Shown: one piece after another, positions 1 through 64,000 of the stretch
Layout of the letters: the number at the start of each line of letters is the position of its first letter
Numbering within the stretch: the first letter of the stretch is position 1
From: an uncultured Victivallales bacterium
GTDB lineage: Bacteria; Verrucomicrobiota; Kiritimatiellia; UBA8416; CAYSRM01
Assembly (NCBI GenBank): GCA_964433435.1
Contig: CAYSRM010000001.1
Span: 1,941 to 65,940, forward strand
Reading direction: 5' to 3'
DNA length: 64,000 bases
The notes under the pieces: model-generated
The model's database searches: none
The model's input: the letters and a program-made list of their open reading frames with translations, nothing else
Told to the model about the DNA's origin: nothing
Program-made: the position numbers and the translations under genes

Positions 1-384
1 ACGGGCCGGCCGAGACGATGTGGATGGTTTGATGCTGTTGTGGCCCGGTACTCAGCGATGGTTAACGGCGTGGATATGTGGGCTGTGACGAAACTCGATG
101 TACTGGACGGTCTTGAGAAAATCATGATTTGCACGGGTTACGAATGTGCAGGAGAGAAGTATTCGACGATACCGGCAAACGTCAGGATGCTTGCCAACTG
201 CAAGCCTGTTCTGGAAGAGATGGAAGGCTGGGTTGAATCGACAAGCGGTGTGCAGGAGTATGAGAAGCTTCCCCGACAGGCAAAGGATTATGTTGCCAGG
301 ATCTGCGAGCTTACCGGTGTGCCGATAAGGTTTGTTTCGACGGGTCCGGGCAGGGAGAGCACGATTTCGTTGAGCATTGGTTGA
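1..384 (+). CDS. purA: Adenylosuccinate synthetase, C-terminal fragment; the 5' end lies upstream of the window
   Basis: Frame 1 reads through from position 1 (…[25 protein letters not shown]…[10 protein letters not shown]…), matching the conserved PurA C-terminal region. The listed ORF (40..384) is only the Met-initiated part. Confidence 0.85.
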   Translation, partial: [127 protein letters not shown]

Positions 385-407
385 CATGGGGAAGGGGTCA
401 TTGGCAG

Positions 408-705
408 CGCCCGACGAAGCTACCTGAGCGAAGGCGGGTCATTGGTCATTAGTCATTGGTTATTGGTGGGGAGGGGAGAATATTCAATATCCAACACGGA
501 ATTTCCAATGATGAAGGGGGAGAAGAAGAAAAACTACGAAAGGCTCGAAAGGGCGCGAAAGGGCAGCAGGTTGGAGGACAACCTGCTGTACTGGGGGAGG
601 GAGTGAAGGCGGGAAGGAATATTCAATATCCAGCCACGCCTTCGCTCGGGTAGCTTCGGCGGGCGCGGCACGGAATGTTCAATGATGAAGGAGAAGAAGC
701 GGGGA
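408..705. repeat. Mosaic intergenic repeat element, copy 1 (purA-uppS spacer), with inverted-repeat termini. Modules A-F below
   Basis: Modules: C' (inverted) at 408-435. A = CATTGGT/CATTAGT heptad run (436-470). B = GGGGAGGGG-GAATATTCAATATCC (471-495, again at 617-634). D = CACGGAAT(G)TTCAATGATGAAGGGGGAGAAGAAG (496-535, again at 668-700). E = CGAAAGG direct repeats (536-561). F = 10-bp-stem palindrome CAGCAGGTTG-gagga-CAACCTGCTG (565-589). C = CCACGCCTTCGCTCGGGTAGCTTCGGCGGGCG (634-664). Confidence 0.7.
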
Positions 706-746
706 ATGGGTGTTTTTTTTGAGTTTGCAGGTGTGCAAGTATTTTT

Positions 747-1466
747 ATGAGTAGGGAAGAAGAAAAGAGAGTGCCGCGGCATGTTGCGGTGATTATGGAT
801 GGGAACGGGCGGTGGTCTGCCCGGCGGAATCTGCCGCGACTGCGTGGGCATGAAGAGGGCGCCGAGTCGGTAATAGCCATTGTTCGTGCGTGCAGGAATG
901 CGGGGGTGGAGTATCTGACGCTTTATGCGTTCAGCAGACAAAACTGGTCCCGTCCGCGTGCAGAAGTCCAGGGATTGATGACTCTTCTTCGGAAGTTCCT
1001 CAGGCAGAAAGAGCATGAATTGCATGATAACAGGGTGAGGCTGCGGGTTATTGGACGGATTGGAGAGCTTCCGGGGGCGGTACAGAAGGAACTGCAAAGG
1101 GTGCAGGATGCGACCAGAAATCATAAAGAGGGGACCGTGGTTTTCGCGTTGAGTTATGGAGGCAGATCCGAAATTGTGGATGCCGCCAGGCAAATTGCGG
1201 GACGTGTCAAGGCCGGCGGGATTGAACCCGATGACATAGATGAGGATATGATTACAGAGAACATGTATGCTCCTGATGTTCCTGATCCGGACCTGTTGAT
1301 CAGAACAAGCGGTGAAATGAGGGTAAGCAATTTTCTGCTCTGGCAGATTTCTTACACGGAATTATATGTGACTGATGTTTTGTGGCCGGATTTTCGTGAA
1401 GAGGAATTCAAGAAGGCGCTTGCGGACTATGCGCGAAGAGACCGGCGTTTCGGGGGAAGGAAATAA
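747..1466 (+). CDS. uppS: Undecaprenyl diphosphate synthase
   Basis: Hallmark cis-prenyltransferase N-terminus (HVAVIMDGNGRWS) and C-terminal RFG motif. Confidence 0.93.
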   Translation: MSREEEKRVPRHVAVIMDGNGRWSARRNLPRLRGHEEGAESVIAIVRACRNAGVEYLTLYAFSRQNWSRPRAEVQGLMTLLRKFLRQKEHELHDNRVRLRVIGRIGELPGAVQKELQRVQDATRNHKEGTVVFALSYGGRSEIVDAARQIAGRVKAGGIEPDDIDEDMITENMYAPDVPDPDLLIRTSGEMRVSNFLLWQISYTELYVTDVLWPDFREEEFKKALADYARRDRRFGGRK

Positions 1467-1512
1467 TGATGTCTGTTGTTTACGGGCTTAAAAAAGGGAA
1501 GAGGCCCTGTCT

Positions 1513-2385
1513 ATGTTGAAGCAGAGGATTATCAGCGGTGTTCTTTTGGCAGGCGGATTTATTCTTGTTGCCACGCTTGCCCATCCGATAGTGGCGTGGC
1601 TGCTTCTTATTGTTATTTCATCCATGGCCCAGATGGAATTTTATTCCATAATTAATGTGGCGGGCATTCCTGTTTTCCGTGGCGTGGGCACTTTGTGCGG
1701 TGCTGTTCTGATTTCGGTTACCTATTACTGTGCCGGCCCTGATTTCGAGGATATTGCACGAGCTTACAGGTGGGAACAGCTTGTTCTTACCGCCACGTTG
1801 ATAGCCATTTTTGTGAGGCAGTTTCCACAGAAGCACAACAACCGGCCACTGGCGACGGTAGCCTGCACTTTGCTGGGGGTTTGGTATGTTCCTTTTCTTT
1901 TCAATTTCTTTACCCGGCTGGCTTTTTTCTGGGATGCTGAACTGGATGGCAGGACGATAGGGACAACGGGAATAGCGCTTCTGATTTACCTGGTGGCAGT
2001 AGTCAAATTTACTGATGCGGCGGCATTTTTTACCGGAAAATTTCTTGGACGGACCAAGTTGTTTCCGAGGATATCGCCGGGCAAGACATGGGAAGGATTT
2101 GCGGGTGGGCTGGTCGGAGGTGTACTGGTTAGCGTGGTTATTGTGTGTATTGCCGGTTTCAAGATGGGGGATATATCATTCGGGCCGGGACACGCGGTGG
2201 TCTGCGGGTTGTTGCTTTCTGTTGCCGGTGTGGCTGGTGATATGTTTGAGTCTCTTCTGAAGAGGTCCGCCGGAATCAAGGATTCCGGCAAGGTGGTGCC
2301 GGGGATGGGCGGGTTTCTTGATATACTGGACAGCTTGTTGTTTGCGGCTCCTGTTCTGTATGCTTATATGAGCTTTTTTGTTTGA
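1513..2385 (+). CDS. cdsA: Phosphatidate cytidylyltransferase (CDP-diglyceride synthase)
   Basis: Polytopic membrane protein with the CTP-transferase C-terminal signature (…KRSAGIKDSGKVVPGMGGFLDILDS…). Position between uppS and dxr is conserved synteny. Confidence 0.88.
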   Translation: MLKQRIISGVLLAGGFILVATLAHPIVAWLLLIVISSMAQMEFYSIINVAGIPVFRGVGTLCGAVLISVTYYCAGPDFEDIARAYRWEQLVLTATLIAIFVRQFPQKHNNRPLATVACTLLGVWYVPFLFNFFTRLAFFWDAELDGRTIGTTGIALLIYLVAVVKFTDAAAFFTGKFLGRTKLFPRISPGKTWEGFAGGLVGGVLVSVVIVCIAGFKMGDISFGPGHAVVCGLLLSVAGVAGDMFESLLKRSAGIKDSGKVVPGMGGFLDILDSLLFAAPVLYAYMSFFV

Positions 2386-2438
2386 AAGCGGAGAGTGGGG
2401 GATGAGAGAGGGGCAGGCAAGAGGCCTGCCCGTAAGTT

Positions 2439-3614
2439 ATGGATAAAGTAAAGAAAATTGTGTTACTGGGGAGCACCGGGTCAATCGGGGAGAACGTGCT
2501 TAGTGTTGTGCGCGCTCTTGAAGGGCGCATTGTTGTCAAGGCTTTGGCTGCCAACAGTAACTGGGAGCGCGTTCTTGAGCAGGCCCGGGAATTCGGGGTT
2601 GAAGAAGTAGGGTTGAGCGACCAGGAGAGCGCGCGGGCCTGTTTGCAAAGCGGGGACGGGTTTGTGGTGCGGAGCGGATCTGACGGTGTGGCTGAGCTGG
2701 CTGCGAGTGAGGATGTTGATCTTGTAGTTTGCGCGATAGTGGGCATTGCAAGTCTCAAGCCTGTGCTTGCCGCGTTGCAGGCTGGAACGGACGTGGCGTT
2801 ATCGTCGAAGGAGGCGTTGGTCACCGGCGGGCGGATAGTGAGGCGGGCGTGCATGGAAAGTGGAGCCAAGCTGTTGCCGGTTGATAGCGAGCACAGCGCG
2901 ATTTTTCAGTGTCTGCCTGGCAATGCAGGAGGTTTGGAAAGCGATACCATAAGCAAAGTTGTAAAGCGGTTGATTCTGACTGCTTCCGGCGGGCCGTTTG
3001 GGTCGGTGTCGGATGTGGATCTGGAAAAGGTTTCGATTGAACAGGTTTTGAAGCACCCGAATTGGGATATGGGAGACAAAGTTACTGTTGATTCCGCAAC
3101 GCTTATGAACAAGGGACTGGAAATCATGGAAGCCCAGTGGTTGTTCGACATGCCGTTATCCAGGATCAGTGTTGTGATTCACCCGGAGAGCATTGTTCAT
3201 TCGCTTGTGGAATTTGTGGACGGGAATATGCTGGCGCAATTGTGTCGGCCTGATATGCGTTATGCTATTCAGTATGCGCTTACATTTCCGGAACGCGTCA
3301 ATGCGGGGCTTCAGGGGCTTGATCTTGCGGATATAGGAAAACTGACTTTTACTGAGCCTGACAATGGAAGGTTTCCGTGTCTTGATCTTGCCAGGCGGGC
3401 CGCCGGGACTGGGGGGACGATGCCGACTGTTCTGAACGCCGCAAATGAAGTTGCAGTGGATAAATTTCTGGCTGGCCGGATCAGGTTTCCTGAGATATGG
3501 GAAATGGTGGAAAAAGTGATGGACAGTCACCAGCAGGTTGAAGAACCTGATCTTGACGGCATAATGGAAGCAGACGCGTGGGCGCGAAATTTTCTGAACA
3601 ATAAGGGGGTTTAA
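2439..3614 (+). CDS. dxr: 1-deoxy-D-xylulose 5-phosphate reductoisomerase
   Basis: N-terminal NADPH motif LGSTGSIGENVL and conserved Dxr core. uppS-cdsA-dxr-rseP synteny. Confidence 0.95.
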   Translation: MDKVKKIVLLGSTGSIGENVLSVVRALEGRIVVKALAANSNWERVLEQAREFGVEEVGLSDQESARACLQSGDGFVVRSGSDGVAELAASEDVDLVVCAIVGIASLKPVLAALQAGTDVALSSKEALVTGGRIVRRACMESGAKLLPVDSEHSAIFQCLPGNAGGLESDTISKVVKRLILTASGGPFGSVSDVDLEKVSIEQVLKHPNWDMGDKVTVDSATLMNKGLEIMEAQWLFDMPLSRISVVIHPESIVHSLVEFVDGNMLAQLCRPDMRYAIQYALTFPERVNAGLQGLDLADIGKLTFTEPDNGRFPCLDLARRAAGTGGTMPTVLNAANEVAVDKFLAGRIRFPEIWEMVEKVMDSHQQVEEPDLDGIMEADAWARNFLNNKGV

Positions 3615-3615
3615 A

Positions 3616-5268
3616 TTGGGAGTTATTCAAAGTATTTGGGATGTGCTTATTCTGGTGGTGCTTTTTAGCGCCACGATATTTGTGCATGAGTTTGGACATT
3701 TTCTGGTGGCTAGAAAGCTCGGGATGGTTGTGGACGTGTTTTCCATTGGGTTTGGCCCGGCTATCTGGAAGAAAAAGCACAAGGGAGTCACGTACAAGAT
3801 ATCCATGATTCCACTTGGTGGCTACGTAGCGTTACCCCAGCTTGACCCGGCTGCAATGTCGGGTGTGCAGGGAAAGAACAAGGGCGAGGGCCAGTCTGAG
3901 GGAGGAAACGAAGAGCAGGAGCGTGTGCTTCCTCCTGTTTCGCCCTGGAGCAAGATTCTGGTTTCTTTGGCTGGCTCCATGGGCAACATAGTTTTTGCGA
4001 TTATTTTCGCCTTGATTATATATGCGAATCCCGGTTCGGTCACTGGCTCTGAAACTACCCGCATAGGCAGTGTGGCCACAAACAGCCTGGCTTATCAGAA
4101 GGGTATTCGACCGGGTGACCGGATCAACGCTGTGAATGGAACGGAAGTAAACAGCTGGTATCGTTTCCAGGAGGAGACAGTTCTTGGAGTCGGCAAAGAC
4201 GGTGAGGTGACGGTTACACTGGAATCTGGCGGTTCGGTTCGCGAAGTGCGGGTGCCTGTTGCAACCAATGAACTTGCTGCTGGCGTGATACCAGGGATTG
4301 AAACGGCGAGGCAATGCGCAGTGACTAATGTGGCCGGGGGCGGCAGTGCGGCTCGCGCCGGGCTTAGAGAAGGCGATGTTATAGAGGCTGTGGATGGGAA
4401 TGAGGTGGTAAGCTGCCAACATCTTCAGCATGTCACTGAAGGCAGAGATGGTGAAACTGCGCAGGTTACCGTGAGGAGAGGTGAGGAGGAATTAATTCTT
4501 CATCTTGAGTTGCCGATAGAAGGAACCGCTCCGAAGGGCAAGTGCCTGATAGGAGGAATAATCGGAGGTACATCCGCGGACAAGGCAGGATTGAAGGCCG
4601 GGGATGTAATCATTGAACTTGCCGGGGTGCCCATTGTCAACTGGCGACAGTTTATAGAGAAGGTGAACGAGCATAAAGGTGAGACGCTTCCGATAGTTGT
4701 GCTTCGCGGTGATGATCTGGTTGAGACGGAAGTGACTCCCGAATATGACGAGGAGCGGGAGCGTGCTTTGATCGGAATAGTACTGGGAGTCAGGCCTACC
4801 CTTCCCTGGATGAGATACAGGAGCCCTGCCAGGCAATTGACCAATGATGCATTGGCGATTGTACGGGTGTTGAGCGCCCTGGTTAATCCTTCGAGTTCCG
4901 GCAACGCCGCCAAAGCGATTGGCGGACCTCTTATGATCATCATGACTTTGTGGGCATCAATAAAAATAAGTGTGCTGAATGCTGTAGGGTTTCTCAGGTT
5001 TCTTAACATCAATCTGGCTGTATTGAATCTTCTGCCTATTCCTGTTCTTGACGGGGGGCACATCATGTTTTCTTTGTGGGAAGGGATCACGAAGAAGCGT
5101 ATTAACCCCAGATTCATCAATATACTGGTGAATATCTTTATGGTTCTGTTGCTTGGGCTTTTTCTGCTTATAACCTTCAGGGATATTGAGAGGGGTTTCA
5201 GGAGCGGCAAAGAGGTGAAAAAGGAAGAACGGCAGGCGGATGGGGAGAAGAGTGGGGATGGGGAGTGA
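3616..5268 (+). CDS. rseP: Regulated intramembrane metalloprotease RseP (site-2 protease, M50) with PDZ domains; TTG start
   Basis: HEFGHFLVAR HExxH motif in the first TM helix, PDZ-like segments, C-terminal LDGGH motif. Contains a Gly/Glu-rich low-complexity insertion. Confidence 0.88.
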   Translation: MGVIQSIWDVLILVVLFSATIFVHEFGHFLVARKLGMVVDVFSIGFGPAIWKKKHKGVTYKISMIPLGGYVALPQLDPAAMSGVQGKNKGEGQSEGGNEEQERVLPPVSPWSKILVSLAGSMGNIVFAIIFALIIYANPGSVTGSETTRIGSVATNSLAYQKGIRPGDRINAVNGTEVNSWYRFQEETVLGVGKDGEVTVTLESGGSVREVRVPVATNELAAGVIPGIETARQCAVTNVAGGGSAARAGLREGDVIEAVDGNEVVSCQHLQHVTEGRDGETAQVTVRRGEEELILHLELPIEGTAPKGKCLIGGIIGGTSADKAGLKAGDVIIELAGVPIVNWRQFIEKVNEHKGETLPIVVLRGDDLVETEVTPEYDEERERALIGIVLGVRPTLPWMRYRSPARQLTNDALAIVRVLSALVNPSSSGNAAKAIGGPLMIIMTLWASIKISVLNAVGFLRFLNINLAVLNLLPIPVLDGGHIMFSLWEGITKKRINPRFINILVNIFMVLLLGLFLLITFRDIERGFRSGKEVKKEERQADGEKSGDGE

Positions 5269-5296
5269 GTGTGTGGGTTGCGACCGGGGGCCGTGT

Positions 5297-5378
5297 TATT
5301 GGTTGACAGGGGGAATGTTCAATGATCAAGGGGGAGAAGAAGAAAAGACTACGAAAGGCGCGAAAGGGCGCGAAATTG
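5297..5378. repeat. Mosaic intergenic repeat, copy 2 (rseP-ispG spacer). A-remnant plus D plus E modules
   Basis: ttattggttgacaggggGAATGTTCAATGATCAAGGGGGAGAAGAAGAAAAgaCTACGAAAGGCGCGAAAGGGCGCGAAA. Confidence 0.6.
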
Positions 5379-5408
5379 CGTTAATTTGATTCGATCGTTT
5401 TGCGATAG

Positions 5409-6524
5409 ATGTCAAATTTCTACAGGGAGTTGATGAAAGTTTTATCTATAGAGCGCAGAAAGACCAGGCGGATTTATGTTGGCTCAGTGGCTGTGGGCGG
5501 TGGGGCGCCTGTTTCGGTTCAGAGCATGACAAAGACCGACACTCGCGATGTCGACGCAACGCTTTGCCAGATTGACGGCCTCGCTGCTGCGGGTTGTGAT
5601 ATTATCCGTGTTGCCGTGCCTGATGACGAGGCGGCGCAGGCGCTGGGGCGAATTTGCAGGGAATCGGCTTTGCCCGTGGTTGCCGACGTTCATTTCCGGC
5701 ATGATCTTGCCATAAAATCTGTAGACGCAGGCGCTGCGGGGTTAAGGATAAATCCGGGCAATATAGGGGACAAGGCCAAGGTAGCCGAGGTGGTTAAAGC
5801 TGCCGCAGGCAGGAAGGTGCCGATACGCGTGGGTGTCAACAGCGGTTCGCTTCAGAAGGACCTGATCGAGAAATATGGCGGGCCGGGTGTCGAGGCTCTT
5901 GTAGAAAGCGCCTTAAGATCGGTTTCGCTTGTAGAGCAGCTCGGGTGCCGGGATATCAAGATTTCAGCGAAGAGTTCAAATCCCATGGTTACTGTTGAGG
6001 TATACCGCAAGCTTTCCGAGCGCACAGATTATCCGTTACATCTTGGAGTTACCGAGGCTGGTACCCTGCAGGCCGGAACTATCCGTTCTTGTGCGGCGTT
6101 GTCGGTGCTTCTTTATCAAGGTATTGGCGACACTATAAGGATTTCGTTGACTGCAGATCCTATAAAGGAGGTTCAGACAGGTCTTGAATTGTTGCGCTGT
6201 TTCGGGCATCGGGACGTGGGGCCGAGTGTCATATCATGTCCCACGTGCGGAAGAACGCAGGTGGATGTGGCCGCTGTAGCCGCAGCAGTTGAGGCTGAAC
6301 TTGAGAAGATTTATCGGCTTAATCCCTCATTGAGGCGGCCAGTAGTTGCGGTGATGGGTTGTGTGGTGAACGGACCTGGCGAGGCGAGAGAAGCGGATAT
6401 AGCCGCAGCGGGCGGGCGCGGGCAGTTTGCGCTTTATGTGGCAGGGAAGCATGTCAGGACGGTTTCTGAGGGGCGGATTGTTGAGGAATTGGTTGCGGAA
6501 GTCGAGAGATGGGGGAAGGGGTGA
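5409..6524 (+). CDS. ispG: 4-hydroxy-3-methylbut-2-enyl diphosphate synthase
   Basis: Conserved IspG N-terminus (RRKTRRIYVGSVAVGGGAPVSVQSMTKT) and C-terminal Cys cluster (CPTCGRT…). Confidence 0.95.
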   Translation: MSNFYRELMKVLSIERRKTRRIYVGSVAVGGGAPVSVQSMTKTDTRDVDATLCQIDGLAAAGCDIIRVAVPDDEAAQALGRICRESALPVVADVHFRHDLAIKSVDAGAAGLRINPGNIGDKAKVAEVVKAAAGRKVPIRVGVNSGSLQKDLIEKYGGPGVEALVESALRSVSLVEQLGCRDIKISAKSSNPMVTVEVYRKLSERTDYPLHLGVTEAGTLQAGTIRSCAALSVLLYQGIGDTIRISLTADPIKEVQTGLELLRCFGHRDVGPSVISCPTCGRTQVDVAAVAAAVEAELEKIYRLNPSLRRPVVAVMGCVVNGPGEAREADIAAAGGRGQFALYVAGKHVRTVSEGRIVEELVAEVERWGKG

Positions 6525-6672
6525 GCCGAAAGCAGGGGGATTTTTTTTTTGAAAAATCGGGGGTTGCAGTGTGGGGCAGTCTTTAATAGTATAAATTTTG
6601 GTGTTGCATGCCCCGGAACTGGTGGTATAGTGGCCCGACTTTTCGAAAAGGAGGATTTGTCAGAGAAATAAC

Positions 6673-8487
6673 ATGGAAGACACAGCAACAGAACAGACAA
6701 CGCAGAAGAAGAAGATCGAGTTTGATTTGTCAGAGTTTACGGGAGACGACCGTGAACAGATGGCGCAGATGTACGAGGAGACGTTAAAAGACTTTGAACC
6801 CGGCTCTATAGTAACCGGAAAGGTCATGGAAGTTCATAATAACGAAGTCCTTGTAGATATCGGATATAAATCCGAGGGCCTTATTCCGTCAAATGAATTC
6901 GAGGAATTGAACGAAGTAAACGCCGGTGATGAGATATACGTGCTGTTATCGCAGATTGAAGATGATGACGGCATGGTTGTTCTCAGCAAGCAGAAGGCAG
7001 ACGAACAGATGCGCTGGGAGCGTATCAGGGAACAGCACGACGAAGGAACCGTAATAAAGGGCACTGTGAAAAGGCGGGTTAAAGGCGGTTTGATTGTCAG
7101 TGTAGAAGGTGTGGATGCATTTCTGCCTGGTTCGCACATTGATGTAACGCCTGTGCGGGATATGGATGGATGCATTGGCGAGACCTACGATTTCAAGATA
7201 ATCAAGATGAATCCGGAGCGGAAGAACATTATTGTTTCGCGTCGGCAGCTTATAGAGGACAGTCGCAAGGAGAAACGACAGCATCTGCTTTCCACGATAG
7301 AGCCGGAACAGACACGCACAGGTATTGTAAAGAATATCACTGATTTCGGGGTTTTTGTGGATCTGGACGGTCTGGACGGGTTGTTGCATATCACTGATAT
7401 GAGCTGGGGCAGGGTAAAGCATCCATCGGACATGGTTTCTGTGGGCGATACTCTTGAAGTTCGGATTCTTGACGTTGATTTTGAGCGCGAGCGTGTTTCG
7501 CTTGGCCTGAAGCAGAAGGACGCTAATCCATGGAAGGATGTGGCTTCCAAGTATCCTGTAGGAAGCCGGCTTCGTGGGAAGGTTGTGAACATAGTGCCTT
7601 ATGGCGCTTTTGTTGAACTTGAGGAGGGTGTTGAAGGGCTGGTTCACGTATCCGAGATTTCCTGGACCAAGCGTATAGTGAGGGCTTCGGATGTTCTTTC
7701 GCTCGGCGATGAAGTGGATGTTGTTGTGCTGGACATCAACGAGCAGGATCAGAAGATTGCCCTTGGAATGCGTCAGACGGAGGAAAATCCGTGGGATACG
7801 GTACAGGCGCGATATCCTGTTGGAACGCGTGTGAAGGGTGTGGTTCGCAACTTTACAACGTACGGAGCGTTCCTTGAGTTGGAAGACGGGATTGACGGTA
7901 TGATTCATGTATCGGATATGTCGTGGACCCGCAAGGTCAATCATCCTTCCGAGGTGCTTGAAAAGGGCCAGGAGGTTCAGGCTGTTGTTCTGGAAGTGGA
8001 CTCGGATAACAAGCGTATCAGTCTGGGTTTGAAGCAGGCGCATGATGACCCGTGGGCCACCATAGCCGACAAATACAAACCTGGTGATATTGTGAAGGGC
8101 GTGGTTTCCAAGATAGCTTCGTTTGGCGCTTTTGTTGAGCTTGAGGAAGGCGTTGACGGGCTTGTACATATATCACAGATAAGCGATGGGCATGTTGAGA
8201 AAGTTCAGGATGCTTTGCAGGTTGGCCAGGAGTTAGAGGCCCGGATAGTGAGAATTGACCGTGATGAGCGAAGGATCGGCCTGAGCATAAAAGCGGTATC
8301 TCTGCCTGATGAAGAGTTCCAGATGAAGCAGGAAGAGCTGATGGAAGGCTTGAAGCCGGGCGAGGATATGGTTGATCTTGCCGGAGCTTTTGAGGACGCT
8401 TTTGATGGTTTGATTGCCGAGGAACAGAGAGAGGAAGAAGAGCAGGAATGGCGTCCGGGTCGGCATAGCGACGAGGATTCGGAGTAA
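6673..8487 (+). CDS. rpsA: 30S ribosomal protein S1
   Basis: Six tandem S1 domains (repeated GxV.G.V…GAFV…G…GL.H.S). Acidic C-terminal tail. Confidence 0.95.
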   Translation: MEDTATEQTTQKKKIEFDLSEFTGDDREQMAQMYEETLKDFEPGSIVTGKVMEVHNNEVLVDIGYKSEGLIPSNEFEELNEVNAGDEIYVLLSQIEDDDGMVVLSKQKADEQMRWERIREQHDEGTVIKGTVKRRVKGGLIVSVEGVDAFLPGSHIDVTPVRDMDGCIGETYDFKIIKMNPERKNIIVSRRQLIEDSRKEKRQHLLSTIEPEQTRTGIVKNITDFGVFVDLDGLDGLLHITDMSWGRVKHPSDMVSVGDTLEVRILDVDFERERVSLGLKQKDANPWKDVASKYPVGSRLRGKVVNIVPYGAFVELEEGVEGLVHVSEISWTKRIVRASDVLSLGDEVDVVVLDINEQDQKIALGMRQTEENPWDTVQARYPVGTRVKGVVRNFTTYGAFLELEDGIDGMIHVSDMSWTRKVNHPSEVLEKGQEVQAVVLEVDSDNKRISLGLKQAHDDPWATIADKYKPGDIVKGVVSKIASFGAFVELEEGVDGLVHISQISDGHVEKVQDALQVGQELEARIVRIDRDERRIGLSIKAVSLPDEEFQMKQEELMEGLKPGEDMVDLAGAFEDAFDGLIAEEQREEEEQEWRPGRHSDEDSE

Positions 8488-8736
8488 AAGAAGTTTTGGG
8501 TCAGCGGGTGTCTACAACGGGGGTACTGATATGCCGCGTGACGAGTATCAACCCGCATTTCTTACAAGGAACCTGTTGTAGAGTGTGTGATGCGGGCTAG
8601 GGCGTTGTTTCTTCCGGAGACTTTGGATCTGCCTGTGCATGATAACGTGCCGTTGCCAGCCGAACATTGGAAAAGCATGTGACTCGCCGCAAGCTGCGCA
8701 CACTCTAAACGAAGTCTTGTGAGAAATTCGGGTCAG

Positions 8737-8773
8737 GTCAGGCGCATCGTTTATGATGCGCCTGACTTTTCTT
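8737..8773 (+). terminator. Intrinsic-terminator-like hairpin inside the tyrS leader, immediately upstream of the tyrS RBS: a candidate attenuator
   Basis: GTCAGGCGCATC-gtttat-GATGCGCCTGAC perfect 12-bp stem (8737-8766) followed by TTTTCTT. AGGAG RBS and ATG follow at 8791. Confidence 0.65.
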
Positions 8774-8790
8774 ATGCAGGAGCAGGGACA

Positions 8791-10059
8791 ATGGGTAATG
8801 TAATTGACGAACTGAAATGGCGAGGCCTGCTCGAAGAATTCAGCAGCGAAGAAATCGCAGACAGGCTTGATTCGCCGGTTACGGTATATGCCGGATTTGA
8901 TCCGACCAGTGACAGTCTTCAGGTTGGCAACTATGTGACGATCAAGGTTCTCTCGCATTTTCAGCAGCATGGCCACAAGGTTATTGCTTTGGTGGGCGGG
9001 GCAACCGGATTGATTGGCGATCCTTCTGGAAAGAGTTCTGAACGTGTTTTTCTTTCTCCTGAACAGATCCGAAAGAACGTGGAAGGTATACGTGAGAACC
9101 TTGCAAGGTTGATTGACTTTGATGATCCCCTGGCACCTGCCGTCATGGTTGACAATAACGAATGGCTCGGGGATTTCCGCATGATCGAATTTCTCCGGGA
9201 TGTGGGCAAGCATTTTCGGATGGGCGCTATGCTGGGAAAAGAGAGTGTTCGGGCGCGACTTAACAGTGAGGCTGGAATGAGTTTCGCAGAGTTCACCTAT
9301 CAGATTCTGCAGGCCTATGATTTTCTGAAGCTTTATGATAACTATAATTGTCTTATACAGCTTGGCGGTTCTGATCAGTGGGGTAACATTGTAGCCGGTA
9401 TAGATCTTGTGCGAAAGCTCAGGGGCTCGGAGGTATTTGGTGTTACTATGCCCCTGGTGTGCGACAGTGCAGGCAGAAAATTCGGCAAGAGCGAGGGTAA
9501 TGCTATATACCTTGCCTCAGACAAGACATCTTACTACGACTTTTACCAGTTTTTTGTGAGAACAGATGATGCGGATGTTATCCGGTTTCTGAAGATATTC
9601 ACTTTTCTTTCTAAAGCCGAAATAGAAGAGCTTGAAAGCGGTCTTAAGGCTGAACCGGAGAAACGGGAGGCTCAGAAGCGTCTGGCCGTGGAGATGACCC
9701 GTATAATGCACGGTGAGAAAGGCTTGAGAGCCGCACAGCAGGCGACGGATGTATTATTCGGGAGTTCGATGAAGGGGTTGAATGCTGATGAATTGCTGAG
9801 CATTTTTTCGCATGTGCAGTCTCAGAAGCTGTCCGCGGACCGGGTTGCCGGGTCGTCCGTGATTGATGTTGCCGCGGAGTCGGGATTCTGTAAGAGCAAG
9901 GGCCAGGCAAGAAGGCTTATATCAAGCGGCGGTTTTTACATTAACAATGAAAAAGTCGAATCGATAGATGCAAAGCTTGATGCGTCGGATGTAATAGACG
10001 ATCGCATTGTTGTTTTCCGGTCCGGGAAGAAGAATTTCTTTCTTGTTCATGTCACCTGA
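8791..10059 (+). CDS. tyrS: Tyrosine--tRNA ligase
   Basis: Class I motifs (…VYAGFDPTSDSLQVGNY… and KFGKS) and a C-terminal S4-like domain. Start moved to the ATG at 8791, because the listed ORF (8719) would translate the terminator hairpin. AGGAG lies 8 nt upstream. Confidence 0.93.
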   Translation: MGNVIDELKWRGLLEEFSSEEIADRLDSPVTVYAGFDPTSDSLQVGNYVTIKVLSHFQQHGHKVIALVGGATGLIGDPSGKSSERVFLSPEQIRKNVEGIRENLARLIDFDDPLAPAVMVDNNEWLGDFRMIEFLRDVGKHFRMGAMLGKESVRARLNSEAGMSFAEFTYQILQAYDFLKLYDNYNCLIQLGGSDQWGNIVAGIDLVRKLRGSEVFGVTMPLVCDSAGRKFGKSEGNAIYLASDKTSYYDFYQFFVRTDDADVIRFLKIFTFLSKAEIEELESGLKAEPEKREAQKRLAVEMTRIMHGEKGLRAAQQATDVLFGSSMKGLNADELLSIFSHVQSQKLSADRVAGSSVIDVAAESGFCKSKGQARRLISSGGFYINNEKVESIDAKLDASDVIDDRIVVFRSGKKNFFLVHVT

Positions 10060-10075
10060 CTATTGGCATCTTATA

Positions 10076-10094
10076 GGAACATCCGCCGTGTTCC
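10076..10094. promoter_or_regulatory. Palindrome GGAACA-N7-TGTTCC between tyrS and uvrA. Candidate operator (SOS-type?) or tyrS 3' stem-loop
   Basis: Read directly: ggaaca tccgccg tgttcc, 17 nt after the tyrS stop and about 180 nt before uvrA. Confidence 0.35.
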
Positions 10095-10273
10095 GGCGAG
10101 TTGGCTGTGGATTACACTCAAGCAGCAGTGTCTTGTATCCGGGGCAAACCCGGAGTGCGAATAGAGCAGGCTGATTTCGAGTTATGAATAAGGTACACAA
10201 GGTTGTGTCTTATTGATACAATTCTCAAAAGGCGCGCTTACCTGATTGGTTTTTTCAACATTCTGGAGATAAG

Positions 10274-13117
10274 ATGAGCGAGAGCAGCATTCTTGTTGCG
10301 GGTGCCAGAGAACACAATCTGAGGAACATTACTGTAGAAATTCCACGCAGCCGCATGACGGTAATTACGGGGCTCAGCGGTTCAGGAAAGTCCTCTCTGG
10401 CTTTTGACACTCTTTATGCGGAAGGTCAGCGGAAGTATGTGGAGAGTCTTTCCGCATATGCGCGGCAGTTTCTGAACCAGCTTCAGAAACCAGATGTGGA
10501 TCATATTCGCGGGCTTTCGCCTGCCATTGCCATTGAGCAGCGTACTGCGGGGACCAATCCGCGTTCTATTGTGGCCACTTCCACTGAAATTCACGATTAT
10601 CTCAGACTTCTTTTCTCGGCTATAGGCAAGCAGCATTGCCCTGTTTGCGGGCGTCTGGTTGGAAGGCAGAGTGTGGACCAGATAGTGAACTTGCTTGCTT
10701 CGTTACCGGACCGGTCCCGCCTTTTTCTTCTTGCCCCGGTGGTTGTCGGCAAAAAGGGCCGGCACGAATCTCTTATTGAGGGTATTAAGAAGCAGGGTTT
10801 TGTTCGTGTTCGTATTAACGGTGAGATTTACGAGGTTGAAGAGGCGCCGGCGCTGGCAAAAAACAGAAAGCATACAATAGAGATAGTTGTTGATCGCATG
10901 ATTGTCACCAGCAGGATAAGGCCCAGGCTTACTGACTCTGTGGAGCTTGCCTTGAAGCATGGCAACGGCACAATGAAGGTTCTCAGTGAAAAATCCAAGG
11001 GCAAGTGGGATGAGTTCTTTTATTCAGAAAAGCATGCCTGTCCGGTTTGCGGGATCAGTTTTGAAGAGTTCAGCCCCCGCCACTTTTCTTTCAACAGTCC
11101 TTACGGAGCCTGTCCGGGTTGTTCAGGTATTGGCGCGCAGCTTGTATTTGATGAGGATCTGATTGTTCCAGATCCGTCTATTTCTATAGATGACGGGGCT
11201 ATAACGGCGTGGCGCCGTGGCGGCCGCAGGCTGATAATTTACTACAAGCGTCTGCTGAGGTCGTTGTCAAAGCATTACGGGTTCAGCACATCGACCCCGT
11301 ACAAAAAGCTGAGTCCACGCATCCGGAAAATAATAATGTATGGTTCCGGTGACGAAGAGGTTGAGCAGGGGTTCTGGCGTTCCGGGTCTTACAGGAGGCG
11401 CAAGAAGCCATTTGAGGGGGTGATTCCGAATCTTCAGAGGCGGTACGATACCACAGACAGCGACTACACCCGGCAGCGTCTGCGACGTTACATGAGCCGT
11501 CAGCATTGTCCTGAATGTAAAGGAAAGCGGCTTAAGCCAGAGGTGCTCGCGTGTACTATCAACGGGAAGTCAATTCATGATGTGGCTGTACTTTCGATCA
11601 AGCATGCGGCGGTTTTTTTTGCGGCTTTGAAGCTTAACCGGCAGGAGGATGAGATTGCGCGCGAGTTACTCAAGGAGATACGGGCGCGGCTGGGGTTTCT
11701 GAAGGAGGTAGGTCTGGGTTATCTGACCCTGGACCGGGAAAGCGGGACCCTTTCCGGTGGCGAGGCGCAGCGCATCAGGCTGGCTACACAGATTGGGTCG
11801 GGGCTGGTTGGTGTGTTGTATGTTCTTGACGAGCCGACGATAGGTTTACACAGGAGGGATAATGCCCGGTTGATCAAAATGTTGAAGCGGCTTCGTGATC
11901 TGGGCAACACTGTAGTGCTTGTTGAGCATGACGATCTTACCATAAAGGAAGCCGATCATATTATAGATCTTGGTCCCGGCGCTGGACGGCATGGTGGCAG
12001 GGTGATATTTGAGGGCACTGTATCGGAGTTGATGAAAAGCCGGGATTCGCTGACCGCCAAATATTTAAACGGTGAGATAGAGGTGTCTGTGCCGGGGAAA
12101 CGCCGCAAGCGGGGCAGGAAGGCCCTCAGGGTTCTTGGGGCAAGGGAGAACAATCTCAAGAACATAGATGTTTCTTTTCCTGTTGGAGTTCTAACCTGTG
12201 TTACCGGGGTTTCCGGCAGCGGCAAGAGCACGTTGGTGGATGAAATTCTCAGGAGGGCGTTATTCAGGAAGTTTTACGGTTCAAAAGAGCGTCCCGGCCT
12301 TCACAGGCGCATTACCGGCACTGGGAATTTCGACAAGGTTATAGTTATCGATCAGTCTCCGATCGGCCGGACACCCAGAAGTAATCCTGCGACCTACACC
12401 GGCGCATTTGGCGAAATCAGAAAACTTTTTGCTTCGACCCGTTCATCGAAGGTGCGCGGATACGGTCCGGGAAGGTTCAGTTTTAATGTTAAGGGTGGCA
12501 GGTGTGAAGCCTGTAAAGGGGACGGTCTGCTGCGGCTCGAGATGCATTTTCTTCCCGATGTTTATGTTACCTGTGAGCAGTGTGGCGGAGAAAGGTACAA
12601 CAGTGAGACACTGGAAATAGACTACAAAGGCATGAATATAGCCCAGGTGTTATCGATGACCATTGATGATGCGCTTGATTTTTTTGGTAAGATTCCTGCC
12701 GTACAGCGCCGGTTCAAGACCTTGTCCGAAGTTGGACTGGGCTACCTGCAACTCGGGCAGCCTGCGACTCAATTGTCCGGCGGGGAGGCGCAGCGTGTAA
12801 AACTGGCTACTGAGTTGAGCAAGATGTCGACTGGAAGCACTCTGTACATGCTTGATGAGCCCACCACAGGACTGCATTTTGCTGACACGCATCGACTGCT
12901 GGATGTTCTTGGGCGTTTACGAGACGCTGGAAATACGGTAATAGTTATAGAGCATAATCCGGACGTTATCAAATATGCCGATCATATTATTGATTTAGGT
13001 CCGGAAGGCGGGGACAACGGGGGTCGTGTTGTTGTAGCCGGTTCGCCCGAGGAGGTTGCTGAAAGCATGGAATCGCACACCGGGAAAGTGCTCAGGGAGA
13101 TATTTGTAAAGACATGA
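10274..13117 (+). CDS. uvrA: Excinuclease ABC subunit A
   Basis: Two ABC ATPase modules ([11 protein letters not shown] / [10 protein letters not shown]), zinc-finger Cys clusters, LSGGE signature motifs. 947 aa. Confidence 0.97.
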
Positions 13118-15768
13118 GACGCATATCAGAAACATTTGCGCCCTTTCCGGCGTGTTCATCGGCGCTGATCCGGATAATCGGTGTATGGTGTTTTGCTGCA
13201 CAGTTTTCTGTTTTGGCCGTTAAGGCTGTGGAACGGGAAGGCGGAGAACCCGTTTCTCCGGAAGCGGCCGCAGAGAGCGACGATGTTTCCGTCCGGATGA
13301 AGCACATCAGGGCCGCGGTTCAAGATAATCTTTTCGACCTTTCTTTGCGGATGCTTGAGCGTGCTTTTCGTGAAAAGGCTTTGAGCGAGAAGGATAGACA
13401 GGAGGCGGTTATCCTGTTGATGCAATCGTTTTACGAGCAGGGCCGTTACGAGGAGCTCATCGAGACACTGAAATCCAGGGAGTATCGGGCTTATTTTGAT
13501 GATGAGGCTGAATATAAGTTCTGGATGGCAATGGCACATTACAAGCTGGGCGATTGTTCCATGGCGTTATCGCTGACGGAGGATTTTAGCGAATCCTATC
13601 CGGAGAGCCGCCGCCATGGAGATGTTATTCGTTTAAAATCGTGGTGTTACCTGAAGCAGGACCGTAGAGAAAAGGCTGTACAGACCTTTGCAAACTATGC
13701 CAGCGGTTTCAAGGAGGACTCGGACTACAGCGCTGACATGCTGGAATGGGCCAAAATGTTGATTGAAACAGACATGAAAGAGCCGGCCAGGCGGATCCTT
13801 TCCATGATTCAGGAATCTGGGTCTACCGGATGTGCTGTCTATGAGGGCAAGTACTGGTTGAGCAAAATATTAATTGACGAGGGAGAACTTGCCAAAGCGT
13901 CGGAATATCTGGATCAGGTGGCTACTGACGATGTTGCCGGAAGAGACATTCGGGCCATGGCCTTGTATTCGAAAGCGATTATTCACGGGATCAGGGCCGA
14001 AAACGAGAAGGCTGAACGGGCTTTGCGGGAGGGGAACAAGCTTGCGCGGGATGAGGATCTCAAGAGGAAGGGGCATTATGAACTGGGAGCCATGTTGCTT
14101 CGTCTGAACCGGGTTGAGGAAGCTACGCCGCTGCTGCGCGCCTACATTTCGGCCTATCCGGAGAAAGAGATGTCACGAATTACACAGCTTGAGTTAGCCA
14201 ATGCCCTGGCTTCTGATGGTAAGAATAAAGATGCTGTTGACGAGTTCACCACATATCTTGAAACATTCACCAATACTGTCGGCCGCGCCCGCGCCTATGA
14301 AGGCAAGGGGTGGTCTTTGCTGGAGATGGGACGCCAGGGAGAAGCGGCAACGTCTTTCGAGAAAGCCTCCGGGATTTATACTCAAAGGCAGGACAAGGCC
14401 CGGTGTGTGTTTAAGATGAGCGACTCATACATGGCAAACGGCCAGTATGAGCTTGCGTGCGAGGGTTATTCCCGGATCATGGATGAATTCCCTGGCAGCG
14501 AACTTGAACCACGTGCCCGATTCCAGATTGCCCAGGCACTGTTCATGGAGGGGCAGGTCAAAGAGGCGGAGGAGGCATTTCGCATTCTTGTTGAGAAATT
14601 TCCTGAGCATCATGTTGCTGCAGAAGCCTCTTTGAGGCTGCCTGAATTGAAACTGAGAATTGCCAGAAAGGCCGAGGAAGAAGGCCGAAGCGCTGATGCG
14701 ACCAGGGGTTATAATGAAGCTATCGAGGGCTTTGAGGCTTTTATGAACTCTTACACCAATAAATCTCTTTATGCCGCTGCATTGCACGGTCGGGGGGTTG
14801 CGAGATACAGGCTCTTCTGGTTCAGGAAGGCGCTCGATGATTTTGAGAGAGTAGTTGCTGATTTTCCTGATCGGGATGTTGTGGAGCAATCATTTTACAT
14901 GCGTGGCATGTGCTGGTACGGGATGGTGCAGGATGAAAAGGCGTTGAATGTATGGCATGAGTTTGTAGAGAAATATCCCGAATCTGTGCATGGTCCCGAG
15001 GTATTATTCTGGGCGGCGAAGGCGGAGTATAACAGAGGGGATTTCCAGGAAGCTCAGGAGGATTTTGTGAAGATTGCCGAAAAGTACGGCAGATCGGTGC
15101 TGGCCGATGACGCCTTGTTATGGGCGGGGCGTGCGGCGGTGGAGGAACAGGAATTTGTGAGGGCCAATGAACTTCTGACCCGGTTGATCAAGGAATATCC
15201 GGAGAGCCGACGGGTTGCAGAGGCCAGATTTGAGCAGGCGGACACCCTGTCCGCGCTCGGGGAATTTGGTGATGCGATTCTGGTCTTTGATGAAATCATA
15301 AACAAGTTTCCCGAGAGCGAGCTGCTTCCCGCTGCCTGGGGCCGGAAAGGAGATTGTCAATTTACGCTTGGGGGTAAGAATCCGAAGCGCTATGAAGAAA
15401 GTATTGAGTCTTTTCGGGTTGCGGCCAATAGTCCGGGTGCAAACCGGGGTCTGGTGTTGCAGGCCGAATACAAAATTGGACGCAGTCTTGAGAAACTCGG
15501 GTTTAAGGGAAAAGCCTTTGAACAATATTATTTAAAGGTTATTCTTCCTTATCTTGAAGAACGTGAAAATGGGGTATGGCACGGGGAGTCGCCCAAAGTG
15601 TGGTTTTCCCGGGCAGCCTTCAACGCTGCGGAGATACTTGAGGAAGAGGAGCAGTGGCAGCGTGCGATATCGGTGCTTGAGCGGGTTGTAGATGCAGGTG
15701 TCCCTACGGCAGATGATGCGCAGAAGAGAATTCAAGAAATTAAAGACAAGCACTGGTGGCTTTTCTAA
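13114..15768 (+). CDS. Large TPR-repeat protein; probably secreted or periplasmic
   Basis: Many TPR-like helical repeats (A..Y..G.....) across 884 aa. N-terminal hydrophobic segment. Start overlaps the uvrA stop by 4 nt. Sits upstream of exbB/exbD/tonB-like. Confidence 0.65.
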   Translation: MRRISETFAPFPACSSALIRIIGVWCFAAQFSVLAVKAVEREGGEPVSPEAAAESDDVSVRMKHIRAAVQDNLFDLSLRMLERAFREKALSEKDRQEAVILLMQSFYEQGRYEELIETLKSREYRAYFDDEAEYKFWMAMAHYKLGDCSMALSLTEDFSESYPESRRHGDVIRLKSWCYLKQDRREKAVQTFANYASGFKEDSDYSADMLEWAKMLIETDMKEPARRILSMIQESGSTGCAVYEGKYWLSKILIDEGELAKASEYLDQVATDDVAGRDIRAMALYSKAIIHGIRAENEKAERALREGNKLARDEDLKRKGHYELGAMLLRLNRVEEATPLLRAYISAYPEKEMSRITQLELANALASDGKNKDAVDEFTTYLETFTNTVGRARAYEGKGWSLLEMGRQGEAATSFEKASGIYTQRQDKARCVFKMSDSYMANGQYELACEGYSRIMDEFPGSELEPRARFQIAQALFMEGQVKEAEEAFRILVEKFPEHHVAAEASLRLPELKLRIARKAEEEGRSADATRGYNEAIEGFEAFMNSYTNKSLYAAALHGRGVARYRLFWFRKALDDFERVVADFPDRDVVEQSFYMRGMCWYGMVQDEKALNVWHEFVEKYPESVHGPEVLFWAAKAEYNRGDFQEAQEDFVKIAEKYGRSVLADDALLWAGRAAVEEQEFVRANELLTRLIKEYPESRRVAEARFEQADTLSALGEFGDAILVFDEIINKFPESELLPAAWGRKGDCQFTLGGKNPKRYEESIESFRVAANSPGANRGLVLQAEYKIGRSLEKLGFKGKAFEQYYLKVILPYLEERENGVWHGESPKVWFSRAAFNAAEILEEEEQWQRAISVLERVVDAGVPTADDAQKRIQEIKDKHWWLF

Positions 15769-15794
15769 AAGGGAGGTCGAAGGGAGCAGATCTG

Positions 15795-16433
15795 ATGTTT
15801 ATTGAAATGGTTAAACAGGGCGGGCCGGTGCTGTGGGTTATCATGGCTGCCGGCCTTCTGGCATTTATTGTTTTTCTTGAGAGGGCGCTTCATCTGCATC
15901 GCGCCAGGATCAAATCCGAAGATTTTCTCAAGGGTATCATGAATATTCTGAGTCGAGGGAATGTGACTGAGGCGCTGACCATATGCGAGGAGACTCCTGG
16001 ACCGGTGGCGTATCTTGTTAGGACTGCCATTCTGCATCGCAAGGACGACAAAGACGGCATTCGTTCGGCGTTGGATGACGCGAGCATGGCGGAGACTTCC
16101 CGTATGGAGCGGAGGCTGGTAGTTGTGGCAACAGTGGCGCAGATAGCGCCTTTGCTGGGGCTTCTGGGGACTGTGCTGGGTATAGTGGAGGCAGTATTGA
16201 TTATGCAGGCGCAGGCTCCGCTGATACATTCTGCGGATATACTTGGCGGTGTTTTCCGGGCGCTGATTTCAACCGCTGCCGGGCTTACTGTGGCGATCCC
16301 CTGTTATGCGGCGTTTAATCTCCTTATAGTTAAAATAGACAGGATTGTTCTTGATATGGAAAGGTGCGCTTCGGAGATTGTGGCTTTTATTACCGGTACT
16401 TTCGGGAACGGCTCGGGAGGGGAAGAGCAATGA
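15795..16433 (+). CDS. exbB: MotA/TolQ/ExbB-family proton channel
   Basis: Three TM helices plus a conserved C-terminal TolQ/ExbB segment (…IAPLLGLLGTVLGI…). Start chosen at the ATG at 15795 with an upstream GGGAG. Confidence 0.8.
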   Translation: MFIEMVKQGGPVLWVIMAAGLLAFIVFLERALHLHRARIKSEDFLKGIMNILSRGNVTEALTICEETPGPVAYLVRTAILHRKDDKDGIRSALDDASMAETSRMERRLVVVATVAQIAPLLGLLGTVLGIVEAVLIMQAQAPLIHSADILGGVFRALISTAAGLTVAIPCYAAFNLLIVKIDRIVLDMERCASEIVAFITGTFGNGSGGEEQ

Positions 16434-16945
16434 CCACTGCAGTCGCCAGATCGAATGGACGGTTTAACATAACAGGATTAAGGACGCGATTCTTTCCAAA
16501 GAGCCGGATTGGCCATGGCTTGGTAAGTGTTGCTCCCTGGCTTGATGTTTTACTTCTTTTGTTTTTCTTTGTTCTGTTGCAGTCAAGTTCGTCTTTTATT
16601 CTTCAGCCTGGGATTACAGTGGAGCTTCCGCGGGCTGAATTTACGGCTGGGTCTCATCCTGATTTGATTGCCGTTGTGCTTTATGTGGGAGGTGTTGGCG
16701 AAATGCCCGGGCAGGAGGTTCTTTTTTTTGATGACGAGCGTTTCGTGTTGGGCAATGAGGGCGAGATAGAGAGATTCAGAGATGTACTAGCGTCCAGAGC
16801 CAGGGGTGGAAAGAAAGTGGAGCTTGTTTTTGAGGCAGACAAGCGTGTCAAGCATGGCACCATGGTTAAACTGATGAACACGGCTATAGAAGTTGGGGTA
16901 GACAGGGTGAATTTCGCCCAGAAACCGGAGCCTGCGACACAATGA
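16430..16945 (+). CDS. exbD: ExbD/TolR-family biopolymer transport protein
   Basis: Single N-terminal TM helix followed by the ExbD fold. ATG at 16430 overlaps the exbB stop (ATGA). Confidence 0.72.
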   Translation: MTTAVARSNGRFNITGLRTRFFPKSRIGHGLVSVAPWLDVLLLLFFFVLLQSSSSFILQPGITVELPRAEFTAGSHPDLIAVVLYVGGVGEMPGQEVLFFDDERFVLGNEGEIERFRDVLASRARGGKKVELVFEADKRVKHGTMVKLMNTAIEVGVDRVNFAQKPEPATQ

Positions 16946-17658
16946 AAAGGCGTTTCTTCAAGCGAATTCCGGGGCGGGGCGGAGCATTGATGGGTATGCC
17001 GACGTTGTTGATTGCTGCGGGTTGGATCGGGCTATGGTTTCTTTGGCCTTCGGGTGCCTTGCCTGTGCGTATGGGGCCGAAGCGGTTGGTCAGCCCTGAC
17101 ATCAGGTATATCCAGATTGATTATAGTCGTGAACATATATACAAGGATCCCACGGCGATGTTGCTTCCGTTTCGCTATGGTTTTGTGCATGACACTGCGG
17201 AGGGCAGCTCTGTGCCTGAGCCTGTGGGTCTGCGACGGATCACCGAACCGCTCTACCTTGAAGATTCCGGCGCAAGCCGTGTTGCCATATCCAATGATAT
17301 ATGGGTTATAAAGCCTGAGAACACGCGGTTCGATTGTGGATTTGATACACCGTCTGTTTTTGAGCAGCAGGTTTCTTCTGAGATGAGGCTTAACGTGAGG
17401 GTTTCTCGTGGTCTGAAAGAGAGGGGGTTTACTATTTCTCCTGATGAATTTAATGAAATTCAAGGTGAGAGGGCCTGGTCTGCGGAGGCGACCGTGGAAG
17501 TTGGTTCTGCCGGGCGAGTTGAGCATGTTTTTCTTGAAAGGGCTCCAACTGCAGAGGGCCTGGGCGCCAGGTTGATCAGGATTCTCAGGAAGGCATATGT
17601 AAAGAAACCCGGGCCGGAAGCAACGGGCAGGGTAATTGTTAATTATGGTCCGAGGTAA
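16942..17658 (+). CDS. Membrane-anchored protein with a weak TonB-C-like terminal domain (divergent TonB candidate)
   Basis: N-terminal TM anchor. The C-terminal approximately 60 aa (…VEVGSAGRVEHVFLERAPTAEGLGARLIRILRKAYVKKPGPEATGRVIVNY) resembles a TonB C-terminal fold. Start overlaps the exbD stop. No Pro-rich linker. Confidence 0.4.
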   Translation: MKRRFFKRIPGRGGALMGMPTLLIAAGWIGLWFLWPSGALPVRMGPKRLVSPDIRYIQIDYSREHIYKDPTAMLLPFRYGFVHDTAEGSSVPEPVGLRRITEPLYLEDSGASRVAISNDIWVIKPENTRFDCGFDTPSVFEQQVSSEMRLNVRVSRGLKERGFTISPDEFNEIQGERAWSAEATVEVGSAGRVEHVFLERAPTAEGLGARLIRILRKAYVKKPGPEATGRVIVNYGPR

Positions 17659-17664
17659 ACTGTT

Positions 17665-18966
17665 GTGGGCAAAATACCGATAATCAGATGGAATTTGAAG
17701 AGCCGGTCCAAAGTTATGGATCGCCTTATTAATCGTGAAACAGTCAATTGCCGGGCGGAAGAAGCGGCGGACAGAATTCTGAAGGATGTTGCGCGCCGGG
17801 GCGATGTGGCGGTGTGCGAGTATGCTGCAAAATTTGACGGGGTTTCTCTTGAGCCGGGCCAGCTTGAGTTGCCGGAGGAACAGTTAAAGAATTCTAAAGG
17901 CGCAACCGGCGGTGATTTTCGTAAGGCTGCCAGGGCCGCACACGGCAGGATTCGGGAATTTTCCCGCGCCGGGATGCGGCCGGACTGGAGCATGAAGGGT
18001 GAAGCCGGGGAGCTGATGGGCGAGAAAATGACCCCTTTTGAGAGAGTGGGGATATATGTTCCCGGTGGGACAGCGCCGCTGGCTTCAACGGTTCTTATGA
18101 CAGTCACGCTGGCCAGGGTGGCGGGCGTTCGTGAGATTGTTGTTTGCACACCTTGTGATTCCGTCGGGCGAGTTGATCCGCATATAGTTTATGCCATGAA
18201 GATATGCGGCGCAACCGAGATTTACCGTGTTGGCGGTGTTCAGGCTATAGGCATGCTTGCATACGGGACGGAATCTGTCCGGAAGGTTCAGAAAATTGCA
18301 GGCCCCGGCAATGCCTACGTAACAGCCGCAAAACGTCAGGTATACGGGCATGTGGCTTTGGATCTTGTTGCCGGCCCCAGCGAAATTGCGATTCTTGCGG
18401 ATGATTCCGCTTCTGCTGCTCACGTTGCGGCTGATCTTCTTTCGCAGGCGGAGCATGGGACAGGAGAGGAAAAGGCGCTGCTTGTTACCGATTCGGAGGA
18501 GCTGGCGCACGCGGTCAGGCGGGAGCTGGCGGAGCAGAGCGCAACATTAACTCGAAGCGGGCCGGTGGCGAGAGTTATGGAGAATGGCATGGCAGTGGCG
18601 ATTGTAAAGAATATTGAGGATGGAATGGAATTGTGTAATCGTTTTGCTCCTGAGCACTTTGAGATTCAGGTGAAGAATTCTTCAAGGTGGCTTAAGCATG
18701 TGACTGCTGCAGGCGCTGTTTTTCTTGGCCGTTGGACTCCTGAAACCGTCGGTGATTTCATAGCGGGTCCGAGCCATGTGTTGCCTACCGGCGGGGCGGC
18801 ATCGAGTTTTTCGGGGCTGACCGTCGACGATTTTCGCCGTCGGACAAGTTTTGTGAAGTACACTCGCAAGGCGTTAAAGGAGGCCATGCCGCATCTTCAG
18901 GCTTTTTCCCGCGTGGAAGGCCTTGATGCCCATGGCCGTTCTGCTGAAATCAGGTTCGAGGACTAA
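17665..18966 (+). CDS. hisD: Histidinol dehydrogenase (GTG start as listed)
   Basis: Conserved HisD core (…IYVPGGTAPLASTVLM…, …SQAEHG…, …GDF.AGPSHVLPT…). Confidence 0.93.
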   Translation: MGKIPIIRWNLKSRSKVMDRLINRETVNCRAEEAADRILKDVARRGDVAVCEYAAKFDGVSLEPGQLELPEEQLKNSKGATGGDFRKAARAAHGRIREFSRAGMRPDWSMKGEAGELMGEKMTPFERVGIYVPGGTAPLASTVLMTVTLARVAGVREIVVCTPCDSVGRVDPHIVYAMKICGATEIYRVGGVQAIGMLAYGTESVRKVQKIAGPGNAYVTAAKRQVYGHVALDLVAGPSEIAILADDSASAAHVAADLLSQAEHGTGEEKALLVTDSEELAHAVRRELAEQSATLTRSGPVARVMENGMAVAIVKNIEDGMELCNRFAPEHFEIQVKNSSRWLKHVTAAGAVFLGRWTPETVGDFIAGPSHVLPTGGAASSFSGLTVDDFRRRTSFVKYTRKALKEAMPHLQAFSRVEGLDAHGRSAEIRFED

Positions 18967-18968
18967 GC

Positions 18969-20012
18969 ATGAGAGGGTTTATACGAAAGTCTGTCAGTGA
19001 TATGGATGGGTATGTTCCCGGCGAACAGCCGAAGGATGCTGATTTTATAAAGCTCAATACCAACGAGAATCCTTATTCTCCTTCGCCGCAGGTTCAACTG
19101 GTGTTGAGGGAATTCAGCGCCGGGGAGTTGCGGCGATATCCCGATCCGGTATGTGCTGAGCTCAGGGATGCCATAGCATACATTCACAATTGCCGCATGG
19201 AGCAGGTTTTTGTGGGCAACGGGTCTGACGAGATTCTTTCGCTTTGCACAAGGGCTTTTGTGGAAAGCGGTCAGACGGTTAGTTATTTTGAACCTTCATA
19301 TTCTCTTTATCCTGTGCTGGCGGCAATTCGTGATGTTGATACTGAACCCGTTGAGCTTGGTGATGATTTTCAGTGGCGTTTTCCGGATCCGGCCAGCGCA
19401 GGTGTTTTTTTTCTGACAAATCCAAATGCTCCGACCGGGCTACTGTATCCGCGAGACCAGGTCGCAGAGTTCTGCCGGTCGTTTCAGGGTGTTGTTGTAT
19501 TGGACGAAGCCTACGTGCATTTCGCGTCATGCGACTGTATGGAGCTTGCTCTTCAGTTTGAAAATGTGGTTTGTATGAGGACCTTTTCTAAATCCTTTTC
19601 GCTTGCGGGTATCCGTGTGGGGTATGCTGTGGGCAGTCCCGCACTGATGGAAGCTTTGTTCAAGATCAAGGATTCCTACAATGTTAATGTTTTATCTCAG
19701 TCCCTTGCTCTTGCGGCTATCCGGGACATTGATTATATGCGTAGGAATGTGGAACGCATTAAGAAAAGCAGGCTGTATATGTGTGACGAGTTGAACAGTA
19801 TGGGTTTTGCTGTATTCCCTTCAGAAACAAATTTTTTATGGGTTCGTCATAATTCTTTTGAGGCAGCCGTACTTTTTGAGAAACTCAAGCAGAGCCGTAT
19901 CCTGGTGAGACATTTTGCGGGCCGAAGGACTGGTGAGTATCTGAGGATTACAGTAGGGGCGGAAGACGAAGTGGAGCAACTTGTCAGGACCCTGCGGAAG
20001 ATTTGCCGGTGA
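18969..20012 (+). CDS. hisC: Histidinol-phosphate aminotransferase
   Basis: Class II aminotransferase fold with the PLP-lysine region (…FSKSFSLAGIRVGY…). Adjacent to hisD and hisB. Confidence 0.9.
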   Translation: MRGFIRKSVSDMDGYVPGEQPKDADFIKLNTNENPYSPSPQVQLVLREFSAGELRRYPDPVCAELRDAIAYIHNCRMEQVFVGNGSDEILSLCTRAFVESGQTVSYFEPSYSLYPVLAAIRDVDTEPVELGDDFQWRFPDPASAGVFFLTNPNAPTGLLYPRDQVAEFCRSFQGVVVLDEAYVHFASCDCMELALQFENVVCMRTFSKSFSLAGIRVGYAVGSPALMEALFKIKDSYNVNVLSQSLALAAIRDIDYMRRNVERIKKSRLYMCDELNSMGFAVFPSETNFLWVRHNSFEAAVLFEKLKQSRILVRHFAGRRTGEYLRITVGAEDEVEQLVRTLRKICR

Positions 20013-20053
20013 TTAACGTAAGCGTGTATTGCGCTGCATAACGGAGAAAAGTC

Positions 20054-20665
20054 ATGAGCAACACAGGAAAGCAGAGCAGATTGCGGAATGCAGAAGTGAA
20101 GCGAAAGACAAGAGAGACGGATATTCGAGTGGCACTTTCTATTGACGGGGGAGGCAAATGTGCCGTGGAAACCGGCATACCTTTCATGGACCATATGCTT
20201 GAGTTATTGGGCAGGCATTCTCTGATGGATTTAACCGTGAAGGCATCCGGCGACCTTGAGGTGGACTATCATCATACCGTTGAGGACCTTGGACTGGTCT
20301 TTGGGGAGGCTCTTGATAATGCGCTGGGTCAGCGGCGCGGGATAAAGCGGTTTGGTTGGAGCATGGTTCCGATGGATGAATCGCTTAGCAGGGTTGTGAT
20401 TGATCTTGGAGGGCGGCCGTTTCTGGTTTATGAAATGGCATGCCGGAAAAGAAAGATCAGGGACTTTGATTTGAATCTTCTTAAGGAGTTTTTCCGGGCG
20501 TTTTGCACTAATGCGAGGTTAAATCTGCATATCTGCCAGTTGTACGGCAATGAGCCGCACCATGCGCACGAATCGGTTTTCAAGGCAGTTGCCAGGGCGT
20601 TGCGGATGGCATGTGCGGTTGATGAAGATGCGTTGGGGGTTCCTTCCACGAAGGGGAAGATATAG
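20054..20665 (+). CDS. hisB: Imidazoleglycerol-phosphate dehydratase
   Basis: IGPD Mn-binding motifs (…DHHHTVEDLG…, …GNEPHHAHES…). Confidence 0.93.
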   Translation: MSNTGKQSRLRNAEVKRKTRETDIRVALSIDGGGKCAVETGIPFMDHMLELLGRHSLMDLTVKASGDLEVDYHHTVEDLGLVFGEALDNALGQRRGIKRFGWSMVPMDESLSRVVIDLGGRPFLVYEMACRKRKIRDFDLNLLKEFFRAFCTNARLNLHICQLYGNEPHHAHESVFKAVARALRMACAVDEDALGVPSTKGKI

Positions 20666-20671
20666 GGTCAT

Positions 20672-20930
20672 TTGCTCGCTGCGCGAGGGGCATTGGTCAT
20701 TGGTCATTAGTCATTGGTGGGGGAGGGGGGAATATTCAATATCCAACCACGCCTTCGCTCGGGTAGCTTCGGCGGGCGCTGCCACGCCTTCGCTCAGATA
20801 GCTTCGGCGGGCGCAGCACGGAATGGTTAATGATGAAGGGTGGGAAAGAAGAAGATTGTAACCACAGAGAGCACAGAGAAGAGGAAGAAGAGATAGACTG
20901 CGAAAAGTGCGAAAGGGCGCGAAATTGGGG
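20672..20930. repeat. Mosaic intergenic repeat, copy 3 (hisB-hisA spacer). Order is A-B-C-C-D-…-E with a tandem C duplication
   Basis: A at 20688-20718, B at 20719-20746, C at 20747-20778, second C at 20781-20816, D at 20817-20856, E-like at 20898-20927. Confidence 0.7.
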
Positions 20931-20995
20931 GAGGTTGGGATGTTTGCAGGGAGCAGGCACGAGGCATGCTCTTACGGATGGGGAGGAGAGTTGAT

Positions 20996-21718
20996 ATGTT
21001 TACGGTTATTCCGGCGATTGATATTAAAGATGGCAAATGTGTGCGTTTGATTCAGGGGAAGCCGGATGAGGTTACGGTTTATTCCGACAATCCTGTTGAC
21101 ATGGCCCTTCGGTGGGAATCTGAGGGAGCCGGAAGGCTCCATGTTGTTGATCTTGATGGGGCGTTTAAGGGCGCTGGCGTGCATAATGATATAATTGAGC
21201 AGATATGCGCGGCCATAGATATACCGGTGCAGCTTGGCGGGGGATTGAGGAGTGAAAGCGATGTACAGCGTGCGCTTGATTCCGGTGTTGACACGGCAAT
21301 TGTCGGCACCAAAGCCGCGACTGATCCTGATTCGATCAAGGGGTTGGCTGAGCGTTTTGGAGCTTCGCTTGGAGTGGGGATTGATGCCATGGACGGAGAG
21401 GTGATGGTAAAGGGATGGGCCGAGGGTTCTGGCGTCAGCGCTGTGGAAATTGCAAGGAAGATGGATGCTTATGGCGTCGGCAGGATTATATACACGGACA
21501 TATCCCGGGACGGTATGCTGACAGGTGTTAACCTTGAGGCCGTGAAAGAGCTTTGTGTTTCTGTCGGGTGTGAAGTCATTGCATCCGGCGGGGTCGGCAG
21601 TATTAAAGACTTAGACAGTCTTAAGGCATTGGAGTGTCGGAACCTTGCGGGTGTAATAGTCGGGAAAGCGCTTTATGAAGGAAAGATATCGCTGGAAAGG
21701 AGCAGCAGTCAATGTTGA
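20996..21718 (+). CDS. hisA: ProFAR isomerase HisA
   Basis: …VIPAIDIKDGKCVRL… N-terminus and (βα)8 barrel signature. Start set to the ATG at 20996 with a GGAGGAG RBS. Separated from hisB by a 330-bp repeat-bearing spacer. Confidence 0.88.
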   Translation: MFTVIPAIDIKDGKCVRLIQGKPDEVTVYSDNPVDMALRWESEGAGRLHVVDLDGAFKGAGVHNDIIEQICAAIDIPVQLGGGLRSESDVQRALDSGVDTAIVGTKAATDPDSIKGLAERFGASLGVGIDAMDGEVMVKGWAEGSGVSAVEIARKMDAYGVGRIIYTDISRDGMLTGVNLEAVKELCVSVGCEVIASGGVGSIKDLDSLKALECRNLAGVIVGKALYEGKISLERSSSQC

Positions 21719-22998
21719 TGGAGGTTCAAGAGAGTAAGCTTGAGAATGGTATCAGGGTGGTAAGTTCCCGGATACCGAGAGTGGAAAGCGTATCTATTGG
21801 TGTGTGGGTTGGTATAGGAGCGAGGCACGAGAGCGCAAAGGTTTCCGGCATAAGCCATTTTATTGAACACCTGTTGTTCAAAGGCACCGGCAGGAGGACG
21901 GCAGGGGAAATTTCCCGTTCTATAGAGGGGCGGGGCGGTTATCTGAATGCGTTTACTCAAGAGGAGAACACCTGCTATTACGCGCGTGTGCCCAGCGACA
22001 GGATATGGTCTACGCTGGACGTTCTGCTTGACATGTACACGAATGCTTCCCTTGCGGAAGCAGAGATTGAAAAAGAGAAGAACGTGATCATTGAAGAGAT
22101 AATGATGTATCGGGATCAGCCGCAACACGTGGTTCAGGACAATCTTTCTGTTGCTTTATGGAAGAACCACCCGCTGGGCCGGCCTATTATCGGAAATACT
22201 GAAAGTGTAAAAAACATTGGCCGAAGCGACGTGGTTTCTTTTCGCGAGGGCAAGTATGTTTCAGGGAATACAGTGGTTGCATTTGCCGGGTGTCTTGAAC
22301 ATGACAAATGTGTTGAGAAGGTGCGGCAGTTGACACAAGGAGCCCGGCCGGGCAGGCGTTCAACCTGCAGAAAGGCCACGCCTCAAGTTAAGCAAAAGGA
22401 GCTTATCAGGGAAAACCGCGACATTGAACAGGTTCATGCCGCCATTGGAATCAGGCTTTTCGGGTACAGGGATGAACGCCGGTATGTTTTGAAGGTTCTT
22501 AGCGCTGTTCTGGGTGAGAATATGAGTTCGCGTTTATTTCAGAGGATTCGCGAGAAGCACGGGCTTGCCTATTCGATTCATTCGGGCTCACATTTGTACA
22601 GAGACACAGGCGCTCTTATTATTGCCGGAGGGCTGGTAAGGAGCAGATATGGCAAGGCAATCGAGCTTACCGCGGGAGAATTGCGCAAGTTGAAGGACAA
22701 AGACGTATCCCGGGCGGAGCTGCGGCGGGCAAAGGATTACGCAACGGGCCAACTCAAGCTGGGCATGGAGAGCACCAGTCACCAGATGATAAGAGCTGGT
22801 GAGAATCTTCTTTCCCATGGCCGCTTTCTGGAACCGGAAGACACTATCGCTTCTATAGAGAAAGTCACTGCCGGGGACATCCGTGAGCTTGCATGCGACG
22901 TGCTTACTCCTTCGAGGATCAGCATATCGCTGGTTGGTAAGGAACTTAGCGAGATGGACGACAGGCTGACTATGGATTGTATGAGTATTCTGGGTTAG
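21712..22998 (+). CDS. M16-family zinc peptidase (pitrilysin-like)
   Basis: Inverted zinc motif HFIEHLLFKGT plus downstream Glu. 428 aa. Confidence 0.85.
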   Translation: MLMEVQESKLENGIRVVSSRIPRVESVSIGVWVGIGARHESAKVSGISHFIEHLLFKGTGRRTAGEISRSIEGRGGYLNAFTQEENTCYYARVPSDRIWSTLDVLLDMYTNASLAEAEIEKEKNVIIEEIMMYRDQPQHVVQDNLSVALWKNHPLGRPIIGNTESVKNIGRSDVVSFREGKYVSGNTVVAFAGCLEHDKCVEKVRQLTQGARPGRRSTCRKATPQVKQKELIRENRDIEQVHAAIGIRLFGYRDERRYVLKVLSAVLGENMSSRLFQRIREKHGLAYSIHSGSHLYRDTGALIIAGGLVRSRYGKAIELTAGELRKLKDKDVSRAELRRAKDYATGQLKLGMESTSHQMIRAGENLLSHGRFLEPEDTIASIEKVTAGDIRELACDVLTPSRISISLVGKELSEMDDRLTMDCMSILG

Positions 22999-23063
22999 TC
23001 CGCATAGGTTTGCCCTGTGCTGGATTGAGAAAGCGCTGAATACAGGTTAAAGAGGTCGCTATA

Positions 23064-24737
23064 ATGCGAGTCGAGCAGAGACGGCCACTTGTGGGAATAG
23101 TTCTGGCCTTTATGTCGGGTATTCTTTCTGCGCATATCGCGGGTGGAATGTTCCTGGCCACCTGGATGCCTGTGGTTGCTTGTGTATCCGCAGGTTGGCT
23201 GGCTTTTCTGGTTCAGCGCTGCTTTTCGGGGGTGCGCTGGATTGCTTCGGTGGCGTCTTGTTTCTCTATTTTTCTTTCTGTGTTTTTTTTCGGGTATGCC
23301 ATGGATCCGGGTGCAGAGAGCGCAGCCCGGCGTACGTCTATGGTTTCGATCCTGCAACTGGCGCAATCCGGCGAGACAGTCCGGATCAGCGGGACTGTTT
23401 CAAGTCATCCGGAAATGCGAGATCTGGAAGATTCAGGCCGCAGGATATGTACGTTTAAATTGTCTCCCTGCGGCCTTCAGGCCGGCGCTGAGGCCAGGAC
23501 GCTTAACGGCGTAACTATCCGGTGCAATCTTTTCGGATTGCCTGGCGCTCGAAATCCGCGTTACGGTGAGCGTTGGGAATTTACAGGAAGGCTTCGGGCG
23601 TTTCCACCGTTAAACATTGATGAAATTGAATTTCTGAAAAAAGACGGTGTTTCAAGGCATGGCAGGAAGCTTGCTCGACTTGCAGATCGTTTTTATGTCA
23701 GCGGCGGCATGAAGAGCGCCAGGTTTATGGGCAGAAGCGTCGGTTCGGGCTTGAAGCAGCGAATTTACGCAGCCAGGGCGGCAGGATCCGATTTGCTTGG
23801 CCTCGGTGTGGACGATTTTCCTCTGTCCGTATCGATCACCCGCGCTTTGCTTCTGGGTTATCGTTCCGGTGTGCCTCCGGAAGTCCGTTCCCTTTTTGCT
23901 GAGACCGGCACTTTGCATGTCTTTGCTATATCCGGCCTTCATGTGGGGATAGTCGCTGCGATTATTGTTTTCGTGATGAGCGCTGCAAAGATTCCAAGAA
24001 CTCGCTGGTTTTTTGTTCTCGCTCCTTCGCTTGGCCTTTATATTGTGTCGACCGGGGCGAGTCCAAGCGCTGTGCGCGCGGGAATTATGGCTCTTGCGTA
24101 CTTTGCCGCCTATTTGATAGGGAGGAAAGGCGACACCTTATCGGCTCTTGCGTTGTCAGCTCTTGTGATTCTGGTGATTTCGCCGGGGCGGATGACTTCG
24201 CCCGGTTTTATTTTTTCCTTTGTAGTAGTTTCGGGACTTCTTGCTATCTACCCGTTGTTTCATGTTAGGATTCGACATATTGTAAGCCCGGACCCGTTGC
24301 GGCTTGAGCCTGAGCGATGGTGGAAGCGCGCTTTGAGTGTTGGATGCGGGTATTGTCTTTCCGTAGCAGGGCTTTCGGTTTCTGCCTGGCTGGTGTCAGC
24401 TCCGCTGAGTGCGGTCTTCTTTCAAACGATAAGCCCTGTTGCATTGCTTGGAAACGTGTTTGTTACTCCTCTTACTTTTCTTATAGTGCTTACTGCTTCT
24501 CTTTCCGTCGTATGCGGTTCTGTTGCGGGATTTATTGGCAGCATATTGAATCATGCAAATGTTGCTTTCACGTCGGTATTGATATGGCTAACAGGCGGTA
24601 TTCACAGTCTTCCGCTGGCGACGTTGAAAGTTGACAGGCCGCCGATCGGGATAGTGGTCGGGTGGTATTTGCTGCTTGCTGTTGTGGTTGCTTACATGCG
24701 AGGGAAATCAGATCCTGGGCCGGTGGGGAAGCGGTAG
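23064..24737 (+). CDS. comEC: ComEC/Rec2-family competence channel. Competence domain only; no metallo-beta-lactamase domain
   Basis: DUF4131-like N-terminus plus polytopic competence domain (…GTLHVFAISGLHVGIV…). 557 aa. Confidence 0.78.
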   Translation: MRVEQRRPLVGIVLAFMSGILSAHIAGGMFLATWMPVVACVSAGWLAFLVQRCFSGVRWIASVASCFSIFLSVFFFGYAMDPGAESAARRTSMVSILQLAQSGETVRISGTVSSHPEMRDLEDSGRRICTFKLSPCGLQAGAEARTLNGVTIRCNLFGLPGARNPRYGERWEFTGRLRAFPPLNIDEIEFLKKDGVSRHGRKLARLADRFYVSGGMKSARFMGRSVGSGLKQRIYAARAAGSDLLGLGVDDFPLSVSITRALLLGYRSGVPPEVRSLFAETGTLHVFAISGLHVGIVAAIIVFVMSAAKIPRTRWFFVLAPSLGLYIVSTGASPSAVRAGIMALAYFAAYLIGRKGDTLSALALSALVILVISPGRMTSPGFIFSFVVVSGLLAIYPLFHVRIRHIVSPDPLRLEPERWWKRALSVGCGYCLSVAGLSVSAWLVSAPLSAVFFQTISPVALLGNVFVTPLTFLIVLTASLSVVCGSVAGFIGSILNHANVAFTSVLIWLTGGIHSLPLATLKVDRPPIGIVVGWYLLLAVVVAYMRGKSDPGPVGKR

Positions 24738-24747
24738 GCGGCAAGGG

Positions 24748-24813
24748 TGAGAGGGTGGCGCAGGGGGGGCGAGAGGGTGGCGCAGGGGGGGCGGAGAGGG
24801 TGGCAGTACGGGG
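24748..24813. repeat. 22-bp G-rich tandem repeat x3 between convergent comEC and the PAP2 gene
   Basis: GAGAGGGTGGCGCAGGGGGGGC twice exactly, then a degenerate third unit. The comEC ORF terminates at 24737. Confidence 0.7.
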
Positions 24814-24814
24814 G

Positions 24815-25912
24815 CTAATGATGGGGAAAGGCGGGCTGGATTTTTTCTATTAGTCCTTTGTTGTTGATGGTTACAGTTGTTTCTCTCGGGCGTCTTCGAC
24901 CTATGGCAAGGAGTTTGAAGTCCCGGCATATTCTTCTTTTTCTGTCTGAAATGAAGTCGAGAGAGAGGTTATGTTTTTTCTTTATTTCTGCCTGGAGGTC
25001 TTCGGAATCCGGGCTGATTATGATGGTTGTAAAGCTATCCCTTGTGTTTTTAAGGGCCAAGTCCAGTTGCTGCAATTTGTTTATGTTAGCTGGAGCTTTT
25101 ATGCAAGGTGCGAAGATGAGTCTGTAGTTGTGGTGCTCGGTTCGGTCTGAGGATATGGTTTTGCCTTCGATCGTGACCGCGCTGAAGGAGGGGCATTTAT
25201 TTCCTTTTTTCAAACCTGTGCTGTTGTCGGGCCAGAATCCCTGTTGCATTGCATATGGAAGCCGTTTGCGGATTGCATCTTCTATTGAGAAGTAGTGTGT
25301 TTTGATCAGGCTGGTCAGGCCGTAGCCCGTGAGCATGCCCCCGTAGACATCGGATATCCAGTGCGCTTCGTGGACCACCCGCGACAATCCTGTAAGGGTC
25401 GCAACAGCATAGAAGAGCCAGTGCATTCTGGGATAGAGTCCAGCCAGAAAGGTGGCGAAAACAAAAGCGAATGTTGTATGTCCTGAAGGGAAGCAGACAG
25501 AATGGCCCTGTTCCCACCCTGACAGGAACGGCACAAAGGTCATCTCGTAACCGCAACGGGAGGGCCTTATTCTGCCGACCGTGTGTTGTAAAATCCAGAC
25601 CAGAAAATATGAAGCTGCCAGCGAAAGAACCAGCCAGATGATGTATTTTCTTTTGTCCGGGTCGTATTCCCATAGAAACATGCATATCAGAAGAGCGCTG
25701 AAAACCACCCCGAATTGTTCAAAGAACACCCAGAAAGTGCTGTCGGTCAGGTAGTAGAAAAACATGTATGCAAAGTTTTTTTTCGGATTACGGATATGTC
25801 GGACCTGGACCATTGTTTCGGGCCCTACCTCCAACGTCTCGGTGGCCACTGTCTTGGAGTCTTTATGAAGACGCAGGCTTACGCTGTCGCCCGCTTCTTT
25901 CTTGTATTCCAT
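24815..25912 (-). CDS. PAP2 (acid phosphatase/phosphoesterase) membrane domain fused to a C-terminal peroxiredoxin/Bcp-like thioredoxin-fold domain
   Basis: PAP2 motifs K..GRIRPSR, PSGHT and SRVVHEAHWISDV. C-terminal approximately 140 aa align to a PrxQ/Bcp scaffold (…RLIFAPCIKAP…ISPDS…KKKHNLSLDFISD…CRDF.LLA…TTVTINNKGLI), but the canonical T-x-x-C peroxidatic motif is altered. Confidence 0.7.
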   Translation of the reverse strand: MEYKKEAGDSVSLRLHKDSKTVATETLEVGPETMVQVRHIRNPKKNFAYMFFYYLTDSTFWVFFEQFGVVFSALLICMFLWEYDPDKRKYIIWLVLSLAASYFLVWILQHTVGRIRPSRCGYEMTFVPFLSGWEQGHSVCFPSGHTTFAFVFATFLAGLYPRMHWLFYAVATLTGLSRVVHEAHWISDVYGGMLTGYGLTSLIKTHYFSIEDAIRKRLPYAMQQGFWPDNSTGLKKGNKCPSFSAVTIEGKTISSDRTEHHNYRLIFAPCIKAPANINKLQQLDLALKNTRDSFTTIIISPDSEDLQAEIKKKHNLSLDFISDRKRRICRDFKLLAIGRRRPRETTVTINNKGLIEKIQPAFPHH

Positions 25913-26455
25913 AATTCTCTGTTCGCCGCCGCGGTGTATATCCCTGAAGAACCTGTGGTATTGCTGGGCAAGCGGTTCATCAAAGAAAAAGAGTCCGACG
26001 AGGATTGCTGAATTAAAGAGAAAAAGACGGATAAGTCGGTTGTGAATGAAGATTTTGATAATGCGTTTCCAAAAGCTGATGGTTATTATCCCGTTTTTTT
26101 TCCGAATCAGTTAATGCCCGGGTTCTGATTGTATTTTTTCATTTTTATGGGATGGTCTGTTGTTTTTTTCATAATTCATGCCACGGCATTGTAAGGACAA
26201 CTGTCTGACTTGGCAACACGAGAAAGAGGGGGGAATACGCATTATGACACCATGGCTTCAATAGAGTCGGCCAGGAATGGCCGACTTACTGGAGTAAGGC
26301 GGGTCATTCCTGCCTGTCCTTTTATGTGAGAATGGCCATAATGAGAATCGCTGGAGCGGAGGCGGAGGATTAGAATTGCTGTTTATATGGTGAAAGTTGT
26401 AGGGTTATGCGGTTAAGCGGAACACTCGAATTCTTAAGGGAGGAATGGATCAACT

Positions 26456-27775
26456 ATGCGTATTGAATTTCAAGATGATTTTTTATCTTGTTGTAAGTTT
26501 GTGCGGCTTTTGTCCTGTTTTGGTTTGTTGATATTTGCGGTGTCGACGGTTTGTTTTGCTTCTAAAGCTGAGGTTGTCTCAGGGGAAGTTGATGTTAGCA
26601 ACGAAAGCGACATTGCATACCGCAAAATAAAGCAGCTTGTCGAAGTCATGATACACATACGGGAGCATTATGTAAAAGAAGTCGGGTATGATGAGATTGT
26701 TGAAGGAGCCCTTCAAGGGATGCTTAGATCCATTGACAGATACAGTGGTTTTCTTGAGAAGAAGGCGTTTGACGAAATACGGATGGAGACAACCGGACAG
26801 TATAGCGGAATTGGCATTCATGTGGGTGTTCGCGATAATCTTCTTACCGTTATTGCTCCTATCGAGGACAGTCCCGGGTTCAGGGCGGGTCTGCAATCGG
26901 GTGATAAAATTCTTGAGATTGACGGGGAAGAGATGATTGATCCTTCCCTGGAAGAAGCAGTCAAAAAGATGCGGGGCAAAAAAGGGGTTCCGGTAACGCT
27001 GATGATCAGGAGAGAAGATGAGAATGAGGCCAGGGAAATCACAATAGTGAGGGATGACATAGAGGTTCCTTCCGTTAAAGGGCAGCGAATGGTTCGTGAC
27101 AACATAGGGTACGTTCGGATTACCACTTTTGCCGAGACGACCCCGGACCATCTGGAGTCGGTTCTGGAGTCTCTGAAAACGAATAATCTTGAAGCCCTGA
27201 TCCTTGATTTGCGAAGCAATCCGGGCGGACTTTTGTCGGCGGCTCATCAAGTGGCCCAGAAATTTCTTAAGCGGGGTGCTCTGATTGTGACGACGAAGGG
27301 GCGGACTGGGGTGCATGAACCTAGAGAGTTTAAAGCAGGAGGAAATTATGTCCTGGGCGACATGCCGATTGCGGTACTGATTAACGGAGGCAGCGCAAGC
27401 GCTTCGGAAATTGTTGCCGGCGCTTTGCATGCTCACAACAAGGCCATCCTGGTCGGTGACACCAGTTTCGGTAAGGGGTCCGTGCAGAGTGTGGTGCCGT
27501 TGCGCAGCGAAGAGGGCACAGCGATACGACTTACTACGGCTTACTATTACACGCCGGACGGGCGGAAGATACACGAAAAGGGCCTTGAACCTGATGTGCG
27601 GGTGTATGTTTCCGCCGGGGAATGGCGCCGGATTCAGCTTGACAGGGCTCGAATTGAAACGAGGGAAACTTCTGCTGAGGGCGAGGGTATAAACGGGGAG
27701 GTAAATGATTCTCAGCTTGAAAGGGCTGCAGATATTCTGCAGGCCGTGATTAAATTCGAGGCTATGGGCCTATGA
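26456..27775 (+). CDS. ctpA: S41 C-terminal processing peptidase (tail-specific protease family) with PDZ domain and signal peptide
   Basis: PDZ segment (…GLQSGDKILEIDGEE…) and an S41 catalytic region (…NGGSASASEIVAGAL…GDTSFGKGSVQ…). Confidence 0.85.
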   Translation: MRIEFQDDFLSCCKFVRLLSCFGLLIFAVSTVCFASKAEVVSGEVDVSNESDIAYRKIKQLVEVMIHIREHYVKEVGYDEIVEGALQGMLRSIDRYSGFLEKKAFDEIRMETTGQYSGIGIHVGVRDNLLTVIAPIEDSPGFRAGLQSGDKILEIDGEEMIDPSLEEAVKKMRGKKGVPVTLMIRREDENEAREITIVRDDIEVPSVKGQRMVRDNIGYVRITTFAETTPDHLESVLESLKTNNLEALILDLRSNPGGLLSAAHQVAQKFLKRGALIVTTKGRTGVHEPREFKAGGNYVLGDMPIAVLINGGSASASEIVAGALHAHNKAILVGDTSFGKGSVQSVVPLRSEEGTAIRLTTAYYYTPDGRKIHEKGLEPDVRVYVSAGEWRRIQLDRARIETRETSAEGEGINGEVNDSQLERAADILQAVIKFEAMGL

Positions 27776-28809
27776 TAATTCTGGGAATTGAGACATCCTG
27801 TGATGAGACGGCTGCTGCGGTAGTTGAGGATGGGGCCCGGGTTCTTTCCAGTACCGTGTTCAGCCAGGTTAAGCTCCACGAACCGTATGGGGGGGTGGTG
27901 CCGGAGATTGCATCGCGCAGTCATGTGGAATGTCTGCCGGATGTCGTGTGCAGTGCTATGGAAGAATCGGGGTGCAGCTGGGAGAATATTGATCGCATTG
28001 CTGTTACCTCCGGTCCCGGGCTGGCCAGTTCTTTACTCGTAGGGATTTCCTTTGCAAAAGGTCTAAGTATGCGCCTTGGGCGGCCGTTGTATGGTATCAA
28101 CCATATCAGAGCCCATGTTTACTCAGCGTTTCTAGGTGAGGACACGCCTGCAATTTGGGATATAGGTCCGTTTATTGCTCTGGTTGTTTCCGGTGGTCAT
28201 ACGTCGCTCATCAGGTTTTGCAGTCCTGATGAATACAGGGTTTTAGGCGAGACCATAGACGATGCTGCTGGCGAAGCCTTTGACAAAGGGGCCAAGCTGC
28301 TCGGGCTCGGGTATCCTGGAGGGCCTGTTATTGATCGTGTTTCCAGGGATGGAGATCCGGAGATGATTCGTTTTCCGCGAGGGAAGCAACAAAAGACAGA
28401 TTTTTGCGGTGATTTTGATCCTGAATTATGTTTCAGCTTCAGCGGGTTGAAGACTTCTCTTTTGTACTATCTTAAAAAGCACTCCGCCGAAGTCATTCCT
28501 GAAAGAACAGCATCTATTGCCGCCAGTTACCAGGAGGCTATTGTTGATTCGATCGTTCAAAGATGTGAAAAAGTTTTGTCTGGTGAGCGTACTCTTCTGG
28601 TAGCCGGCGGGGTTTCCTTGAACAGCCGGTTGAGGACTGCTTTGGCGAAACTTTGTGAACGCAGGGACGTTAAGTTATTGCTGCCCGGACCGAATTATTG
28701 CACGGACAATGCTGCTATGATTGCAGGCGCATGCTGGATGGACGGGAGTGTTGTTGAGGCCGAAGCAGGCGTGCTGGATGCGGAGCCGGGGCGTTCGTTT
28801 TCCGGCTGA
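27772..28809 (+). CDS. tsaD: tRNA N6-adenosine threonylcarbamoyltransferase
   Basis: Kae1/TsaD signature (MIILGIETSCDETAAAVV…, …VSGGHTSL…, …GVSLNSRLR…). Confidence 0.95.
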   Translation: MIILGIETSCDETAAAVVEDGARVLSSTVFSQVKLHEPYGGVVPEIASRSHVECLPDVVCSAMEESGCSWENIDRIAVTSGPGLASSLLVGISFAKGLSMRLGRPLYGINHIRAHVYSAFLGEDTPAIWDIGPFIALVVSGGHTSLIRFCSPDEYRVLGETIDDAAGEAFDKGAKLLGLGYPGGPVIDRVSRDGDPEMIRFPRGKQQKTDFCGDFDPELCFSFSGLKTSLLYYLKKHSAEVIPERTASIAASYQEAIVDSIVQRCEKVLSGERTLLVAGGVSLNSRLRTALAKLCERRDVKLLLPGPNYCTDNAAMIAGACWMDGSVVEAEAGVLDAEPGRSFSG

Positions 28810-28877
28810 CATAGGTTGCGCGGCGTCGGGTGAGAGAGGGGTCCTGTCGGAAGTTTTGATTTTTTTTCGCGGCAACT

Positions 28878-28915
28878 TGACTTTTGGCCGCGATCGGGAC
28901 ATTATATGCGCCGAC
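28878..28915 (+). promoter_or_regulatory. Candidate sigma70-type promoter for the tRNA locus
   Basis: TTGACT, a 17-bp spacer and CATTAT(AT) about 15-20 nt upstream of the tRNA-like sequence. Confidence 0.45.
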
Positions 28916-28927
28916 TTCCGGAGGAAT

Positions 28928-28980
28928 GCGGGTGTAGCTTAGTGGTAAAGCTTCCGCCTTCGTCCGGAGGCTACGGCGAG
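28928..28980 (+). pseudogene. 5' fragment of a tRNA-Gly-like gene. It has the acceptor 5' strand and D-arm but no T-arm or 3' acceptor strand
   Basis: The first 25 nt (gcgggtgtagcttagtggtaaagct) are identical to the intact tRNA-Gly 130 nt downstream. The following arm is degenerate and no ttcgattcc or cacccgc follows. Confidence 0.6.
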
Positions 28981-29057
28981 ACAAGCCAGCCAAAGCTCTC
29001 GCGTATGTGATTAATGATCAGGGTCTCCGGGTGTGTATGTGTGAGGTTTATATGGTT

Positions 29058-29131
29058 GCGGGTGTAGCTTAGTGGTAAAGCTCCAGCCTTCCAAGCTGGC
29101 TACGCGGGTTCGATTCCCGCCACCCGCTCCA
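29058..29131 (+). tRNA. tRNA-Gly (anticodon TCC), CCA encoded
   Basis: Manual fold: acceptor gcgggtg/cacccgc, D-arm gctt-agtggta-aagc, anticodon stem ccagc/gctgg with loop cttccaa, T-arm gcggg-ttcgatt-cccgc, discriminator t, cca. Confidence 0.9.
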
Positions 29132-29188
29132 AAGAAAGTCTTGTCTCTATCTTGACATCTGGCTATCCGGTATGGTACTTCGCACGTC

Positions 29189-30202
29189 ATGTCAATTCAC
29201 GAAGATAAGAGCGCCGGATGCGGGGCGCATGGTTTCAGCGGCGGAAAACCGGAGAAAGCTGTTGTAACCGTCAAGGCTCCGGCCAAGGTTAATCTTTTTC
29301 TTAAGGTTCTTGGCATGCGCGCGGACGGCTATCATGACATTGAAAGCCTTTTGTGTCCTGTTTCTCTTTGGGATATTTTAGACATTGAATTGCGCGATGA
29401 CGGACGGATTGAGCTGGATATGCAGGTTGAGGACGTGCCCGGCAGCCGCAAACTTGAAAAAACCGGACCGGGGGAGAATCTTGCTGTCAGGGCTGCCTGT
29501 CTTTTGCGTGACAGGGCAGGGTGTATTGACGGTGCGGACATCAGGCTGAAAAAACGGATACCGGTTGGCGGAGGTCTGGGTGGGGGCAGTTCTGACGCTG
29601 CCGCTGTATTGATGGGGCTGAACGCATTGTGGGATTTGAATATTGAGAAGCGGGAACTGATGGATCTGGGGTGTGAAATTGGTTGTGATGTGCCTGCTTT
29701 GGTGCATGGGGGGATGGTTCTGGTGGAAGGTATGGGGGAGAGAGTCAGGCGTCCGGATATTGATCTATCGGGTTCGACCGGGAAGATGAACCTGGTTCTG
29801 GCTAATCCGGGTTTTTCGGTTTCGACCGGTGATATATATTCACGCTACAACGGGGGCTTGACCGCAGGGGATGGTGAAGTTAGTATGTTGCTTTTGTCCA
29901 TGGTTCAAGGCGAAGCTGGTGAAGCAGCGGGCCGATTGCGCAATGATTTACAGGAAGTGGTTTTCAGGAAGTACCCGCTTATTGAGATTCTGGCGGAGCA
30001 TTTAAAAGCTGCCGGGGCTATTGACGTATTGTTATCTGGGAGCGGATCTACCGTTTTCGGGCTTGCCGAGAGCGAAAGGCATGCCATGTTGATAGCCGGG
30101 GGCCTGGTGGAACGGTCGGGTTTTCCTGTGTGGACAAAAGTTGTGCAGACGGTGCCCGATGGTGTAATGGTAGCACACGGCCCTTTGGAGGCCAGAGTCT
30201 AG
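29189..30202 (+). CDS. ispE: 4-diphosphocytidyl-2-C-methyl-D-erythritol kinase. The ORF's last approximately 50 nt run into tRNA-Gln
   Basis: GHMP kinase motifs (…KAPAKVNLFLKV.G.R.DGYH…, …PVGGGLGGGSSDAAA…). N-terminal 25 aa may not be translated. Confidence 0.88.
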   Translation: MSIHEDKSAGCGAHGFSGGKPEKAVVTVKAPAKVNLFLKVLGMRADGYHDIESLLCPVSLWDILDIELRDDGRIELDMQVEDVPGSRKLEKTGPGENLAVRAACLLRDRAGCIDGADIRLKKRIPVGGGLGGGSSDAAAVLMGLNALWDLNIEKRELMDLGCEIGCDVPALVHGGMVLVEGMGERVRRPDIDLSGSTGKMNLVLANPGFSVSTGDIYSRYNGGLTAGDGEVSMLLLSMVQGEAGEAAGRLRNDLQEVVFRKYPLIEILAEHLKAAGAIDVLLSGSGSTVFGLAESERHAMLIAGGLVERSGFPVWTKVVQTVPDGVMVAHGPLEARV

Positions 30203-30226
30203 GTTCGAATCCTAGTCGGGCAACCA
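30153..30226 (+). tRNA. tRNA-Gln (anticodon TTG), CCA encoded
   Basis: Manual fold: acceptor tgcccga/tcgggca (U1-A72, typical of Gln), anticodon stem cggcc/ggcca with loop ctttgga, T-arm ctagg-ttcgaat-cctag, discriminator a, cca. Confidence 0.8.
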
Positions 30227-30295
30227 TGGGTCGCAGAGAGAAAATATGCGAACAGCAAGAGGAATCGAGAGAACATGATAGAGGATAATCATGTG

Positions 30296-31225
30296 ATGAG
30301 AGTTTTTGCAGGAAATGTTAACCGTCCTCTGGCGGATAAAATTGCGAGGCACCTGGACATTGATCTGGGCGAGGTCGACATTAACCGGTTCCCTGACGGG
30401 GAGATATTCGTCAAGATCAAGGAGAACGTCAGGGGTACGGATGTTTTTATTGTGCAGCCGCTCTGCAGTCCGCCAAATGAAGCGCTGATGGAGCTTCTGT
30501 TGATGATAGATGCCGCCAAGCGGGCGTCTTCGACGAGAATAACTGCGGTAATTCCGTATTACGGGTATGCCAGGCAGGATCGCAAGGATCAACCGCGGGT
30601 GCCGATTTCGGCCAAGCTTGTGGCTAATCTGCTTGTGGCTGCTGGAGCCACTCGTATACTTACAATGGATTTGCATGCTCAACAGATACAGGGTTTTTTC
30701 GATATACCTGTAGACCATCTTTATGCAATGCCTGTAATGGTGCGGCACCTCAAGAGCATTGGCATTGCGGATGATATTGTTGTGGTTTCGCCGGATTCAG
30801 GCGGGGTCAAGATGGCTGTTGCCTATGCCGACATGCTTCATGCGGGGCTGGCTCTTGGCGCGAAGTTCAGAAAGTCCGCAAACAAGGTAGTTGCAATGAA
30901 CATAGTGGGAGAAGTAGAGGGTAAGACTGTTGTAATGGTTGACGATCTGACTTCGACGGCGGGGACTTTGTGCGAATCGGCCAAAATATTGAAGCAGCAT
31001 GGAGCTGGAGAGATTTATGCGGTGGTATCTCATGCTATGATCAGCGACCAGGGCGGAAAGCGGCTGGAGGAATCCGAGATAAAAGAGCTTATCACCACCG
31101 ACAGTGTTCCCATGAAATACAAGGGAGATTTCCCTATTACGATTTTGACCTGTGCCGAACTGCTTGGTGAAGCTATTTTGAGGATACATGAGAACAGATC
31201 GGTCACGTCTTTGTTTAAACCGTAA
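30296..31225 (+). CDS. prs: Ribose-phosphate pyrophosphokinase
   Basis: MRVFAGNVNRPLA… N-terminus, PRPP-binding loop (…VMVDDLTSTAGTL…). Start set to the ATG at 30296. Confidence 0.95.
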   Translation: MRVFAGNVNRPLADKIARHLDIDLGEVDINRFPDGEIFVKIKENVRGTDVFIVQPLCSPPNEALMELLLMIDAAKRASSTRITAVIPYYGYARQDRKDQPRVPISAKLVANLLVAAGATRILTMDLHAQQIQGFFDIPVDHLYAMPVMVRHLKSIGIADDIVVVSPDSGGVKMAVAYADMLHAGLALGAKFRKSANKVVAMNIVGEVEGKTVVMVDDLTSTAGTLCESAKILKQHGAGEIYAVVSHAMISDQGGKRLEESEIKELITTDSVPMKYKGDFPITILTCAELLGEAILRIHENRSVTSLFKP

Positions 31226-31244
31226 ATAAGTGAGGCATAACCAA

Positions 31245-31913
31245 ATGGCAAAGAAAATAGAATTCAATGTACAGAAAAGAGAAGCGACAGGGAAAAACTC
31301 AGCTAAGCGGTTGCGGTATGCCGGGATGGTTCCTGGTGTATTCAATCTCAGGAACGGAGATTCGCGTCTGATAAAGATGAACCAGCATGATTTTGAACTT
31401 TTGCTGGCGCATCATGCGAGTGAAAGCCTGATAATGGATATCCAGATAGACGGCAGCAGCGCAAGAAAAGCGTTTTTGAAGGAAGTCCAGCATGATCCCA
31501 TTACTGACAATGTGTTGCATGCGGATTTTCTGGAGATATCAATGACACAGAAAATGACCGTCCACATCCCGGTCAACTTTGTTGGCGAGCCAATAGGTGT
31601 GACCGATGAGGGCGGGGTTATCGAGCATCATATCCGCGAACTTGAAGTGGAATGTCTTCCCAATGATCTGGTAGAGTCAATTGATGTGGATGTGTCGGGA
31701 TTAAAGCTTGGTGATACATTGATGGTTGAGAACGTGAAGGTCGACCCGTCTCTGACAATTCTTACGCCCGGGGATGTGGCCGTGGTAAGTGTTGCGACGC
31801 CTCATGTTGAGGTTGAAGAGGAGGAAGAGGCCGAGGCTGAGGAGGGAGTTGAGCCGGAAGTTATCGGCGAAGAGAAAACCGCAGAGGAGAGTGAGGAAGC
31901 GACTACAGGCTGA
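31245..31913 (+). CDS. rplY: 50S ribosomal protein L25 / general stress protein Ctc, with an acidic C-terminal tail
   Basis: L25 N-domain (…REATGKNSAKRLRYAGMVPGVFN…) and Ctc-type beta-barrel C-domain. Start at the ATG at 31245 is a best guess. Confidence 0.82.
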   Translation: MAKKIEFNVQKREATGKNSAKRLRYAGMVPGVFNLRNGDSRLIKMNQHDFELLLAHHASESLIMDIQIDGSSARKAFLKEVQHDPITDNVLHADFLEISMTQKMTVHIPVNFVGEPIGVTDEGGVIEHHIRELEVECLPNDLVESIDVDVSGLKLGDTLMVENVKVDPSLTILTPGDVAVVSVATPHVEVEEEEEAEAEEGVEPEVIGEEKTAEESEEATTG

Positions 31914-31996
31914 ACATTCCGCGGATAAGTGTTCTTGTGTTCCGGTTGTCTTAGCTTGTAGAGTCTGTTTCGGGGCAAGGGGAATGCTTCCTATAG

Positions 31997-32644
31997 TTGA
32001 CAGGCATGGATGGCCAACGTTATACAGGTGGAATAAGGGTAGTTGCGGGTCTGGGCAACCCTGGCAGGAGGTATATATCGACGCCTCATAATGTCGGGTT
32101 TATGGTTGTGGATGCTTTAGCAGCCGCAGAAAGGGTAAAGCTTCGAAGAAGCTACCGGACGAATTCGAGGGCTGCGCAGATTCATCTGTCTGGCAGGAAT
32201 CTGTTCCTTGTAGAGCCTCAGACTTACATGAACAGGAGCGGTGTATCTTTAAATGCGCTGCTGCGGAAGAAGGGATTGCCTGCATCGGCTTTACTTGTGG
32301 TGGTAGACGATGTTAACCTCGAAAAGGGTCGACTTCGAATCAGGAGCGGTGGCAGCAGTGGAGGACATCGTGGCCTGGATTCAGTTATCAGGGAACTGGG
32401 CACAAAAGACTTTGTGAGATTGAGGATTGGAGTAGGCGGGGGCAATGTAAAAGGCGATATTACTGATTATGTAATCAAGCCTTTTACAGGAAAAAAAAAG
32501 GAAGAGCTTGAAAAGATGGCGGAACATGCAACGGAAGTTGTCAGACACATTATTGACAGCGGCGTTGAAAGCGCTATGAACGAGTATAACGGGGCTATGG
32601 CTTTGGTGAAAGGCAGTGACAATGGAGACAGCAACAATGAGTGA
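31997..32644 (+). CDS. pth: Peptidyl-tRNA hydrolase
   Basis: …VVAGLGNPG..Y..T.HNVGF… signature, catalytic His/Asp region. Conserved prs-rplY-pth order. Confidence 0.9.
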   Translation: MTGMDGQRYTGGIRVVAGLGNPGRRYISTPHNVGFMVVDALAAAERVKLRRSYRTNSRAAQIHLSGRNLFLVEPQTYMNRSGVSLNALLRKKGLPASALLVVVDDVNLEKGRLRIRSGGSSGGHRGLDSVIRELGTKDFVRLRIGVGGGNVKGDITDYVIKPFTGKKKEELEKMAEHATEVVRHIIDSGVESAMNEYNGAMALVKGSDNGDSNNE

Positions 32645-32999
32645 TACCGCTTTAAGGCAATATGAAGGACTATTTATTTTTTCGAGCAGGCTGGAAGACG
32701 ATGAAGTCGAGAAGGTGGTTGAAAAGGTCGGCAGCGATATTTCCGCCCACGGCGGGAATGTTGAGAAGGTGGTTTCTCTAGGCAAACGCCGTTTTGCCCG
32801 TCCTCTGGCGAAGCATGGATCCGGGCATTACCGCAGGGTGTATTTTGACTTGTCCCCGGAGCAGGTGGACGATCTGCGAAGCAGGTTTAAATTTGTAGAG
32901 GGGATTCTCAGGGTCCAGATTGTTCATCGGACCGAGGAGGTTGAAAGCAAAGCTGCGGGCACAGAAGATGAATCACCGCAAGAAGAAGGAGGAAAGTGA
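32637..32999 (+). CDS. rpsF: 30S ribosomal protein S6
   Basis: …RQYEGLFIFSS…EKVVSLGKRRFA… S6 fold. rpsF-ssb-rpsR-rplI cluster. Start approximate (32616 or 32637). Confidence 0.85.
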   Translation: MSDTALRQYEGLFIFSSRLEDDEVEKVVEKVGSDISAHGGNVEKVVSLGKRRFARPLAKHGSGHYRRVYFDLSPEQVDDLRSRFKFVEGILRVQIVHRTEEVESKAAGTEDESPQEEGGK

Positions 33000-33445
33000 T
33001 GGTTTCTGTAAATCGTGTAATGCTGGCGGGAAATCTGACCAGGGATCCTGAGGTTAAGTATACGGCTTCGGGCAGGGCGGTGTCGGCTTTGGGACTGGCG
33101 GTGAACCGGAGATATCGTACTGCCGAGGGCGAGGACAAGGAAGAAGTCTGTTTTGTTGACATTGATGTGTGGGGCAGACAGGCGGAAACCTGCGGGGAGT
33201 ATCTTGGAAAGGGTGCACCGGTTCTAGTGGAGGGGCGCCTACGGCTTGATCAATGGGAGAAGGACGGTCAGAAGAACAGCAAGTTGAAAGTTGTAGCAGA
33301 CAGAGTTCAGTTTCTGGGGTCTCCTCGGGCGTCTTCGTTCGGCGATGGAGAAAGGTCGGGCGGCCAGGAAAAGGAGCAAATCGCGGTGGCTGATAGCGGA
33401 GGTTCCGGTGATGAACTGGCGGATGATGATAATCTGCCTTTTTAG
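32996..33445 (+). CDS. ssb: Single-stranded DNA-binding protein
   Basis: OB-fold N-domain (…VNRVMLAGNLTRDPEVKYT.SG…), Gly-rich tail ending in the acidic tip DDDNLPF. Confidence 0.92.
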   Translation: MMVSVNRVMLAGNLTRDPEVKYTASGRAVSALGLAVNRRYRTAEGEDKEEVCFVDIDVWGRQAETCGEYLGKGAPVLVEGRLRLDQWEKDGQKNSKLKVVADRVQFLGSPRASSFGDGERSGGQEKEQIAVADSGGSGDELADDDNLPF

Positions 33446-33458
33446 TTAAGGAGACAGA

Positions 33459-33677
33459 ATGGAAGAAAGAGGACATAAAGGAAAATTCAGTAGAAGGAAG
33501 CGTTACACTCTGAAAGGGGTCGAAAAGATCAACCCGGACGATTATGAATTTCTCAACAACTTTGTAACGCCGCACGGCAAGATTCTGCCTGCCCGTCTGA
33601 CCGGCGCCAACTCGAAACAGCAAAGGCAGATTAAGCGGGCTGTGCGCAGGGCCAGGGTTGTCGGAATGATTCCTTAA
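33459..33677 (+). CDS. rpsR: 30S ribosomal protein S18
   Basis: …INPDDYEFLNNFVTPHGKILPARLTG…QRQIKRAVRRAR… signature. Confidence 0.92.
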   Translation: MEERGHKGKFSRRKRYTLKGVEKINPDDYEFLNNFVTPHGKILPARLTGANSKQQRQIKRAVRRARVVGMIP

Positions 33678-33710
33678 CTGCCGGAAGCGGCAAGGATTTT
33701 AGACGGAGGT

Positions 33711-34169
33711 TTGTTGATGTCTGTTGAAGTGATACTTATGAAAGAAGTGCCCGAGCTTGGCGTTGAAGGCGACGTGGTGAAGGTTTCAGAGGGTTTTGCC
33801 CGCAATTATCTTTTACCGAGGAAAGTTGCCGCGCCGGTAACTGACGTGACCCGGAGGCAACTGGCCAGGCTTAGAGAGCAGAGAGAAGCCAAGGCGGGAG
33901 AAGAACTTGCACGAGCCAGGGAACTGGCTAATCGGCTTGCATCTGTGTCCTGCACTGTTGTGGCGAAAGTTGGCGAAGACGAGAAGCTTTACGGTTCCGT
34001 TTCTCCCTCTGATATTGTTGATTCACTGAAATCCCAGGGAATTGAAGATGTTGACAAGAACGATGTCGTGCTGGATAAACCGATTAAAGAGCTTGGAGTC
34101 TATGACGTTCCTCTCAAATTGCACGCCGATGTTGAGACATCGGTAAAAATATGGGTTGTTGAGGAATAG
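33711..34169 (+). CDS. rplI: 50S ribosomal protein L9
   Basis: …VILMKEVPELG.EGDVVKVSEGFARNYLLP… N-domain and L9 C-domain. Confidence 0.9.
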   Translation: MLMSVEVILMKEVPELGVEGDVVKVSEGFARNYLLPRKVAAPVTDVTRRQLARLREQREAKAGEELARARELANRLASVSCTVVAKVGEDEKLYGSVSPSDIVDSLKSQGIEDVDKNDVVLDKPIKELGVYDVPLKLHADVETSVKIWVVEE

Positions 34170-34174
34170 ATCTC

Positions 34175-35626
34175 ATGGCGAATCAGTCCGTGTCCTCTGT
34201 GCGAGCCATAAGCACGGATAGATTGCCCCCTTACAGCGAGGAAGCTGAGAGGGGGGTGCTTGGTTCCATCATGCTGGATTCTTCGCGCGTGATGGATCTT
34301 TGCATAGAGAACCAGATTTCCCCGGAATCGTTTTACGTTCCTGCTCATCGTACGGTTTATGAATGCATGCTCGAGGTTTTCAAGGCAGGTTCAGCGGTTG
34401 ATCTGGTGACCCTCAGCGAAGCTCTCAGGGCAGCTTCTCGACTGGAAGACATTGGCGGAGTAGGGTTCCTTGAAAGAATGGTGGATTCGACGCCGACTTC
34501 GGCTCATGCGGAATACTACATTGATATTGTTCGTCAGCGTCATCTTTTGCGTTGTATTATTGCCTGTGCCAGGGATGCAGAGCAGGCCTGTTATCGTGGT
34601 GAAGAAAGCGCGGACCATGTTCTGGGGCAGACCGAACAGGCGTTTATGGAGATTACTGAACGCCAGCACGGTTTTATGCTTCCGTGGCAGACGGCTGTCA
34701 AGGAAACTATGGAGCATGTTGAGGAAATTCTCAACACGCACCGCGGACTCAGTGGAATATCAACAGGTTTTGTAAATCTTGACAGTAAAATTCACGGCTT
34801 AAGGCCGGGTGAGATGATTGTTCTCGCCGCCCGTCCATCTATGGGCAAGACGTCGCTAGCCATGAATATAGCCGAGCGGGTGGCTCTGGGACTCAAGGAT
34901 CCGGACAAAAAGCCCAGGCCGGTCGGCATATTCAGTCTAGAGATGGCCCACGAAGCCCTTGTGCTGCGCATGTTATGTTCTCATGCCAGGGTTTCCGCAT
35001 TCAAACTTTCCAGTGGTTATGTTTCCGCGACCGTGGCGCATCCCAAACTGACTACGGCCGCATCTGTATTGTCGAAGGCGCCGATATATCTGGATGACAC
35101 CGGTGGCCTTGATGTTGTTGAGCTGCGGGCAAGGGCGCGGAGAATGAAAAAGAAGTATAATATTGAATTTATAATGATTGATTATCTTCAACTTCTTCAT
35201 GCCAAGGAATACGCCAGACAGGGACGGCAGATTGAAACTGCTAATATATCTGGAAACCTGAAGGCCATGGCCAAGGAGTTGAGGATTCCGGTTCTTGTTT
35301 TAAGTCAACTGAGCCGAGCGCCGGAGCAGAGGGATAAAGTCGCGCGTCCGAAGCTATCTGACCTGAGGGATTCCGGAGCTATCGAGCAGGATGCTGATGT
35401 AGTATGTATGTTGCGTAGGCCTTCCAAGTATCCCGATGATGAGGAAAGGGATGACGAGACGCTTTCCATTGTTGATGTGGTTAAACAGCGAAACGGCCCT
35501 ACTGGCGAGATTCGTCTGAATTTTGAAGAGGAATATGTGAGATTCGAAGATAGAGAAACAGGAGTAGATGGCGCCGCAGAGGAACTTGCCGGCGGCGTTG
35601 AAGATACAGATGTGGTTATGGGATGA
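34175..35626 (+). CDS. dnaB: Replicative DNA helicase
   Basis: DnaB N-domain, Walker A (…AARPSMGKTSLA…) and the H4 motif region. Follows rplI as in many bacteria. Confidence 0.95.
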   Translation: MANQSVSSVRAISTDRLPPYSEEAERGVLGSIMLDSSRVMDLCIENQISPESFYVPAHRTVYECMLEVFKAGSAVDLVTLSEALRAASRLEDIGGVGFLERMVDSTPTSAHAEYYIDIVRQRHLLRCIIACARDAEQACYRGEESADHVLGQTEQAFMEITERQHGFMLPWQTAVKETMEHVEEILNTHRGLSGISTGFVNLDSKIHGLRPGEMIVLAARPSMGKTSLAMNIAERVALGLKDPDKKPRPVGIFSLEMAHEALVLRMLCSHARVSAFKLSSGYVSATVAHPKLTTAASVLSKAPIYLDDTGGLDVVELRARARRMKKKYNIEFIMIDYLQLLHAKEYARQGRQIETANISGNLKAMAKELRIPVLVLSQLSRAPEQRDKVARPKLSDLRDSGAIEQDADVVCMLRRPSKYPDDEERDDETLSIVDVVKQRNGPTGEIRLNFEEEYVRFEDRETGVDGAAEELAGGVEDTDVVMG

Positions 35627-37974
35627 GATTGAAATTCAGGGTATTTATATGGATTGTTTTTCTTGCTACTTCGGTTGTTTGTCCGGCGCCTGGGGTTACG
35701 ATAGGTGAAATTGCCGTTGAAAACCGCGGCACTGGCAAGATTGACCGGCCTTTTATTATTTCTCATATCGGCGCTGAAAAAGGCGGGGAACTCGACCGTT
35801 TCAGAATATCCCGTGACGTTAAATCACTTCTGAAAACCGGCAGATTTACACACGTCAATGTCCAGATCCAGCCGCTTACGGAAGAGACGGTCCGGGTTAT
35901 TTTCAGTGTAAAAAACAGGCTGAAGCTTGCGCGTCGTGCACAGGTTGAGGGCGGGCACCATTTTGATGCTTCCAAAGTCCGGGAAATCATGGATCTGTGG
36001 ACAGGCGACCTGATCGACAACCAGGTGGTGGGGTTGGCTGTTAAGAAGCTCAAGGATAAGTATGAGGAAGACTACTACACGGAAGTCCGGGTTGACTGGG
36101 AAATTGATGTAATCGATCATGCGAAAGGGTTGGCCAGGTTGAGTATCCGCATTGATGAGGGAGATCCTCGGCCGATAGAAAGGATAGTGTTCAAGGGTAA
36201 CACTCATTTATCCCGCAATCAGCTTCGCAAACCGTTTGATCAGCCTGCCTGGTACAATCCTTTCAAGTGGTTCAGAAAGAAACGATTCGATGCCGATGAG
36301 CTTGAAACCGCGCGCCTTACCATTGAACAGATGTATGGTTTTGAAGGTTATTTAAGGGCGGAAGTTCAGATGCCCAGGCGAAAAATTGACAGCGATGGGC
36401 GTGTTGTGATTGAGGTGCGAATTGAGGAAGGCGAACGTTACAGTATAGGCAAAGTCGGTATAGATGGCGCGGAACTGTTTCCAGAGGATGTGCTGCTTGA
36501 AAGCGCTGGTATAGATACCGGTGATGTTGCTTCGCTGTATACTATTCGACAATCGGCCTCCGCTATAATGAACTATTACGGCAAGAGGGGGTATATCGAC
36601 ACTCTGGTGCGGCCGGCAATGGAAGTGGGAAAGGCAGCCAATACGGTAGATGTAGTTTTTGAAGTGTCGGAAGGGGAGAAGGCCTGGATTCAGAACGTTG
36701 AGATAAGCGGGAACAGCAAGACCAGGGACAAGGTCATTCGCAGGGAACTGCTTGTTTATCCAGGGGATCTATATGATGAGGTTTCCATAGAGCGCAGTGA
36801 AAAACGGTTGATGAATCTGGGCTTTTTCTCCAGCGTCAGGAGTTATCCCGAGAGAACGGGCAAAGAGAAAGAACGCAATGTGATTTTTGAAGTGGAAGAA
36901 AAGCCTACCGGCCAGTTTATGGTGGGGGCAGGATTTTCCAGTGTGGAGAATCTTATTGGTTTCGTGCAGGTTCAGCAGGGAAATTTTGACCTGACAGGCT
37001 GGCCGTATTTTACCGGCGGCGGGCAGAAACTCAAGCTAGCTGCTGAATTCGGATCGACCACGGAAAGTTATGAACTTTCTTTTGTTGAGCCCTGGTTTAT
37101 GGACCGTAAATTGTCGCTGGGAGTCGATCTCTACAACAAGACTTTATCCTATGATGACTACGACCTTGAGCAGACGGGCGGGGCGGTGAACCTCCGGAAA
37201 GGTCTTGCCGGACCGAACAGTATCCAGGCCCGATACAGGCTTGAAAAAACTTTTGTCAGCGATGTAACCGACACAAATGAGTATTTTTATGTTGACCAAA
37301 CCGGCGAAGGATATTTTTTCACCCGAGAGAAAGACGTGTTGCAAAGTTCTTTGCGGCTTAGCCTGATACATGACACCAGGAACAGTCCGTTTGTGCCTAC
37401 GAAGGGGACGAGGGCTGTTGCTTTCGCTGAAATTACCGGCGGGATACTGGGTTTTGACACCGATATTTATGAACTTGGCTTACGCGTGAACAACTATATT
37501 CCGGTTTGGCTGGATCATGTGTTTGCCCTGAGCGCTCGCGCCGAGGTTGTGGAAGCTTACGGCGAGACCGACGAGGTTACAATCAGTGACAGGCTTTTTC
37601 TTGGCGGTGGGCGCACAATCAGGGGTTTTGAATATCGGGATGTAGGACCCAAGGTTGTGAGGGAGGAGGATTTGGGTGTTGATGGCGATGTGCCCCATCG
37701 AACGGTTGGCGGCAACAGCCTGGCTCTTGCTTCCGCTGAGTACTGGGTGCCTGTTCTTCCAAATATACGGCTTGCAGCGTTTGTAGACGTCGGCAATGTG
37801 TGGAGAGATTCGTATGAGTTCAGACTTGAGGAACTTGCCGCTACCTACGGAGCCGGGGTCAGGCTTGATGTGCCCGGTTTCCCTATACGCATAGACTGGG
37901 CGTGGCCTTTATGGAGAGATGATGATCTCACGGATACCGAAAGGTTTGTTTTCTGGATTGGCTATGAGAGGTGA
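35623..37974 (+). CDS. bamA: Outer membrane protein assembly factor BamA (Omp85)
   Basis: Signal peptide, POTRA repeats, C-terminal 16-strand barrel ending in an aromatic residue. Start overlaps the dnaB stop. Followed by skp-lpxD as in the canonical cluster. Confidence 0.9.
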   Translation: MRLKFRVFIWIVFLATSVVCPAPGVTIGEIAVENRGTGKIDRPFIISHIGAEKGGELDRFRISRDVKSLLKTGRFTHVNVQIQPLTEETVRVIFSVKNRLKLARRAQVEGGHHFDASKVREIMDLWTGDLIDNQVVGLAVKKLKDKYEEDYYTEVRVDWEIDVIDHAKGLARLSIRIDEGDPRPIERIVFKGNTHLSRNQLRKPFDQPAWYNPFKWFRKKRFDADELETARLTIEQMYGFEGYLRAEVQMPRRKIDSDGRVVIEVRIEEGERYSIGKVGIDGAELFPEDVLLESAGIDTGDVASLYTIRQSASAIMNYYGKRGYIDTLVRPAMEVGKAANTVDVVFEVSEGEKAWIQNVEISGNSKTRDKVIRRELLVYPGDLYDEVSIERSEKRLMNLGFFSSVRSYPERTGKEKERNVIFEVEEKPTGQFMVGAGFSSVENLIGFVQVQQGNFDLTGWPYFTGGGQKLKLAAEFGSTTESYELSFVEPWFMDRKLSLGVDLYNKTLSYDDYDLEQTGGAVNLRKGLAGPNSIQARYRLEKTFVSDVTDTNEYFYVDQTGEGYFFTREKDVLQSSLRLSLIHDTRNSPFVPTKGTRAVAFAEITGGILGFDTDIYELGLRVNNYIPVWLDHVFALSARAEVVEAYGETDEVTISDRLFLGGGRTIRGFEYRDVGPKVVREEDLGVDGDVPHRTVGGNSLALASAEYWVPVLPNIRLAAFVDVGNVWRDSYEFRLEELAATYGAGVRLDVPGFPIRIDWAWPLWRDDDLTDTERFVFWIGYER

Positions 37975-38185
37975 GGGAGCCTTTGGGTGGGTCGCTGGTA
38001 ATTTGCGCCTGGCGGCGCGTCATTTGTCCCGAGGCGCTTGAGCGCTCGGGAAGTTATTGGTTGTCAGGAAGTCTGAAGAGGGGAAAAGAATTTGGGCTGG
38101 ATTAACAGGATTTAGTGATGTGGGAGGGGTGAACAAGAATGCGTGTTGTCAGTTTTGACAGTAGAATAGAAGAGAAGAGGAGACG

Positions 38186-38794
38186 ATGATGAAAAAAGGT
38201 CTGTTTGTTTTGGTAATTGTGGCTGTATGTATTAGCGCTTCTTCAGTGTTTGCTGAACAGCGTATTGCCGTGGTGAATATGAAGAGAATCATGGAAGTGT
38301 CGCCTGAGGTTGACAGTGTTGAGAAATTTGTGGACAAGCAGGAAATGGAGTTCGAATCTGAACGGGACGCGATGATGGAGAAGCGCAGAAAGCTCGTGGG
38401 TGAATTCGAGGAAGCCAAGAACGAGGCCAGGAACCAGGCACTCAGTGAGAAGGGCAAAAGCGAGAAAATTGCAACAGCCGAGGAAAAACTCGCCGAACTC
38501 CAGGATTACCAGGAAAAGATACAGAGCATTCTAAGGGAGCGGCGCAGCCAGCTTAGAGAACAGAAAGTCCGGGCTCACAGGCAGATGATTGCAAAGCTCC
38601 GCGAGAAAATAGGGGAATATGCGGGAAAAAAGGGTTACGAGCTGGTTGTCAATGCCAGCGGACTGGGGGTTGACGGCATTGAAGTCCTTGTTTACAGCGA
38701 CTCGCGGTTGGACATTACTGACGAGGTTATAAAAAACGTTATTGAAGCAGGAGCCGGGAAATCGGTGGAGGATTCCGAAGATAAATCGGAATAG
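38186..38794 (+). CDS. skp: Skp/OmpH-family periplasmic chaperone
   Basis: Signal peptide plus a long coiled-coil Lys/Glu-rich body. Position between bamA and lpxD. Confidence 0.7.
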   Translation: MMKKGLFVLVIVAVCISASSVFAEQRIAVVNMKRIMEVSPEVDSVEKFVDKQEMEFESERDAMMEKRRKLVGEFEEAKNEARNQALSEKGKSEKIATAEEKLAELQDYQEKIQSILRERRSQLREQKVRAHRQMIAKLREKIGEYAGKKGYELVVNASGLGVDGIEVLVYSDSRLDITDEVIKNVIEAGAGKSVEDSEDKSE

Positions 38795-38813
38795 GATGCG
38801 GGGCGGGTCACTT

Positions 38814-39863
38814 ATGACTGCACAGGAGATAGCCGAGAAGATAGGAGGCAGGGTTGATGGGGATGGCTCTGTTGAGATAATCGGTATGGCCGGTCTGGAC
38901 GAGGCCGGCGAAGGGGATATAACGTTTTTATCAAGTGCCAAATATGTTTCCCGAGTCCGGAATTCCCGCGCATCCGCCATAGTCGCGGATGAGAAGACGG
39001 ATATTTGTGCCGACTGTACGGTAATTCGTGTGTCGGACCCAGACAAAGGTTTTGCATCTGTTGCTGCGTTATTGTTTCCCGAAGAGCGTTTTGAACCCGG
39101 CATAGATGCCACTGCTTTCATTGCCGAGGACGTCAAACTGGGTAAAGGTGTGAGTGTTGGTCCCTATTGCGTTATCGGCCGGGGGTGTTCTATAGGTGGA
39201 GGCACACTTATTGGTGCGTCAAGCTACATCGGGCAGCAGAGCCGTTTAGGGGCTAATTGCAGGGTTCATCCTGGGGTCAGTATTCGCGAGAATGTTGAAA
39301 TCGGTGACAGGACCATAATTCATTGCGGGGCGGTGATTGGAAGCGACGGCTTCGGGTATTACCGTGAAGCTGGCCATTGGCATAAGATTCCGCAAGTCGG
39401 TATGGTACAGATTGGCGATGATGTTGAAATAGGGGCCAATGTAACAATTGACAGGGCCAGGGTGGGCGCGACAAGCATTGGCAACGGTGTCAAGATAGAC
39501 AACCTGGTTCAGATAGCTCATAATGTTAAAATTGGAGACGATACTGCTATTGCGGCGTTAGTGGGTATATCTGGAAGCACAGTGATAGGCAGTAATGTCC
39601 AGATGGCAGGTCAGGCAGGCGCGGCAGGACACTTGCGGGTGGGCGACAATTCGGTCGTGTTTGGCAAGGCTGGTGTAACAAAAGATTTGCCTGACGGTTC
39701 TTTTGTTTCTGGTTTTCCAGCTGAAGATCACAGGAAGCAGATGAAATTAAATGGAGAATACAGGCGGCTTCTCAAGCGTAGAGACAGTATTAGATGTCTG
39801 GAGGAAAGGATCAGGGTATTGGAGAAGCGTGTTTCCGGTGATGGCGAGTGTGAAAAGGAGTAA
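38814..39863 (+). CDS. lpxD: UDP-3-O-acylglucosamine N-acyltransferase
   Basis: Left-handed beta-helix hexapeptide repeats (…IGDDVEIGANVTIDRA…IGNGVKIDNLVQIAHNVKIGD…). Start at the ATG at 38814. Confidence 0.9.
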   Translation: MTAQEIAEKIGGRVDGDGSVEIIGMAGLDEAGEGDITFLSSAKYVSRVRNSRASAIVADEKTDICADCTVIRVSDPDKGFASVAALLFPEERFEPGIDATAFIAEDVKLGKGVSVGPYCVIGRGCSIGGGTLIGASSYIGQQSRLGANCRVHPGVSIRENVEIGDRTIIHCGAVIGSDGFGYYREAGHWHKIPQVGMVQIGDDVEIGANVTIDRARVGATSIGNGVKIDNLVQIAHNVKIGDDTAIAALVGISGSTVIGSNVQMAGQAGAAGHLRVGDNSVVFGKAGVTKDLPDGSFVSGFPAEDHRKQMKLNGEYRRLLKRRDSIRCLEERIRVLEKRVSGDGECEKE

Positions 39864-40850
39864 GTGGCTGATATGAAGGCGCTGATTACAGGTGGAGCCG
39901 GATATATCGGGAGTGTGACCTCTGAGTTATTCCTTGATGAGGGACACGAGGTTGTAGTATTTGACAATCTTGAGAGAGGCCATAAAGAGGCTGTTGACGG
40001 GCGAGCGACTTTTGTTGAAGGCGACTTACGCGACCGTGACGCTATTTGCCGGGTTATGAAAGAGTTTTCGCCGGACGCGGTGGTGCATTTTGCCGCGTAT
40101 GCGCTGGTGGGCGAATCCATGCAGCGGCCTGGCCTGTATTTCAGAAACAATGTTGGAGGCGGCCAGAATCTTGTCGATGCAATGCTTGAAGAGGGTGTTC
40201 GTAAGATAGTGTTTTCTTCAACTTGCGCGACTTACGGTGAGCCGCGGGAAATTCCGATGACTGAGGATCTGCCGCAGAATCCTGCCAATCCTTATGGTGA
40301 GTCGAAGTTAATGCTGGAACGGATACTTTCGTGGTACAACCGGTTATGCGGAATTAGACCGGTGTTTCTTCGCTATTTCAACGCATGTGGCGCAACGGAG
40401 AAGTTTGGAGAGGACCATGAACCTGAGACGCATCTGATCCCGAACGTTCTGGCTGTTGCGGCAGGGGAGAAGGATTGCGTGCAGATTTTCGGTGATGATT
40501 ATGATACACCCGACGGCACATGCATTCGGGACTATATTCATGTGTCGGATCTGGCGCTGGCGCATTTGAATGCTTTAGAAAGAGAAGTTACGGGAGCTTT
40601 CAATCTGGGAACGGGCCGGGGTTCTTCCGTTAACGAGGTTGTGATGACTGCAAGGGAAGTAACGGACCGCGATATACCTTCCAGGACGGCGCCAAGGAGG
40701 CCGGGAGATCCGGCGCGTCTTGTTGCCGGCAATGAGAAGGCTTGCGGAGAGCTTGATTGGCATTTGCATCACAGTGATCTGAAAAGCATAATACGCAGTG
40801 CGTGGGAGTGGCTTCAAAAGCATCCCGGCGGTTATGGTGTGCAGGCGTAG
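39864..40850 (+). CDS. galE: UDP-glucose 4-epimerase
   Basis: TGGAGYIGS Rossmann motif, YGESK catalytic motif. The ATG at 39873 is an alternative start. Confidence 0.9.
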   Translation: MADMKALITGGAGYIGSVTSELFLDEGHEVVVFDNLERGHKEAVDGRATFVEGDLRDRDAICRVMKEFSPDAVVHFAAYALVGESMQRPGLYFRNNVGGGQNLVDAMLEEGVRKIVFSSTCATYGEPREIPMTEDLPQNPANPYGESKLMLERILSWYNRLCGIRPVFLRYFNACGATEKFGEDHEPETHLIPNVLAVAAGEKDCVQIFGDDYDTPDGTCIRDYIHVSDLALAHLNALEREVTGAFNLGTGRGSSVNEVVMTAREVTDRDIPSRTAPRRPGDPARLVAGNEKACGELDWHLHHSDLKSIIRSAWEWLQKHPGGYGVQA

Positions 40851-40879
40851 GTTGTGGACGCCTGTTTTGAGGGCGGGAA

Positions 40880-41404
40880 ATGGAAGAGGAATATCTTGAA
40901 GTAGAGAAAGAGGCTGGTTCACTGCTTACCCGCCTGGGGTGGAAATTGTCAACGGCGGAGTCATGCACTGGTGGACTGCTGGGTCATTTTATTACTAGAG
41001 CGCCGGGGAGTTCCTCGTATTTTGCGGGAGGTGTAATCGCATATTCAAATGAAGTGAAGAGCCGACTGCTGGGCGTCAATAAAGAGTCAATCAAGTCAGA
41101 GGGAGCGGTGAGCGATGTTGTGGCGGCGGAGATGGCTGTTGGTGTTCGCGGCAAGTTTGGCACTGAGATTGCGGTTGCGCTTACAGGCATTGCCGGGCCT
41201 GGAGGAGGCACGGCGGAGAAACCTGTCGGGCTGGTTTATACGGCTTTGAACACGAGCGAGGATAACATTGTATGCCGCTCGGTATTCAGCGGCGGCCGGG
41301 ACAGTGTCAAGAAACAGGCGGCGCGCGGTGCGCTGGAAATGATTGTGGAGCATTTGCGCAGAGTTGAGGAAGCTGGACAAATGGCTGATCCGAAGCGAAA
41401 TTAA
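40880..41404 (+). CDS. CinA C-terminal-domain protein (nicotinamide-nucleotide amidohydrolase PncC-like)
   Basis: …[12 protein letters not shown]…[10 protein letters not shown]… CinA_C signature. Immediately upstream of recA, the classical cinA-recA arrangement. Confidence 0.8.
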
Positions 41405-41445
41405 GCGAATTTTTGAATCGAAAGAAAAGAACCAAGGAGTTGGTT

Positions 41446-42459
41446 ATGGCTAAGAAACAGAAAGTTCAGAAGGAATATCCAAAGGACCTGGATGCGGTAC
41501 TGTTGCAAATCAGGAAGGAATACGGCGATGGCGCCATCATGCGAATGGGCGAAGGCGGTGTTATTGCAGACGTAGCCAGTGTATCGACGGGATCTTTCTC
41601 TCTGGACCTTGCTCTGGGCATAGGAGGCCTGCCCAGGGGAAGAGTTGTGGAGATTTTCGGGCCTGAGGCTTCGGGCAAGACTACATTGACTTTGCACATT
41701 GTAGCCAACGCCCAGAAAAACAATGGACTTGCGGCGTTTATTGATGCTGAGCATGCTATGGACCCTGGTTATGCAAAACGCATAGGGGTAAATGTTGATG
41801 AACTTCTTGTTTCTCAGCCGGCATCCGGAGAAGAGGCGTTGAACATTGCCGAGACGTTGGTGCGAAGCAACGCGCTGGATGTAGTGGTGATAGATTCGGT
41901 TGCCGCTCTAGCTCCGCGGGCGGAGCTAGAGGGCGAAATGGGTGATACGCATGTTGGACTTCAGGCCAGGCTCATGTCGCAGGCGTTGAGAAAGCTGACA
42001 GGCGCCATTTCCCAGTCCAGAACCCTTTGTATTTTTACAAACCAGATACGGGAAAAGATCGGAGTCATGTTCGGCAATCCTGAAACGACACCTGGTGGCA
42101 GGGCTCTTAAATTCTACACCTCCGTGCGTCTTGATATCAGGCGCATTGGAGCAATCAAGGATTCGAGCGGGAAGATGCTGGGTAACCGCACCAGGGTTAA
42201 GGTTGTAAAGAACAAGGTTGCCCCTCCATTTACCGAGGCAGAATTTGACATTTTGTATGCCCGTGGAATTTCATGGGAAGGGTCGGTTCTCGATGCGGCT
42301 ATAAAGTACGATGTTGTGGAAAAGAGAGGTTCCTGGTTTTCTTTCGAGGGCGAACAGCTTGGACAGGGACATGAAGGGGCAAGGACTGTTATGGAAGAGA
42401 ATTCGGAGCTTACTGCCAAAATTGTCGATAAGGTCAAGGAAAAAGCCGCCGCTGAGTAG
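41446..42459 (+). CDS. recA: Recombinase RecA
   Basis: Walker [12 protein letters not shown]1/L2 loops, …[15 protein letters not shown]…. Start at the ATG at 41446 with AAGGAG 6 nt upstream. Confidence 0.97.
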
Positions 42460-42548
42460 TTGCCTGCTCCGGGAGTGTTTCAATGGGGCATCCAGCCTTG
42501 TTGAAGGAGAAATGTTATCCATTTTCTGAGAGGGAGAATTGTTTATAT

Positions 42549-44336
42549 ATGACTGCTGATGATTTGCGAAAGATGTATCTCGAATTTTTCGAGAGCAAAG
42601 GACATGCGGTGATTTCGGGCGGATCGTTGATACCGGAAAACGATCCTTCTGTTCTTTTTACTACCGCGGGGATGCATCCCCTCGTGCCTTACCTGCTGGG
42701 CGAGCCGCATCCGGCGGGCAGGCGGCTGTGCAATTGTCAAAAGTGCATACGTACCGGTGACATAGATGAGGTCGGGGATTCCACTCATCTTACTTTTTTT
42801 GAGATGCTTGGCAACTGGTCCCTGGGGGACTATTTCAAGGAAGAAGCTATCGAGTGGTCGTATGAGTTTCTTACCTCCGGCAGTTGCCTGGGCTTTGATC
42901 CTTCCAGGCTGTTTATAACGGTTTTCAGGGGAGACGATGCTGTGCCCCTGGATGAGGAATCGATTAGCGTGTGGAAGAAACTGGGCATTGCTGAAGAACG
43001 GATTTTTCCGCTTCCGCGTTCAGATAACTGGTGGGGGTTGCCTGGTGATTCAGGGCCTTGCGGGCCTGATACAGAGATGTTTATTGACACCGGGCGCAAA
43101 GCATGCGGGGCGGATTGCAAACCGGGTTGTTCGTGCGGCAAATATTTCGAAATATGGAATGATGTATTTATGCAATATGAGAAGAAACCCGATGGTTCTT
43201 TTCGTCCATTGAAACAGCACAATGTTGATACCGGTATGGGAGTAGAGAGAACTGTTGCCATGCTACAGGGCAAGGACAGTGTTTATGATACGGAGCTTTT
43301 CGCCCCTATAATAGAGGCAATCAAAGAAAGCGCCGGCCTGGCCAGTATGGATAGTGAGAAGGATATTAAATCTGTGCGCATAATATCGGATCATGTGCGT
43401 AGCGCAGTATTCATACTTGGTGACGAATGTGGCGTGTTGCCTGGAAATCTGGGGCAGGGTTACGTATTACGTCGCCTGATTCGTCGTGCGGTGCGGTATG
43501 CCAAGCAGCTTGGGATCGCAGAGGGTTCTCTGGGTAGAATGGCCGAAGGCGTTATAGCCGGATACAAGAAAATATATCCGGAGATGGAAAAGAACAGCGC
43601 GCATATTCGCAGCGAACTTTCAGAAGAAGAGCAGAAATTTGAAAAGACTTTAAACAAGGGTATGGCTGAGCTGGACAAAGTTGTGAAATCGCTTAAAGAT
43701 CATAATCAGGGTGCAATGTCCGGCAGGGTTGCTTTCAATCTCTACGATACCTACGGCTTTCCGCTTGAGTTTACAGAAGAAATCTGCGGAGAGCACGGGG
43801 TTCAGGTGGACAGAAAAGGCTTTGATAAGGCTTTCAGCAAGCATCGGGAAGTGTCCAGGAAAGGCGCGGAGAAGGCATTCAAAGGGGGTCTGGCGGATTC
43901 CTCAGAAGCTACAAAACGTTTACATACGGCCACACATCTTTTGCACAGGAGTTTACAGCTTGAGCTTGGCGAACACGTGAAACAAAAGGGCTCGAATATA
44001 ACGCCAGAGCGGTTACGTTTTGATTTCTCGCATCCGTCCAAAATGACGCCGGAGCAGATCAAAGCGGTAGAGGACAAGGTTAACGAAATCATTCAACAGG
44101 ATTTGCCGGTGAAAATGGAAGTCATGTCTCTTGAGGAGGCGAAAATGAGCGGCGCCACAGCATTGTTTGAAGGCAAGTACGGGGAGCAGGTGAAGATCTA
44201 TTCTGCCGGAGATTTTTCAAAAGAGGTATGCGGCGGCCCGCATGTTGGTCGAACCGGTGAACTTGGCCATTTTCGTATTAAGAAGGAAGAATCTTCAAGC
44301 GCCGGTGTGAGACGTATACGAGCTGTCCTGGAATAG
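42549..44336 (+). CDS. alaS: Alanine--tRNA ligase, short form (catalytic + tRNA-recognition + editing domains; no C-Ala domain)
   Basis: Class II AlaRS N-terminus (MTADDLRKMYLEFFESKGH…FTTAGMHP…), editing-domain HTATHLL and CGGPHV motifs. Ends approximately 260 aa short of canonical bacterial AlaRS. Confidence 0.88.
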   Translation: MTADDLRKMYLEFFESKGHAVISGGSLIPENDPSVLFTTAGMHPLVPYLLGEPHPAGRRLCNCQKCIRTGDIDEVGDSTHLTFFEMLGNWSLGDYFKEEAIEWSYEFLTSGSCLGFDPSRLFITVFRGDDAVPLDEESISVWKKLGIAEERIFPLPRSDNWWGLPGDSGPCGPDTEMFIDTGRKACGADCKPGCSCGKYFEIWNDVFMQYEKKPDGSFRPLKQHNVDTGMGVERTVAMLQGKDSVYDTELFAPIIEAIKESAGLASMDSEKDIKSVRIISDHVRSAVFILGDECGVLPGNLGQGYVLRRLIRRAVRYAKQLGIAEGSLGRMAEGVIAGYKKIYPEMEKNSAHIRSELSEEEQKFEKTLNKGMAELDKVVKSLKDHNQGAMSGRVAFNLYDTYGFPLEFTEEICGEHGVQVDRKGFDKAFSKHREVSRKGAEKAFKGGLADSSEATKRLHTATHLLHRSLQLELGEHVKQKGSNITPERLRFDFSHPSKMTPEQIKAVEDKVNEIIQQDLPVKMEVMSLEEAKMSGATALFEGKYGEQVKIYSAGDFSKEVCGGPHVGRTGELGHFRIKKEESSSAGVRRIRAVLE

Positions 44337-44393
44337 GCCAGACTTGCGGAGCGAGTTTTCCTGCTGCGGTTTATATTGTGCGAACTGCTGTAG

Positions 44394-44735
44394 TTATTCC
44401 TGAGACACTACTGCGGCGACCGAGTTAGATTCAGCGTCGGTTACTGTTACGAAATTCTGACCGGCGTTGGTTGTGCTGGAATAGATGGCTGTAGGGCCTG
44501 AGGCTGTAACCGATCCCAGCGAGTTATCGCTCACCTTCCAACTGAATGACGGGACACCGTTTATCGCTTCGAAAACAATGTTAGTTGTTGTTCCTGCCGG
44601 GATTGACGCTGAACCGGGTGATATATCCAGGTTGGGACTGTCGCTGCTGCTTGTCTCGCACCCAGCTAGAATTGCAATGCACAATAATGTTGCTACGATT
44701 AAACTGGGAAGATAAACTACGCTGTTATTTTTCAC
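44394..44735 (-). CDS. Small Ser/Thr-rich lipoprotein, unknown function
   Basis: Lipobox LAGC. Weak pairwise similarity to the neighbouring ORF (…SW.VSDNSLGSV… vs …SWSLENETLGRL…). Confidence 0.5.
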   Translation of the reverse strand: MKNNSVVYLPSLIVATLLCIAILAGCETSSSDSPNLDISPGSASIPAGTTTNIVFEAINGVPSFSWKVSDNSLGSVTASGPTAIYSSTTNAGQNFVTVTDAESNSVAAVVSQE

Positions 44736-44898
44736 AGCACCCTCCTTTTAGTTGTTATAAAACGCATTCTGGCAGGCCCGTTGTGTTTTTTCAAGCAATT
44801 TATGGCCAGTGTTGGAGTTTTGGATGGGCGGGAGAGTGGTATGGGTGGGGAGCATGACAGAGGGCGGAAGCAAAGTCTACAATGAGCGGATTTTCTAC

Positions 44899-45276
44899 TT
44901 ATTTTGCGGTGTGAGTGACAAATGCTTCGGCGGTCTTTGTGAGGGTATCGTTTGTTCCTGTTGAAGATATAGTGGATGTGAGTTTGACAACCTGGACCAC
45001 TGCATTGCTTTGCGGGGCAAATTGGCTGGTGTATGTGGTGGATTTTCCTGATCTTGACGATAGTCTGCCCAGTGTTTCGTTCTCAAGGCTCCAGCTATAT
45101 TCGTAGCCTTCATGCGCGGTAAAGGAGACCGTGTCACCTTTTTTGTTGACGGTTGCGCTGTCAGGGGTTATCAAAGGCGATTCAGACGCAGGCTCCAACT
45201 CGCAACTGCAGAACAGGGCTATTGTGCAAACAAATGCGGTTACAGTAAATAAGGTTTTATACTGAAAGAGTTTCAT
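44899..45276 (-). CDS. Small Ser/Thr-rich lipoprotein, paralog of 44394..44735
   Basis: Signal peptide plus lipobox (…ALFCSCE…). Start at the internal Met (MKLFQYK…) rather than the listed ORF start. Confidence 0.5.
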   Translation of the reverse strand: MKLFQYKTLFTVTAFVCTIALFCSCELEPASESPLITPDSATVNKKGDTVSFTAHEGYEYSWSLENETLGRLSSRSGKSTTYTSQFAPQSNAVVQVVKLTSTISSTGTNDTLTKTAEAFVTHTAK

Positions 45277-45462
45277 GCCTGAAGCATATTGCACAATCCG
45301 GCGGGTTGTCAAGCAGGGTCTTCAGAGGTGATTTGTTATGGCTTGGTCCCCTGCCGTCCCACAAATTCTAAGGCATTGCGTAATTGGTGTGAAACCCTTA
45401 CTATTCAGGCAAATGGTAGTGTTAAAAATTGAATGAAAACGGCTGAGACGGGGAATGGGTGG

Positions 45463-45514
45463 ACGATGACGGGCGATCCCGACTCTCTTCGAGGTCGGGA
45501 TCGCCCGTCATCGT
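45463..45514. repeat. Near-perfect 50-bp palindrome (21-bp perfect arms plus inner ctc/gag)
   Basis: ACGATGACGGGCGATCCCGAC tctcttcgag GTCGGGATCGCCCGTCATCGT; read directly. Confidence 0.9.
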
Positions 45515-45641
45515 TAGCCGAAATAAACTGAAAAAAGGGGGAGAATCGGGTATCCGCTCTAACCACCGGCCAAATGGTCAGTTAGACAGATAAGAGTCCG
45601 GATTTCTTACCAGAACCAGGCAAATCTTGAGGAGAGACAGA

Positions 45642-46649
45642 ATGATATTAACAGAGAAGGTATATATGGCTGCTATTACATGCGCCCTGGTTGTTTTTGA
45701 GGCAATCGGCGTGTCTGCTGCGGTGGTCGATGAAGGTGATCAGAAAGAGGCGCAGTTGATAGACGGGCTGGTAGCGCAGGTTAACGAAAGTTATATCACG
45801 GTCAGCGATGTGTTGGCTCAACTTGAGCCGTTGCGAAACCGAATGGCCCGTCTTCACAGTGGTCGGGAACTTAAAGAGAGACTTAGAAGCGCATTTGAGC
45901 AAATCACGGAAGAACTCATTGACAGGGAGCTTGTCCTCGATGCTTATGAAAAGCAGGACAGGCAGCTGCCTGAGGTCCTTATTGATGAGAGGGCTCATGA
46001 GATTATACGCGAAGTTTTCGAGGGAGATCGCAACGAGCTGATGAATGAACTTGCTGCCGCTCATATGACCTATGAACAATGGCGCGAAAGCATTCGCGAA
46101 CAAATGATAATTTCCTTCATGCAAAGAATGAAGATAGATCAAAACATCAATGTTTCTCCGTTGGAGGTAGAAGAGTTTTACAATGAAAACAGGGAACAGT
46201 TCACAGAAGATCGCAGGGCTGATGTCAGCATGATTTTTCTTCAGGGCCGCAGTGAGGAGTCATTGGATTCCAGGATTAAGTCGGTCAAAAAAGCCATTGA
46301 GTCGGGCAGGAGTTTTGCCGAAGTCGCCAGGGAATATTCCGATGGAAGTAGAGCTGATAGTGGCGGGGATTGGGGTCGGGTTGAACTTGAGAACCTGAGA
46401 AGCGAACTGCAATCGGCTATTGAGGCGCTTGAACCAGGAGAAGTCAGTGAACCTGTGCGCCTTGAAAATGGGGTTTTCTTTGTAAAGCTTAAGCAATTAA
46501 TAGGCGGTGAGCCGCTTTTGCTGACCGAAGTCCGCGATCAGATCCGGGAACGTATTGAACGTGATAAGAGGAAGCGTCTCTACGATGCATGGATTTCGTC
46601 GCTAAAAGAGAAGGCCGTAATTAAAAAGTGGAATGTCAACCTTTTCTGA
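45642..46649 (+). CDS. SurA/PpiD-like periplasmic chaperone with a degenerate parvulin PPIase domain
   Basis: Signal peptide, SurA N-terminal helical domain, parvulin-like segment (…FAEVAREYSDGS.ADSGGDWG…). Start at the ATG at 45642 preceded by GAGGAG. Confidence 0.68.
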   Translation: MILTEKVYMAAITCALVVFEAIGVSAAVVDEGDQKEAQLIDGLVAQVNESYITVSDVLAQLEPLRNRMARLHSGRELKERLRSAFEQITEELIDRELVLDAYEKQDRQLPEVLIDERAHEIIREVFEGDRNELMNELAAAHMTYEQWRESIREQMIISFMQRMKIDQNINVSPLEVEEFYNENREQFTEDRRADVSMIFLQGRSEESLDSRIKSVKKAIESGRSFAEVAREYSDGSRADSGGDWGRVELENLRSELQSAIEALEPGEVSEPVRLENGVFFVKLKQLIGGEPLLLTEVRDQIRERIERDKRKRLYDAWISSLKEKAVIKKWNVNLF

Positions 46650-47513
46650 TTGTTTATGATGCGTCTCTCTGAAGTTCGGAATACGCTTGAGCGCATAGAT
46701 TTTCATCCGAGCCGGAGGCTCGGGCAGAATTTTCTTATAGACAGCAATATCCTGGGCATATTGATAGATGTTCTGGATGTTCACGGGGATGAAAGCATAC
46801 TGGAGATAGGTCCGGGGCTTGGCGCTGCCACTGAGCGGCTTCTCTGCTGCGGCGGCAGTGTTACGGCTGTGGAAAAGGACCGGACTCTGTATCGTTTTCT
46901 CAGGGACCGTTTTGCGGGCGCTGCTGATTTTGAGCTTATCAATGCAGACGTACTGGACCTTGATCTTGAGAACCTGTTTAATGAAAGGCGGATTCAGAAG
47001 GTTTTCTCCAATCTCCCCTATTCTGTCGGATCCCGTATTCTGGTGGAACTTGTTAAGCTTGACAGCCCGCCTGTGGATTTGGTTGTGACCGTTCAGAGCG
47101 AGGTTGCGCAGAGGATGGCCGCCGGCCCTTCACAAAAAGGGAGATCTGTTCTGGGGATCCTGGTACAGGCGGTGTATGATGTCAAACTTGTCAGGAAAAT
47201 CAGTCCGTCTTGTTTCTGGCCTGTGCCGGAAGTTGAATCCGCAATAGTGCATCTGACCCGTCGCCCTGACTTATTTACAGGAACGGCAGCGAAAAGCGAT
47301 TTCATTAAGTTCAGTAAGATGATATTCCGGCACAGGCGCAAACAGATGGCAGCGATACTGCGTCGTTGTCTTCCTGGCAGCGGGAAGTACGCGGAGCATA
47401 TTGAACAGATACTTAAGGTGTGCAGCATCAGCCCGCAATCTCGTCCGGGTGATTTGTCGCTTGAGCAATGGATACTCTTGACATCGCAGCTCAAGGATGA
47501 TGAATCTTTGTGA
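46650..47513 (+). CDS. rsmA: 16S rRNA (adenine1518/1519-N6)-dimethyltransferase
   Basis: …RLGQNFLID…, SAM motif …LEIGPGLGAAT…, …FSNLPYS…. Confidence 0.9.
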   Translation: MFMMRLSEVRNTLERIDFHPSRRLGQNFLIDSNILGILIDVLDVHGDESILEIGPGLGAATERLLCCGGSVTAVEKDRTLYRFLRDRFAGAADFELINADVLDLDLENLFNERRIQKVFSNLPYSVGSRILVELVKLDSPPVDLVVTVQSEVAQRMAAGPSQKGRSVLGILVQAVYDVKLVRKISPSCFWPVPEVESAIVHLTRRPDLFTGTAAKSDFIKFSKMIFRHRRKQMAAILRRCLPGSGKYAEHIEQILKVCSISPQSRPGDLSLEQWILLTSQLKDDESL

Positions 47514-47520
47514 AGGCGGC

Positions 47521-47618
47521 GGTGAAACGGGCGTGAAAGGAATGTGGGACGTGGAACGCGGGAGCGTTGCAATCTACGGGAAGGGGGGGCAGCAGGTTGG
47601 AGAACAACCTGCTGTACT
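47521..47618. repeat. Mosaic intergenic repeat, copy 4 (rsmA-mutS spacer). Degenerate E plus the F palindrome
   Basis: …gaaacgggcgtgaaagg…ctacgggaaggggggg then CAGCAGGTTG-gagaa-CAACCTGCTG (47590-47614), 10/10 bp identical stem to 565-589. Confidence 0.55.
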
Positions 47619-47794
47619 TGTAGACAATGTTTTTGCGTCCTTCTTAGCGCACTCGGGCTCTTGAGGCGGTGATTCAGGGAAGGAAACAACAGGTTAAAGG
47701 GACAACTTTAAATCAGGACTTGACCGAGACAGCGTTAACTCCGCCATATGCTGTCCGGGTTGATAACGTGTAAGGTTCAGAGAGGGAACGGTAA

Positions 47795-50278
47795 ATGTCT
47801 CAGAATACAACTCCTATGATGCGCCAGTACATGCGCATTCGAGAGAAGATGTCCGATAATGTGGTTCTTCTTTTCCGGCTTGGTGATTTTTATGAGATGT
47901 TTTTTGAGGATGCCAGACGTGCGGCGCCGATACTTGATGTTGCATTGACCAGGCGCAACAACGTGCCGATGTGCGGTGTGCCTTATCATTCGGTTGACAG
48001 TTACCTGGCGAGACTTTTGAAATCGGGGGTGAAGGTAGCTGTCTGTGAGCAGGTGGAGGATGCTGCTTCGGCCAAGGGTATTGTCAAGCGGGAAGTCACC
48101 CGGATCATTACTCCGGGTACGGCTACAGAGGAGGGCGTACTTGAAGCAAAGTGTAACAACTATCTCGCTACCGTATGCTTGTTGAACGGCACGCATGGTC
48201 TGGTTATGCTTGATCTTTCCACCGGGGCATTCTGGGGGGAAGCTGTAAGCAGGGAGTTGCTTGCAGAAGAGATCAGGCGGTATGCTCCCAGCGAATGTGT
48301 TGTGCCATCTCAGCAAGCGTATATATTCAAAGAAATGGGCAATGAGATCGTGCCGGAAGTGACGGAATGCGACGACTGGGTTTTTGATCTGGAAGCTTCC
48401 AGGGAGAGGTTGATCCGGCATTTCGGGGTTCATTCTCTTGAAGGTTTCGGGTGCGAAGATAAGCCGGCTATAGTTGCTGCGGCTGGCGGGGCGCTGCATT
48501 ATGTCCAGGAAGATCTCTGTCGGCCAGTCGGGCATATTCAAAATTTCCGAGTAGTGGACAATAGCGCATATCTTGCTCTAGACCAGGCCACATGCTCGAA
48601 CCTGGAACTTGCCTCTTTCCCTGGCAGAAAGGTTCCGATGAGTCTTCTTGATGTTCTTGACGCCACAGGAACATCAATGGGCGGGCGGATGCTGCGGAAC
48701 TGGCTTTTACGGCCGCTGGCATCGATGGAGGATATAAGGGCCAGGCATGAAGCGGTGGACTTGATTCAGAAGGACAGATTTCTGTTACATGACATTCGTT
48801 TGGCGCTTGGTAATATTCGTGATATTGAACGGCTTATTGCTAAGATCGGGGAGGGCAGGGGCAATGCCAGGGATGTCAGGTCGCTGGGGCAGTCTCTCTC
48901 TTTTATGCCCGGTGTGCGGCAGCTCATTTCGGGTTTGCCGTGCCGGATGCTGGAGGAACTTAAGAATTCGATCTGCGAACATCCTGATCTTGTTGACTTG
49001 ATTGAAAGGGCCATAGACCCTGAGCCTTCGGCGTTATTGAAGGAAGGCGGCATAATTCGGGGTGGTTATAATTCGGAACTTGACGAGCTTAGAGAAGCAT
49101 CTTCGCGGGGTAAGCAGTGGCTGGCCGAGTACCAGGCTTCCGAGCAGAAAAAGACCGGAATAAAGAATCTTAAGGTCAGGCATAACAAGATCTTCGGTTT
49201 TTACATAGAGGTGTCAAAAGGCCAGCTTGACAACGTGCCGGACAGTTATGTTCGCAAGCAGACCCTTGTTAATGCCGAGAGGTATGTGACTCCGGAGCTC
49301 AAGGAGTACGAGAACAGGGTTATCGGCGCACAGGAAAGGAGCAGGGAACTTGAGTACCATCTTTTTCTGGATATCCGGGAAGCCGCTGTAAACGGGACAT
49401 CGACGATACAGCAGACAGCCGGCGCCATTGCAAAGCTTGATGCGCTGGTTTCTCTGGCGGACAGAGCGTCCACCTATGGATATGTGAAGCCTGAAATAGA
49501 CGATTCTGACAGGATAGACATAAAAGAGAGCAGGCACCCGGTGGTGGAGCGGATGTCGGATACTGAGGCGTTTATACCTAATGACATTAAGCTGGACAGG
49601 CAGTCAAACCAGCTTCTGATCATAACAGGGCCCAACATGGCGGGAAAGTCCACTTATATTCGACAGGTTGCCTTAAATGTGATAATGGCGCAGATGGGTT
49701 CTTTTGTTCCGGCTGCATCTGCACGGATCGGGATTGTCGACAGGGTTTTTACCCGTGTGGGGGCCAGCGACGACCTGTCCGGGGGCCGGAGCACTTTCAT
49801 GGTAGAAATGCAGGAGACCGCGAATATTTTGAATAATGCGACTCCCCGGAGTCTTATCGTGCTCGATGAGATTGGCCGCGGGACAAGTACCTTCGATGGA
49901 ATAAGCATAGCCTGGGCTGTGGCCGAGTATCTTCATAATAACAATGAGGTAAAGGCACGAACGGTGTTTGCCACGCATTACCATGAGCTGACCGACCTGG
50001 CATTTGAGATGAAGGGGGTGAAGAACTACAACGTGCTCGTAAAGGAAAAAAATGACGAGATTGTTTTTTTACGAAAGATAGCCGCAGGAGGCTCGGACAA
50101 GAGTTATGGCATTCATGTTGCCCGCCTGGCCGGTATGCCGGAGAAGGTTATACAGAGATCCAGGGAGATACTTGGAAACCTTGAGGAGGGTGAATTCGGG
50201 GAAACTGGTACGCCTAAGATCGCAAGGCGACGGTCTTCGATCAAACAGGTAGATTCTGATCAGATGACTCTGTTATGA
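47795..50278 (+). CDS. mutS: DNA mismatch repair protein MutS
   Basis: Mismatch-binding N-domain (…TPMMRQYM…), Walker A GPNMAGKST, …DEIGRGTSTFDG…. 827 aa. Confidence 0.97.
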   Translation: MSQNTTPMMRQYMRIREKMSDNVVLLFRLGDFYEMFFEDARRAAPILDVALTRRNNVPMCGVPYHSVDSYLARLLKSGVKVAVCEQVEDAASAKGIVKREVTRIITPGTATEEGVLEAKCNNYLATVCLLNGTHGLVMLDLSTGAFWGEAVSRELLAEEIRRYAPSECVVPSQQAYIFKEMGNEIVPEVTECDDWVFDLEASRERLIRHFGVHSLEGFGCEDKPAIVAAAGGALHYVQEDLCRPVGHIQNFRVVDNSAYLALDQATCSNLELASFPGRKVPMSLLDVLDATGTSMGGRMLRNWLLRPLASMEDIRARHEAVDLIQKDRFLLHDIRLALGNIRDIERLIAKIGEGRGNARDVRSLGQSLSFMPGVRQLISGLPCRMLEELKNSICEHPDLVDLIERAIDPEPSALLKEGGIIRGGYNSELDELREASSRGKQWLAEYQASEQKKTGIKNLKVRHNKIFGFYIEVSKGQLDNVPDSYVRKQTLVNAERYVTPELKEYENRVIGAQERSRELEYHLFLDIREAAVNGTSTIQQTAGAIAKLDALVSLADRASTYGYVKPEIDDSDRIDIKESRHPVVERMSDTEAFIPNDIKLDRQSNQLLIITGPNMAGKSTYIRQVALNVIMAQMGSFVPAASARIGIVDRVFTRVGASDDLSGGRSTFMVEMQETANILNNATPRSLIVLDEIGRGTSTFDGISIAWAVAEYLHNNNEVKARTVFATHYHELTDLAFEMKGVKNYNVLVKEKNDEIVFLRKIAAGGSDKSYGIHVARLAGMPEKVIQRSREILGNLEEGEFGETGTPKIARRRSSIKQVDSDQMTLL

Positions 50279-50283
50279 ACCTC

Positions 50284-50895
50284 TTATGTGGTGTTGACGG
50301 ATTTTCTTAGAGACGGCCAGTATCTTCTGGTGTAGATGTAAAGTGACATACCGTTGACTATGAACACCAGCGCCTCGATCGGGTACAGGACCAGGTTGGG
50401 TATTAATTGCAGGGGGGAGGCCTCTATGAAATATATGATGCAGATTGCCGGAAAGTTAAGCATTGTCCTGAGTTTGCCTGCCCAGTTTGCCTTACCGCTC
50501 ATGTTATCTGCGGCCCCGATTGAACGCAGAAACGTAACCCACAGGTCGCGCGACAGAAGGAAGATGGACAGGACAACCAGCACTACGCCGTGAGTTATGT
50601 GGCTGTTAAATGTTGCAACAAAGATGAGCAGGGGCAGCGTAGTGACATAGAAAAACTTGTCGATCAGGGGGTCCGCATGGGCGCCGAACGCTGTTTCCAC
50701 CTGGAATCGTCTTGCAAAATAGCCGTCGAGCAGGTCTGTTATTGCCGAGGCTGCAAGAGAGACGAAAGAGACCCAGAATATCCATGAGGCTTGATGGAAT
50801 TCAAAGATCAGCGCTCCTGTCAGAAAGGCCAGCACAAGCGGCAGACGCACCACTGTGAGAAGAGTTACGAATCCCAGTTTGTAATGACGCTGCAT
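50284..50895 (-). CDS. CDP-alcohol phosphatidyltransferase (phosphatidylglycerophosphate synthase-like)
   Basis: D-G-x2-A-R…G…D-x3-D motif (…DLLDGYFARRFQVETAFGAHADPLIDK…). Polytopic. Confidence 0.78.
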   Translation of the reverse strand: MQRHYKLGFVTLLTVVRLPLVLAFLTGALIFEFHQASWIFWVSFVSLAASAITDLLDGYFARRFQVETAFGAHADPLIDKFFYVTTLPLLIFVATFNSHITHGVVLVVLSIFLLSRDLWVTFLRSIGAADNMSGKANWAGKLRTMLNFPAICIIYFIEASPLQLIPNLVLYPIEALVFIVNGMSLYIYTRRYWPSLRKSVNTT

Positions 50896-50921
50896 GATTC
50901 CTGCGCAGTTCGTTGTGACAG

Positions 50922-51758
50922 CTATTCGCCGAGCTGGTATCTGAGGAATCGGCGGATCACAATGGTGTCATCAATTTCCTTGCTTTTCGATTCAAGCAAT
51001 GCGCTTATCGACATTTTTGGTTCTTTGACAAAACCCTGTTGCAGCAGGCATATTTCTTCATAGAATTTGCCAAGCTTGCCCTCGACAATTTTGTCGATAA
51101 TATTCTCGGGCTTATCTTTAACTTGTTCCGCGTAAATTTTACGCTCCTCTTCAAGGACATCCTGCGGAACTTCCTCGGGTTTCAGATACTGGGGATTTGC
51201 CGCGGCTACGTGCAGAGTGAGGTCTTTAACAAGGTCGGTAAAAGCTTGAGATGACACTGAAGCCTCCTTTTCGCAACCGACTTCGATGAGCACTCCGACC
51301 TTCCCGCCAAGGTGGATGTACGAACCAATTTTGCCTGTGCCCTGAAGCTGGAATTTGTCATAGCGCTTCAGAACGGTATTTTCGCCAAGCTCCGTTATCT
51401 TCTGGGTGATCTCGTCTTTTATTTCTTCTTTAAGGTCGCCTTCTGTGGAGCAGGCGCGGCGGCTCAGGTCATCCACGAACTGACGGAAGACTTCATTTCT
51501 AGCTACGAAATCAGTTTCGCAGTTAACCTCGACCATCGAGCCGATTTTGCCGTCATCGGTAATTGCGGAACCGATAAGTCCCTGGTTTGCTGACCGGGAA
51601 GCCTTTTTTGACGCTATAGCTACGCCGCGTTTTCTCAATATTGTGGTAGCCTGCTCGACGTTTCCTTCGGCTTCCTGCAAAGCCTTTTTGCATTCCATCA
51701 TGCTTACTCCGGTAGCATCTCGGAGTTCTTTTACCAGTTTTGCGGTTATTTCGGCCAT
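50922..51758 (-). CDS. tsf: Elongation factor Ts
   Basis: UBA-like N-terminus (…ITAKLVKELRDATGVSMMECKKAL…) and EF-Ts dimerisation core. Downstream of rpsB. Confidence 0.95.
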   Translation of the reverse strand: MAEITAKLVKELRDATGVSMMECKKALQEAEGNVEQATTILRKRGVAIASKKASRSANQGLIGSAITDDGKIGSMVEVNCETDFVARNEVFRQFVDDLSRRACSTEGDLKEEIKDEITQKITELGENTVLKRYDKFQLQGTGKIGSYIHLGGKVGVLIEVGCEKEASVSSQAFTDLVKDLTLHVAAANPQYLKPEEVPQDVLEEERKIYAEQVKDKPENIIDKIVEGKLGKFYEEICLLQQGFVKEPKMSISALLESKSKEIDDTIVIRRFLRYQLGE

Positions 51759-51843
51759 CTTCTTATTCTCCTTGAATTCTCAATTATATTTTTTTCTGAT
51801 GTGCAGATCTATGGAAGACGTTGCATTCGGTTCAAGCAGGGGG

Positions 51844-52764
51844 CTAGACCTTTTCTTCAGCCTGCGCTGGTTCTTCCACAGCCGGTGAGGTTTCCACGGG
51901 TTGAGCTTCGGTGGTTTTCTTCTCTGTGGTTTCACTGCCCGGCTCGGATTGTTCTTCTGTTTGCTTAGGCTGTTGTTGTGAAGCCTTTGCTTTCTCTTTT
52001 TCTTCCTGCTCTTTTGCTTTTGCTTTTGCTTCCATTTCTGCTTCCGCGGCGATTCTAGCGTAATCCGCTGAAGCCTTTATCACTGTATCTGCAACGAGTC
52101 CGCTGATCAGACGGATAGCTCTGATAGCGTCATCGTTGCCAGGGATCGGATAGTCTACTGGAGTTGGATCGCAGTTGGTGTCGACTAGAGCAACTACAGG
52201 AATACCGAGGCGGTTGGCTTCGGCGACCGCAATGGATTCTTTGGCTATATCGACTACGAACATAATGCCGGGAAATTCGGTCATGCCGGCAATACCGGTA
52301 AGATTGCGATGTAGCTTATCAAGCTCGTTATGCAGCCTTGACGCCTCCTTTTTGCTTAGATTTTCCATTTCTCCGGACTGTTCCAGACGGTCCAGTTCCA
52401 GCATCCGGTTGACACTGTTTCGGATGGTTTTGTTGTTGGTAAGAGTTCCGCCGAGCCAACGGTGTGTTACGTAGTGTTGTCCGCATCTTTCCGCAGCCTC
52501 TTGAACAGCATCCTGGGCCTGCTTTTTGGTTCCGACAAAAAGCACGGAGCTTCCCTGGGAAACAACCTCATATACGAAGTTGAGCGCTTCCTTGAGGCAT
52601 GTCAGGCTTTTTGCCAGGTCGATGATGTGGATGCCGCTGCGTTTGTCGAAGATGAATTTCTTCATCTTCGGATTCCAGCGTTTTGTCTGGTGTCCGAAAT
52701 GCACACCGGCTTCGAGCAATGTCTTTACGTTTACTTCCTGTTCAGTTTCTTCTGCAACGGGCAT
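51844..52764 (-). CDS. rpsB: 30S ribosomal protein S2, with an approximately 90-aa acidic/Lys-rich C-terminal extension
   Basis: …[19 protein letters not shown]… signature. AAGGAGAG RBS upstream. Confidence 0.95.
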
Positions 52765-52952
52765 AACCCTCTCCTTTTATTAAGGCCGTTTTCCGAGTTA
52801 TTTTCGGAAAGAGCGGCAATCCGCTTTGACCTCCCCGGAGACAGGGAGGTACTCGCTTCCGTTCCTGACGGCGTGGCAGAATAGGTCTGTTGCGCGGCCG
52901 GAACCCGACAATGGGAAGTAATCTAGCAGATACGTGCGGCTATACAAGCGGA

Positions 52953-52982
52953 AAATGAATTTGTGATGAATTTATTCATTGT
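52953..52982. promoter_or_regulatory. AT-rich palindrome ATGAATTTATTCAT with a flanking direct repeat AATGAATTT. Fur-box-like candidate operator
   Basis: Read directly, about 190 nt upstream of rpsB (minus strand) within the large ORF-free region. Confidence 0.3.
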
Positions 52983-53172
52983 TTTGATCGTCGTCTGCGA
53001 AGATCGGGACAATGATGATGGACAATGTATCCAAAAGAGGGAAGGAAAGACTGTGCCGGCGCGTGATTTGTAGTTCTGGCTGGATTTAACCTGGCTGATT
53101 CATTTACATTAATGAACAAGACCCCATCCGAAAAGGGTCGGAGAGCAATAAGACCGGCAATGCCGGAGAAAA

Positions 53173-53340
53173 GCGCGCTCGCACACTTGCTTGTACGCGC
53201 GTATTAGCGAGCGGTTAAGTAAGTCGGGTAAGGGTATACGGTTAGGGGTGGCGGTTAAGAATTGCGTTTAAGTGTCTGAATCCGTACACTTAACCGCTCC
53301 TCTTACTGGGATACACTTACCCGACCTGCTTACCCGGTCT
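53173..53340. other. Candidate structured non-coding element (nested long inverted repeats) in an ORF-free region of about 680 bp
   Basis: No ORF of 60 aa or more in any frame across 52885-53443. Outer arms cggttaagtaagtcgggtaagg (53212-53233) and acttacccgacctgcttacccgg (53315-53337). Inner 9-bp perfect stem ggcggttaag / cttaaccgc (53250-53259 / 53290-53298). Confidence 0.45.
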
Positions 53341-53524
53341 GGGGTGTGCGAGTATGGATAAGAAAACATGCGGCATTGCAACGGTCTGTTTTGAGACACC
53401 TTTTCGGATAGGGACTAACTAAAGATAACACGGGTTATACAGATTGCATGGATGGGGAAGATGTGTCTTCAGTAAATCAGTTGTTTTCAGACAACAATTT
53501 CAGATTGAAAAAGAGGGTTTAATT

Positions 53525-55168
53525 ATGGTGGACAAATATGATTTATGCGCGTCGCACGAATGGAAGCGGTTAGAGCGCCATTATCAGGGTATTAAGAACT
53601 ATCATCTCAGGGATCTTTTTGCGAAGGATTCAGCAAGGGCGCAGAGCTTTTCTATAAAGGCGGCGGGCCTGTATCTTGATTATTCCAGGAATCGGGTTAC
53701 CGGCCAGACCATGCCGCTGCTGTACGAGCTGGCGGAGGCGGCGGGATTGCAGGCGGAAATAGAGCGAATGTTTGCTGGTGAGAAAATTAATTTCACAGAA
53801 GACAGGCCGGCGCTACATGTGGCTTTAAGAAACCGCGAAGGCAAGCCGGTGATGGTGGATGGCAGGGATGTGATGCCGGAAGTACACGCTGTGCTGGACA
53901 GGATGAAGGGTCTGAGCAGTCGGGTCCGGTTGGGGGACTGGAAGGGTTATACGGGCAGGAGGATTGTGAACGTTGTAAATATCGGCATAGGCGGTTCTGA
54001 TCTTGGTATCGCCATGGCCTGTGAAGCGCTTGAAGCTTACAGTGACCGTGAACTTACGGTTAGGTTTGTATCAAATGTTGACAGCGCTGATTTTGTGGAG
54101 AAAACGCGAGATCTTGAAGCGGACGAAACGCTTTTCGTGGTTTGCAGTAAATCTTTTACGACTCAGGAGACCATGACTAATGCCGGCACTGCAAAGGCAT
54201 GGCTGGTGGAACAGTTAGGGTCTGAGGAGAGCGTCAGCTCTCATTTTGTTGCTGTATCCAGCAACCCCGGGAAAGCAGTGGAATTCGGCATTGCTGAAGA
54301 AAACGTCTTTCGTATGTGGGACTGGGTCGGCGGAAGGTATTCATTATGTTCTGCGGTAGGGTTGTCTCTAATGATTGCTATTGGGCCGGAGAATTTTGTG
54401 AGGATGCTGGACGGTTTTCATCGGATGGACAGACATTTCCGGAATTCCGATTTTGAGTCGAACATACCAGTGATACTTGCGCTGCTGGGGATATGGTATA
54501 ATAACTTTTATGGTTGCCAGACTCATGCTGTCCTGCCTTATGAACAGTACCTTGCCAGGTTTCCTGCCCATTTGCAGCAGCTTGATATGGAAAGCAACGG
54601 CAAATCTGTGAACAAGAGTGGGGAGGCTGTTGGCTACCAGACCGGTCCAATCGTGTGGGGACAGCCAGGCACCAACGGTCAGCATGCCTTTTATCAGCTT
54701 ATCCACCAGGGTAAAAAGATTGTGCCTTTGGATTTTATTGGTTTCCTGGAATCCTGTGAACCGTGCGGGGACCATCACGATAAACTGATCGCCAACATGA
54801 TTGCGCAGACCGAGGCTCTTGCTTTCGGCAAGACCCGGGAGCAGGTCTGCCGGGACGGTGTGGAAGATGAACTGGTAATGCACAAAGTATTTGAGGGGAA
54901 CCGGCCTTCAAATGTAATACTGGCACAGAAGCTTACACCCGAGACGCTTGGCGCTCTGGTTGCTCTGTATGAGCACAAAGTCTTTGTACAGGGCGTAATC
55001 TGGCGTATCAATTCGTTCGACCAGTGGGGTGTTGAGCTTGGCAAAGTTCTCGCTACAAGGGTGCTCGAGGAAATCAAAGATAGTAACAAGCCTCTCTTGC
55101 ACGACCCATCGACCAACCGGCTTGTGAAGGCTTACCGTTCCGGACGGCTGCCGGGAGACAGTGCTTGA
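53525..55168 (+). CDS. pgi: Glucose-6-phosphate isomerase
   Basis: PGI signatures (…[10 protein letters not shown]…, …[11 protein letters not shown]…, …[12 protein letters not shown]…). Start at the ATG at 53525. Confidence 0.95.
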
Positions 55169-56034
55169 TGGTAAAGCATCATTTTCAGTCCAAGTCTGGC
55201 GGCTGTGTATTCACTTACATGGGAGCCGGGAACAGGTGATGTCTCCACTATATCGACTCCGACAACGGTTTGAGATTTAAAAGTTGACCGCAATATTTGC
55301 AGCAGGCTGTACCATGAAAGGCCGCCTGGTTCCGGAGTTCCGGTTCCGGCCACCAGAGAGGGATCCAGGGCGTCTATGTCCACGGTGATATAGGTGTGTG
55401 CCGAGCCGGATAGGATTTCTTTTATTTTTTCAAGGGGTTGACCGATTGGATTCTCTGCCAGGGTTTTTGCATACACGATCCGGTGCAGAGTGTTGTTTTG
55501 CTTCATGTGCCTGTATTCCTCGGCGGAAAAACTTCTTATTCCTGCTGAAACAAAGGCAAGGCCCATTTCCTCCACTCTCCGCATGACGCAGGCGTGTGAG
55601 TTTGCTGAGCCCTGGTATTCTTTTCGCAGGTCGGCGTGTGCGTCAATGTGCAGAACCGCAATATCTTTCCACTCCTTTCTCGCAGCGTTTATAAGCGGCA
55701 CGGAGACTGAGTGTTCTCCGCCGAGCGAAAGTAGAAACTTTTTTTCGGCAAAGACAGGCTGTGCGAGTGATTCAATCATAGAGAGACAGGTTTGCGGGTC
55801 CATGTCTTTGAACTCAGGCGCGGGCAGAGTCTGGACGCGGATGTTGATCGGCGTCATAAGTTCTTCGTCGAAATCCTCTGTTTCCCGGCTTGCGCGCAGT
55901 ATAGCGTCAGGTGCTGTTGATGTTCCGCTGCCGTAGCTGACTGTGCGTTCGTAGGGCAATGGCAGAACTACGTAGGGTGCGGAAGCATCTGTTGCTTCCT
56001 CTTTCGTTTTGTCTAGAAAACCAGTATTATTCAT
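55132..56034 (-). CDS. speB: Agmatinase (ureohydrolase family)
   Basis: Mn-binding motifs …GGEHS…, …DAHADL…, …VDIDALDP…. Immediately downstream of speA. Confidence 0.85.
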
Positions 56035-57938
56035 CAGCGCTCGAAATATGTATAACCGTCCAGAGCTTCGATGAACGCATTCATTATGGCGTCTTTGTCC
56101 GTTTGCCCGTTTATTTCGTCGGCATTGACAAGGGACCGGAGGCTGTTTTCCACCTGGTTGCGATTGTATCCCACATCTTCGAGTACAGCGCCGACTACAG
56201 CGCCGGGGAGTTCGCGGTTATAGGTAACTCGTCCATCTTTGTCAGCGGAGACATGCACAACATTGATCTCTCCGAGCAGGTTATGCAGGTCGCCGAGCGT
56301 TTCCTGGTATGCGCCGACGAGGAATATGCCGAGGTAGTATTCCTCGTCATTAAGTTCATGAAGTTTGAGCGTGGATGAGCGCCTGCCGGCCATGGCGAAG
56401 CGATTGAGTATGCCGTCGGAATCACATGTGATATCTGCAATCACCGCGTTCCTTTCCGGTTTTTCCTGAAGGCGATGTACAGGCATAACCGGGAAGACCT
56501 GATCGATTGCCCAGGAATCCGGCAGAGATTGAAAGAGGCTGAAGTTTCCGTAGTAAACGTCGGGGAGGGCGGGTTCAAGTTTTCTCAGAGCTTGCGGCAC
56601 GTATTCCTGTTCGCCGGACGCGGTGGAGATTCTCTGTATTATGTTCCAGAAAGTGTCTTCTGCATACGCCTTTTCTTCCATTGATATTTCACCGAGGATA
56701 AACTGTTCCCTGACCTGGTCTCTGTAATAGACGGCATCGTTGAATGCTTCCTGCAGGTGTCCGGGCCTGATATATTCAAAGGCTTCGAAGAGGCTTTCTG
56801 TTGCGCGGGAACATCGGAAGGCCGGATGTTCGTTCCGGGTGCGGGGTTTAAAGCTTCTGGTATGAAGAACATTGAAAACCAGCACTGAATGGGATGCCAC
56901 TGTAGCTCTTCCTGATTCGCTCACGATGTCGGGATGTTCTATTCCAGCTGTTTCCGAGACATTTTTTATGATGTCTACGACATCCGCGGCATACTCTATT
57001 AATGAGTAGTTTCTGCTTCCCGGGTCGTTGGCTTTTGCGCCGGTGTAGTCTACCGCCAGGCCGCCGCCAACATTTATCACCTGCATATGAGCCCCCATGC
57101 GGGCCATCTCGGCGTAGAACCGGACGGCTTCTTTAAGGGCGGTGCGAATTCGTGTAATGTCTGATATCTGGCTACCAATGTGATAGTGGAGCATCTTGAG
57201 GTTGTTGAGCATTGCTGCCGACCTGAGTTTTTCTACGGCTTCTATGATCTGCGACGCGGTCATTCCGAACTTGCCTTCGTCGCCAGAGGACTTGTCCCAG
57301 TGTCCTCCTGAAGTGCTGGAGAGCTTGACCCGGATTCCCAGATTGGGTTGAACATCAAGCTGTTTGGACCTGTTGATTATGGTGTGCAATTCCGCAGGCA
57401 TTTCGACAATTATGAAGACGCGCAATCCGAGAGATGTTGCATAAAGTGCAAGATCTATAAATTCCTGGTCTTTGTAGCCGTTGCAGATGATCATCGAATT
57501 TTTGCCGGAGACATGCGCTATAGCCGCGAGCAGTTCGGCCTTGCTTCCGGCTTCCAGTCCGTGGCTGAACGGGTGGCCGAACTCGACTATATCTTTAAGT
57601 ACCTGTTGCTTCTGGTTTACCTTGATCGGGTACACCGCGTGATAACTGCCATTGTATGACGCTTCGGATATGGCCATGGAGAAGCAGTTGTGCAGGCGTT
57701 TTATTTGTGCATCAAGTATATCATCGAAACGAAGCAGCATTGGCAGATTCAGGCCGCGGCCGGCAAGGTTTTTTACGGTATCGGCGATACTGATGCAGCC
57801 GCGGTTCCCGTTATCAAAGGGTTTGACTATCACATCTCCTGAAGGTGAGACATCAAAACAACCTTCTCCCCAGAGGCCGAGGCCGTAAAGCTCGGCGGAA
57901 TGTTGCGTGGACCATTCTTTGTGGGAGTAGGCAGACAT
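56034..57938 (-). CDS. speA: Biosynthetic arginine decarboxylase (PLP, fold III)
   Basis: 634 aa, …YPIKVNQ… PLP-lysine region, SpeA-type C-terminal domain. Confidence 0.9.
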   Translation of the reverse strand: MSAYSHKEWSTQHSAELYGLGLWGEGCFDVSPSGDVIVKPFDNGNRGCISIADTVKNLAGRGLNLPMLLRFDDILDAQIKRLHNCFSMAISEASYNGSYHAVYPIKVNQKQQVLKDIVEFGHPFSHGLEAGSKAELLAAIAHVSGKNSMIICNGYKDQEFIDLALYATSLGLRVFIIVEMPAELHTIINRSKQLDVQPNLGIRVKLSSTSGGHWDKSSGDEGKFGMTASQIIEAVEKLRSAAMLNNLKMLHYHIGSQISDITRIRTALKEAVRFYAEMARMGAHMQVINVGGGLAVDYTGAKANDPGSRNYSLIEYAADVVDIIKNVSETAGIEHPDIVSESGRATVASHSVLVFNVLHTRSFKPRTRNEHPAFRCSRATESLFEAFEYIRPGHLQEAFNDAVYYRDQVREQFILGEISMEEKAYAEDTFWNIIQRISTASGEQEYVPQALRKLEPALPDVYYGNFSLFQSLPDSWAIDQVFPVMPVHRLQEKPERNAVIADITCDSDGILNRFAMAGRRSSTLKLHELNDEEYYLGIFLVGAYQETLGDLHNLLGEINVVHVSADKDGRVTYNRELPGAVVGAVLEDVGYNRNQVENSLRSLVNADEINGQTDKDAIMNAFIEALDGYTYFER

Positions 57939-57939
57939 G

Positions 57940-58785
57940 TTATCTTAAGAAATTATTGAAAGGCCTGTCTTTTCTATTGGGCCTGATTCCGCTTCGTGTT
58001 CCCGGTCCGTCTTCATAAGGCGGCGGACCAATCATAACCTCATCGTCATTATTTTCGTTTTGCCGGCCATATGCCCCGATATTCCATCCGTAATGTTTAG
58101 CGGCTTCCTGCATCTGAACCATTTTATATTCGTTGCCGGCCATGATGTATACAAAGAAAGCTATTGCTATCAGTATCGGGTTGAACGGATGTATAGCATA
58201 GATTCCGAAAAGAACTGCAATGATTTTTCCCAGTTGCGCAGCTACATAAGTAGCCTTGAGCCGCCCCATTTTTCGCGATAGCAGTGAACGGAAAACCCGC
58301 CCCCCGTCCATCGGAAATGCAGGGATGAGGTTGAAGAATGCCAGAACGAGATTCAACAACCCAAGTAATTCAACTATATTGATTTTTGCAGGCGCCATTG
58401 CCTGCATGGCCGGGAGTGGCAGAAGGCTGCCTCCTAATATGCCGCAGGCGCCGAGAAACAGACTCACCAGAGGGCCTGTTACAGCCATCAGAAGCTCGTC
58501 TTTCGGACGGGTAGGGATGCTTTCCATTTGGGCGGCTCCTCCCAGAAGAAGCAATGTAATCTCTCGCACTTTGCAACCCTTTTTTATGGCTACAAAAGAG
58601 TGCCCGAGTTCATGCAGAGCTATGCTTATGACAAGCCCGGCAGCAAAGAACAGTCCGTATAAGAATCTAAATTGAATGATAGATATGGTTGCAAGTACCA
58701 CCAGGGATATGTGGACTTTCAGGGGAATGCCCATTACTGTTAAAACTCTGTATGAAGATTTAAACATACTTCTTAATTCTCTCAC
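57940..58785 (-). CDS. M50-family site-2 protease-like membrane metallopeptidase
   Basis: HELGH zinc motif in a TM helix, polytopic, downstream …FPMDGG… motif. Confidence 0.78.
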   Translation of the reverse strand: MRELRSMFKSSYRVLTVMGIPLKVHISLVVLATISIIQFRFLYGLFFAAGLVISIALHELGHSFVAIKKGCKVREITLLLLGGAAQMESIPTRPKDELLMAVTGPLVSLFLGACGILGGSLLPLPAMQAMAPAKINIVELLGLLNLVLAFFNLIPAFPMDGGRVFRSLLSRKMGRLKATYVAAQLGKIIAVLFGIYAIHPFNPILIAIAFFVYIMAGNEYKMVQMQEAAKHYGWNIGAYGRQNENNDDEVMIGPPPYEDGPGTRSGIRPNRKDRPFNNFLR

Positions 58786-59054
58786 GCGCAGATGGCTTAT
58801 GTCTAGCTTGATCTATTAGTGTTCAAGCAGTTCTCAGGTGTAGCGTGCGCTTGCAGGTCTATCTTTGGCTCATAGATCAGATGCCACAACTCTACATTTG
58901 GACGCAGCGCACATAATGCGAATTATTTGAGCTGATGCGCGCGCTTCCGCAGGCACTGTGTGTGCAGACAGTCCTTCCCTCCGAGGCACGGATGGAGGTT
59001 CTACCTGGTGGCAGTGTTATGATGTTTGTTTTGCGGTACACTGTAAAAGCTGTT

Positions 59055-59672
59055 TTACTCTGTGGGCGGAATTATCTGATGCGCTTCGAGATATTCCAGC
59101 ACTTTTTCAGCGCTTTCTTCCACCGTTTCCCTGTCGGTGTTAACGGTGATTTCCGCATGCGGGGGGGCTTCATAGGGCGCATCGACTCCGGTAAACTCTT
59201 TTATTTCGCCTGCCCTGGCTTTCTTGTACAGCCCTTTAGGGTCGCGCTCCTCGCAGACTGAAAGTGCGCAGTTGCAATAGACTTCGAGGAAGCGACCTGA
59301 CGGATTGTGTTCGCGGGCGATATTTCTGTCGCTCATGTAAGGTGAAATGAAGGCTGTCATAACGATTACGCCGGCATTTTCGAAGAGCGCGGCAATTTCG
59401 CCTATTCTGCGAATGTTTTCGTGCCTGTCTTCCGGGCTGAATCCGAGGTCTTTATTAAGACCGTGGCGCACGTTGTCGCCATCCAGAACATACGAGTGGT
59501 GGCCGCGTTCATTGAGGAGAGCATCAACCGCGTTTGCCAGCGTTGACTTTCCTGACCCTGACAGGCCGGTAAACCAAAGGACAGCGCCGTGGTGGCCTAT
59601 AACTTTTGCCCGGTCTGCGGGTGTGACTTTGCCTTCGTGCCATGTGATATTTGTAGCTTTGCGTTGAACCAT
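59055..59672 (-). CDS. cysC: Adenylyl-sulfate (APS) kinase
   Basis: P-loop GLSGSGKST, …[12 protein letters not shown]…, …FISPY…. 205 aa. Confidence 0.95.
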
Positions 59673-59687
59673 TGTTTTGCCTCGTAT

Positions 59688-60875
59688 CTACTTTGCCTTT
59701 TTGTAATAATCCATTAGAACGTCGAGTACTTCCGGCCTGCTGAATTCTGCCGGCGGCTTTTCTCCTGCAGCCAGCATTTCACGAAGGTTTGTTCCGCTAA
59801 TCATGATTCTGTCTTCCTTGGGGTGTGGACAGGTTTTGGTCGAAGCCATTCCGTAGCACTTCCTGCACCAGAAAGTCCAGTCAATCTTCAACGGTTTGAT
59901 CTGGAGTTCTGAGCTGTCGAATTCGTCAAAGATGTTCTGTGCGTCGAACGGGCCGTAGTAGTCTCCGACTCCCGCATGGTCTCTTCCGATAACAAGATGG
60001 CTGCAACCGTAGTTCTGGCGGAAAATAGCGTGCAGCACAGCTTCTCTGGGGCCTCCATATCTCATTTCCATTGGGTAGACTTTGCATACCACTCTGTCTT
60101 TGGGATAGTAGCCTTCGAGCAGCACCTCGTAGCATTTCATGCGCACTTCAGCAGGAATATCGCCTTTTTTAAGTTTACCGACAAGCGGGTGGAGGAGGAG
60201 GCCGTCGCATACCTCCATGGCGATCTTGGTGCAGTATTCGTGCGATCTGTGTAGCGGGTTCCTCGTTTGAAAAGCTGCAACAGTTTTCCATCCTTTATTT
60301 TTGAAAATCTCTCTTGTTTCAGCAGGGCGGGCATAGTAGTTGCCGTAGGTTTCGGGATACTTGCCTTCCGAAAAGGCCTTTACGGTGCCGCCGAGCAGCA
60401 CATCTCCCTGGGCATACACCTTAGCGACGCCGGGATGTTCTTTATCCGTGGTGCCGAATACGCATTGGGCTTCGGTTTTTTTGTCGTATTCATATTTCTC
60501 TTCGACTGTAAGAGACCCCATGATTTTACCTGTATCATCGTCCACAAGGGCGACTTCGCTGCCGGTTTCGATTTCATCAGCCTGTTCCTTGGAGACTGCC
60601 AGTGTTATGGGTATTGGCCAAAGCAGTCCGTCCTGCATTCGCATATCCTGGACAACGGATTTGTAATCCTGGCTGCACATGAAGCCTTTCAAGGGGCTGA
60701 ACGCTCCGCAGGCCAGCATAATCAGGTCGGAGGTTTCACGTGATGACATCCGGACTTTTTGCATTGATCCGGTTTTTTTCGTCTCAACTTCAAGTTCCTC
60801 GCCTTCGATGATAAGAGGTCGAAGTTCGCCTCCGTGCGGTGAAACTAGCATCGACTGAGTTTCTTCTGAATTCAT
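59688..60875 (-). CDS. sat: Sulfate adenylyltransferase (homo-oligomeric ATP sulfurylase, Sat type)
   Basis: [11 protein letters not shown] and GRDHAG motifs. Confidence 0.9.
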
Positions 60876-61339
60876 AAGTTAACAACTCCATTTTTTTCGT
60901 ATTTTGAAAGTCTGGAATATCCTCTTTAATGTTGGAGTATGCAAGGAAAAGTTTATGCGTCGGGCAATTGGTTTGGATGCTTGCCGCAGCGTGTAAGATT
61001 GAGCAGACTGCCGCACCTGATGCAGGTCCGCTTGAGGCGGGAAAGGCTGCTAGCCCGCATATCTCACAGAATTCCTGCTGCGAGCGCGGATAGCGCCACT
61101 GCGACGGCACGAATTGACAAAATGCCAGATTGCAGTATGTCTATACGGCTGCTCCGGCGTTTCACCAATTGGCGCCCCCGCGGCAGCGCTTTCCACGCTC
61201 TTCCGCCGGATGGCGGACAGGCTACTACGAAATCCTGTGAATGGTTGATCTTGCGGCATCGTTGTCGCGATCATTGTCTTGATTTTCGTCGACAAGGACC
61301 GGGATAAAGATTGGGACGAAGATAGGGGAGCGGTCCGTG

Positions 61340-61903
61340 TTATGTTTTATGTTTCTGGCGGTGTAGCGAGGGGGCGGTCTGGCTGGCCATGCTTTGAATA
61401 TCCAGGTCGATGTCGAGGAACTGTTGGATTTTTTCTGCCCATTTCGTGGGAGATTCCAGTATTGATAGATAGGGACAAAGCAGAACCTGCATGTTGCCTT
61501 GTTTTGCCAGCCAGGCATGCAGCCTGGCCAGATGCTGCAGGAAATGCTGTTTCATTGCCCCGTCTTGCATTGCCCTGGTTTTACCGGAACGATCAAGCAT
61601 TTGTGCCTGGGATGCCAGGATCTGATCCAGCGGTCTTTGCATAAAGATGATTCCGTACTTATGTTCCGGAGGTAATTCGTACAGAAGCGGTGAGACTATT
61701 TTCAGGGCTTTCTCTTCGGCCACGCCCAGCCAGCTGTTATTTTTACTCAGACGCTTTGCCGGTTCGTACTCGTAATACCCTCTTGGATTGTCCTCGTTTG
61801 GCTCACGGACGTTATCGGTTAGAATTTCAAGCCCTCCGGCTTTCAGCATTTGCATCATCATCGAAGTGCCCGACCGCGGCAGTCCTGAAACTATTGTTAT
61901 CAT
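61340..61903 (-). CDS. Small sulfotransferase-family protein (P-loop PAPS-binding type)
   Basis: N-terminal 5'-PSB-like loop …IVSGLPRSGTSMM… and a small α/β fold (187 aa). Adjacent to sat-cysC. Confidence 0.55.
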   Translation of the reverse strand: MITIVSGLPRSGTSMMMQMLKAGGLEILTDNVREPNEDNPRGYYEYEPAKRLSKNNSWLGVAEEKALKIVSPLLYELPPEHKYGIIFMQRPLDQILASQAQMLDRSGKTRAMQDGAMKQHFLQHLARLHAWLAKQGNMQVLLCPYLSILESPTKWAEKIQQFLDIDLDIQSMASQTAPSLHRQKHKT

Positions 61904-61939
61904 GCATCAAGTCTTACATCAGTGGCCGGAACAGGGCAA

Positions 61940-62080
61940 GATGATAAAATAGGAGGATGCTGGTTTCTGGATGCTGGTTTCTGGATGCTGGGGGCTCAGA
62001 TCTTCTGCGCAGAACTTACGAGTTCAGATTCTGATCGCAATCGACTTTCTGCGCAAAACCGATTACGATTACGAACTGCG
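61940..62080. repeat. Cluster of short direct repeats in the divergent sulfotransferase / vanZ-like intergenic region
   Basis: GATGCTGGTTTCTG x2 (+ partial), TTCTGCGCA(G/A)AAC x2, GATTACGA x2 read directly. Confidence 0.6.
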
Positions 62081-62167
62081 GTGGGGCAGATGCCATGCAT
62101 CCATTTTAAAATAGGGCTTTTTAGACGGAATCAATGATACGCGGCTGACTGGGGCGGGGAATGCTTT

Positions 62168-62578
62168 ATGAAAAGGAAAGACAAAATAGACGGCCACGGC
62201 ACAGGCGTTAACGTCAGCAGGATTGTTTCTGTTGTATATCTGATTATTATTCTGCTTGTATCTGTGCTGGAAACGCCGTCGACCGGCAGCATGCATGCTA
62301 TACCTTTTGGCGACAAGATCGCGCATTTTGTAATGTATGCGATTATGGGGATTTTATTTGTCAGGTCGCTTGAACCTGCTTCGCGATGTCGAATACGGAA
62401 CATGATATTTGTTGTGATTGTGTGTTCACTTTGCGGAGGCTTGCTGGAGGTTGTCCAGGGTGTTCTGACAATCACGCGGGAGCCTTCGTTTGGCGATGCG
62501 ATGGCAAATCTCCTTGGGGCTGCAGCCGGCGCTTTTCCGGCAGGCGGCTATGAGGGGGATAGGGCTCATATTGTGTGA
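62168..62578 (+). CDS. VanZ-like small membrane protein
   Basis: Four predicted TM helices, size and hydropathy typical of the VanZ family. Weak call. Confidence 0.45.
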   Translation: MKRKDKIDGHGTGVNVSRIVSVVYLIIILLVSVLETPSTGSMHAIPFGDKIAHFVMYAIMGILFVRSLEPASRCRIRNMIFVVIVCSLCGGLLEVVQGVLTITREPSFGDAMANLLGAAAGAFPAGGYEGDRAHIV

Positions 62579-62664
62579 AGAAATGACGGCGCGGAGCACC
62601 GTCCTACGGGGGATGGTGGGGGGATGAACGCGGAAGGTCATTTAATGAGGAGGATTGTTCTTTT

Positions 62665-63939
62665 ATGGAAGTTCTATCAGTTGTACTTATGGCGGTGACG
62701 ATTGTTTTTCTGTTGATTCTTATTTTCAGGCGCTCTTCAAACGACCTGCCGGATCTTAAAGCAAGGGTGAACTCAATCTATGAGGCTCAGGAACGCATTG
62801 CGAGAGATGTGCGCGAAGAAATCGGGCGCAACCGGGAAGAAACCCTGAGCCAGCTCAGGGGGTTCAATGACTCAATAGTCAGGAATATCGCCGAAAGCTC
62901 GGGCGCTCAGAATTCGAGAATGGAAAAACTGACCAGGTCGAATGAAGAGCGCATGGAACGGCTGGAAAGTAAAGTTGAGCAGAAACTTATGAAGCTACAG
63001 GAAGATAACGCAAAAAGACTCGAAGAGATGCGCAAGACCGTTGATGAACAACTACAGGGGACTCTCGAAAAAAGACTGGGTGAATCTTTTAAAATGGTTG
63101 GGGAACGGCTCGATCAGGTGCACAAGGGTCTCGGTGAGATGCAATCGCTGGCAAATGGGGTAGGAGATCTCAAGAAGGTTCTGGCAAACGTGAAAACCCG
63201 CGGAACGTGGGGCGAAATCCAATTAGCGAATCTTCTGGACCAGATCCTGGCTCCAGACCAGTACGCACACAACGTTCAGACAAAAGAGGGCAGTGACCAG
63301 CGCGTGGAATTTGCTATTCGTCTGCCGGGTAAAGATGAAATGGAGGACGAACATGTCTGGTTACCCATAGACGCAAAATATCCGCGCGAGGATTACGAAA
63401 GGCTTATAGATGCCTCAGACAGGGGTGATTCTGCGGCCGTTGAAAGTGCGTCTAAAAACATAGAACAGAGAATTAAAGCGGAGGCCCGGCAGATAAGGGA
63501 TAAATACCTTAATCCGCCGCAAACCACGGATTTCGCGATAATGTTTCTTCCAATAGAAGGCTTGTACGGTGAAGCGCTCCGCCGACCCGGTCTTGTAGAA
63601 CACCTTCAGAAAGAGTACAAGGTCAACATTGCGGGGCCTACTACTCTGGCAGCGTTGCTCAACAGCTTGCAAATGGGATTCAGAACTCTGGCCATCCAGA
63701 AACGCAGCAGCGAAGTATGGACGTTGCTCGGAGCTGTCAAAACGCAGTTCGGCAAATTTGAAGAAGTGATAAGCAAAGTCCAGAAGAAACTTAATGAAGC
63801 AAGCAATGCCATAGAAAGCGATATCGCACGCCGTACCAGGGCAATTGAACGGCGCCTTCGTAGTGTTGACGCCATGCCCGCGCCGGAAACAGACAAATTT
63901 CTCGATTCCGGCGAAGAAGGATACGAAGAAAAAAAATGA
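62665..63939 (+). CDS. rmuC: DNA recombination protein RmuC
   Basis: N-terminal TM anchor, long coiled coil, C-terminal RmuC nuclease-like domain (…TDFAIMFLPIEGLY…). Confidence 0.82.
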   Translation: MEVLSVVLMAVTIVFLLILIFRRSSNDLPDLKARVNSIYEAQERIARDVREEIGRNREETLSQLRGFNDSIVRNIAESSGAQNSRMEKLTRSNEERMERLESKVEQKLMKLQEDNAKRLEEMRKTVDEQLQGTLEKRLGESFKMVGERLDQVHKGLGEMQSLANGVGDLKKVLANVKTRGTWGEIQLANLLDQILAPDQYAHNVQTKEGSDQRVEFAIRLPGKDEMEDEHVWLPIDAKYPREDYERLIDASDRGDSAAVESASKNIEQRIKAEARQIRDKYLNPPQTTDFAIMFLPIEGLYGEALRRPGLVEHLQKEYKVNIAGPTTLAALLNSLQMGFRTLAIQKRSSEVWTLLGAVKTQFGKFEEVISKVQKKLNEASNAIESDIARRTRAIERRLRSVDAMPAPETDKFLDSGEEGYEEKK

Positions 63940-64000
63940 GTATAAACAATACACAACCAGCGGCAGAATCTCCCTTCTATCCCGTGGACATTGACAGGTT

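Follow-up and report, generated by a model that had tools for sequence, protein, structure and literature searches.

A modular family of small interspersed repeats with a covarying hairpin in housekeeping-gene spacers of an uncultured Victivallales bacterium

Several spacers between co-directional housekeeping genes of an uncultured Victivallales bacterium carry the same short sequence blocks in different selections, which raises the question of what kind of element these blocks compose and how it came to differ from spacer to spacer. Most of the characterised small interspersed repeats come from Proteobacteria, Firmicutes and cyanobacteria, and the Lentisphaerota and Kiritimatiellota are known mostly from metagenome-assembled genomes (MAGs). 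We analysed a 64,000-nt stretch of contig CAYSRM010000001.1 (hereafter the window; G+C 50.6%), the + strand of which carries purA'-uppS-cdsA-dxr-rseP-ispG, a his operon and rsmA-mutS. The genes flanking the four spacers of interest were identified with NCBIfam as purA/uppS, rseP/ispG, hisB/hisA and rsmA/mutS.

The original prediction had divided these spacers into six modules, A to F. We confirmed that the modules lie where it had placed them and that each recurs in the window far above the chance expectation, which was taken from dinucleotide-preserving shuffles of the sequence; all copies are purely intergenic (Table 1). The repeat family is genuine, dispersed, modular and non-coding, and it resides in spacers between co-directional housekeeping genes. 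Of the four spacers said to have modules in common, the first three do, whereas rsmA/mutS has only F in common with the others. The description of the family as a mosaic also needs qualification: modules are missing or reiterated at individual sites, but their combination is not free. In the window and at every related locus, the order is always A(CATTGGT)n-B-C(n)-D-(filler)-E, and the strand is that of the flanking genes.

Table 1. Coordinates of repeat modules and composite copies in the window.
Feature	Position	Strand	Details
purA/uppS spacer	385-746		362 nt; inverted C, A4, B, D, E, F, then a second B-C-D
Left-end motif CATTGGTTGACATGGGG	376..393	+	Overlaps the last purA codons and the TGA stop (382-384); also before D at 5298-5315 (94%) and again at ~38054-38070
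Inverted module C	402..441	-	35-nt unit with linker; covariance model 36 bits, E 2e-5
Module A	437..467	+	4.4 copies of heptad GGTCATT / CATTGGT (TRF)
Module B copy 1 (AGAATATTCAATATCCA)	477..493	+	Joined straight to D, no C unit
D+E block	495..560	+	GGAATTTCCAATGATGAAGGGGGAGAAGAAG..., then 10-mer CGAAAGGG ~3 times; TRF period 10
Module F hairpin	561..592	+	11-bp stem, 5-nt loop; second copy 47587-47618
Canonical B-C-D	616..706	+	B 616-632, C 633-669, D 669-706; C 47.8 bits
rseP/ispG minimal copy	5298..5378	+	Left motif, D, E; no B or C
hisB/hisA copy	20691..20927	+	A x4 (20691-20718), B (20729-20745), C x2 (20746-20815), D (20817-20854), unique purine-rich filler, E (20895-20927)
Divergent C-family hairpin	28951..28982	+	Covariance model 25.7 bits, E 0.003
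rsmA/mutS lineage-specific insertion or replacement	47504..47775	+	GTGGGAC-type heptad motif 47541-47560; F copy 2 47587-47618
Module A heptad arrays	440-467; 20691-20718		
Module B, genuine copies	477; 616; 20729		3 copies
Module C, 30-mer with <=3 mismatches	407-436	-	4 matches with the next row, 0.00 expected
Module C, 30-mer with <=3 mismatches	637; 20750; 20785	+	See previous row
Module D	498; 672; 5312; 20820		4 copies, 0.00 expected
Module E	546; 5361; 20910		3 copies
Module F	562; 47588		2 copies, 0.00 expected

The composition of the individual copies clarified what the units are. D and E form a single contiguous block, with 506-560 and 5320-5375 being ~95% (94.6%) identical. C is a 35-nt unit that occurs in 0-4 tandem copies overall and in 0, 1 or 2 copies between B and D in the window; the hisB/hisA array was resolved by TRF as 1.9 copies with a period of 35. 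At the C-less site, the junction ATATCCAACACGGAAT (487-502) has a single CACG, and at filled sites CACG is present once for each C unit. Related heptads make up A, B and D (in A and D of the type AATnnnn): the reverse complement of A reads AATGACC, B reads AATATTC AATATCC, and D reads AATGTTC AATGATG. Because the reverse complement of A resembles the D heptads (AATGNTC), A is an imperfect inverted repeat of D. The two are complementary over 8-12 bp, and a 12-bp A:D helix appears in the predicted fold of the hisB/hisA spacer. An RNA helix between B and D was also considered and rejected; it is plausible in one copy, and the variants GAATATCC and AAATATCC break the pairing without compensation, as judged by eye. 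Module F forms a strong hairpin that stands alone (-20.2 kcal/mol, z -5.8); its stem had been given as 10 bp and is actually 11 bp. The GTGGGAC heptad motif of the rsmA/mutS spacer was also found in two loci of a related MAG. Separately, related short motifs are present in the spacer at 37975-38185.

The GC-rich module C had been proposed to contain a cUUCGg-type mini-hairpin. Covariation instead favours a two-stem hairpin, CGCC/UUC/GCU/loop/AGC/UUC/GGCG, with an outer CGCC/GGCG stem (plus 1-2 pairs), a 3x3 internal loop of UUC/UWC, a 3-bp inner stem and a loop of 4-7 nt. With a relaxed pattern that left the inner triplets free, we obtained 22 matches other than GCU/AGC, and 11 of the 22 pair at all three positions, where ~5% would be expected; the alternatives are GCC/GGC, GUU/AAC, GUC/GAC and GCG/CGC, besides a few more. 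At columns 3-33, an outer pair that was not selected for, 22 sequences have C-G and 8 have U-A, and no shuffle reached the observed covariation score. Pairing in the C hairpin is kept through compensatory changes.

A covariance model of C, applied to the 64 kb, retrieved the four known copies and the divergent hairpin at 28951-28982, with no others. The divergent copy (CGCC UUC GUC CGGA GGC UAC GGCG) is fused to a duplicated 5' half of tRNA-Gly, and its flanks, GCTTC...GACAAG, are those of a soil-metagenome subfamily. This pseudo-tRNA fusion (28927-28982) hints at a possible evolutionary link between C and the anticodon/variable region of tRNA-Gly. The notion that C itself is a tRNA-like element was discarded: C arrays gave no match to the tRNA model, and the pseudo-tRNA copy scored 12.9 bits against a gathering score of 29.

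To see how stable the arrays are, we compared the same spacers in the related MAGs CAZIXB, CAYTRK and CAYYVQ. Identity to the window is 85-86% for Dxr in CAZIXB and CAYTRK and 80-82% for RsmA in CAZIXB and CAYYVQ; at the nucleotide level, CAZIXB reaches about 78-83% across its his region. At purA/uppS, the CAZIXB locus (L028) has 222 nt with A1, a partial C, C3 and D, followed by the same conserved tail before uppS; its C copies are direct and the inverted arm is absent. In the CAYTRK locus (L029), the spacer measures about 80 nt, or 11 nt if the gene call is followed, and all that it has of the family is a decayed C remnant; the purA C-terminus is different there, where the element is absent. 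At rseP/ispG, L028 carries a truncated inverted C flanked by CATTGG, then B, C2, D' and E', and L029 has no family modules, with another dispersed repeat in their place. The CAZIXB hisB/hisA spacer (L003) contains A3, a partial C and C4, with no B, D or E. Between window and relative, the number of C units is thus 1 vs 3 at purA/uppS, 0 vs 2 at rseP/ispG and 2 vs 4 at hisB/hisA. The arrays have been remodelled in place, with module subsets and C numbers differing at the same spacers, and content differs in all three related MAGs; the original prediction had named polymorphism of this kind as something to look for.

The rsmA/mutS spacer is 281 nt in the window vs 14 nt in L061, L062 and L063, and RsmA is 284-287 aa in the window vs 296 aa in those three loci. 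This difference is a gain or replacement specific to the window lineage, by which the 3' end of rsmA was remodelled. In comparison with the empty sites of L061 and L063 the event looks like a replacement, and no recognisable target-site duplication was seen. A Logan contig from the same organism (L060) stops exactly at the F hairpin; it is one of several contigs that end in arrays or repeats (L001, L002, L013, L014 and L060), as is expected of multi-copy repeats. Across genomes, modules are ~92-96% identical vs ~78-83% (nucleotide) for neighbouring housekeeping genes. The canonical B-C-D unit of the purA/uppS spacer, for example, is 92-96% identical over 68-76 nt to non-orthologous units in L002, L005, L009, L012 and L013.

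The Victivallales composites are intergenic and co-oriented with the flanking genes at all of the ~10 non-orthologous sites, one of them in L061, for which the probability by chance is ~0.002 (two-sided). This bias is inseparable from a replication-strand bias, since the G-richness of the spacers follows the + strand and not transcription: the G>C skew tracks the + strand even between minus-strand genes. The idea that C-poor spacers protect against Rho was dropped because the skew is not specific to transcription. Prediction of sigma-70-like promoters and intrinsic terminators in 300-800 returned none. Folding of the rseP/ispG and hisB/hisA spacers as whole RNAs was no better than that of shuffles (z +1.25 and +1.4), and we therefore set aside the proposal that whole spacers are structured RNAs. 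Only the purA/uppS spacer stands out with a very stable fold (z -7.4), which is due to the inverted C pair alone.

We extended our analysis to 185,579 species genomes and found the C core in only 7 of them: two Kiritimatiellae/Kiritimatiellaeota MAGs (one with many copies), two Victivallales, one Verrucomicrobiota, one Desulfobulbaceae and one unclassified MAG. A further 29 metagenome contigs contain it, most of them flanked by CTTC...GGACAAGTCGC, and a metagenome scan for the C-D junction found nothing. In other PVC bacteria and in soil metagenomes, the core thus has flanks that differ from those of the Victivallales family. In the copy-rich Kiritimatiellae MAG, the core either lies between CTTGCTCGAGAAC 13-mers or forms the middle of a ~165-nt element that is bounded by terminal inverted repeats (TIRs) of 16-19 bp and has at least 5 copies. 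Its copies are intergenic, and their orientation to genes is mixed (7 co-oriented vs 5 anti-oriented).

To place the family, we searched Rfam at gathering and at permissive E-values with a spacer of the window, the pseudo-tRNA region, the Kiritimatiellae element and 11 loci; no credible family was found. Only tRNAs reached the threshold, and the best sub-threshold matches (E 0.1-0.95) were to implausible families. A full-text literature search with four module strings returned only unrelated primer matches to an 11-mer, and a search for repeats in Lentisphaerota or Kiritimatiellota found no paper. The best reading of these results is that the Victivallales modular repeat family is previously undescribed, and that it is new within the general class of small interspersed mosaic repeats.

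Taken as a whole, the data are best explained by small, non-coding, modular interspersed repeats with a BOX-like architecture and a REP/BIME-like hairpin, a reading to which we assign, together with the mechanism that follows, a probability of roughly 0.6. In the composite element, terminal A and D modules, reverse-complementary to each other, enclose B and 0-4 C units, with a purine-rich tail and E after them. Slippage during replication, together with recombination or gene conversion among the copies, would be what reshapes the arrays in place. New sites would arise rarely through a trans-acting activity, the likeliest candidate being an HUH/Y1 (RAYT-like) single-stranded DNA enzyme that recognises the C hairpin; any transposition is expected to be rare because most sites are common to relatives. 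The copies are probably co-transcribed with their operons, as suggested by their position inside co-directional gene strings that show no promoter or terminator signals. By analogy, the C and F hairpins may then act in the RNA as barriers to 3'-exonucleases or as processing sites, and so set the relative expression of neighbouring genes. An RNA-level effect of this kind is documented for REP/BIME and has been proposed for BOX (PMC2817692, PMC3049150).

Other explanations were weighed against this one. Chance similarity or an assembly artefact is refuted: the sources are metagenome-assembled genomes, and nothing further speaks for an artefact, whereas the shuffles gave zero expected matches and the same modules turn up in assemblies made independently by different projects, one of them a Logan assembly. 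Largely refuted, and very improbable in our estimate, is a classical MITE, that is, a non-autonomous element of ~260 bp (408-664) with inverted C ends that is moved by a DDE transposase. The inverted arms on which this proposal was built are real (404-436 and 637-669 are 91% complementary) and account for the very stable spacer fold, and a truly MITE-like element with a C core does exist in the Kiritimatiellae MAG. The unit itself did not survive: the arrangement was seen a single time, and inside it lies a string of modules that are also present elsewhere on their own (A-B-D-E-F, then B-C-D). Moreover, the orthologous purA/uppS spacer of CAZIXB lacks the inverted arm, the element ends are not constant, and the bases beside the C arms (TGGCA / GGCA), inspected as a candidate target-site duplication, are the linker of the 35-nt unit itself. 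The predicted lack of a nearby transposase was borne out, with none found in the window, the loci analysed or the hairpin-flanked ORFs. A Pfam scan of 8 ORFs flanked by hairpins identified ordinary genes only, and a phmmer search with E. coli RayT, a single-sequence query of limited sensitivity, gave no match among the six-frame ORFs of the window and 58 loci.

The last result also bears on a REP/REPIN-RAYT system, in which C would be a REP that a single-copy HUH/Y1 transposase, encoded elsewhere in the genome, recognises and moves as single-stranded DNA, and the other modules would be BIME-like accessories. REP families or classes are usually lineage-specific, whereas the C core spans phyla; a total of about 0.5 Mb of sequence yielded no RAYT, the units are mostly direct tandems and not inverted REPIN doublets, and C has no conserved terminal GTAG or CGTC tag (GTAG occurs only in the loop/inner stem of some variants as GGGTAGC, other loop variants being GATAGC or TTTAGC). 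Inverted C cases amount to one pair 200 nt apart and one truncated copy in L028; all other arrays are direct tandems with a period of 35. We regard such a system as unlikely, in spite of a covarying C that is 30-35 nt long, a GC-rich imperfect palindrome, strictly intergenic, clustered and occasionally in inverted pairs, and of an orientation bias that would suit replication-coupled insertion. GTAG-tagged REPs have been reported in the PVC superphylum, and CGTC-type REPs are known that have no associated transposase (PMC3733652), both of which fit a REP-RAYT origin. Somewhat unlikely, in our judgement, is that the modules are host-selected cis-acting RNA or DNA elements, serving as punctuation, in mRNA processing or in protein binding, that are not now mobile and owe their likeness to selection and gene conversion. 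Sites are largely common to relatives, conservation of the modules exceeds that of the adjacent genes, their orientation is strictly that of the genes and the hairpin covaries, all as this explanation would have it. However, the spacers overall are not unusually structured, and close relatives differ widely in the modules of a given spacer or lack them, which speaks against a role that is indispensable at each site.

A more speculative extension, which we consider doubtful, concerns the C hairpin alone. CGCC-UUC-stem-loop-UWC-GGCG could be a cross-phylum recognition element of Lentisphaerota, Kiritimatiellota, Verrucomicrobiota and soil bacteria that is the substrate of a conserved trans-acting protein, possibly a domesticated single-stranded DNA transposase or an RNA-processing factor. 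The element could be housed in lineage-specific carriers: the BOX-like composite here, and the 13-mer arrays and the 165-nt TIR element in Kiritimatiellae. If true, this would constitute a REP-like system of unusually broad phylogenetic reach.

The family is an incremental addition to a known class and introduces no new principle, with a hairpin core that is unusually widely distributed and a phylum that is poorly studied. It provides a worked example with a clear module grammar, with filled, remodelled and empty orthologous sites, and with a covarying core across PVC lineages. Repeats of this sort break MAG assemblies, several contigs here ending in them, and they can change gene ends, as the C-termini of purA and rsmA illustrate. 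They might also be used to type strains and to trace the enzyme or host factor by which the C hairpin is recognised.

Among known systems, MITEs such as Correia/CREE of Neisseria, RUP and Nezha resemble the present family in being small, non-coding and dispersed, in that they can overlap gene ends, be co-transcribed and form long hairpins, and in the TIRs that the Kiritimatiellae C-core element possesses. They differ in that the window holds no repeated full-length TIR-ended unit, no target-site duplication and no cognate IS. The likeness to REP/BIME is closer, and the original statement that the organisation is unlike these elements was overstated, as a GC-rich imperfect hairpin accompanied by short motifs in operon spacers follows the same logic. 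In REP/BIME, GC-rich hairpins and accessory motifs stand together in spacers that are co-transcribed; common to them and to C are the 30-35-nt GC-rich imperfect palindrome, the extragenic and, for C, probably co-transcribed setting, the mosaics and the occasional inverted pairs (PMC2817692, PMC3116915, PMC3733652). In keeping with this, the five copies of C in 64 kb are all extragenic. The differences from REP/BIME/REPIN and REPIN-RAYT are those that weighed against a RAYT origin: hairpins mostly in direct tandem instead of an alternating or inverted arrangement, the missing terminal tag, the negative search for a RAYT, and a core common to several phyla.

Pneumococcal BOX offers the closest architectural parallel. 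It is a composite intergenic repeat with fixed, partly complementary terminal modules around a central module that varies in tandem number or is absent and folds independently; its length varies by locus and its copy number at a locus varies between strains, it has no transposase of its own, and target-site duplications and a transposase are hard to demonstrate (PMC3049150). Our family is built alike, as B-C(n)-D with n = 0, 1 or 2, and relatives lacking B have arrays of 3 C units (then D) and of 4 C units. In contrast to boxA-boxB(n)-boxC of Streptococcus pneumoniae, a member of the Firmicutes, it belongs to Lentisphaerota/PVC, a GC-rich hairpin of 35 nt makes up its central unit where the genome has 50% GC, and it has extra modules (the A heptad array, E and F) and a strict co-orientation with genes. 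Given the lack of an Rfam match and of any evident sequence resemblance, the two are likened by architecture, and we treat the family as an analogue of BOX rather than a member. Since the defining features of MITEs were not found and several of those of REP-RAYT were either missing or indecisive, we place it in the general class of mosaic repeats, as a family that works like BOX and BIME yet belongs to no named family.

Gene ends are altered at two of the spacers. The 3' end of rsmA has been remodelled in the window (47490-47513) in comparison to two rsmA/mutS loci of relatives (L061, 10860-10891; L063, 2626-2657), with a new stop codon located at the inserted spacer's left edge, and RsmA is 284-287 aa long in the window versus 296 aa in relatives. 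Similarly, the final purA codons (CATTGGTTGA) belong to the left-end motif of the family and are unlike those of L029, a locus of a related MAG (CAYTRK). In the bamA/ompH spacer (window 37975-38185), we observed the related short motifs TATTGGTTGTCAGG and GGATTAACAGGAT, the second of which is also present in the related-MAG loci L009 and L012, while the same spacer in L061 (1340-1480) carries module A and a G-rich linker, with the palindrome GGAACGGTCCCGTTCC where B would be, as well as D.

A partial tRNA duplicate is joined to a hairpin of the C family. At 28927-28990, a duplicate of the 5' half of tRNA-Gly(UCC) precedes the intact gene (29058-29131) by 130 nt, is identical to it as far as the anticodon loop and then runs into GCTTC CGCC UUC GUC CGGA GGC UAC GGCG AGACAAG, which has the flanks of the soil-metagenome subfamily. 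Neither ARAGORN nor Rfam called a tRNA at this fusion, which may be a recombination product or may hint at a tRNA-related origin of the hairpin.

Further dispersed sequences were observed. An intergenic element of ~300 nt (53119-53424), upstream of an ORF at 53444, displays 89% identity to L009 3123-3503, and part of it matches a second site at L009 7451-7590. This element is either a dispersed repeat, the second one here, or a structured RNA that lacks annotation. Rfam gave no match to it at gathering. Another repeat, agcccgcatatctcacag ... ccgccggatggcggacagg, occurs at window 61050-61240, at L005 922-1009 (a related-MAG locus) and at L029 9060-9110; it occupies the rseP/ispG spacer in L029, whereas the window and L028 (CAZIXB) carry the A-E modules there. 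Other spacers contain simple repeats, including a G-rich tandem repeat that takes up a spacer of 77 nt (65% G on the + strand) separating convergent genes.

Simple repeats in other spacers of the window
Feature	Position	Unit or arm	Copies or loop	Site
G-rich tandem repeat	24745-24815	22 nt, GGGCGAGAGGGTGGCGCAGGGG	about 2.7 copies	
Perfect inverted repeat	45463-45514	21 bp, ACGATGACGGGCGATCCCGAC ...	10-nt loop	divergent spacer
Perfect tandem repeat	61955-61991	14 nt, GGATGCTGGTTTCT	2.6 copies	divergent spacer

In the Kiritimatiellae MAG JAFGHX, the C core lies centrally within an element of ~165 nt (L004 ~4060-4225, L007, L008, L019 and L027) bounded by terminal inverted repeats of 16-19 bp, GAGCCTGTCGAAAAAG ... 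CTTTTTCGACAGGCTC. A search of Rfam gave no match to this element. Since at least five copies bearing these termini are present with unrelated flanks, the element is MITE-like.

Follow-up and report, generated by a model that had tools for sequence, protein, structure and literature searches.

A conserved predicted terminator and a MITE-like insertion in the rpsA–tyrS spacer of an uncultured Victivallales bacterium

The rpsA–tyrS locus in the 64,000-nt stretch of DNA analyzed here (the window) consists of a conserved predicted terminator that would also serve as tyrS attenuator, and of a MITE-like insertion, each of a known kind. In the reading that we favor, and to which we give good though not full confidence, these two parts are unrelated: a leaky rpsA terminator would act as a constitutive attenuator in front of tyrS, and a lineage-specific MITE-like element would have entered the rpsA 3′UTR. 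The tyrS leader had been proposed as a candidate T-box or as another tyrosine- or tRNA-responsive leader. This proposal was not upheld: neither an Rfam match nor a T-box motif was found in the leader, the helices that would form the sensor belong to inserted DNA, and the orthologous spacers are short. From the attenuation architecture described in the original prediction, what stands is a conserved terminator abutting the tyrS ribosome-binding site (RBS), with which some attenuation is most likely; the tyrosine or tRNA sensor drops out.

The rpsA–tyrS Locus and Its Spacer

Genes rpsA and tyrS are both encoded on the + strand and are separated by a spacer of 303 nt (8488–8790; Table 1). Their identity as the flanking genes was borne out by Pfam domains, and the tyrosyl-tRNA synthetase (TyrRS) of the window has a class-I W/Y synthetase core. 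The nearest relatives of this TyrRS belong to uncultured Victivallales (Lentisphaerota, PVC group), with loci L001–L003 at 86–89% amino acid identity; the TyrRS of locus L083 is 76% identical to that of the window, and the next tier, at 54–66% identity, comprises Lentisphaerae and Kiritimatiellia. In 55 of 74 PVC loci, rpsA is the gene immediately preceding tyrS, and the usual spacer in these relatives is 75–100 nt long. Spacer length amounts to 103 nt in L083, 122 nt in L001, 273 nt in L002, 303 nt in the window, and 363 nt in L003, and the only part common to these spacers is formed by the terminator and the RBS. When the leader was compared with all loci using nhmmer, alignment was obtained in L001–L003 only and was confined to the terminal ~60 nt, which hold the terminator and the RBS.

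The proximal, native part of the spacer (8488–8550) could be partially aligned with the L001 spacer (GGGTGT-ACAACGGG...ATGCCGCGT), and its alignment with L002 and L003 was unconvincing. A Tyr-rich leader peptide was considered and rejected, because the sole small ORF in this native part (ATGCCGCGT...) has 16 codons with one Tyr. In L001 the same small ORF has six codons and no Tyr, and it is missing from L002 and L003. A scan of the + strand of the spacer, using the sigma-70 consensus as the only model, revealed no promoter-like site, promoters of PVC bacteria being poorly known. In comparison with shuffled sequences, the whole spacer showed lower folding energy on the + strand (z −2.97) and also on the − strand (z −3.85). 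Better folding than shuffles on both strands points to a DNA palindrome and not to a strand-specific RNA.

Table 1. Features of the rpsA–tyrS region, with positions counted from the first nucleotide of the window.
Feature	Positions	Strand	Description
rpsA, ribosomal protein S1	6673..8487	+	604 aa, six S1 domains; Pfam S1 E=1e-101; from the ORF list
Native proximal part of rpsA 3′UTR/spacer	8488..8550	+	Predicted local hairpin at ~8500–8542
Putative target-site duplication, left copy	8549..8550	.	CA; or TCAA 8548–8551 if 4 bp
MITE-like palindromic element, 183 nt	8551..8733	.	Terminal inverted repeats (TIRs) 8551–8568 and 8716–8733; inner arms 8579–8587 and 8699–8707
Putative target-site duplication, right copy	8734..8735	.	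CA; or TCAG 8733–8736
Predicted intrinsic-terminator hairpin	8735..8768	+	Perfect 12-bp stem 8737–8748/8755–8766, loop 8749–8754; conserved, with covarying flanks
Terminator U-tract	8767..8773	+	TTTTCTT, immediately 3′ of the stem
tyrS Shine-Dalgarno (SD) sequence	8778..8782	+	AGGAG, 8 nt, then ATG at 8791
tyrS, tyrosine–tRNA ligase	8791..10059	+	422 aa; Pfam tRNA-synt_1b E=9e-81; SYY C-terminal and S4 domains

The Terminator Hairpin and Its Conservation

The hairpin in front of tyrS is formed by the arms GTCAGGCGCATC (8737–8748) and GATGCGCCTGAC (8755–8766) closing the loop GTTTAT, and it contains a near-invariant core in which GGCG (8741–8744) is paired with CGCC (8759–8762). Having a stem of 12–15 bp with eight G–C pairs and a loop of 4–6 nt, it has the form of an intrinsic (Rho-independent) terminator, with a folding energy of −25.3 kcal/mol. 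The original prediction had located the 12-bp hairpin and its U-tract before the RBS with exact coordinates (8737–8773, followed by AGGAG-N8-ATG). A strict search for perfect stems of at least 8 bp followed by a T-rich tail identified 8737–8773 as the only strong canonical terminator on both strands of the 64-kb window. The 22 nt that lie between the terminator stem and the tyrS ATG are made up of the U-tract, the SD sequence, and the spacing. The RBS motif TTCTTATGC(A/G)GGAGC is kept in L002 and L003, and its L001 version is TTCTTATACAGG-GC.

A single hairpin with a folding energy of −20 kcal/mol or lower followed by a T-tract was present in about 49 of 56 spacers, the window included, and the hairpin is also kept in L083. 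The GGCG:CGCC core was found in about 40 of 43 distinct hairpin sequences; those of L034, L042, and L046 deviate from it, with compensation. The hairpins were aligned by anchoring them independently on GGCG and on CGCC, and pairs were then counted; because of this anchoring, the four core pairs come out as invariant partly by construction. The eight pairs that flank the core covary, with 95% of the cells paired and both-side changes in 8 of 12 pairs. The covariation score was 0.63 versus 0.22 for shuffles, none of 500 reaching 0.63, and slid controls scored 0.03–0.22. Comparison of the leaders of tyrS orthologs, which had been suggested as a check, lent support through this covariation to the terminator hairpin, and showed the structured region upstream of it to be an unconserved insertion.

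Outside the annotated spacers, 48 terminator-like hairpins were scanned, and the GGCG..CGCC core was detected in six and in none of the other 42. These six are the rpsA–tyrS hairpin itself, located on the opposite strand in L037, L039, and L072, on both strands in L056, and on the + strand in L058, the L056 and L058 loci being cut before rpsA. Since the core is confined to them among the scanned hairpins, the rpsA–tyrS hairpins can be regarded as orthologous and not as a generic compositional type. In the preferred reading, the terminator is ancient and was inherited vertically across Lentisphaerota and Kiritimatiellota.

The position of the hairpin relative to the two genes differs between groups. 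In a Lentisphaerae-type class that includes the window, with about 30 relatives of tight geometry, the hairpin ends 13–52 nt before the tyrS ATG (median ~22), and in most Kiritimatiellia it starts 1–8 nt past the rpsA stop codon, with tyrS located 50–140 nt beyond. Hairpins of the tight class have weaker T-tracts than those with a distant tyrS (6.1 versus 7.5 T per 10 nt; Mann-Whitney p=0.006, with loci taken as independent despite their shared phylogeny), which is in line with leakiness. Hairpin loops are unconserved and vary from 3 to 12 nt; those of the window and its nearest relatives (GTTTAT, GGTGAT, GATTGT, and AATTGT) have no conserved GUA, and a role of the hairpin as anticodon-arm mimic for TyrRS was rejected for this reason. 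A DNA-level operator with palindromic half-sites was also rejected, as anything from 8 to more than 20 nt may separate GGCG from CGCC.

The hairpin associates with rpsA rather than with tyrS. No such hairpin was found in at least 11 tyrS loci lacking an upstream rpsA, and on this basis it was assigned to rpsA and not to tyrS. In L038, L043, L057, and L061, where 500–770 nt separate rpsA from tyrS, the hairpin remains 5–46 nt past the rpsA stop codon; in L038 and L043 the gap between both genes includes a 23S_rRNA_IVP gene.

A 183-nt MITE-Like Element Upstream of the Terminator

The segment 8551–8733 is bounded by 18-nt terminal inverted repeats (ACCCGCATTTCTTACAAG/CTTGTGAGAAATTCGGGT) that are 89% complementary. 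Folded alone, it forms one long imperfect hairpin of −71.8 kcal/mol (z −4.55), and the pairing of 8551–8589 with 8699–8733 dominates the minimum-free-energy fold of the whole spacer. With 8551–8733 removed, the spacer folds as two small hairpins, one of which is the terminator. The upstream region had been described as a set of nested helices. All strings quoted for them are present in the sequence, and the pairings CTACAACGG (8512–8520) with CCTGTTGTAG (8572–8581) and AGAGTGTG (8580–8587) with CACACTCT (8699–8706), quoted as the second and third helices, were recovered as such; the strings CCCGCAT and ATGCGGG of the first helix also exist, at 8552–8558 and 8590–8596 instead of across 8560–8614. 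The helices are not simply nested: the first two cross, and both compete with the longer pairing between 8551–8589 and 8699–8733, which had been overlooked. Segment 8551–8733 contains the first and third helices and one strand of the second, and since this strand lies within the inserted element, the pairing of the second helix with the native leader is fortuitous.

L001 and L083 have no copy of segment 8551–8733 at the orthologous site. Deletion of 8551–8733 together with one CA yields GAGTATCAGGTCAGGCGC, which matches GATTTGTCAGGTCAGGCGC in L002 and L003, and L001 has TTAA at the point corresponding to the insertion site. The CA/CA flanks of 8551–8733 are two bases long, too short to exclude chance, and related copies have CTAG/CTAG or TTAA/TTAA. 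The rpsA–tyrS spacer of L003 holds a different palindromic insert, of 184 nt, that recurs at 61050–61208 of the window (nhmmer E=3e-32); a partial copy of this L003-type repeat was found in the unrelated metagenome contig L081 and a 53-nt mini-copy in L082. The first ~36 nt of 8551–8733 (its left arm) align to this repeat family (window 61054, L003, L081, and L082), from which they differ mostly by transitions. The family has the termini CCCGCAT(A/T)TCT(C/T)ACA, flanked by CTAG at three ends or by TTAA at two ends. No second copy of the exact 8551–8733 subfamily was detected by BLAST and nhmmer in the window and the 84 loci, or in one metagenome scan with a degenerate terminus pattern, which returned only two contigs. 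Through its arm, 8551–8733 is homologous to this dispersed repeat family, and insertion polymorphism at the orthologous site accounts for the leader structure outside the conserved part.

IS5-type transposition generates a 4-bp YTAR target duplication. The CTAG/TTAA flanks fit this type of duplication and an IS630/Tc1-mariner-type TA duplication equally well. A transposase would have mobilized segment 8551–8733; the window itself showed none with corresponding ends. For RUP elements, mobilization by IS630-Spn1 with TA as target has been proposed (PMC2229807). Like the bacterial MITEs RUP, Correia/NEMIS, and ERIC (PMC2229807), 8551–8733 falls within ~100–200 nt, carries TIRs, is non-coding and intergenic, and would form a long hairpin when co-transcribed, and the TA-containing CTAG/TTAA flanks of its related copies resemble the TA targets of RUP. 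It differs in being flanked by CA and not by TA, and the likeness is one of architecture, no sequence similarity being claimed. By analogy with Correia and ERIC elements (PMC2229807), 8551–8733 could affect mRNA processing. Within the rpsA 3′UTR, upstream of the terminator, the insert is probably neutral.

Searches for a T-Box

Analysis of the whole window with cmscan at gathering thresholds returned two tRNAs only and no T-box. In the interval 8400–8900, with the threshold relaxed to E≤10, the only match was sR38 (C/D-box, E=1.4, attributable to chance) inside the end of the rpsA coding region; the Rfam check for a T-box (RF00230) that had been recommended thus gave nothing in the spacer. No Rfam match was obtained in the spacer of 16 related or orthologous loci either. 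The original prediction had reported that the canonical T-box sequence could not be found, and this was confirmed: AGGGTGGNACCGCG has no match within 8488–8790 at up to three mismatches, and its count over the whole window (15) equals that expected by chance (15.7). The conserved T-box sequence AGGGUGGNACCGCG, which in T-boxes forms the bulge of the antiterminator and there base-pairs with the NCCA terminus of the tRNA, was likewise not found within 8488–8790 at up to three mismatches. A UAC/UAU specifier in a conserved Stem-I-like loop was not found, the conserved part of the leader being its last ~60 nt. The alternative pairing that had been proposed through the duplicated GTCAGG only lengthens or displaces the stem of the terminator without creating an antiterminator, and the duplication is also present in L002 and L003.

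A divergent, phylum-specific T-box, in which binding of uncharged tRNA(Tyr) to a Stem-I-like element within 8500–8730 would stabilize an antiterminator that competes with 8737–8766, has in its favor a strongly structured leader and a terminator that immediately precedes the RBS, the gene being one for an aminoacyl-tRNA synthetase. As in the T-box family (RF00230), there is thus a leader upstream of such a gene with a terminator helix near the RBS, but the hairpin co-occurs with rpsA, not with tyrS, and is absent where tyrS has no rpsA upstream. The locus also differs from that family: the covariance model has no match, even at E≤10 or in the 16 related loci, the leader lacks the T-box sequence, and neither an antiterminator nor a conserved Stem I or specifier was recognized. 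The structured part is the insertion that is missing in L001 and L083, and the typical spacer in the clade, of 75–100 nt and taken as ancestral, could not accommodate both a Stem I and an antiterminator. The host, moreover, is a PVC bacterium and not a Firmicute, and a survey of T-boxes reported none from Chlamydiae or Planctomycetes (PMC2494555). We leave this reading hardly any probability, and a divergent T-box is effectively excluded at the level of sequence comparison.

Proposed Mechanism and Alternatives

The preferred reading, a leaky rpsA terminator plus an unrelated insertion, can be laid out as follows. Hairpin 8735–8768 with its U-tract would terminate most rpsA transcripts. Termination would be partial, and tyrS would be transcribed by polymerases reading through from the rpsA promoter or from one located further upstream. 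As the 22 nt after the stem are filled by the U-tract, the SD sequence, and the spacing, there is no room for a tyrS promoter downstream of the hairpin; since, in addition, no promoter-like site was found, tyrS is probably transcribed by read-through. The hairpin would then work as a constitutive intra-operon attenuator giving a high-S1/low-TyrRS ratio, with no sensor for tyrosine or tRNA. The MITE-like element would have been inserted 1–3 nt upstream of the terminator stem, duplicating a short target; its long arms would produce most of the supposed nested helices and, once transcribed, would leave the rpsA 3′UTR with a further hairpin, long and imperfect.

In Escherichia coli, intra-operon terminators are known between rplL and rpoB (an attenuator) and between rpsU and dnaG (T1). 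As in those cases, a hairpin and U-tract lie here between two co-directional genes, the first encoding a ribosomal protein and very highly expressed, the second a housekeeping gene with lower expression; space for a promoter of the second gene is lacking, and there is no ligand-sensing domain. In contrast to them, the pair here is rpsA–tyrS in a PVC phylum, read-through is deduced from the arrangement of the locus, and the stem core is unusually conserved.

This conserved core could point to a regulated attenuator, in which a factor such as S1, TyrRS (by means of an S4-like domain), or a different RNA-binding protein would recognize GGCG:CGCC and modulate termination or tyrS translation. Four consecutive pairs are near-invariant over two phyla while the neighboring pairs all covary, a conservation that exceeds the need of a plain terminator; the core is specific to the rpsA–tyrS locus among terminator-like hairpins, and the distance from hairpin to RBS is held at ~20 nt in one class. 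We nevertheless regard recognition by a factor as unlikely. The loop is conserved neither in sequence nor in length and offers no anticodon-like GUA, the hairpin of Kiritimatiellia is located at the rpsA stop codon, 50–140 nt from tyrS, and a conserved alternative (antiterminator) pairing was not seen; selection against weakening a GC core beside the U-tract may suffice for the invariance. Equally improbable to us is that the hairpin is a complete terminator or a 3′-end stabilizer of rpsA only, with tyrS mRNA arising from processing or from a non-sigma-70 promoter overlapping the hairpin; in the processing variant, rare long transcripts would be cut and the hairpin would then be a 5′ or 3′ stability element. 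The stem is strong, at −25 kcal/mol, and a promoter scan based on the sigma-70 consensus only has limited reach in PVC bacteria, whose promoters are poorly known. Few intrinsic terminators were reportedly predicted in a verrucomicrobial genome (PMC3152330), so that the present one may be a peculiarity of a gene with high expression. Against a complete terminator, the distance of 22 nt from stem to ATG is already taken by the U-tract and the SD sequence, a promoter within a 12-bp GC stem is unlikely, and about 30 relatives share the tight geometry.

As for segment 8551–8733, it could be seen as a gene for a structured small RNA, or as a cis-acting regulatory RNA with a function, instead of a selfish insertion. 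Its fold is much better than that of shuffles (z −4.55), and transcripts of MITEs alter the stability of neighboring mRNAs in other bacteria (PMC2229807). Both strands, however, fold equally well, the segment is conserved in no relative, it shows no Rfam match and no promoter-like site, and terminal inverted repeats and a putative flanking duplication are present. A function of this kind is accordingly very improbable in our view, and a MITE-like insertion remains the preferred reading of 8551–8733.

Significance

The main value of this analysis is corrective, in that a plausible riboswitch candidate resolved into two ordinary parts when orthologous loci were compared. Palindromic mobile repeats located in leaders can imitate nested regulatory helices. 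The rpsA–tyrS pair with a single terminator hairpin of invariant core, common to Lentisphaerota and Kiritimatiellota, is a modest positive result. Since intrinsic terminators are reported to be scarce among the predictions for a verrucomicrobial genome (PMC3152330), and PVC bacteria may use few of them, the conservation of this terminator is mildly notable, and the rpsA–tyrS hairpin offers a clean test case for partial termination in PVC bacteria. Were the core an operator recognized by a factor, with regulated read-through or translation of tyrS, it would represent a PVC-specific means of tying an aminoacyl-tRNA synthetase to the production of ribosomes, as a substitute for T-boxes. Neither the terminator nor the repeat family alters current concepts. 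The family of small inverted-repeat elements with CTAG/TTAA flanks in uncultured Victivallales was previously undescribed.

Palindromic Elements, Other Repeats and a Putative Mobile Cassette in rpsA–tyrS Spacers

Among the nearest relatives' tyrS loci, L003 carries a full palindromic element, and the diverged sequence that lies at the equivalent position in L002 is possibly a decayed copy. A copy of the same repeat, which is about 184 nt long, was also detected in the window, in an intergenic position (61050–61208; nhmmer E=3e-32 against the L003 repeat, best match on the - strand). CTAG flanks the intact end of this copy, and its far end is degenerate and includes an additional hairpin of about 20 nt. 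In the metagenome contig L082, the mini-copy has TTAA on either side. An additional end-like sequence, GGAATGCGGG abutting TTAA (more precisely, GGAAATGCGGG then TTAA), was observed 300 nt downstream of it, coinciding with the stop codon of an ORF that matches DUF1232 (Pfam E=8e-11), the whole span being 729–1087. This ORF may be a passenger, or the match may be due to chance.

Palindromic and tandem repeats of other kinds lengthen many of the Kiritimatiellia-type rpsA–tyrS spacers (loci L019, L036, L037, L039, L040, L041, L045, L046, L049, L050, L056, and L072). It seems that this spacer is a frequent landing site, or that the genomes concerned are generally rich in such repeats. In two further loci (L038 and L043), a 23S rRNA-intervening-sequence protein gene (PF05635, E=1e-31) separates the rpsA terminator from tyrS. 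Long tandem heptamer arrays in inverted orientation border this gene on both sides (GTTACAG/GTTACAC upstream and CTGTAAC/GTGTAAC downstream), and it resembles a mobile cassette.

Palindromic elements and repeats in and related to rpsA–tyrS spacers
Feature	Sequence	Location	Remarks
Full palindromic element	GCTAGCCCGCATATCTC...GAGATATGCGGGCTAGC	L003 1403–1586	Within rpsA–tyrS spacer
Diverged, shorter sequence	Ends GCCAGCCTG...CAGGCTGGC	L002 about 2800–2900	Position equivalent to L003 element
Mini-copy (53 nt), both ends present	CCCGCATTTCT...AGAAATGCGCG	L082 729–781	Contig Ga0315536_1075767
Repeated units	AATCGA/TCGATT	Kiritimatiellia-type spacers	Example
Palindromes	GTTGAGAGTTGAACG	Kiritimatiellia-type spacers	Example
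Tandem repeats	CCATCACT	Kiritimatiellia-type spacers	Example
Palindromes	GGGTTCAGGG/CCTGAACCC	Kiritimatiellia-type spacers	Example

Other Features of the Window

The first 25 nt or so of tRNA-Gly(TCC) are duplicated at 28929–28955 (GCGGGTGTAGCTTAGTGGTAAAGCT), some 130 nt upstream of the actual tRNA gene (29058–29131). ARAGORN made no tRNA call at 28929–28955. The duplicated stretch may be a decayed second copy or a tRNA fragment that an integration event left behind.

Under strict criteria, the rpsA terminator was the sole strong canonical intrinsic terminator detected in the whole 64 kb. Together with the few weak candidates of 7–8 bp (at 24186, 26297, 42886, 62585, and 62843), this sequence survey suggests that canonical terminators are little used by the organism.

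Follow-up and report, generated by a model that had tools for sequence, protein, structure and literature searches.

Short interspersed repeats between hisB and hisA in an uncultured Victivallales bacterium: a probable REP/BIME-like mosaic

The his Genes and Their Setting

Four histidine biosynthesis genes lie side by side in the window, by which we mean the whole stretch of 64,000 nucleotides analysed here, taken from a contig (CAYSRM010000001.1) of an uncultured Victivallales bacterium. hisD (17665-18966) and hisC (18969-20012), both assigned through NCBIfam, are followed by hisB, which encodes imidazoleglycerol-phosphate dehydratase and is the upstream cistron of the junction under study (20054-20665, plus strand; NCBIfam NF002111, 257.9 bits against a cutoff of 231), and by the downstream cistron, hisA (20996-21718, plus strand; TIGR00007, 273 bits). 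The start of an M16 peptidase gene (21712-22998) overlaps the end of hisA, and a ComEC-like gene (23064-24737) lies beyond it, both again recognised through NCBIfam. The intergenic gaps measure 2 nt between hisD and hisC, 41 nt between hisC and hisB, and 330 nt (20666-20995) between hisB and hisA; an earlier note on this DNA had given them as 3, 41 and 330, of which the first needs correction. About 50 ORFs of the window were scanned, with five short ones left out (113-187 aa, at 44.4-45.3 kb and 60.9-62.6 kb), and among those scanned there was no further his gene, in agreement with the remark that hisG, hisH, hisF and hisI are absent, and no transposase or RAYT-like protein.

Composition of the hisB-hisA Spacer

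The spacer is a chain of short modules in the order A-B-C-C-D-X-E, followed by the hisA leader, all read on the plus strand. Its first GGTCATT heptamer (20666-20672), identified by reading the sequence, abuts the hisB stop codon, and the array of heptamers is then interrupted by a 16-nt insert (20673-20688). The orthologous spacer L002, described below, likewise opens with GGTCATT heptamers right after the stop and is missing this insert. Within the insert lies the GC hairpin to which the earlier note had drawn attention (CTCGC-TGC-GCGAG, 20675-20687). It is present and has 5 bp, yet its DNA fold of -4.6 kcal/mol corresponds to a z of only -1.8, 13 of 200 shuffled sequences fold equally well, and no T-run follows it; it is neither significant nor a convincing feature. 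The array resumes as module A, (GGTCATT)n (20689-20718; Tandem Repeats Finder, period 7, 4 copies), which includes a 24-nt stretch identical to 437-460. Module B (20719-20746) joins a G-run to the near-palindrome GGAATATTCAATATCCA, which is repeated exactly at 616-632 and with one mismatch at 477-493; the module is also found at loci L003, L005 and L133 of other genomes.

Two units of module C, a REP-like stem-loop of 35 nt, come next. Unit 1 (20747-20781) scores 46.2 bits (E 1e-7) with the covariance model R1 and has 32 nt identical to 635-666; unit 2 (20782-20816; 51.7 bits, E 8e-9) follows it head-to-tail. The two agree at 32 of 35 positions, and Tandem Repeats Finder reports a period of 35, 1.9 copies, 93% matches and a score of 122. 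The unit had earlier been taken to be 31 nt long; unit and period are in fact 35 nt here, and 34 nt in an inverted copy and in Kiritimatiellae. Module D (20817-20854) consists of CACGGAATGGTTAATGATGAAGG and a purine run, with copies at 496-517, 670-691 and 5310-5331, and is separated by X, a purine-rich filler of 40 nt with no second copy in the window (20855-20894), from module E (20895-20927), a set of CGAAAGGGCG-type decamer repeats that is 91% identical to 5346-5378 (E 4e-6) and has another copy at 532-560. The hisA leader closes the spacer (68 nt, 20928-20995) with the Shine-Dalgarno sequence GGAGGAGAG, and only its last 20 nt or so are common to L002. Repeats span about 222 of the 330 nt, X and the leader being unrepeated; about one third of the spacer is therefore unique, and it is not "almost entirely" repeat, as the earlier note had put it. 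An ORF of 54 aa (20830-20994) was considered as a leader peptide or other coding sequence and rejected, as its frame is not conserved among the D-E copies and it is not His-rich.

Assembly of such a region deserves some caution. Two independent short-read contigs from SRR15425353 (Logan; L008 and L009), which carry the window's own HisB and HisA, reproduce both flanks of the spacer, and each ends inside a C unit. Since they supply both flanks and both unit variants, the two distinct C units are judged to be real, and since assemblies break inside C, the copy number in the assembly is best read as a lower bound that may have been collapsed.

Copies Elsewhere in the Window

Copies of the modules are present in two further spacers of the window, between purA and uppS (385-746) and between rseP and ispG (5269-5408). 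Short-word blastn in a search space of 64 kb matches the spacer to these copies over 51 nt (98% identity, E 1e-21), 59 nt (92%, E 8e-17), 57 nt (91%, E 3e-13) and 33 nt (91%, E 4e-6), which is far beyond chance and bears out the module order A-B-C-C-D-E that the earlier note had proposed. The purA-uppS mosaic (439-706, plus strand) runs A, B, D, E, a hairpin F, B, C (635-669), D, and the hairpin F, at 561-592, is shared with 47587-47618. Ahead of this mosaic lies an inverted C unit (405-438, minus strand; R1 37.5 bits, E 1e-5), a clean 34-nt insertion in a GGTCATT array whose heptamer register returns when the unit is removed. The rseP-ispG copy (5310-5378, plus strand) has D and E only. R1 recognises four C units, and no more, in the window, at 405-438 (minus), 635-668, 20748-20781 and 20783-20816, and the junction of B with D contains none (around 495), one (635-669) or two (20747-20816) of them, the unit-length indels being exact both at this junction and at the inverted unit. 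Each of the three mosaics directly precedes a gene and is in sense orientation, with D and E always proximal to the downstream start.

Two smaller observations may be added. The rseP-ispG spacer contains a copy of an 18-nt piece that takes in the purA stop region, and a GC skew of +0.2 to +0.28 was noted.

Fold and Covariation of Module C

The C unit is a compound hairpin. Its outer GC stem is CGCC/GGCG, or CCCGCC/GGCGGG in the 34-nt form; a symmetric internal loop of two non-complementary TTC triplets (sometimes TAC) follows, then an inner stem of 3-4 bp and a loop of 4-6 nt. The hairpin is weakly stable as DNA (z -0.6 to -1.1), and as sense-strand RNA each unit has an energy of -14.5 to -15.3 kcal/mol. 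Evidence for the fold comes from the inner stem. Among the matches listed there are 63 distinct inner variants, whose inner stem has a mean length of 3.03 against 2.50 ± 0.08 in shuffles, with none of 1000 shuffles as high; these inner sequences were collected with a pattern that fixes the arms only, so that complementarity of the inner stem is the sole independent evidence, and R1 was built from these same hairpin sequences. In an alignment of 40 sequences the first free inner pair (positions 12 and 18) is GC in 17, UA in 10, CG in 5, GU in 1 and something else in 7, and in Kiritimatiellae the inner stem changes from GCT/AGC to GCC/GGC or GCG/CGC in a compensatory manner (L004). Covariation of this kind points to selection on structure.

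The unit begins with CCAC/CCCG... and ends with ...GCGC(A/T/G)G. A terminal GTAG or CGTC tag is absent from both of its ends, as it is in the Kiritimatiellae flanks, and GTAG occurs in C only within the loop of some units (CGGGTAGC). Several other identities for the unit were tried and set aside: local alignment to tRNA-Gly, for an origin from tRNA, is not significant (p 0.1-0.3); a CRISPR array is ruled out by C units that abut with a 35-nt period and no unique spacers between them; and a MITE would call for terminal inverted repeats, of which there are none beyond the unit's own stem, while the 34-nt insertion leaves at most an ambiguous GG. The only matches to Rfam 15 at gathering threshold in the window are two tRNAs outside the spacer. 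At E<=10 the spacer itself gives a single chance match to an lncRNA (12.5 bits), and the hairpins of 20 related loci give nothing.

Orthologous Junctions in Related Genomes

The closest relatives (84-85% HisA/UppS identity) are SRP332253_co1_180 (GCA_964543205.1, Victivallales) and co1_11 (GCA_964440205.1, Victivallaceae). The gene order hisC-hisB-hisA-M16 peptidase is kept in all relatives compared, and it is the spacing and content of the hisB-hisA junction that change. The window has 330 nt and two C units. In co1_180 (L002) the junction measures 208 nt and is filled by four tandem C units and a partial one, with no B, D, X or E; in co1_11 (L130) it is a purine-rich stretch of 101 nt with no C and only an E-like piece. 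Two more distant genomes have 7 nt (L131, 76% HisA identity) and 63 nt of unrelated sequence (L132, 70%).

The other two junctions are no more constant. Between purA and uppS the window has 362 nt with one forward and one inverted C unit, co1_180 (L133) has 222 nt with three C units and a partial one, co1_11 (L134) has only a decayed remnant, and a relative with 77% UppS identity (L135) has 7 nt; the uppS-adjacent segment that comes after D is conserved in both the window and L133. Between rseP and ispG the window has 140 nt and no C, co1_180 (L133) has 202 nt with B, two C units and an inverted remnant, and co1_11 (L134) has 81 nt with no C. C copy number thus differs at all three junctions between genomes that are 84-85% identical.

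These comparisons support the claim that the spacer is an inserted element, the orthologous hisB-hisA junctions being 7, 63, 101 or 208 nt long and of other module content. A conserved spacer of the same approximately 330 bp with no repeat copies elsewhere, the pattern named in advance as speaking against insertion, was not found in the relatives. From the spacers and module content across relatives, the sequences indicate that the ancestral hisB-hisA junction was tight and that the spacer in the window is a recent accretion of unstable composition. They likewise indicate that three operon-internal junctions (purA-uppS, rseP-ispG and hisB-hisA) have been colonised by modules in the window's clade.

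Occurrence beyond the Window

In an exact-pattern scan of representative MAGs, a collection to which the source genome does not belong, the C unit was found at seven loci in three PVC MAGs. A Kiritimatiellae MAG of 65% GC carries the 34-nt unit, loop included, between different flanks (L001, L004, L006, L007), both as single copies and in head-to-tail arrays of at least 4-5 copies. Head-to-tail arrays of C were seen at L001, L002, L006 and L133 altogether, and B-C-D composites recur at other, non-syntenic loci (L003, L005). At the three window sites and in L002, L003, L005 and L133, modules A, B, D, E and F join C in varying order and number. Where the units were read in their context (the window, L002, L133, L003, L005 and L007), they stand between co-directional genes or after gene ends.

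A broader pattern, GCCTTCGC N5-10 GCTTCGGCGGGCG, matched at least 120 metagenome loci of 41-75% GC, the arms being fixed by the pattern itself. Many unrelated metagenome contigs have hairpins with a CCGCC-TTC...TTC-GGCGG frame and covarying apical stems, which are possibly related to C. Several points keep these matches from proving a C family that crosses phyla. The arms are fixed by the pattern, and chance matches in GC-rich coding sequence are present among the matches listed. In the dominant soil family among the matches listed, a 39-nt insert occupies a palindrome of the form GCATGATC...GATCATGC, of which 33 copies have the insert and 7 lack it; as this family folds otherwise (GCCCGC-UUCG-GCGGGC), it is not counted as homologous to C. 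A few metagenome matches, finally, resemble ordinary terminators that follow a tRNA or tmRNA on the other strand. Two unrelated metagenome hairpins with C-type arms have a T-run after them on the opposite strand (L017, L059). ORFs lying between inverted hairpins at L060 and L073 are spurious high-GC ORFs only.

No match to the C unit was found in viral contigs, phage records or plasmid records. When the spacer was compared with plasmid records by blastn, its heptamer part alone matched two plasmids, of Nostoc and Rhizobium, and in the Nostoc plasmid the module A array lies between two co-directional genes. In the literature searched, C and its reverse complement gave one irrelevant match, and nothing relevant came up on repeats in Victivallales/Lentisphaerae.

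Transcription across the Junction

An element inside a biosynthetic operon, the earlier note reasoned, must either be transcribed through or provide a promoter or terminator, and may in this way modulate hisA. Neither by scan nor by direct reading was an intrinsic terminator (a GC-rich hairpin and a T-run on the sense strand) found in 20666-20995. A sigma-70 scan (-35/-10, 16-18 nt) gave no plus-strand match in the spacer, a result that holds for a consensus which PVC promoters may not fit. As RNA the spacer folds at -95.2 kcal/mol against -99.5 ± 4.6 kcal/mol in shuffles (z +0.9), and is no more stable than they are. Its sense strand is G-rich (0.37) and C-poor (0.19), a composition that, judging from known rut sites, would disfavour loading of Rho. 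In front of hisA, neither the window nor L002 nor L130 shows a conserved promoter-like block, and the 7-nt gaps of distant relatives imply that hisB and hisA are co-transcribed there.

The lack of a terminator or promoter, the RNA z of +0.9, the 7-nt relatives and the lack of a conserved promoter-like block make read-through the simplest reading, and the likeliest state of the junction would be one in which the whole spacer is transcribed through. That the spacer supplies a promoter or terminator appears, on the sequence, not to be supported. Modulation of hisA expression is possible by analogy with REP/BIME elements, and the same analogy makes it plausible that the spacer would act as REPs do, on the stability of mRNA segments or on 3' processing.

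A Mosaic of Interspersed Repeats and Its Rivals

We consider it probable, at roughly 0.6, that short interspersed repeats form a lineage-specific mosaic in the hisB-hisA spacer, a mosaic analogous to the REP/BIME clusters of enterobacteria and with module C as its active core. Under this reading single C units would spread by a hairpin-dependent, REP-like process acting on single-stranded DNA, and C arrays would then lengthen or shorten through unequal recombination or through slippage by whole units. The spacer would be read through within a hisDCBA-peptidase mRNA; hisA would be translated from its own Shine-Dalgarno sequence, translational coupling to hisB having presumably been lost; and the C stem-loops would be at most modest determinants of RNA stability or processing, as REPs are in E. 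coli and Salmonella operons, and not a promoter or terminator. It would be bolder to regard C as an untagged, third kind of REP-like mini-element, common to Victivallales and Kiritimatiellae that lie about 15 GC points apart, inserted exactly as 34/35 nt into other repeats, amplified head-to-tail within operons and mobilised by some enzyme; in this strong form the idea is unlikely to be right.

All differences between the relatives could have come from recombination, gene conversion and slippage, without transposition. It might be supposed that nothing here is mobile, and that slippage, unequal crossing-over and gene conversion between G-rich intergenic spacers, in a genome of extreme strand bias, left the modules behind as by-products with no function and no dedicated enzyme. 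The same three syntenic junctions carry modules in two genomes, as inheritance with local expansion and contraction would have it, and the partial units at array edges, the 18-nt piece from the purA stop copied into the rseP-ispG spacer and the GC skew of +0.2 to +0.28 are of a piece with this. Such a process accounts poorly, however, for a clean 34-nt inverted unit inside a heptamer array, for C in the rseP-ispG spacer of L133 but not in that of the window, for B-C-D composites at the non-syntenic L003 and L005, or for a near-identical unit between different flanks in a Kiritimatiellae MAG of 65% GC, and covariation in the inner stem speaks for selection on structure; we find this account doubtful. 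Could the mosaics instead be portable regulatory cassettes, in which A, B and D/E are protein-binding sites or a promoter and 5'-UTR that give hisA, uppS and ispG a regulated start of their own, uncoupled from the genes upstream? Their sense orientation directly upstream of genes, with D/E proximal to the start, would suit such a role, as would the direct heptamers of A and the 7-1-7-like near-palindrome of B, which are typical operator shapes, and the conservation of the uppS-adjacent segment after D between the window and L133. Yet a sigma-70-like site was not found in the hisB-hisA spacer, the same modules precede functionally unrelated genes, and module content varies at orthologous junctions, L002 being without B, D and E and L130 having only an E-like piece, while in distant relatives gaps of 7 nt suffice. 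A regulatory cassette is, on this balance, distinctly improbable.

In the malEFG operon of E. coli and the his transport operon of Salmonella, REPs protect upstream mRNA and cause partial termination. Such effects of REPs on upstream mRNA and on termination are also described by Di Nocera et al. (2013; PMC3733652), and they lend some appeal to the idea that the C stem-loops, which lie 81 nt past the hisB stop, form a terminator, attenuator or RNase-processing site, such that hisDCB and hisA-peptidase would be separate or differentially decaying transcripts. The hairpins with the same arms and opposite-strand T-runs at L017 and L059 could be read in the same direction. No sense-strand T-run follows any C unit, though, and the units are modest in energy (-14.5 to -15.3 kcal/mol each) in a spacer that as a whole does not rise above its shuffles. 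G-rich, C-poor RNA would also be a poor substrate for Rho, and strong termination would be deleterious given that no separate promoter for hisA can be recognised. This must be reckoned very improbable, and we return to the REP/BIME-like mosaic as the preferred reading.

Significance

If the REP/BIME-like reading is true, architecture of this type would extend to Lentisphaerota/Kiritimatiellota-like bacteria, and a unit that lacks the tag presumed to guide cleavage by RAYT would raise the question of how such units move. The hisB-hisA junction provides a natural series of spacers, 7, 63, 101, 208 and 330 nt in length and carrying 0, 2 or 4 stem-loops, which could be used to study the effects of intercistronic repeats on polarity, mRNA stability and translational coupling. 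There is also a practical consequence: C units break short-read MAG assemblies, and repeat copy numbers in deposited contigs are consequently not to be trusted. The interest of the system lies chiefly in an untagged, tandem-forming unit present in two PVC lineages and in the copy-number series at operon junctions.

Comparison with Known Repeat Systems

Module A has a parallel in the cyanobacterial STRRs. Mazel et al. reportedly gave TTGGTCA as the STRR2 unit in 1990, and (GGTCATT)n is the same array as (TTGGTCA)n, the AGTCATT variant included. STRRs are 7-bp intergenic tandem repeats of cyanobacteria whose function is unknown (PMC2670836); roles in keeping transcripts stable or in coupling translation have been suggested. 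Unlike STRRs, module A has only 4-5 units here and is interrupted by other modules. The resemblance may be convergent, given that a Rhizobium plasmid has such an array too.

The REPIN-RAYT systems of Pseudomonas, reportedly described by Bertels and Rainey in 2011, resemble C in consisting of short palindromic units that make non-autonomous insertions and persist within a lineage. REPINs are inverted doublets, however, whereas here a single inverted copy lies about 200 nt from a forward copy. We know of no RAYT gene for the C unit. The mosaic regions of Neisseria (dRS3/CGTC-1; PMC3733652) are similar in that unrelated short repeat families are interleaved in intergenic regions, but their units have other sequences and a CGTC tag and serve as targets for phages or IS elements.

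The closest comparison is with REPs and BIMEs. REPs are stem-loops of 20-40 bp with an unpaired GTAG or CGTC tag, and in GTAG-3 (E. coli-type) units non-complementary di- or trinucleotides separate the stem from a GC-flanked loop that is self-complementary (PMC3733652, Di Nocera et al., 2013). REPs are found mainly between unidirectional or convergent ORFs, and some are inserted in other palindromes, tandemly reiterated or interspersed among further repeats; dimers in head-to-tail order are rare, and Lentisphaerae lie outside the coverage of that survey (PMC3733652). Another source gives REPs typically more than 100 copies per genome and describes BIMEs as REPs regularly spaced in alternating orientation (PMC2817692). 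C shares with GTAG-3 units a size of 20-40 nt (34/35 nt in C), a compound hairpin, a triplet mismatch and an inner self-complementary part. Like REPs and BIMEs it is extragenic, lies between unidirectional genes and inside operons, forms mosaics with other short motifs, varies in copy number, clusters in tandem and nests in other repeats. It differs from them in several ways: it is without a GTAG or CGTC tag; its arrays run head-to-tail with a period of 34-35 nt and no spacer, as opposed to alternating in orientation; and its host is a bacterium of the PVC group, in which this family is not known to have been described. With no tag and with head-to-tail arrays, module C is best placed as a REP/BIME-like variant, and not as a member of the tagged families.

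Sequence shared among the intergenic spacers

An 18-nt stretch that takes in the stop codon region of purA (ATTGGTTGACATGGGGAA, 376-393) recurs with 94% identity in the rseP-ispG spacer (5298-5315), which suggests that spacers have exchanged sequence with one another. Module F is 32 nt long and folds into a hairpin whose 11 bp pair perfectly (z -5.9 for the DNA fold); it occurs twice, in the purA-uppS mosaic (561-592) and in the rsmA-mutS spacer (47587-47618). The two copies are identical at 31 of 32 positions, and neither has a T-run after the hairpin. A 22-nt tandem repeat (24745-24815, approximately 2.7 copies, 65% G) separates a ComEC-like gene from the convergent minus-strand gene at 24815-25912. 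The + strand of the intergenic spacers is rich in G and poor in C, and GC skew is unusually strong over 1-48 kb of the window (+0.20 to +0.28), remaining positive in minus-strand gene stretches (+0.07 to +0.13).

Sequence resembling module C, the REP-like stem-loop unit, is also found joined to part of a tRNA gene (28927-28990). Here, a duplicate of the first 34 nt of tRNA-Gly(TCC) precedes the intact gene (29058-29131) by 130 nt, and this partial copy meets, at a common GCCTTC, a diverged C-like sequence, CGCCTTCG-TCCGGAGGCTACGGCG (p 0.0005-0.02 against shuffles). Neither ARAGORN nor Rfam, searched across the window, called a tRNA at the partial copy. The motif that follows the C-like sequence, GGCGAGACAAG, is also present within a C array of the Kiritimatiellae locus L006.

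Coding potential of the hisB-hisA spacer

The ATGATG in module D opens a 54-codon ORF (20830-20994), which ends with a TGA one base ahead of the hisA start codon (ATG). The remaining module D copies also open short ORFs of this kind. Since these are read through module E in different frames, it is unlikely that they encode a conserved peptide.

Hairpin families in metagenomes

Among the matches listed from a pattern scan for related hairpins, a palindromic repeat, GCATGATCCCGAAAAGTGGGAACCGGTTTTCGGAAAAGATCATGC, was found on soil contigs of approximately 63% GC, represented by L043, L044, L049, L063, L124 and at least about 30 further metagenome loci. Often a hairpin of exactly 39 nt, CCCGCCTTCGCGAAGCCCGCTTCGGCGGGCGAAGGAAGG, is inserted into this palindrome; among the matches listed, at least 33 copies are filled and at least 7 are empty. 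Four of the listed loci (L090, L109, L113 and L117) carry a CCGCC-TTC...TTC-GGCGG hairpin followed directly by a second, CCTCCCCC-loop-GGGGGAGGTGAAG, in which a Shine-Dalgarno-like GGAGG would be sequestered. An Rfam search of L090 and L109 returned no match.

Comparison with known heptamer arrays

Module A is a (GGTCATT)n array, present in the window at 20689-20718 and 437-467. A Nostoc plasmid (L136, 1490-1575) has an array of this unit between two permease genes that run in the same direction, and a further array lies on a Rhizobium plasmid (L137, 1176-1232). Cyanobacterial STRR-type arrays and module A share an identical heptamer, the STRR2 unit being TTGGTCA.

Follow-up and report, generated by a model that had tools for sequence, protein, structure and literature searches.

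Partial duplications of tRNA genes are routinely attributed to integrases and serve to mark the borders of genomic islands. What, then, is to be made of a locus in which the first 25 nt of a tRNA-Gly gene stand once more upstream of the intact gene? The locus lies in a 64,000-nt stretch of DNA from an uncultured Victivallales bacterium, which we call the window throughout. An earlier note had offered three explanations: insertion of a repeat-family element into the tRNA gene followed by re-duplication of the tRNA, an origin of the repeat family from a tRNA in the manner of a SINE, or chance. Our analysis shows that the duplication exists and is peculiar to one lineage. The most fitting reading is that of a recombination scar, in which an att-like tRNA stub is combined with a REP-like repeat.

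The tRNA-Gly locus of the window

The gene order at the locus is ctpA-like, tsaD, promoter, stub, filler, tRNA-Gly, ispE, tRNA-Gln, prs, rplY, pth. Here, the stub is the upstream partial copy of tRNA-Gly and the filler is the DNA between the two copies. The features that frame the duplication are the following (window coordinates; L003 and L002 are the two closest relatives, described below):

26456-27775, ctpA-like peptidase gene, upstream of tsaD
27772-28809, tsaD, upstream of the promoter
28877-28905, + strand, predicted sigma-70-type promoter (TTGACT / 17-nt spacer / CATTAT), with the same hexamers in L003 and L002
28927-28952, + strand, direct-repeat copy 1 (stub: T plus 5' acceptor strand and D-arm of tRNA-Gly), 26/26 identical to copy 2, without ARAGORN or Rfam tRNA call
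29057-29082, + strand, direct-repeat copy 2 (T plus nt 1-25, within the intact gene), from the repeat search
29058-29131, + strand, intact tRNA-Gly(TCC), called by ARAGORN and by Rfam (tRNA, 75.9 bits, 29058-29128), cloverleaf in the 223-nt precursor fold
29189-30202, ispE, downstream of tRNA-Gly

The repeated sequence is TGCGGGTGTAGCTTAGTGGTAAAGCT, which comprises one upstream T and tRNA-Gly nt 1-25 and occurs at 28927-28952 and at 29057-29082 with 26 of 26 positions identical. The 25 nt of identity to the tRNA-Gly gene 130 nt downstream, as first described in the earlier note, are thus exact and extend by the upstream T. In the repeat search of the window the match could be drawn out to 28927-28961 versus 29057-29091 (33/35, 94%) at the same spacing of 130. 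The two 26-nt copies are separated by 104 nt of filler, so that the extra DNA amounts to 130 nt in total.

We searched the upstream copy for a tRNA, complete or degenerate, and rejected this possibility: ARAGORN did not detect a tRNA there, and Rfam reported nothing tRNA-like in 28781-29057 even at E<=10 (481-nt search). The silence of both programs agrees with the earlier note, in which neither a 3' acceptor strand nor a T-arm could be found. The stub (28928-28952) is dead and non-functional, neither a second tRNA nor a cloverleaf pseudogene. No integrase, other element gene or credible gene was found in the 104 nt between the repeats, and a search for inverted repeats found no terminal ones in the filler. 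A MITE or IS insertion was likewise discarded, since terminal inverted repeats are missing and the duplication measures 26 nt instead of the short, fixed length of 2-14 bp expected.

Between 28700 and 29300, the site at 28877-28905 is the only promoter-like one. It is kept in both relatives and is now split from tRNA-Gly by the insertion. An independent assembly, the Logan contig L001 (SRR15425353), is base-for-base identical over stub, filler and start of the tRNA. Therefore, the arrangement is no artefact of the MAG assembler.

Comparison with close relatives

By its TsaD relatives, the organism of the window falls within Victivallales (Lentisphaerota). The orthologous locus was inspected in two Victivallales MAGs. 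In L003 (CAZIXB01), whose TsaD is 83% identical to that of the window, the locus is fully syntenic; TsaD of L002 (CAYTRK01) is 86% identical to that of the window. In both genomes the promoter is the same, and at most about 20 nt separate it from one tRNA-Gly(TCC), which corresponds to an empty site. Since promoter and single tRNA-Gly are shared by both closest relatives, the 130-nt insertion is specific to the lineage of the window. TsaD of L002 and L003 are 81% identical to each other. The window is therefore no farther from either relative than these are from one another, and a single gain in its lineage is the parsimonious interpretation. Synteny between tsaD and tRNA-Gly is not kept in more distant relatives, which provide no outgroup information. 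An exact look-up of IspE did not bring up any other strain.

The intact tRNA-Gly genes themselves differ slightly. Nucleotide 9 is an A in the window, unlike in L002 and L003, and the stub also has an A at this position. The variable loop reads CTAC in the window versus TAAC in both relatives, which results in a GGCTACG identical to that of the inserted hairpin described next.

The filler opens with a hairpin of a cross-phylum class

From its very first base on, the filler consists of a hairpin of about 35 nt, entered at the 5' foot of the repeat. The corresponding features, together with the copies of repeat module C elsewhere in the window, are:

28953-28990, + strand, REP-like hairpin repeat TCCGCCTTCGTCCGGAGGCTACGGCGAGACAAGCCAGC, 32/34 to L077 and 34/38 to L046, fitting the class consensus including its RCAAGC tail
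637-661, + strand, local module C reference copy, a family relative of the inserted hairpin
412-436, - strand, module C copy with 0-2 mismatches
20750-20774, + strand, module C copy with 0-2 mismatches
20785-20809, + strand, module C copy with 0-2 mismatches

The earlier note had pointed to a likeness between the junction and module C. Measured against the local repeat arrays, this likeness is marginal (20/24 with one gap; shuffle p=0.026), while true module C copies show only 0-2 differences per 25 positions. Four copies with 0-2 mismatches are present in the 64 kb versus 0 expected by chance, and the copy at the junction comes in addition to these. The likeness becomes convincing when it is measured against a wider class. 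A degenerate pattern, made to fit module C as well as the junction, was run against 185,579 species genomes and returned more than 115 stretches. Among the matches listed, many are intergenic, and they come from Verrucomicrobiota, Lentisphaerota, Kiritimatiellota, Acidobacteriota, Nitrospirales, Hydrogenedentes and Bacteroidales. The class consensus reads (T)CCGCC-TTC-GCN-(N)GG(N)-N'GC-T(T/A)C-GGCG(A/G)G-(A/G)CAAG(C/T)C, with an outer stem CGCC/GGCG and an inner stem GCN/N'GC. The first 34 nt of the filler match L077 (Verrucomicrobia) at 32/34, and the match to L046 (Vicinamibacterales) is 34/38; both take in bases on either side of the search pattern, for example the ACAAGC tail.

The free pair of the inner stem covaries among the matches listed (CG in 22 copies, GC in 12, UA in 9, UG in 4, GU in 2). 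It is paired in 71% of these copies as compared to 44% in shuffles (reached in 0/2000), and its covariation score is 0.109 versus 0.056 (0/500); controls in which the partner column was slid did not give any signal. Because the matches to L077 and L046 reach beyond the pattern and because the inner stem pair covaries, the C-like piece of the filler is a genuine member of this cross-phylum hairpin class, of which the local module C is a variant.

The class is chromosomal and not viral: more than 115 stretches in genomes stand against one match in IMG/VR, where the class is nearly absent and the single match is coding, within an integrase gene. Rfam 15 holds no family for stub, filler or hairpin (searched with the window and with 20 + 8 loci), and a literature search with hairpin sequence strings did not yield a match. 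Simple ORF calls were uninformative about coding versus intergenic placement of the hairpin copies in GC-rich genomes. A tRNA gene lies within 250 nt of the hairpin in 4 of the 115 listed copies, which is unconvincing once the intergenic bias is allowed for. The inserted copy carries GGAGGCTAC, so that its stem ends in CTAC, i.e., GTAG on the other strand; at this tag position T is commoner than A among the matches listed, and most copies have GCTTC rather than GCTAC. An origin of 28953-28978 by snap-back, as an inverted self-copy, was considered and rejected, since the hairpin consensus explains more bases and in addition the AGACAAGCC tail.

Module C copies of the window sit in mosaic arrays, which are common to the relatives L050, L091 and L118. 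Two orthologous intergenic sites of the window and L091 differ wholly in their module content, including tandem 35-nt duplications of C. By this comparison, the mosaic arrays are demonstrably unstable and turn over fast in the lineage of the window.

The remainder of the filler

28991-29056, + strand, rest of the filler, with a D-module-like TGATTAATGATCAGGG at 29008-29023 and last 22 nt that resemble an L002-type tRNA-Gly leader

An echo of repeat module D had also been noticed in the filler. The sequence in question, TAATGATCAGGG, is indeed present at 29012-29023, and its match to module D has a p of 0.059 if taken alone. A C+D profile was then made from five genuine units, of which the window supplied two and relatives three. 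On the window, this profile aligns collinearly with 28955-29023 as one unit at rank 7, right behind six genuine copies, with E=0.15. A D-module echo in the filler is therefore plausible but unproven, and these values are only suggestive. Chance as an explanation, the third proposal of the earlier note, is rejected for the C-like part, whereas for the D-like part, with its p of 0.059, chance may still account.

The 22 nt in front of the intact gene match the -10 region and leader of L002 at 14/22, ungapped and in register. This resemblance hints that the incoming DNA may have brought its own leader and tRNA 5' end, as would suit either an integrative element or an illegitimate insertion of foreign DNA. 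When the filler was aligned locally with promoter and leader of the window, of L003 and of L002, no significant similarity emerged (p=0.27-0.84). Past its first 35-40 nt, the filler did not match a donor in the remainder of the 64-kb window or in 119 loci. A 27-mer of the filler is absent from the JGI metagenomes, and the last ~65 nt of the filler have no other detectable homologue in the window, the loci, viral contigs or the JGI metagenomes.

A probably remodelled leader and a predicted stem-loop

28909-28926, + strand, 5' leader CGCCGACTTCCGGAGGAA, orthologous to the L003 leader, probably remodelled, predicted to pair with the inserted hairpin
28909-28978, + strand, predicted long stem-loop of leader plus stub acceptor strand with the hairpin repeat, D-arm at the tip

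Upstream of the stub, the leader of the window is 17/22 identical to that of L003. An inverted repeat links this region to the filler: 28917-28931, comprising leader and stub acceptor strand, is complementary at 13 of 15 positions to 28954-28968 in the hairpin. The predicted fold of 28909-28990 has -39.7 kcal/mol (z=-4.29) and none of 200 shuffles was as stable. The same stem-loop is present in the fold of a 223-nt precursor, in which the real tRNA still adopts its cloverleaf. This structure depends on the leader of the window. With the L003 leader swapped in (17-18 nt), the fold weakens to -29.1 kcal/mol (z=-0.56), and with that of L002 it is abolished (-22.4 kcal/mol, z=0.29). The differences between the leaders of the window and L003 are few and clustered in 13 nt, and each one improves pairing. 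We infer that remodelling of the leader followed the insertion and was brought about by selection or by templated correction of a quasi-palindrome. According to the fold model, the stem-loop may sequester the GCGGG and the acceptor strand of the stub and thereby keep the stub from mispairing with the real tRNA at its 3' acceptor strand.

Read-through to tRNA-Gly is plausible, as the + strand is free of any predicted intrinsic terminator. The gene would now be read from its old promoter via a leader of about 146 nt, from which RNase P would free the tRNA. In practical terms, this organism would have to process its tRNA-Gly(UCC) from a long and strongly structured leader.

Origin of the arrangement

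The reading that we favour, tentatively and at somewhat less than an even chance, is that repeat DNA of host type was inserted here once, illegitimately and with duplication, and that the locus is the scar of this event. A single non-homologous recombination would have joined tRNA-Gly(UCC) between nt 25 and 26 to the 5' foot of a REP-like hairpin. By this event, about 104 nt of host-type mosaic-repeat DNA would have come in, the first 26 nt of the gene would have been left duplicated, and a complete tRNA-Gly would have been rebuilt 130 nt downstream. Only such a duplicative outcome would be survivable, because a plain insertion would destroy the tRNA gene. Two routes are conceivable. A repeat array may have been copied during a template switch at replication or during repair of a break; alternatively, related DNA with a leader and a tRNA 5' end of its own may have recombined homologously on one side and illegitimately on the other.

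This origin is consistent with the empty site in the relatives, the exact repeat and the abrupt end of tRNA homology. The filler begins exactly with a chromosomal hairpin (32/34 to L077), and the C+D alignment is collinear over 28955-29023. The mosaic arrays change fast, and element genes and terminal inverted repeats are missing. Moreover, no + strand terminator is predicted, and the stem-loop (z=-4.29) depends on a leader specific to the window. In four unrelated metagenome arrays of the hairpin class, GGTAAAGCTT is located immediately 5' of CCGCCTTCG. The existence of these arrays makes a donor with 9-10 nt of D-arm microhomology conceivable. The earlier proposal of a repeat insertion into the tRNA gene, with the 5' end of the tRNA duplicated, thus comes close to the data, given the empty site in the relatives and the hairpin at the start of the filler.

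Several observations speak against an illegitimate insertion. No copy that could have served as donor of the filler turned up in the 64 kb searched of this genome. The duplication starts exactly at position -1/+1 of the tRNA. This is expected of DNA that shares the tRNA part alone, for instance an att site or an allele from elsewhere, whereas a random template switch would hit this position only by coincidence. The L002-like 22 nt hint at imported DNA and not at local copying, and the similarity to the local modules C and D is weak if taken alone (p=0.026, p=0.059, E=0.15). Finally, we know of no mechanism of REP mobilisation that yields a 26-nt duplication.

The main alternative, possible but in our view unlikely, is the scar of a rare 5'-type site-specific integrative element, nearly all of which was later deleted in a CIME-like manner with 104 nt left. 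An attP carrying the first 25-35 nt of tRNA-Gly would have entered the gene; attL would then consist of the host promoter and the stub, and attR of element DNA and the rebuilt gene. If this route were true, the attP would read ...TATATGGT-TGCGGGTGTAGCTTAGTGGTAAAGCT-TCCGCCTTCG... The topology of attL and attR is exact: the repeats start at the 5' end of the tRNA, the stub adjoins the host promoter, the intact gene follows downstream, and the relatives show the empty site. In addition, the 33/35 identity stops within the anticodon loop, a classic location for crossover, and the L002-like 22 nt upstream of the intact gene fit a captured 5' gene end.

Elements of this type also exist. A scan of IMG/VR with the 25-mer identified three contigs of temperate phages (L120-L122) that carry only nt 1-41 of tRNA-Gly. 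This fragment is identical to the tRNA-Gly of the window at 41 of 41 positions, including A9, and does not give a tRNA call. Arm repeats of the form ATCCGGA(G/C) flank it, with a lysozyme gene on one side and a tyrosine integrase gene on the other. To judge from its sequence and its place beside the tyrosine integrase, the fragment is a 5'-type attP for tRNA-Gly(UCC), and the presence of such phages argues for an integrative element. That integrases normally duplicate the 3' half of a tRNA gene, as had been stated in the earlier note, thus holds as a rule but not absolutely. Besides the attP of L120-L122 with nt 1-41, integration at the 5' side of tRNA genes is described as documented but rare in a passage of PMC6563490 that cites Zhao & Williams 2002.

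Against an integrative element stands that neither an integrase nor any other element gene is left, and that the filler is unlike the phage arms of L120-L122 (p=0.39-0.68). The junction TAGTGGTAAAGCTTCCGCCTTCG is absent from IMG/VR. A search of the JGI metagenomes with GGTAAAGCTTCCGCCTTCG gave 14 matches, none of them a tRNA stub; they belong to unrelated coding regions or to arrays of 18-mers from the hairpin class. A matching attP or a larger occupied allele was found in neither collection. Furthermore, the filler starts with a chromosomal hairpin that is nearly absent from viral contigs, no promoter is predicted before the intact gene although a 5'-type element must supply one, and the hairpin consensus accounts better for the two mismatches, at nt 26 and 28.

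A more far-reaching idea, which we consider quite improbable, starts from the conservation of the hairpin in sequence and pairing across phyla. The hairpin may represent either an undescribed DNA element that is recombinogenic or mobile, or a conserved element that acts as RNA or binds protein; in either case it would be able to invade even an essential tRNA gene duplicatively, and the remodelled stem-loop of leader, stub and hairpin would then be a selected insulator that protects tRNA folding. It is very improbable, in our estimate, that the arrangement is useful whatever its origin, in that leader, stub and hairpin would regulate or insulate the maturation of tRNA-Gly or would give rise to a stable small RNA. 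The stem-loop is very stable and unusual (z=-4.29, 0/200 shuffles), all differences from the L003 leader improve pairing, and the non-coding stub is still 26/26 identical. But the arrangement occurs in a single lineage and is not conserved in relatives, 26 nt of identity are too short as a sign of constraint, and quasi-palindrome templated correction can create such hairpins without selection.

That the tRNA gene was duplicated in tandem with its flanks and the upstream copy then decayed is highly improbable. The direct orientation at a distance of 130 nt would fit, CCTTC and GGCTACG are common to both units beyond nt 25, and CCAAAG is found in both. However, the alignment of 28953-29056 with 29083-29186 scores 9 as compared to 8.3 +/- 1.4 for shuffles (p=0.37). 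Since no residual tRNA homology is thus left past nt 25-34, the stub is not a decayed tandem copy. Moreover, the 26/26 identity drops abruptly to background, unlike in uniform decay, and the sequence that has diverged agrees with the hairpin family at 32/34.

Scarcely credible is the second proposal of the earlier note, by which the repeat family is derived from a tRNA as SINEs are and the stub represents the conserved head of a mobile unit. If so, GCGGGTGTAGCTTAGTGGTAAAGCT plus hairpin would be expected in many copies at unrelated loci, and no other junction of stub and hairpin is found in viral or metagenome collections. The tRNA-Gly of the window does show a marginal similarity to the hairpin family (p=0.044), but for the tRNA-Gly of L003 the value is 0.66. 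Upstream of the hairpin, the 115 copies listed show no conservation, and the repeats have no tRNA-model matches in Rfam. The four metagenome contexts in which GGTAAAGCTT precedes the foot of the hairpin might appear to be favourable, but they are 18-mer tandem arrays without acceptor strand or D-stem upstream.

To chance resemblance or an assembly artefact we assign practically no weight: the local similarity to modules C and D is weak alone, but an exact 26-nt repeat is far beyond chance in 64 kb, the independent Logan contig is identical, and the filler matches the wider hairpin family strongly.

Comparison with known systems

The locus resembles the attL/attR scars at tRNA genes in that a direct repeat of a tRNA end flanks extra DNA, the gene is rebuilt, relatives have the empty site and the stub adjoins the original promoter. 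It differs from them by the distance of only 104 nt between the repeats, the lack of element genes, the chromosomal hairpin in the filler, the lack of a matching attP, and a rebuilt gene without predicted promoter. CIMEs are deletion remnants of integrative elements.

To our knowledge, the spread of REPs does not duplicate 26 nt of the target. REPs are imperfect palindromes of 20-40 nt with many intergenic copies per genome, often in mosaic clusters, and with a RAYT (HUH tyrosine transposase) gene in the genome. The inserted hairpin resembles REPs and BIMEs in being a short (~35 nt) intergenic stem-loop; its own stem ends in CTAC. Copies of its class occur singly, in tandem or, like BIMEs, in mosaic arrays together with other short modules, and the 64 kb of the window contain several. 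[quoted passage not shown] 2013, PMC3733652). In contrast to REPs, which are usually specific for a species or genus, the hairpin class spans many phyla, and most of its copies have GCTTC and not GCTAC.

Homology-facilitated illegitimate recombination, templated insertions at microhomologies and quasi-palindrome templated mutation are known in bacteria. A non-homologous joint beside a homologous anchor, and filler combined with a short duplication, are features that the locus shares with illegitimate recombination and templated insertion, whereas here no donor is identified and the mechanism is read from the sequence. The clustered changes in the leader, which all perfect an inverted repeat, are as in quasi-palindrome templated mutation. 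With tRNA-derived SINEs of eukaryotes the locus has in common a tRNA-like 5' head followed by unrelated sequence, but it is a single locus with a head of 25 nt, and the other copies of the repeat lack a tRNA-like head.

Taken together, the locus of the window is a 5'-side footprint without an island. Since its filler is a chromosomal hairpin, att scars may be imitated by the dynamics of short repeats or by illegitimate recombination; alternatively, integration of the 5' type could be more frequent than has been assumed. Two by-products are perhaps more noteworthy than the stub itself: a hairpin class that is shared across phyla and missing from Rfam, and temperate phages with a 5'-type attP for tRNA-Gly(UCC).

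Hairpin class and related repeats

The inserted hairpin at 28953-28990 and the copies of module C belong to a recurrent class of hairpins of about 35 nt, CGCC-TTC-GCN-(N)GG(N)-N'GC-TNC-GGCG-RG-RCAAGC, which shows covariation and was also found in many phyla (genome stretches L005-L119). In MAGs of the Nitrospirales and Hydrogenedentes, conservation extends beyond the hairpin into its surroundings (GGCCCTTCGGGCCATC...ACAAGCCCCC). The class has no entry in Rfam 15, and its pattern is nearly absent from IMG/VR. The sole viral match, located at 7590-7660 of the viral contig L124, is coding: it falls within the integrase box (HAFRHAFARRLRRAG) and adjoins a 3' tRNA fragment. Hence, GC-rich coding sequence can mimic the hairpin pattern, and some of the at least 115 genome matches are of this kind. 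Three JGI metagenome contigs (L129, L134, L135) carry tandem arrays of the 18-mer GGTAAAGCTTCCGCCTTC, followed by CTACGGCGGACAAG words. These arrays are a variant form within the repeat class of the inserted hairpin, and they reproduce by chance, without any tRNA, the sequence at the junction between the dead tRNA-Gly copy and the filler downstream of it.

Mosaic intergenic repeat arrays were detected at the following positions, and also in loci of relatives (L050, L091, L118):

395-715, mosaic intergenic repeat array
5290-5390, mosaic intergenic repeat array
20680-20940, mosaic intergenic repeat array
47587-47618, mosaic intergenic repeat array

They are built from short modules, namely runs of the heptamer GGTCATT, GAATATTCAATATCCA, the C hairpin, GGAATGTTCAATGATGAAGG, CTACGAAAGGCGCGAAAGGGCGCGAAA and the hairpin GGGCAGCAGGTTGGAGGACAACCTGCTG, which are common to the window and its two closest relatives. 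At two orthologous intergenic sites (360-760 and 5220-5460), the module content of the window is wholly unlike that of the relative's locus L091, which points to a very fast turnover of the arrays.

The tRNA-Gly gene and its surroundings

In L002, the closest relative, synteny with the window is lost from position 2692 on. The break coincides precisely with the tRNA-Gly 3' end, beyond which ispE-prs-rplY-pth is replaced by asnB and by genes for a histidine kinase and a sigma-54 regulator. Both ends of the tRNA-Gly gene are therefore rearrangement points in this group. The ispE reading frame (29189-30226) overlaps the same-strand tRNA-Gln gene by 50 nt, an arrangement also present in the other close relative (L003, 3052-4086).

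The gene itself also differs between the genomes. Nucleotide 9 (29066) is A in the window, as in the dead copy, and T in both relatives, while the variable loop (29101-29104) reads CTAC compared to TAAC in L002 and L003. The latter change yields the 7-mer GGCTACG, which is identical to 28968-28974 of the inserted hairpin. These window-specific differences may stem from gene conversion or from a donor allele, or they may be coincidental.

Comparison with temperate phages

An attP region containing part of tRNA-Gly(TCC) was found in three temperate phage contigs:

L122, 1700-3469, attP region
L120 and L121, likewise

The attP core consists of nt 1-41 of the tRNA and is flanked on both sides by ATCCGGA(G/C) arm repeats. 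A lysozyme gene lies upstream of it; downstream, a small ORF and a tyrosine integrase gene are found. The attP of these phages belongs to the rare 5'-type.
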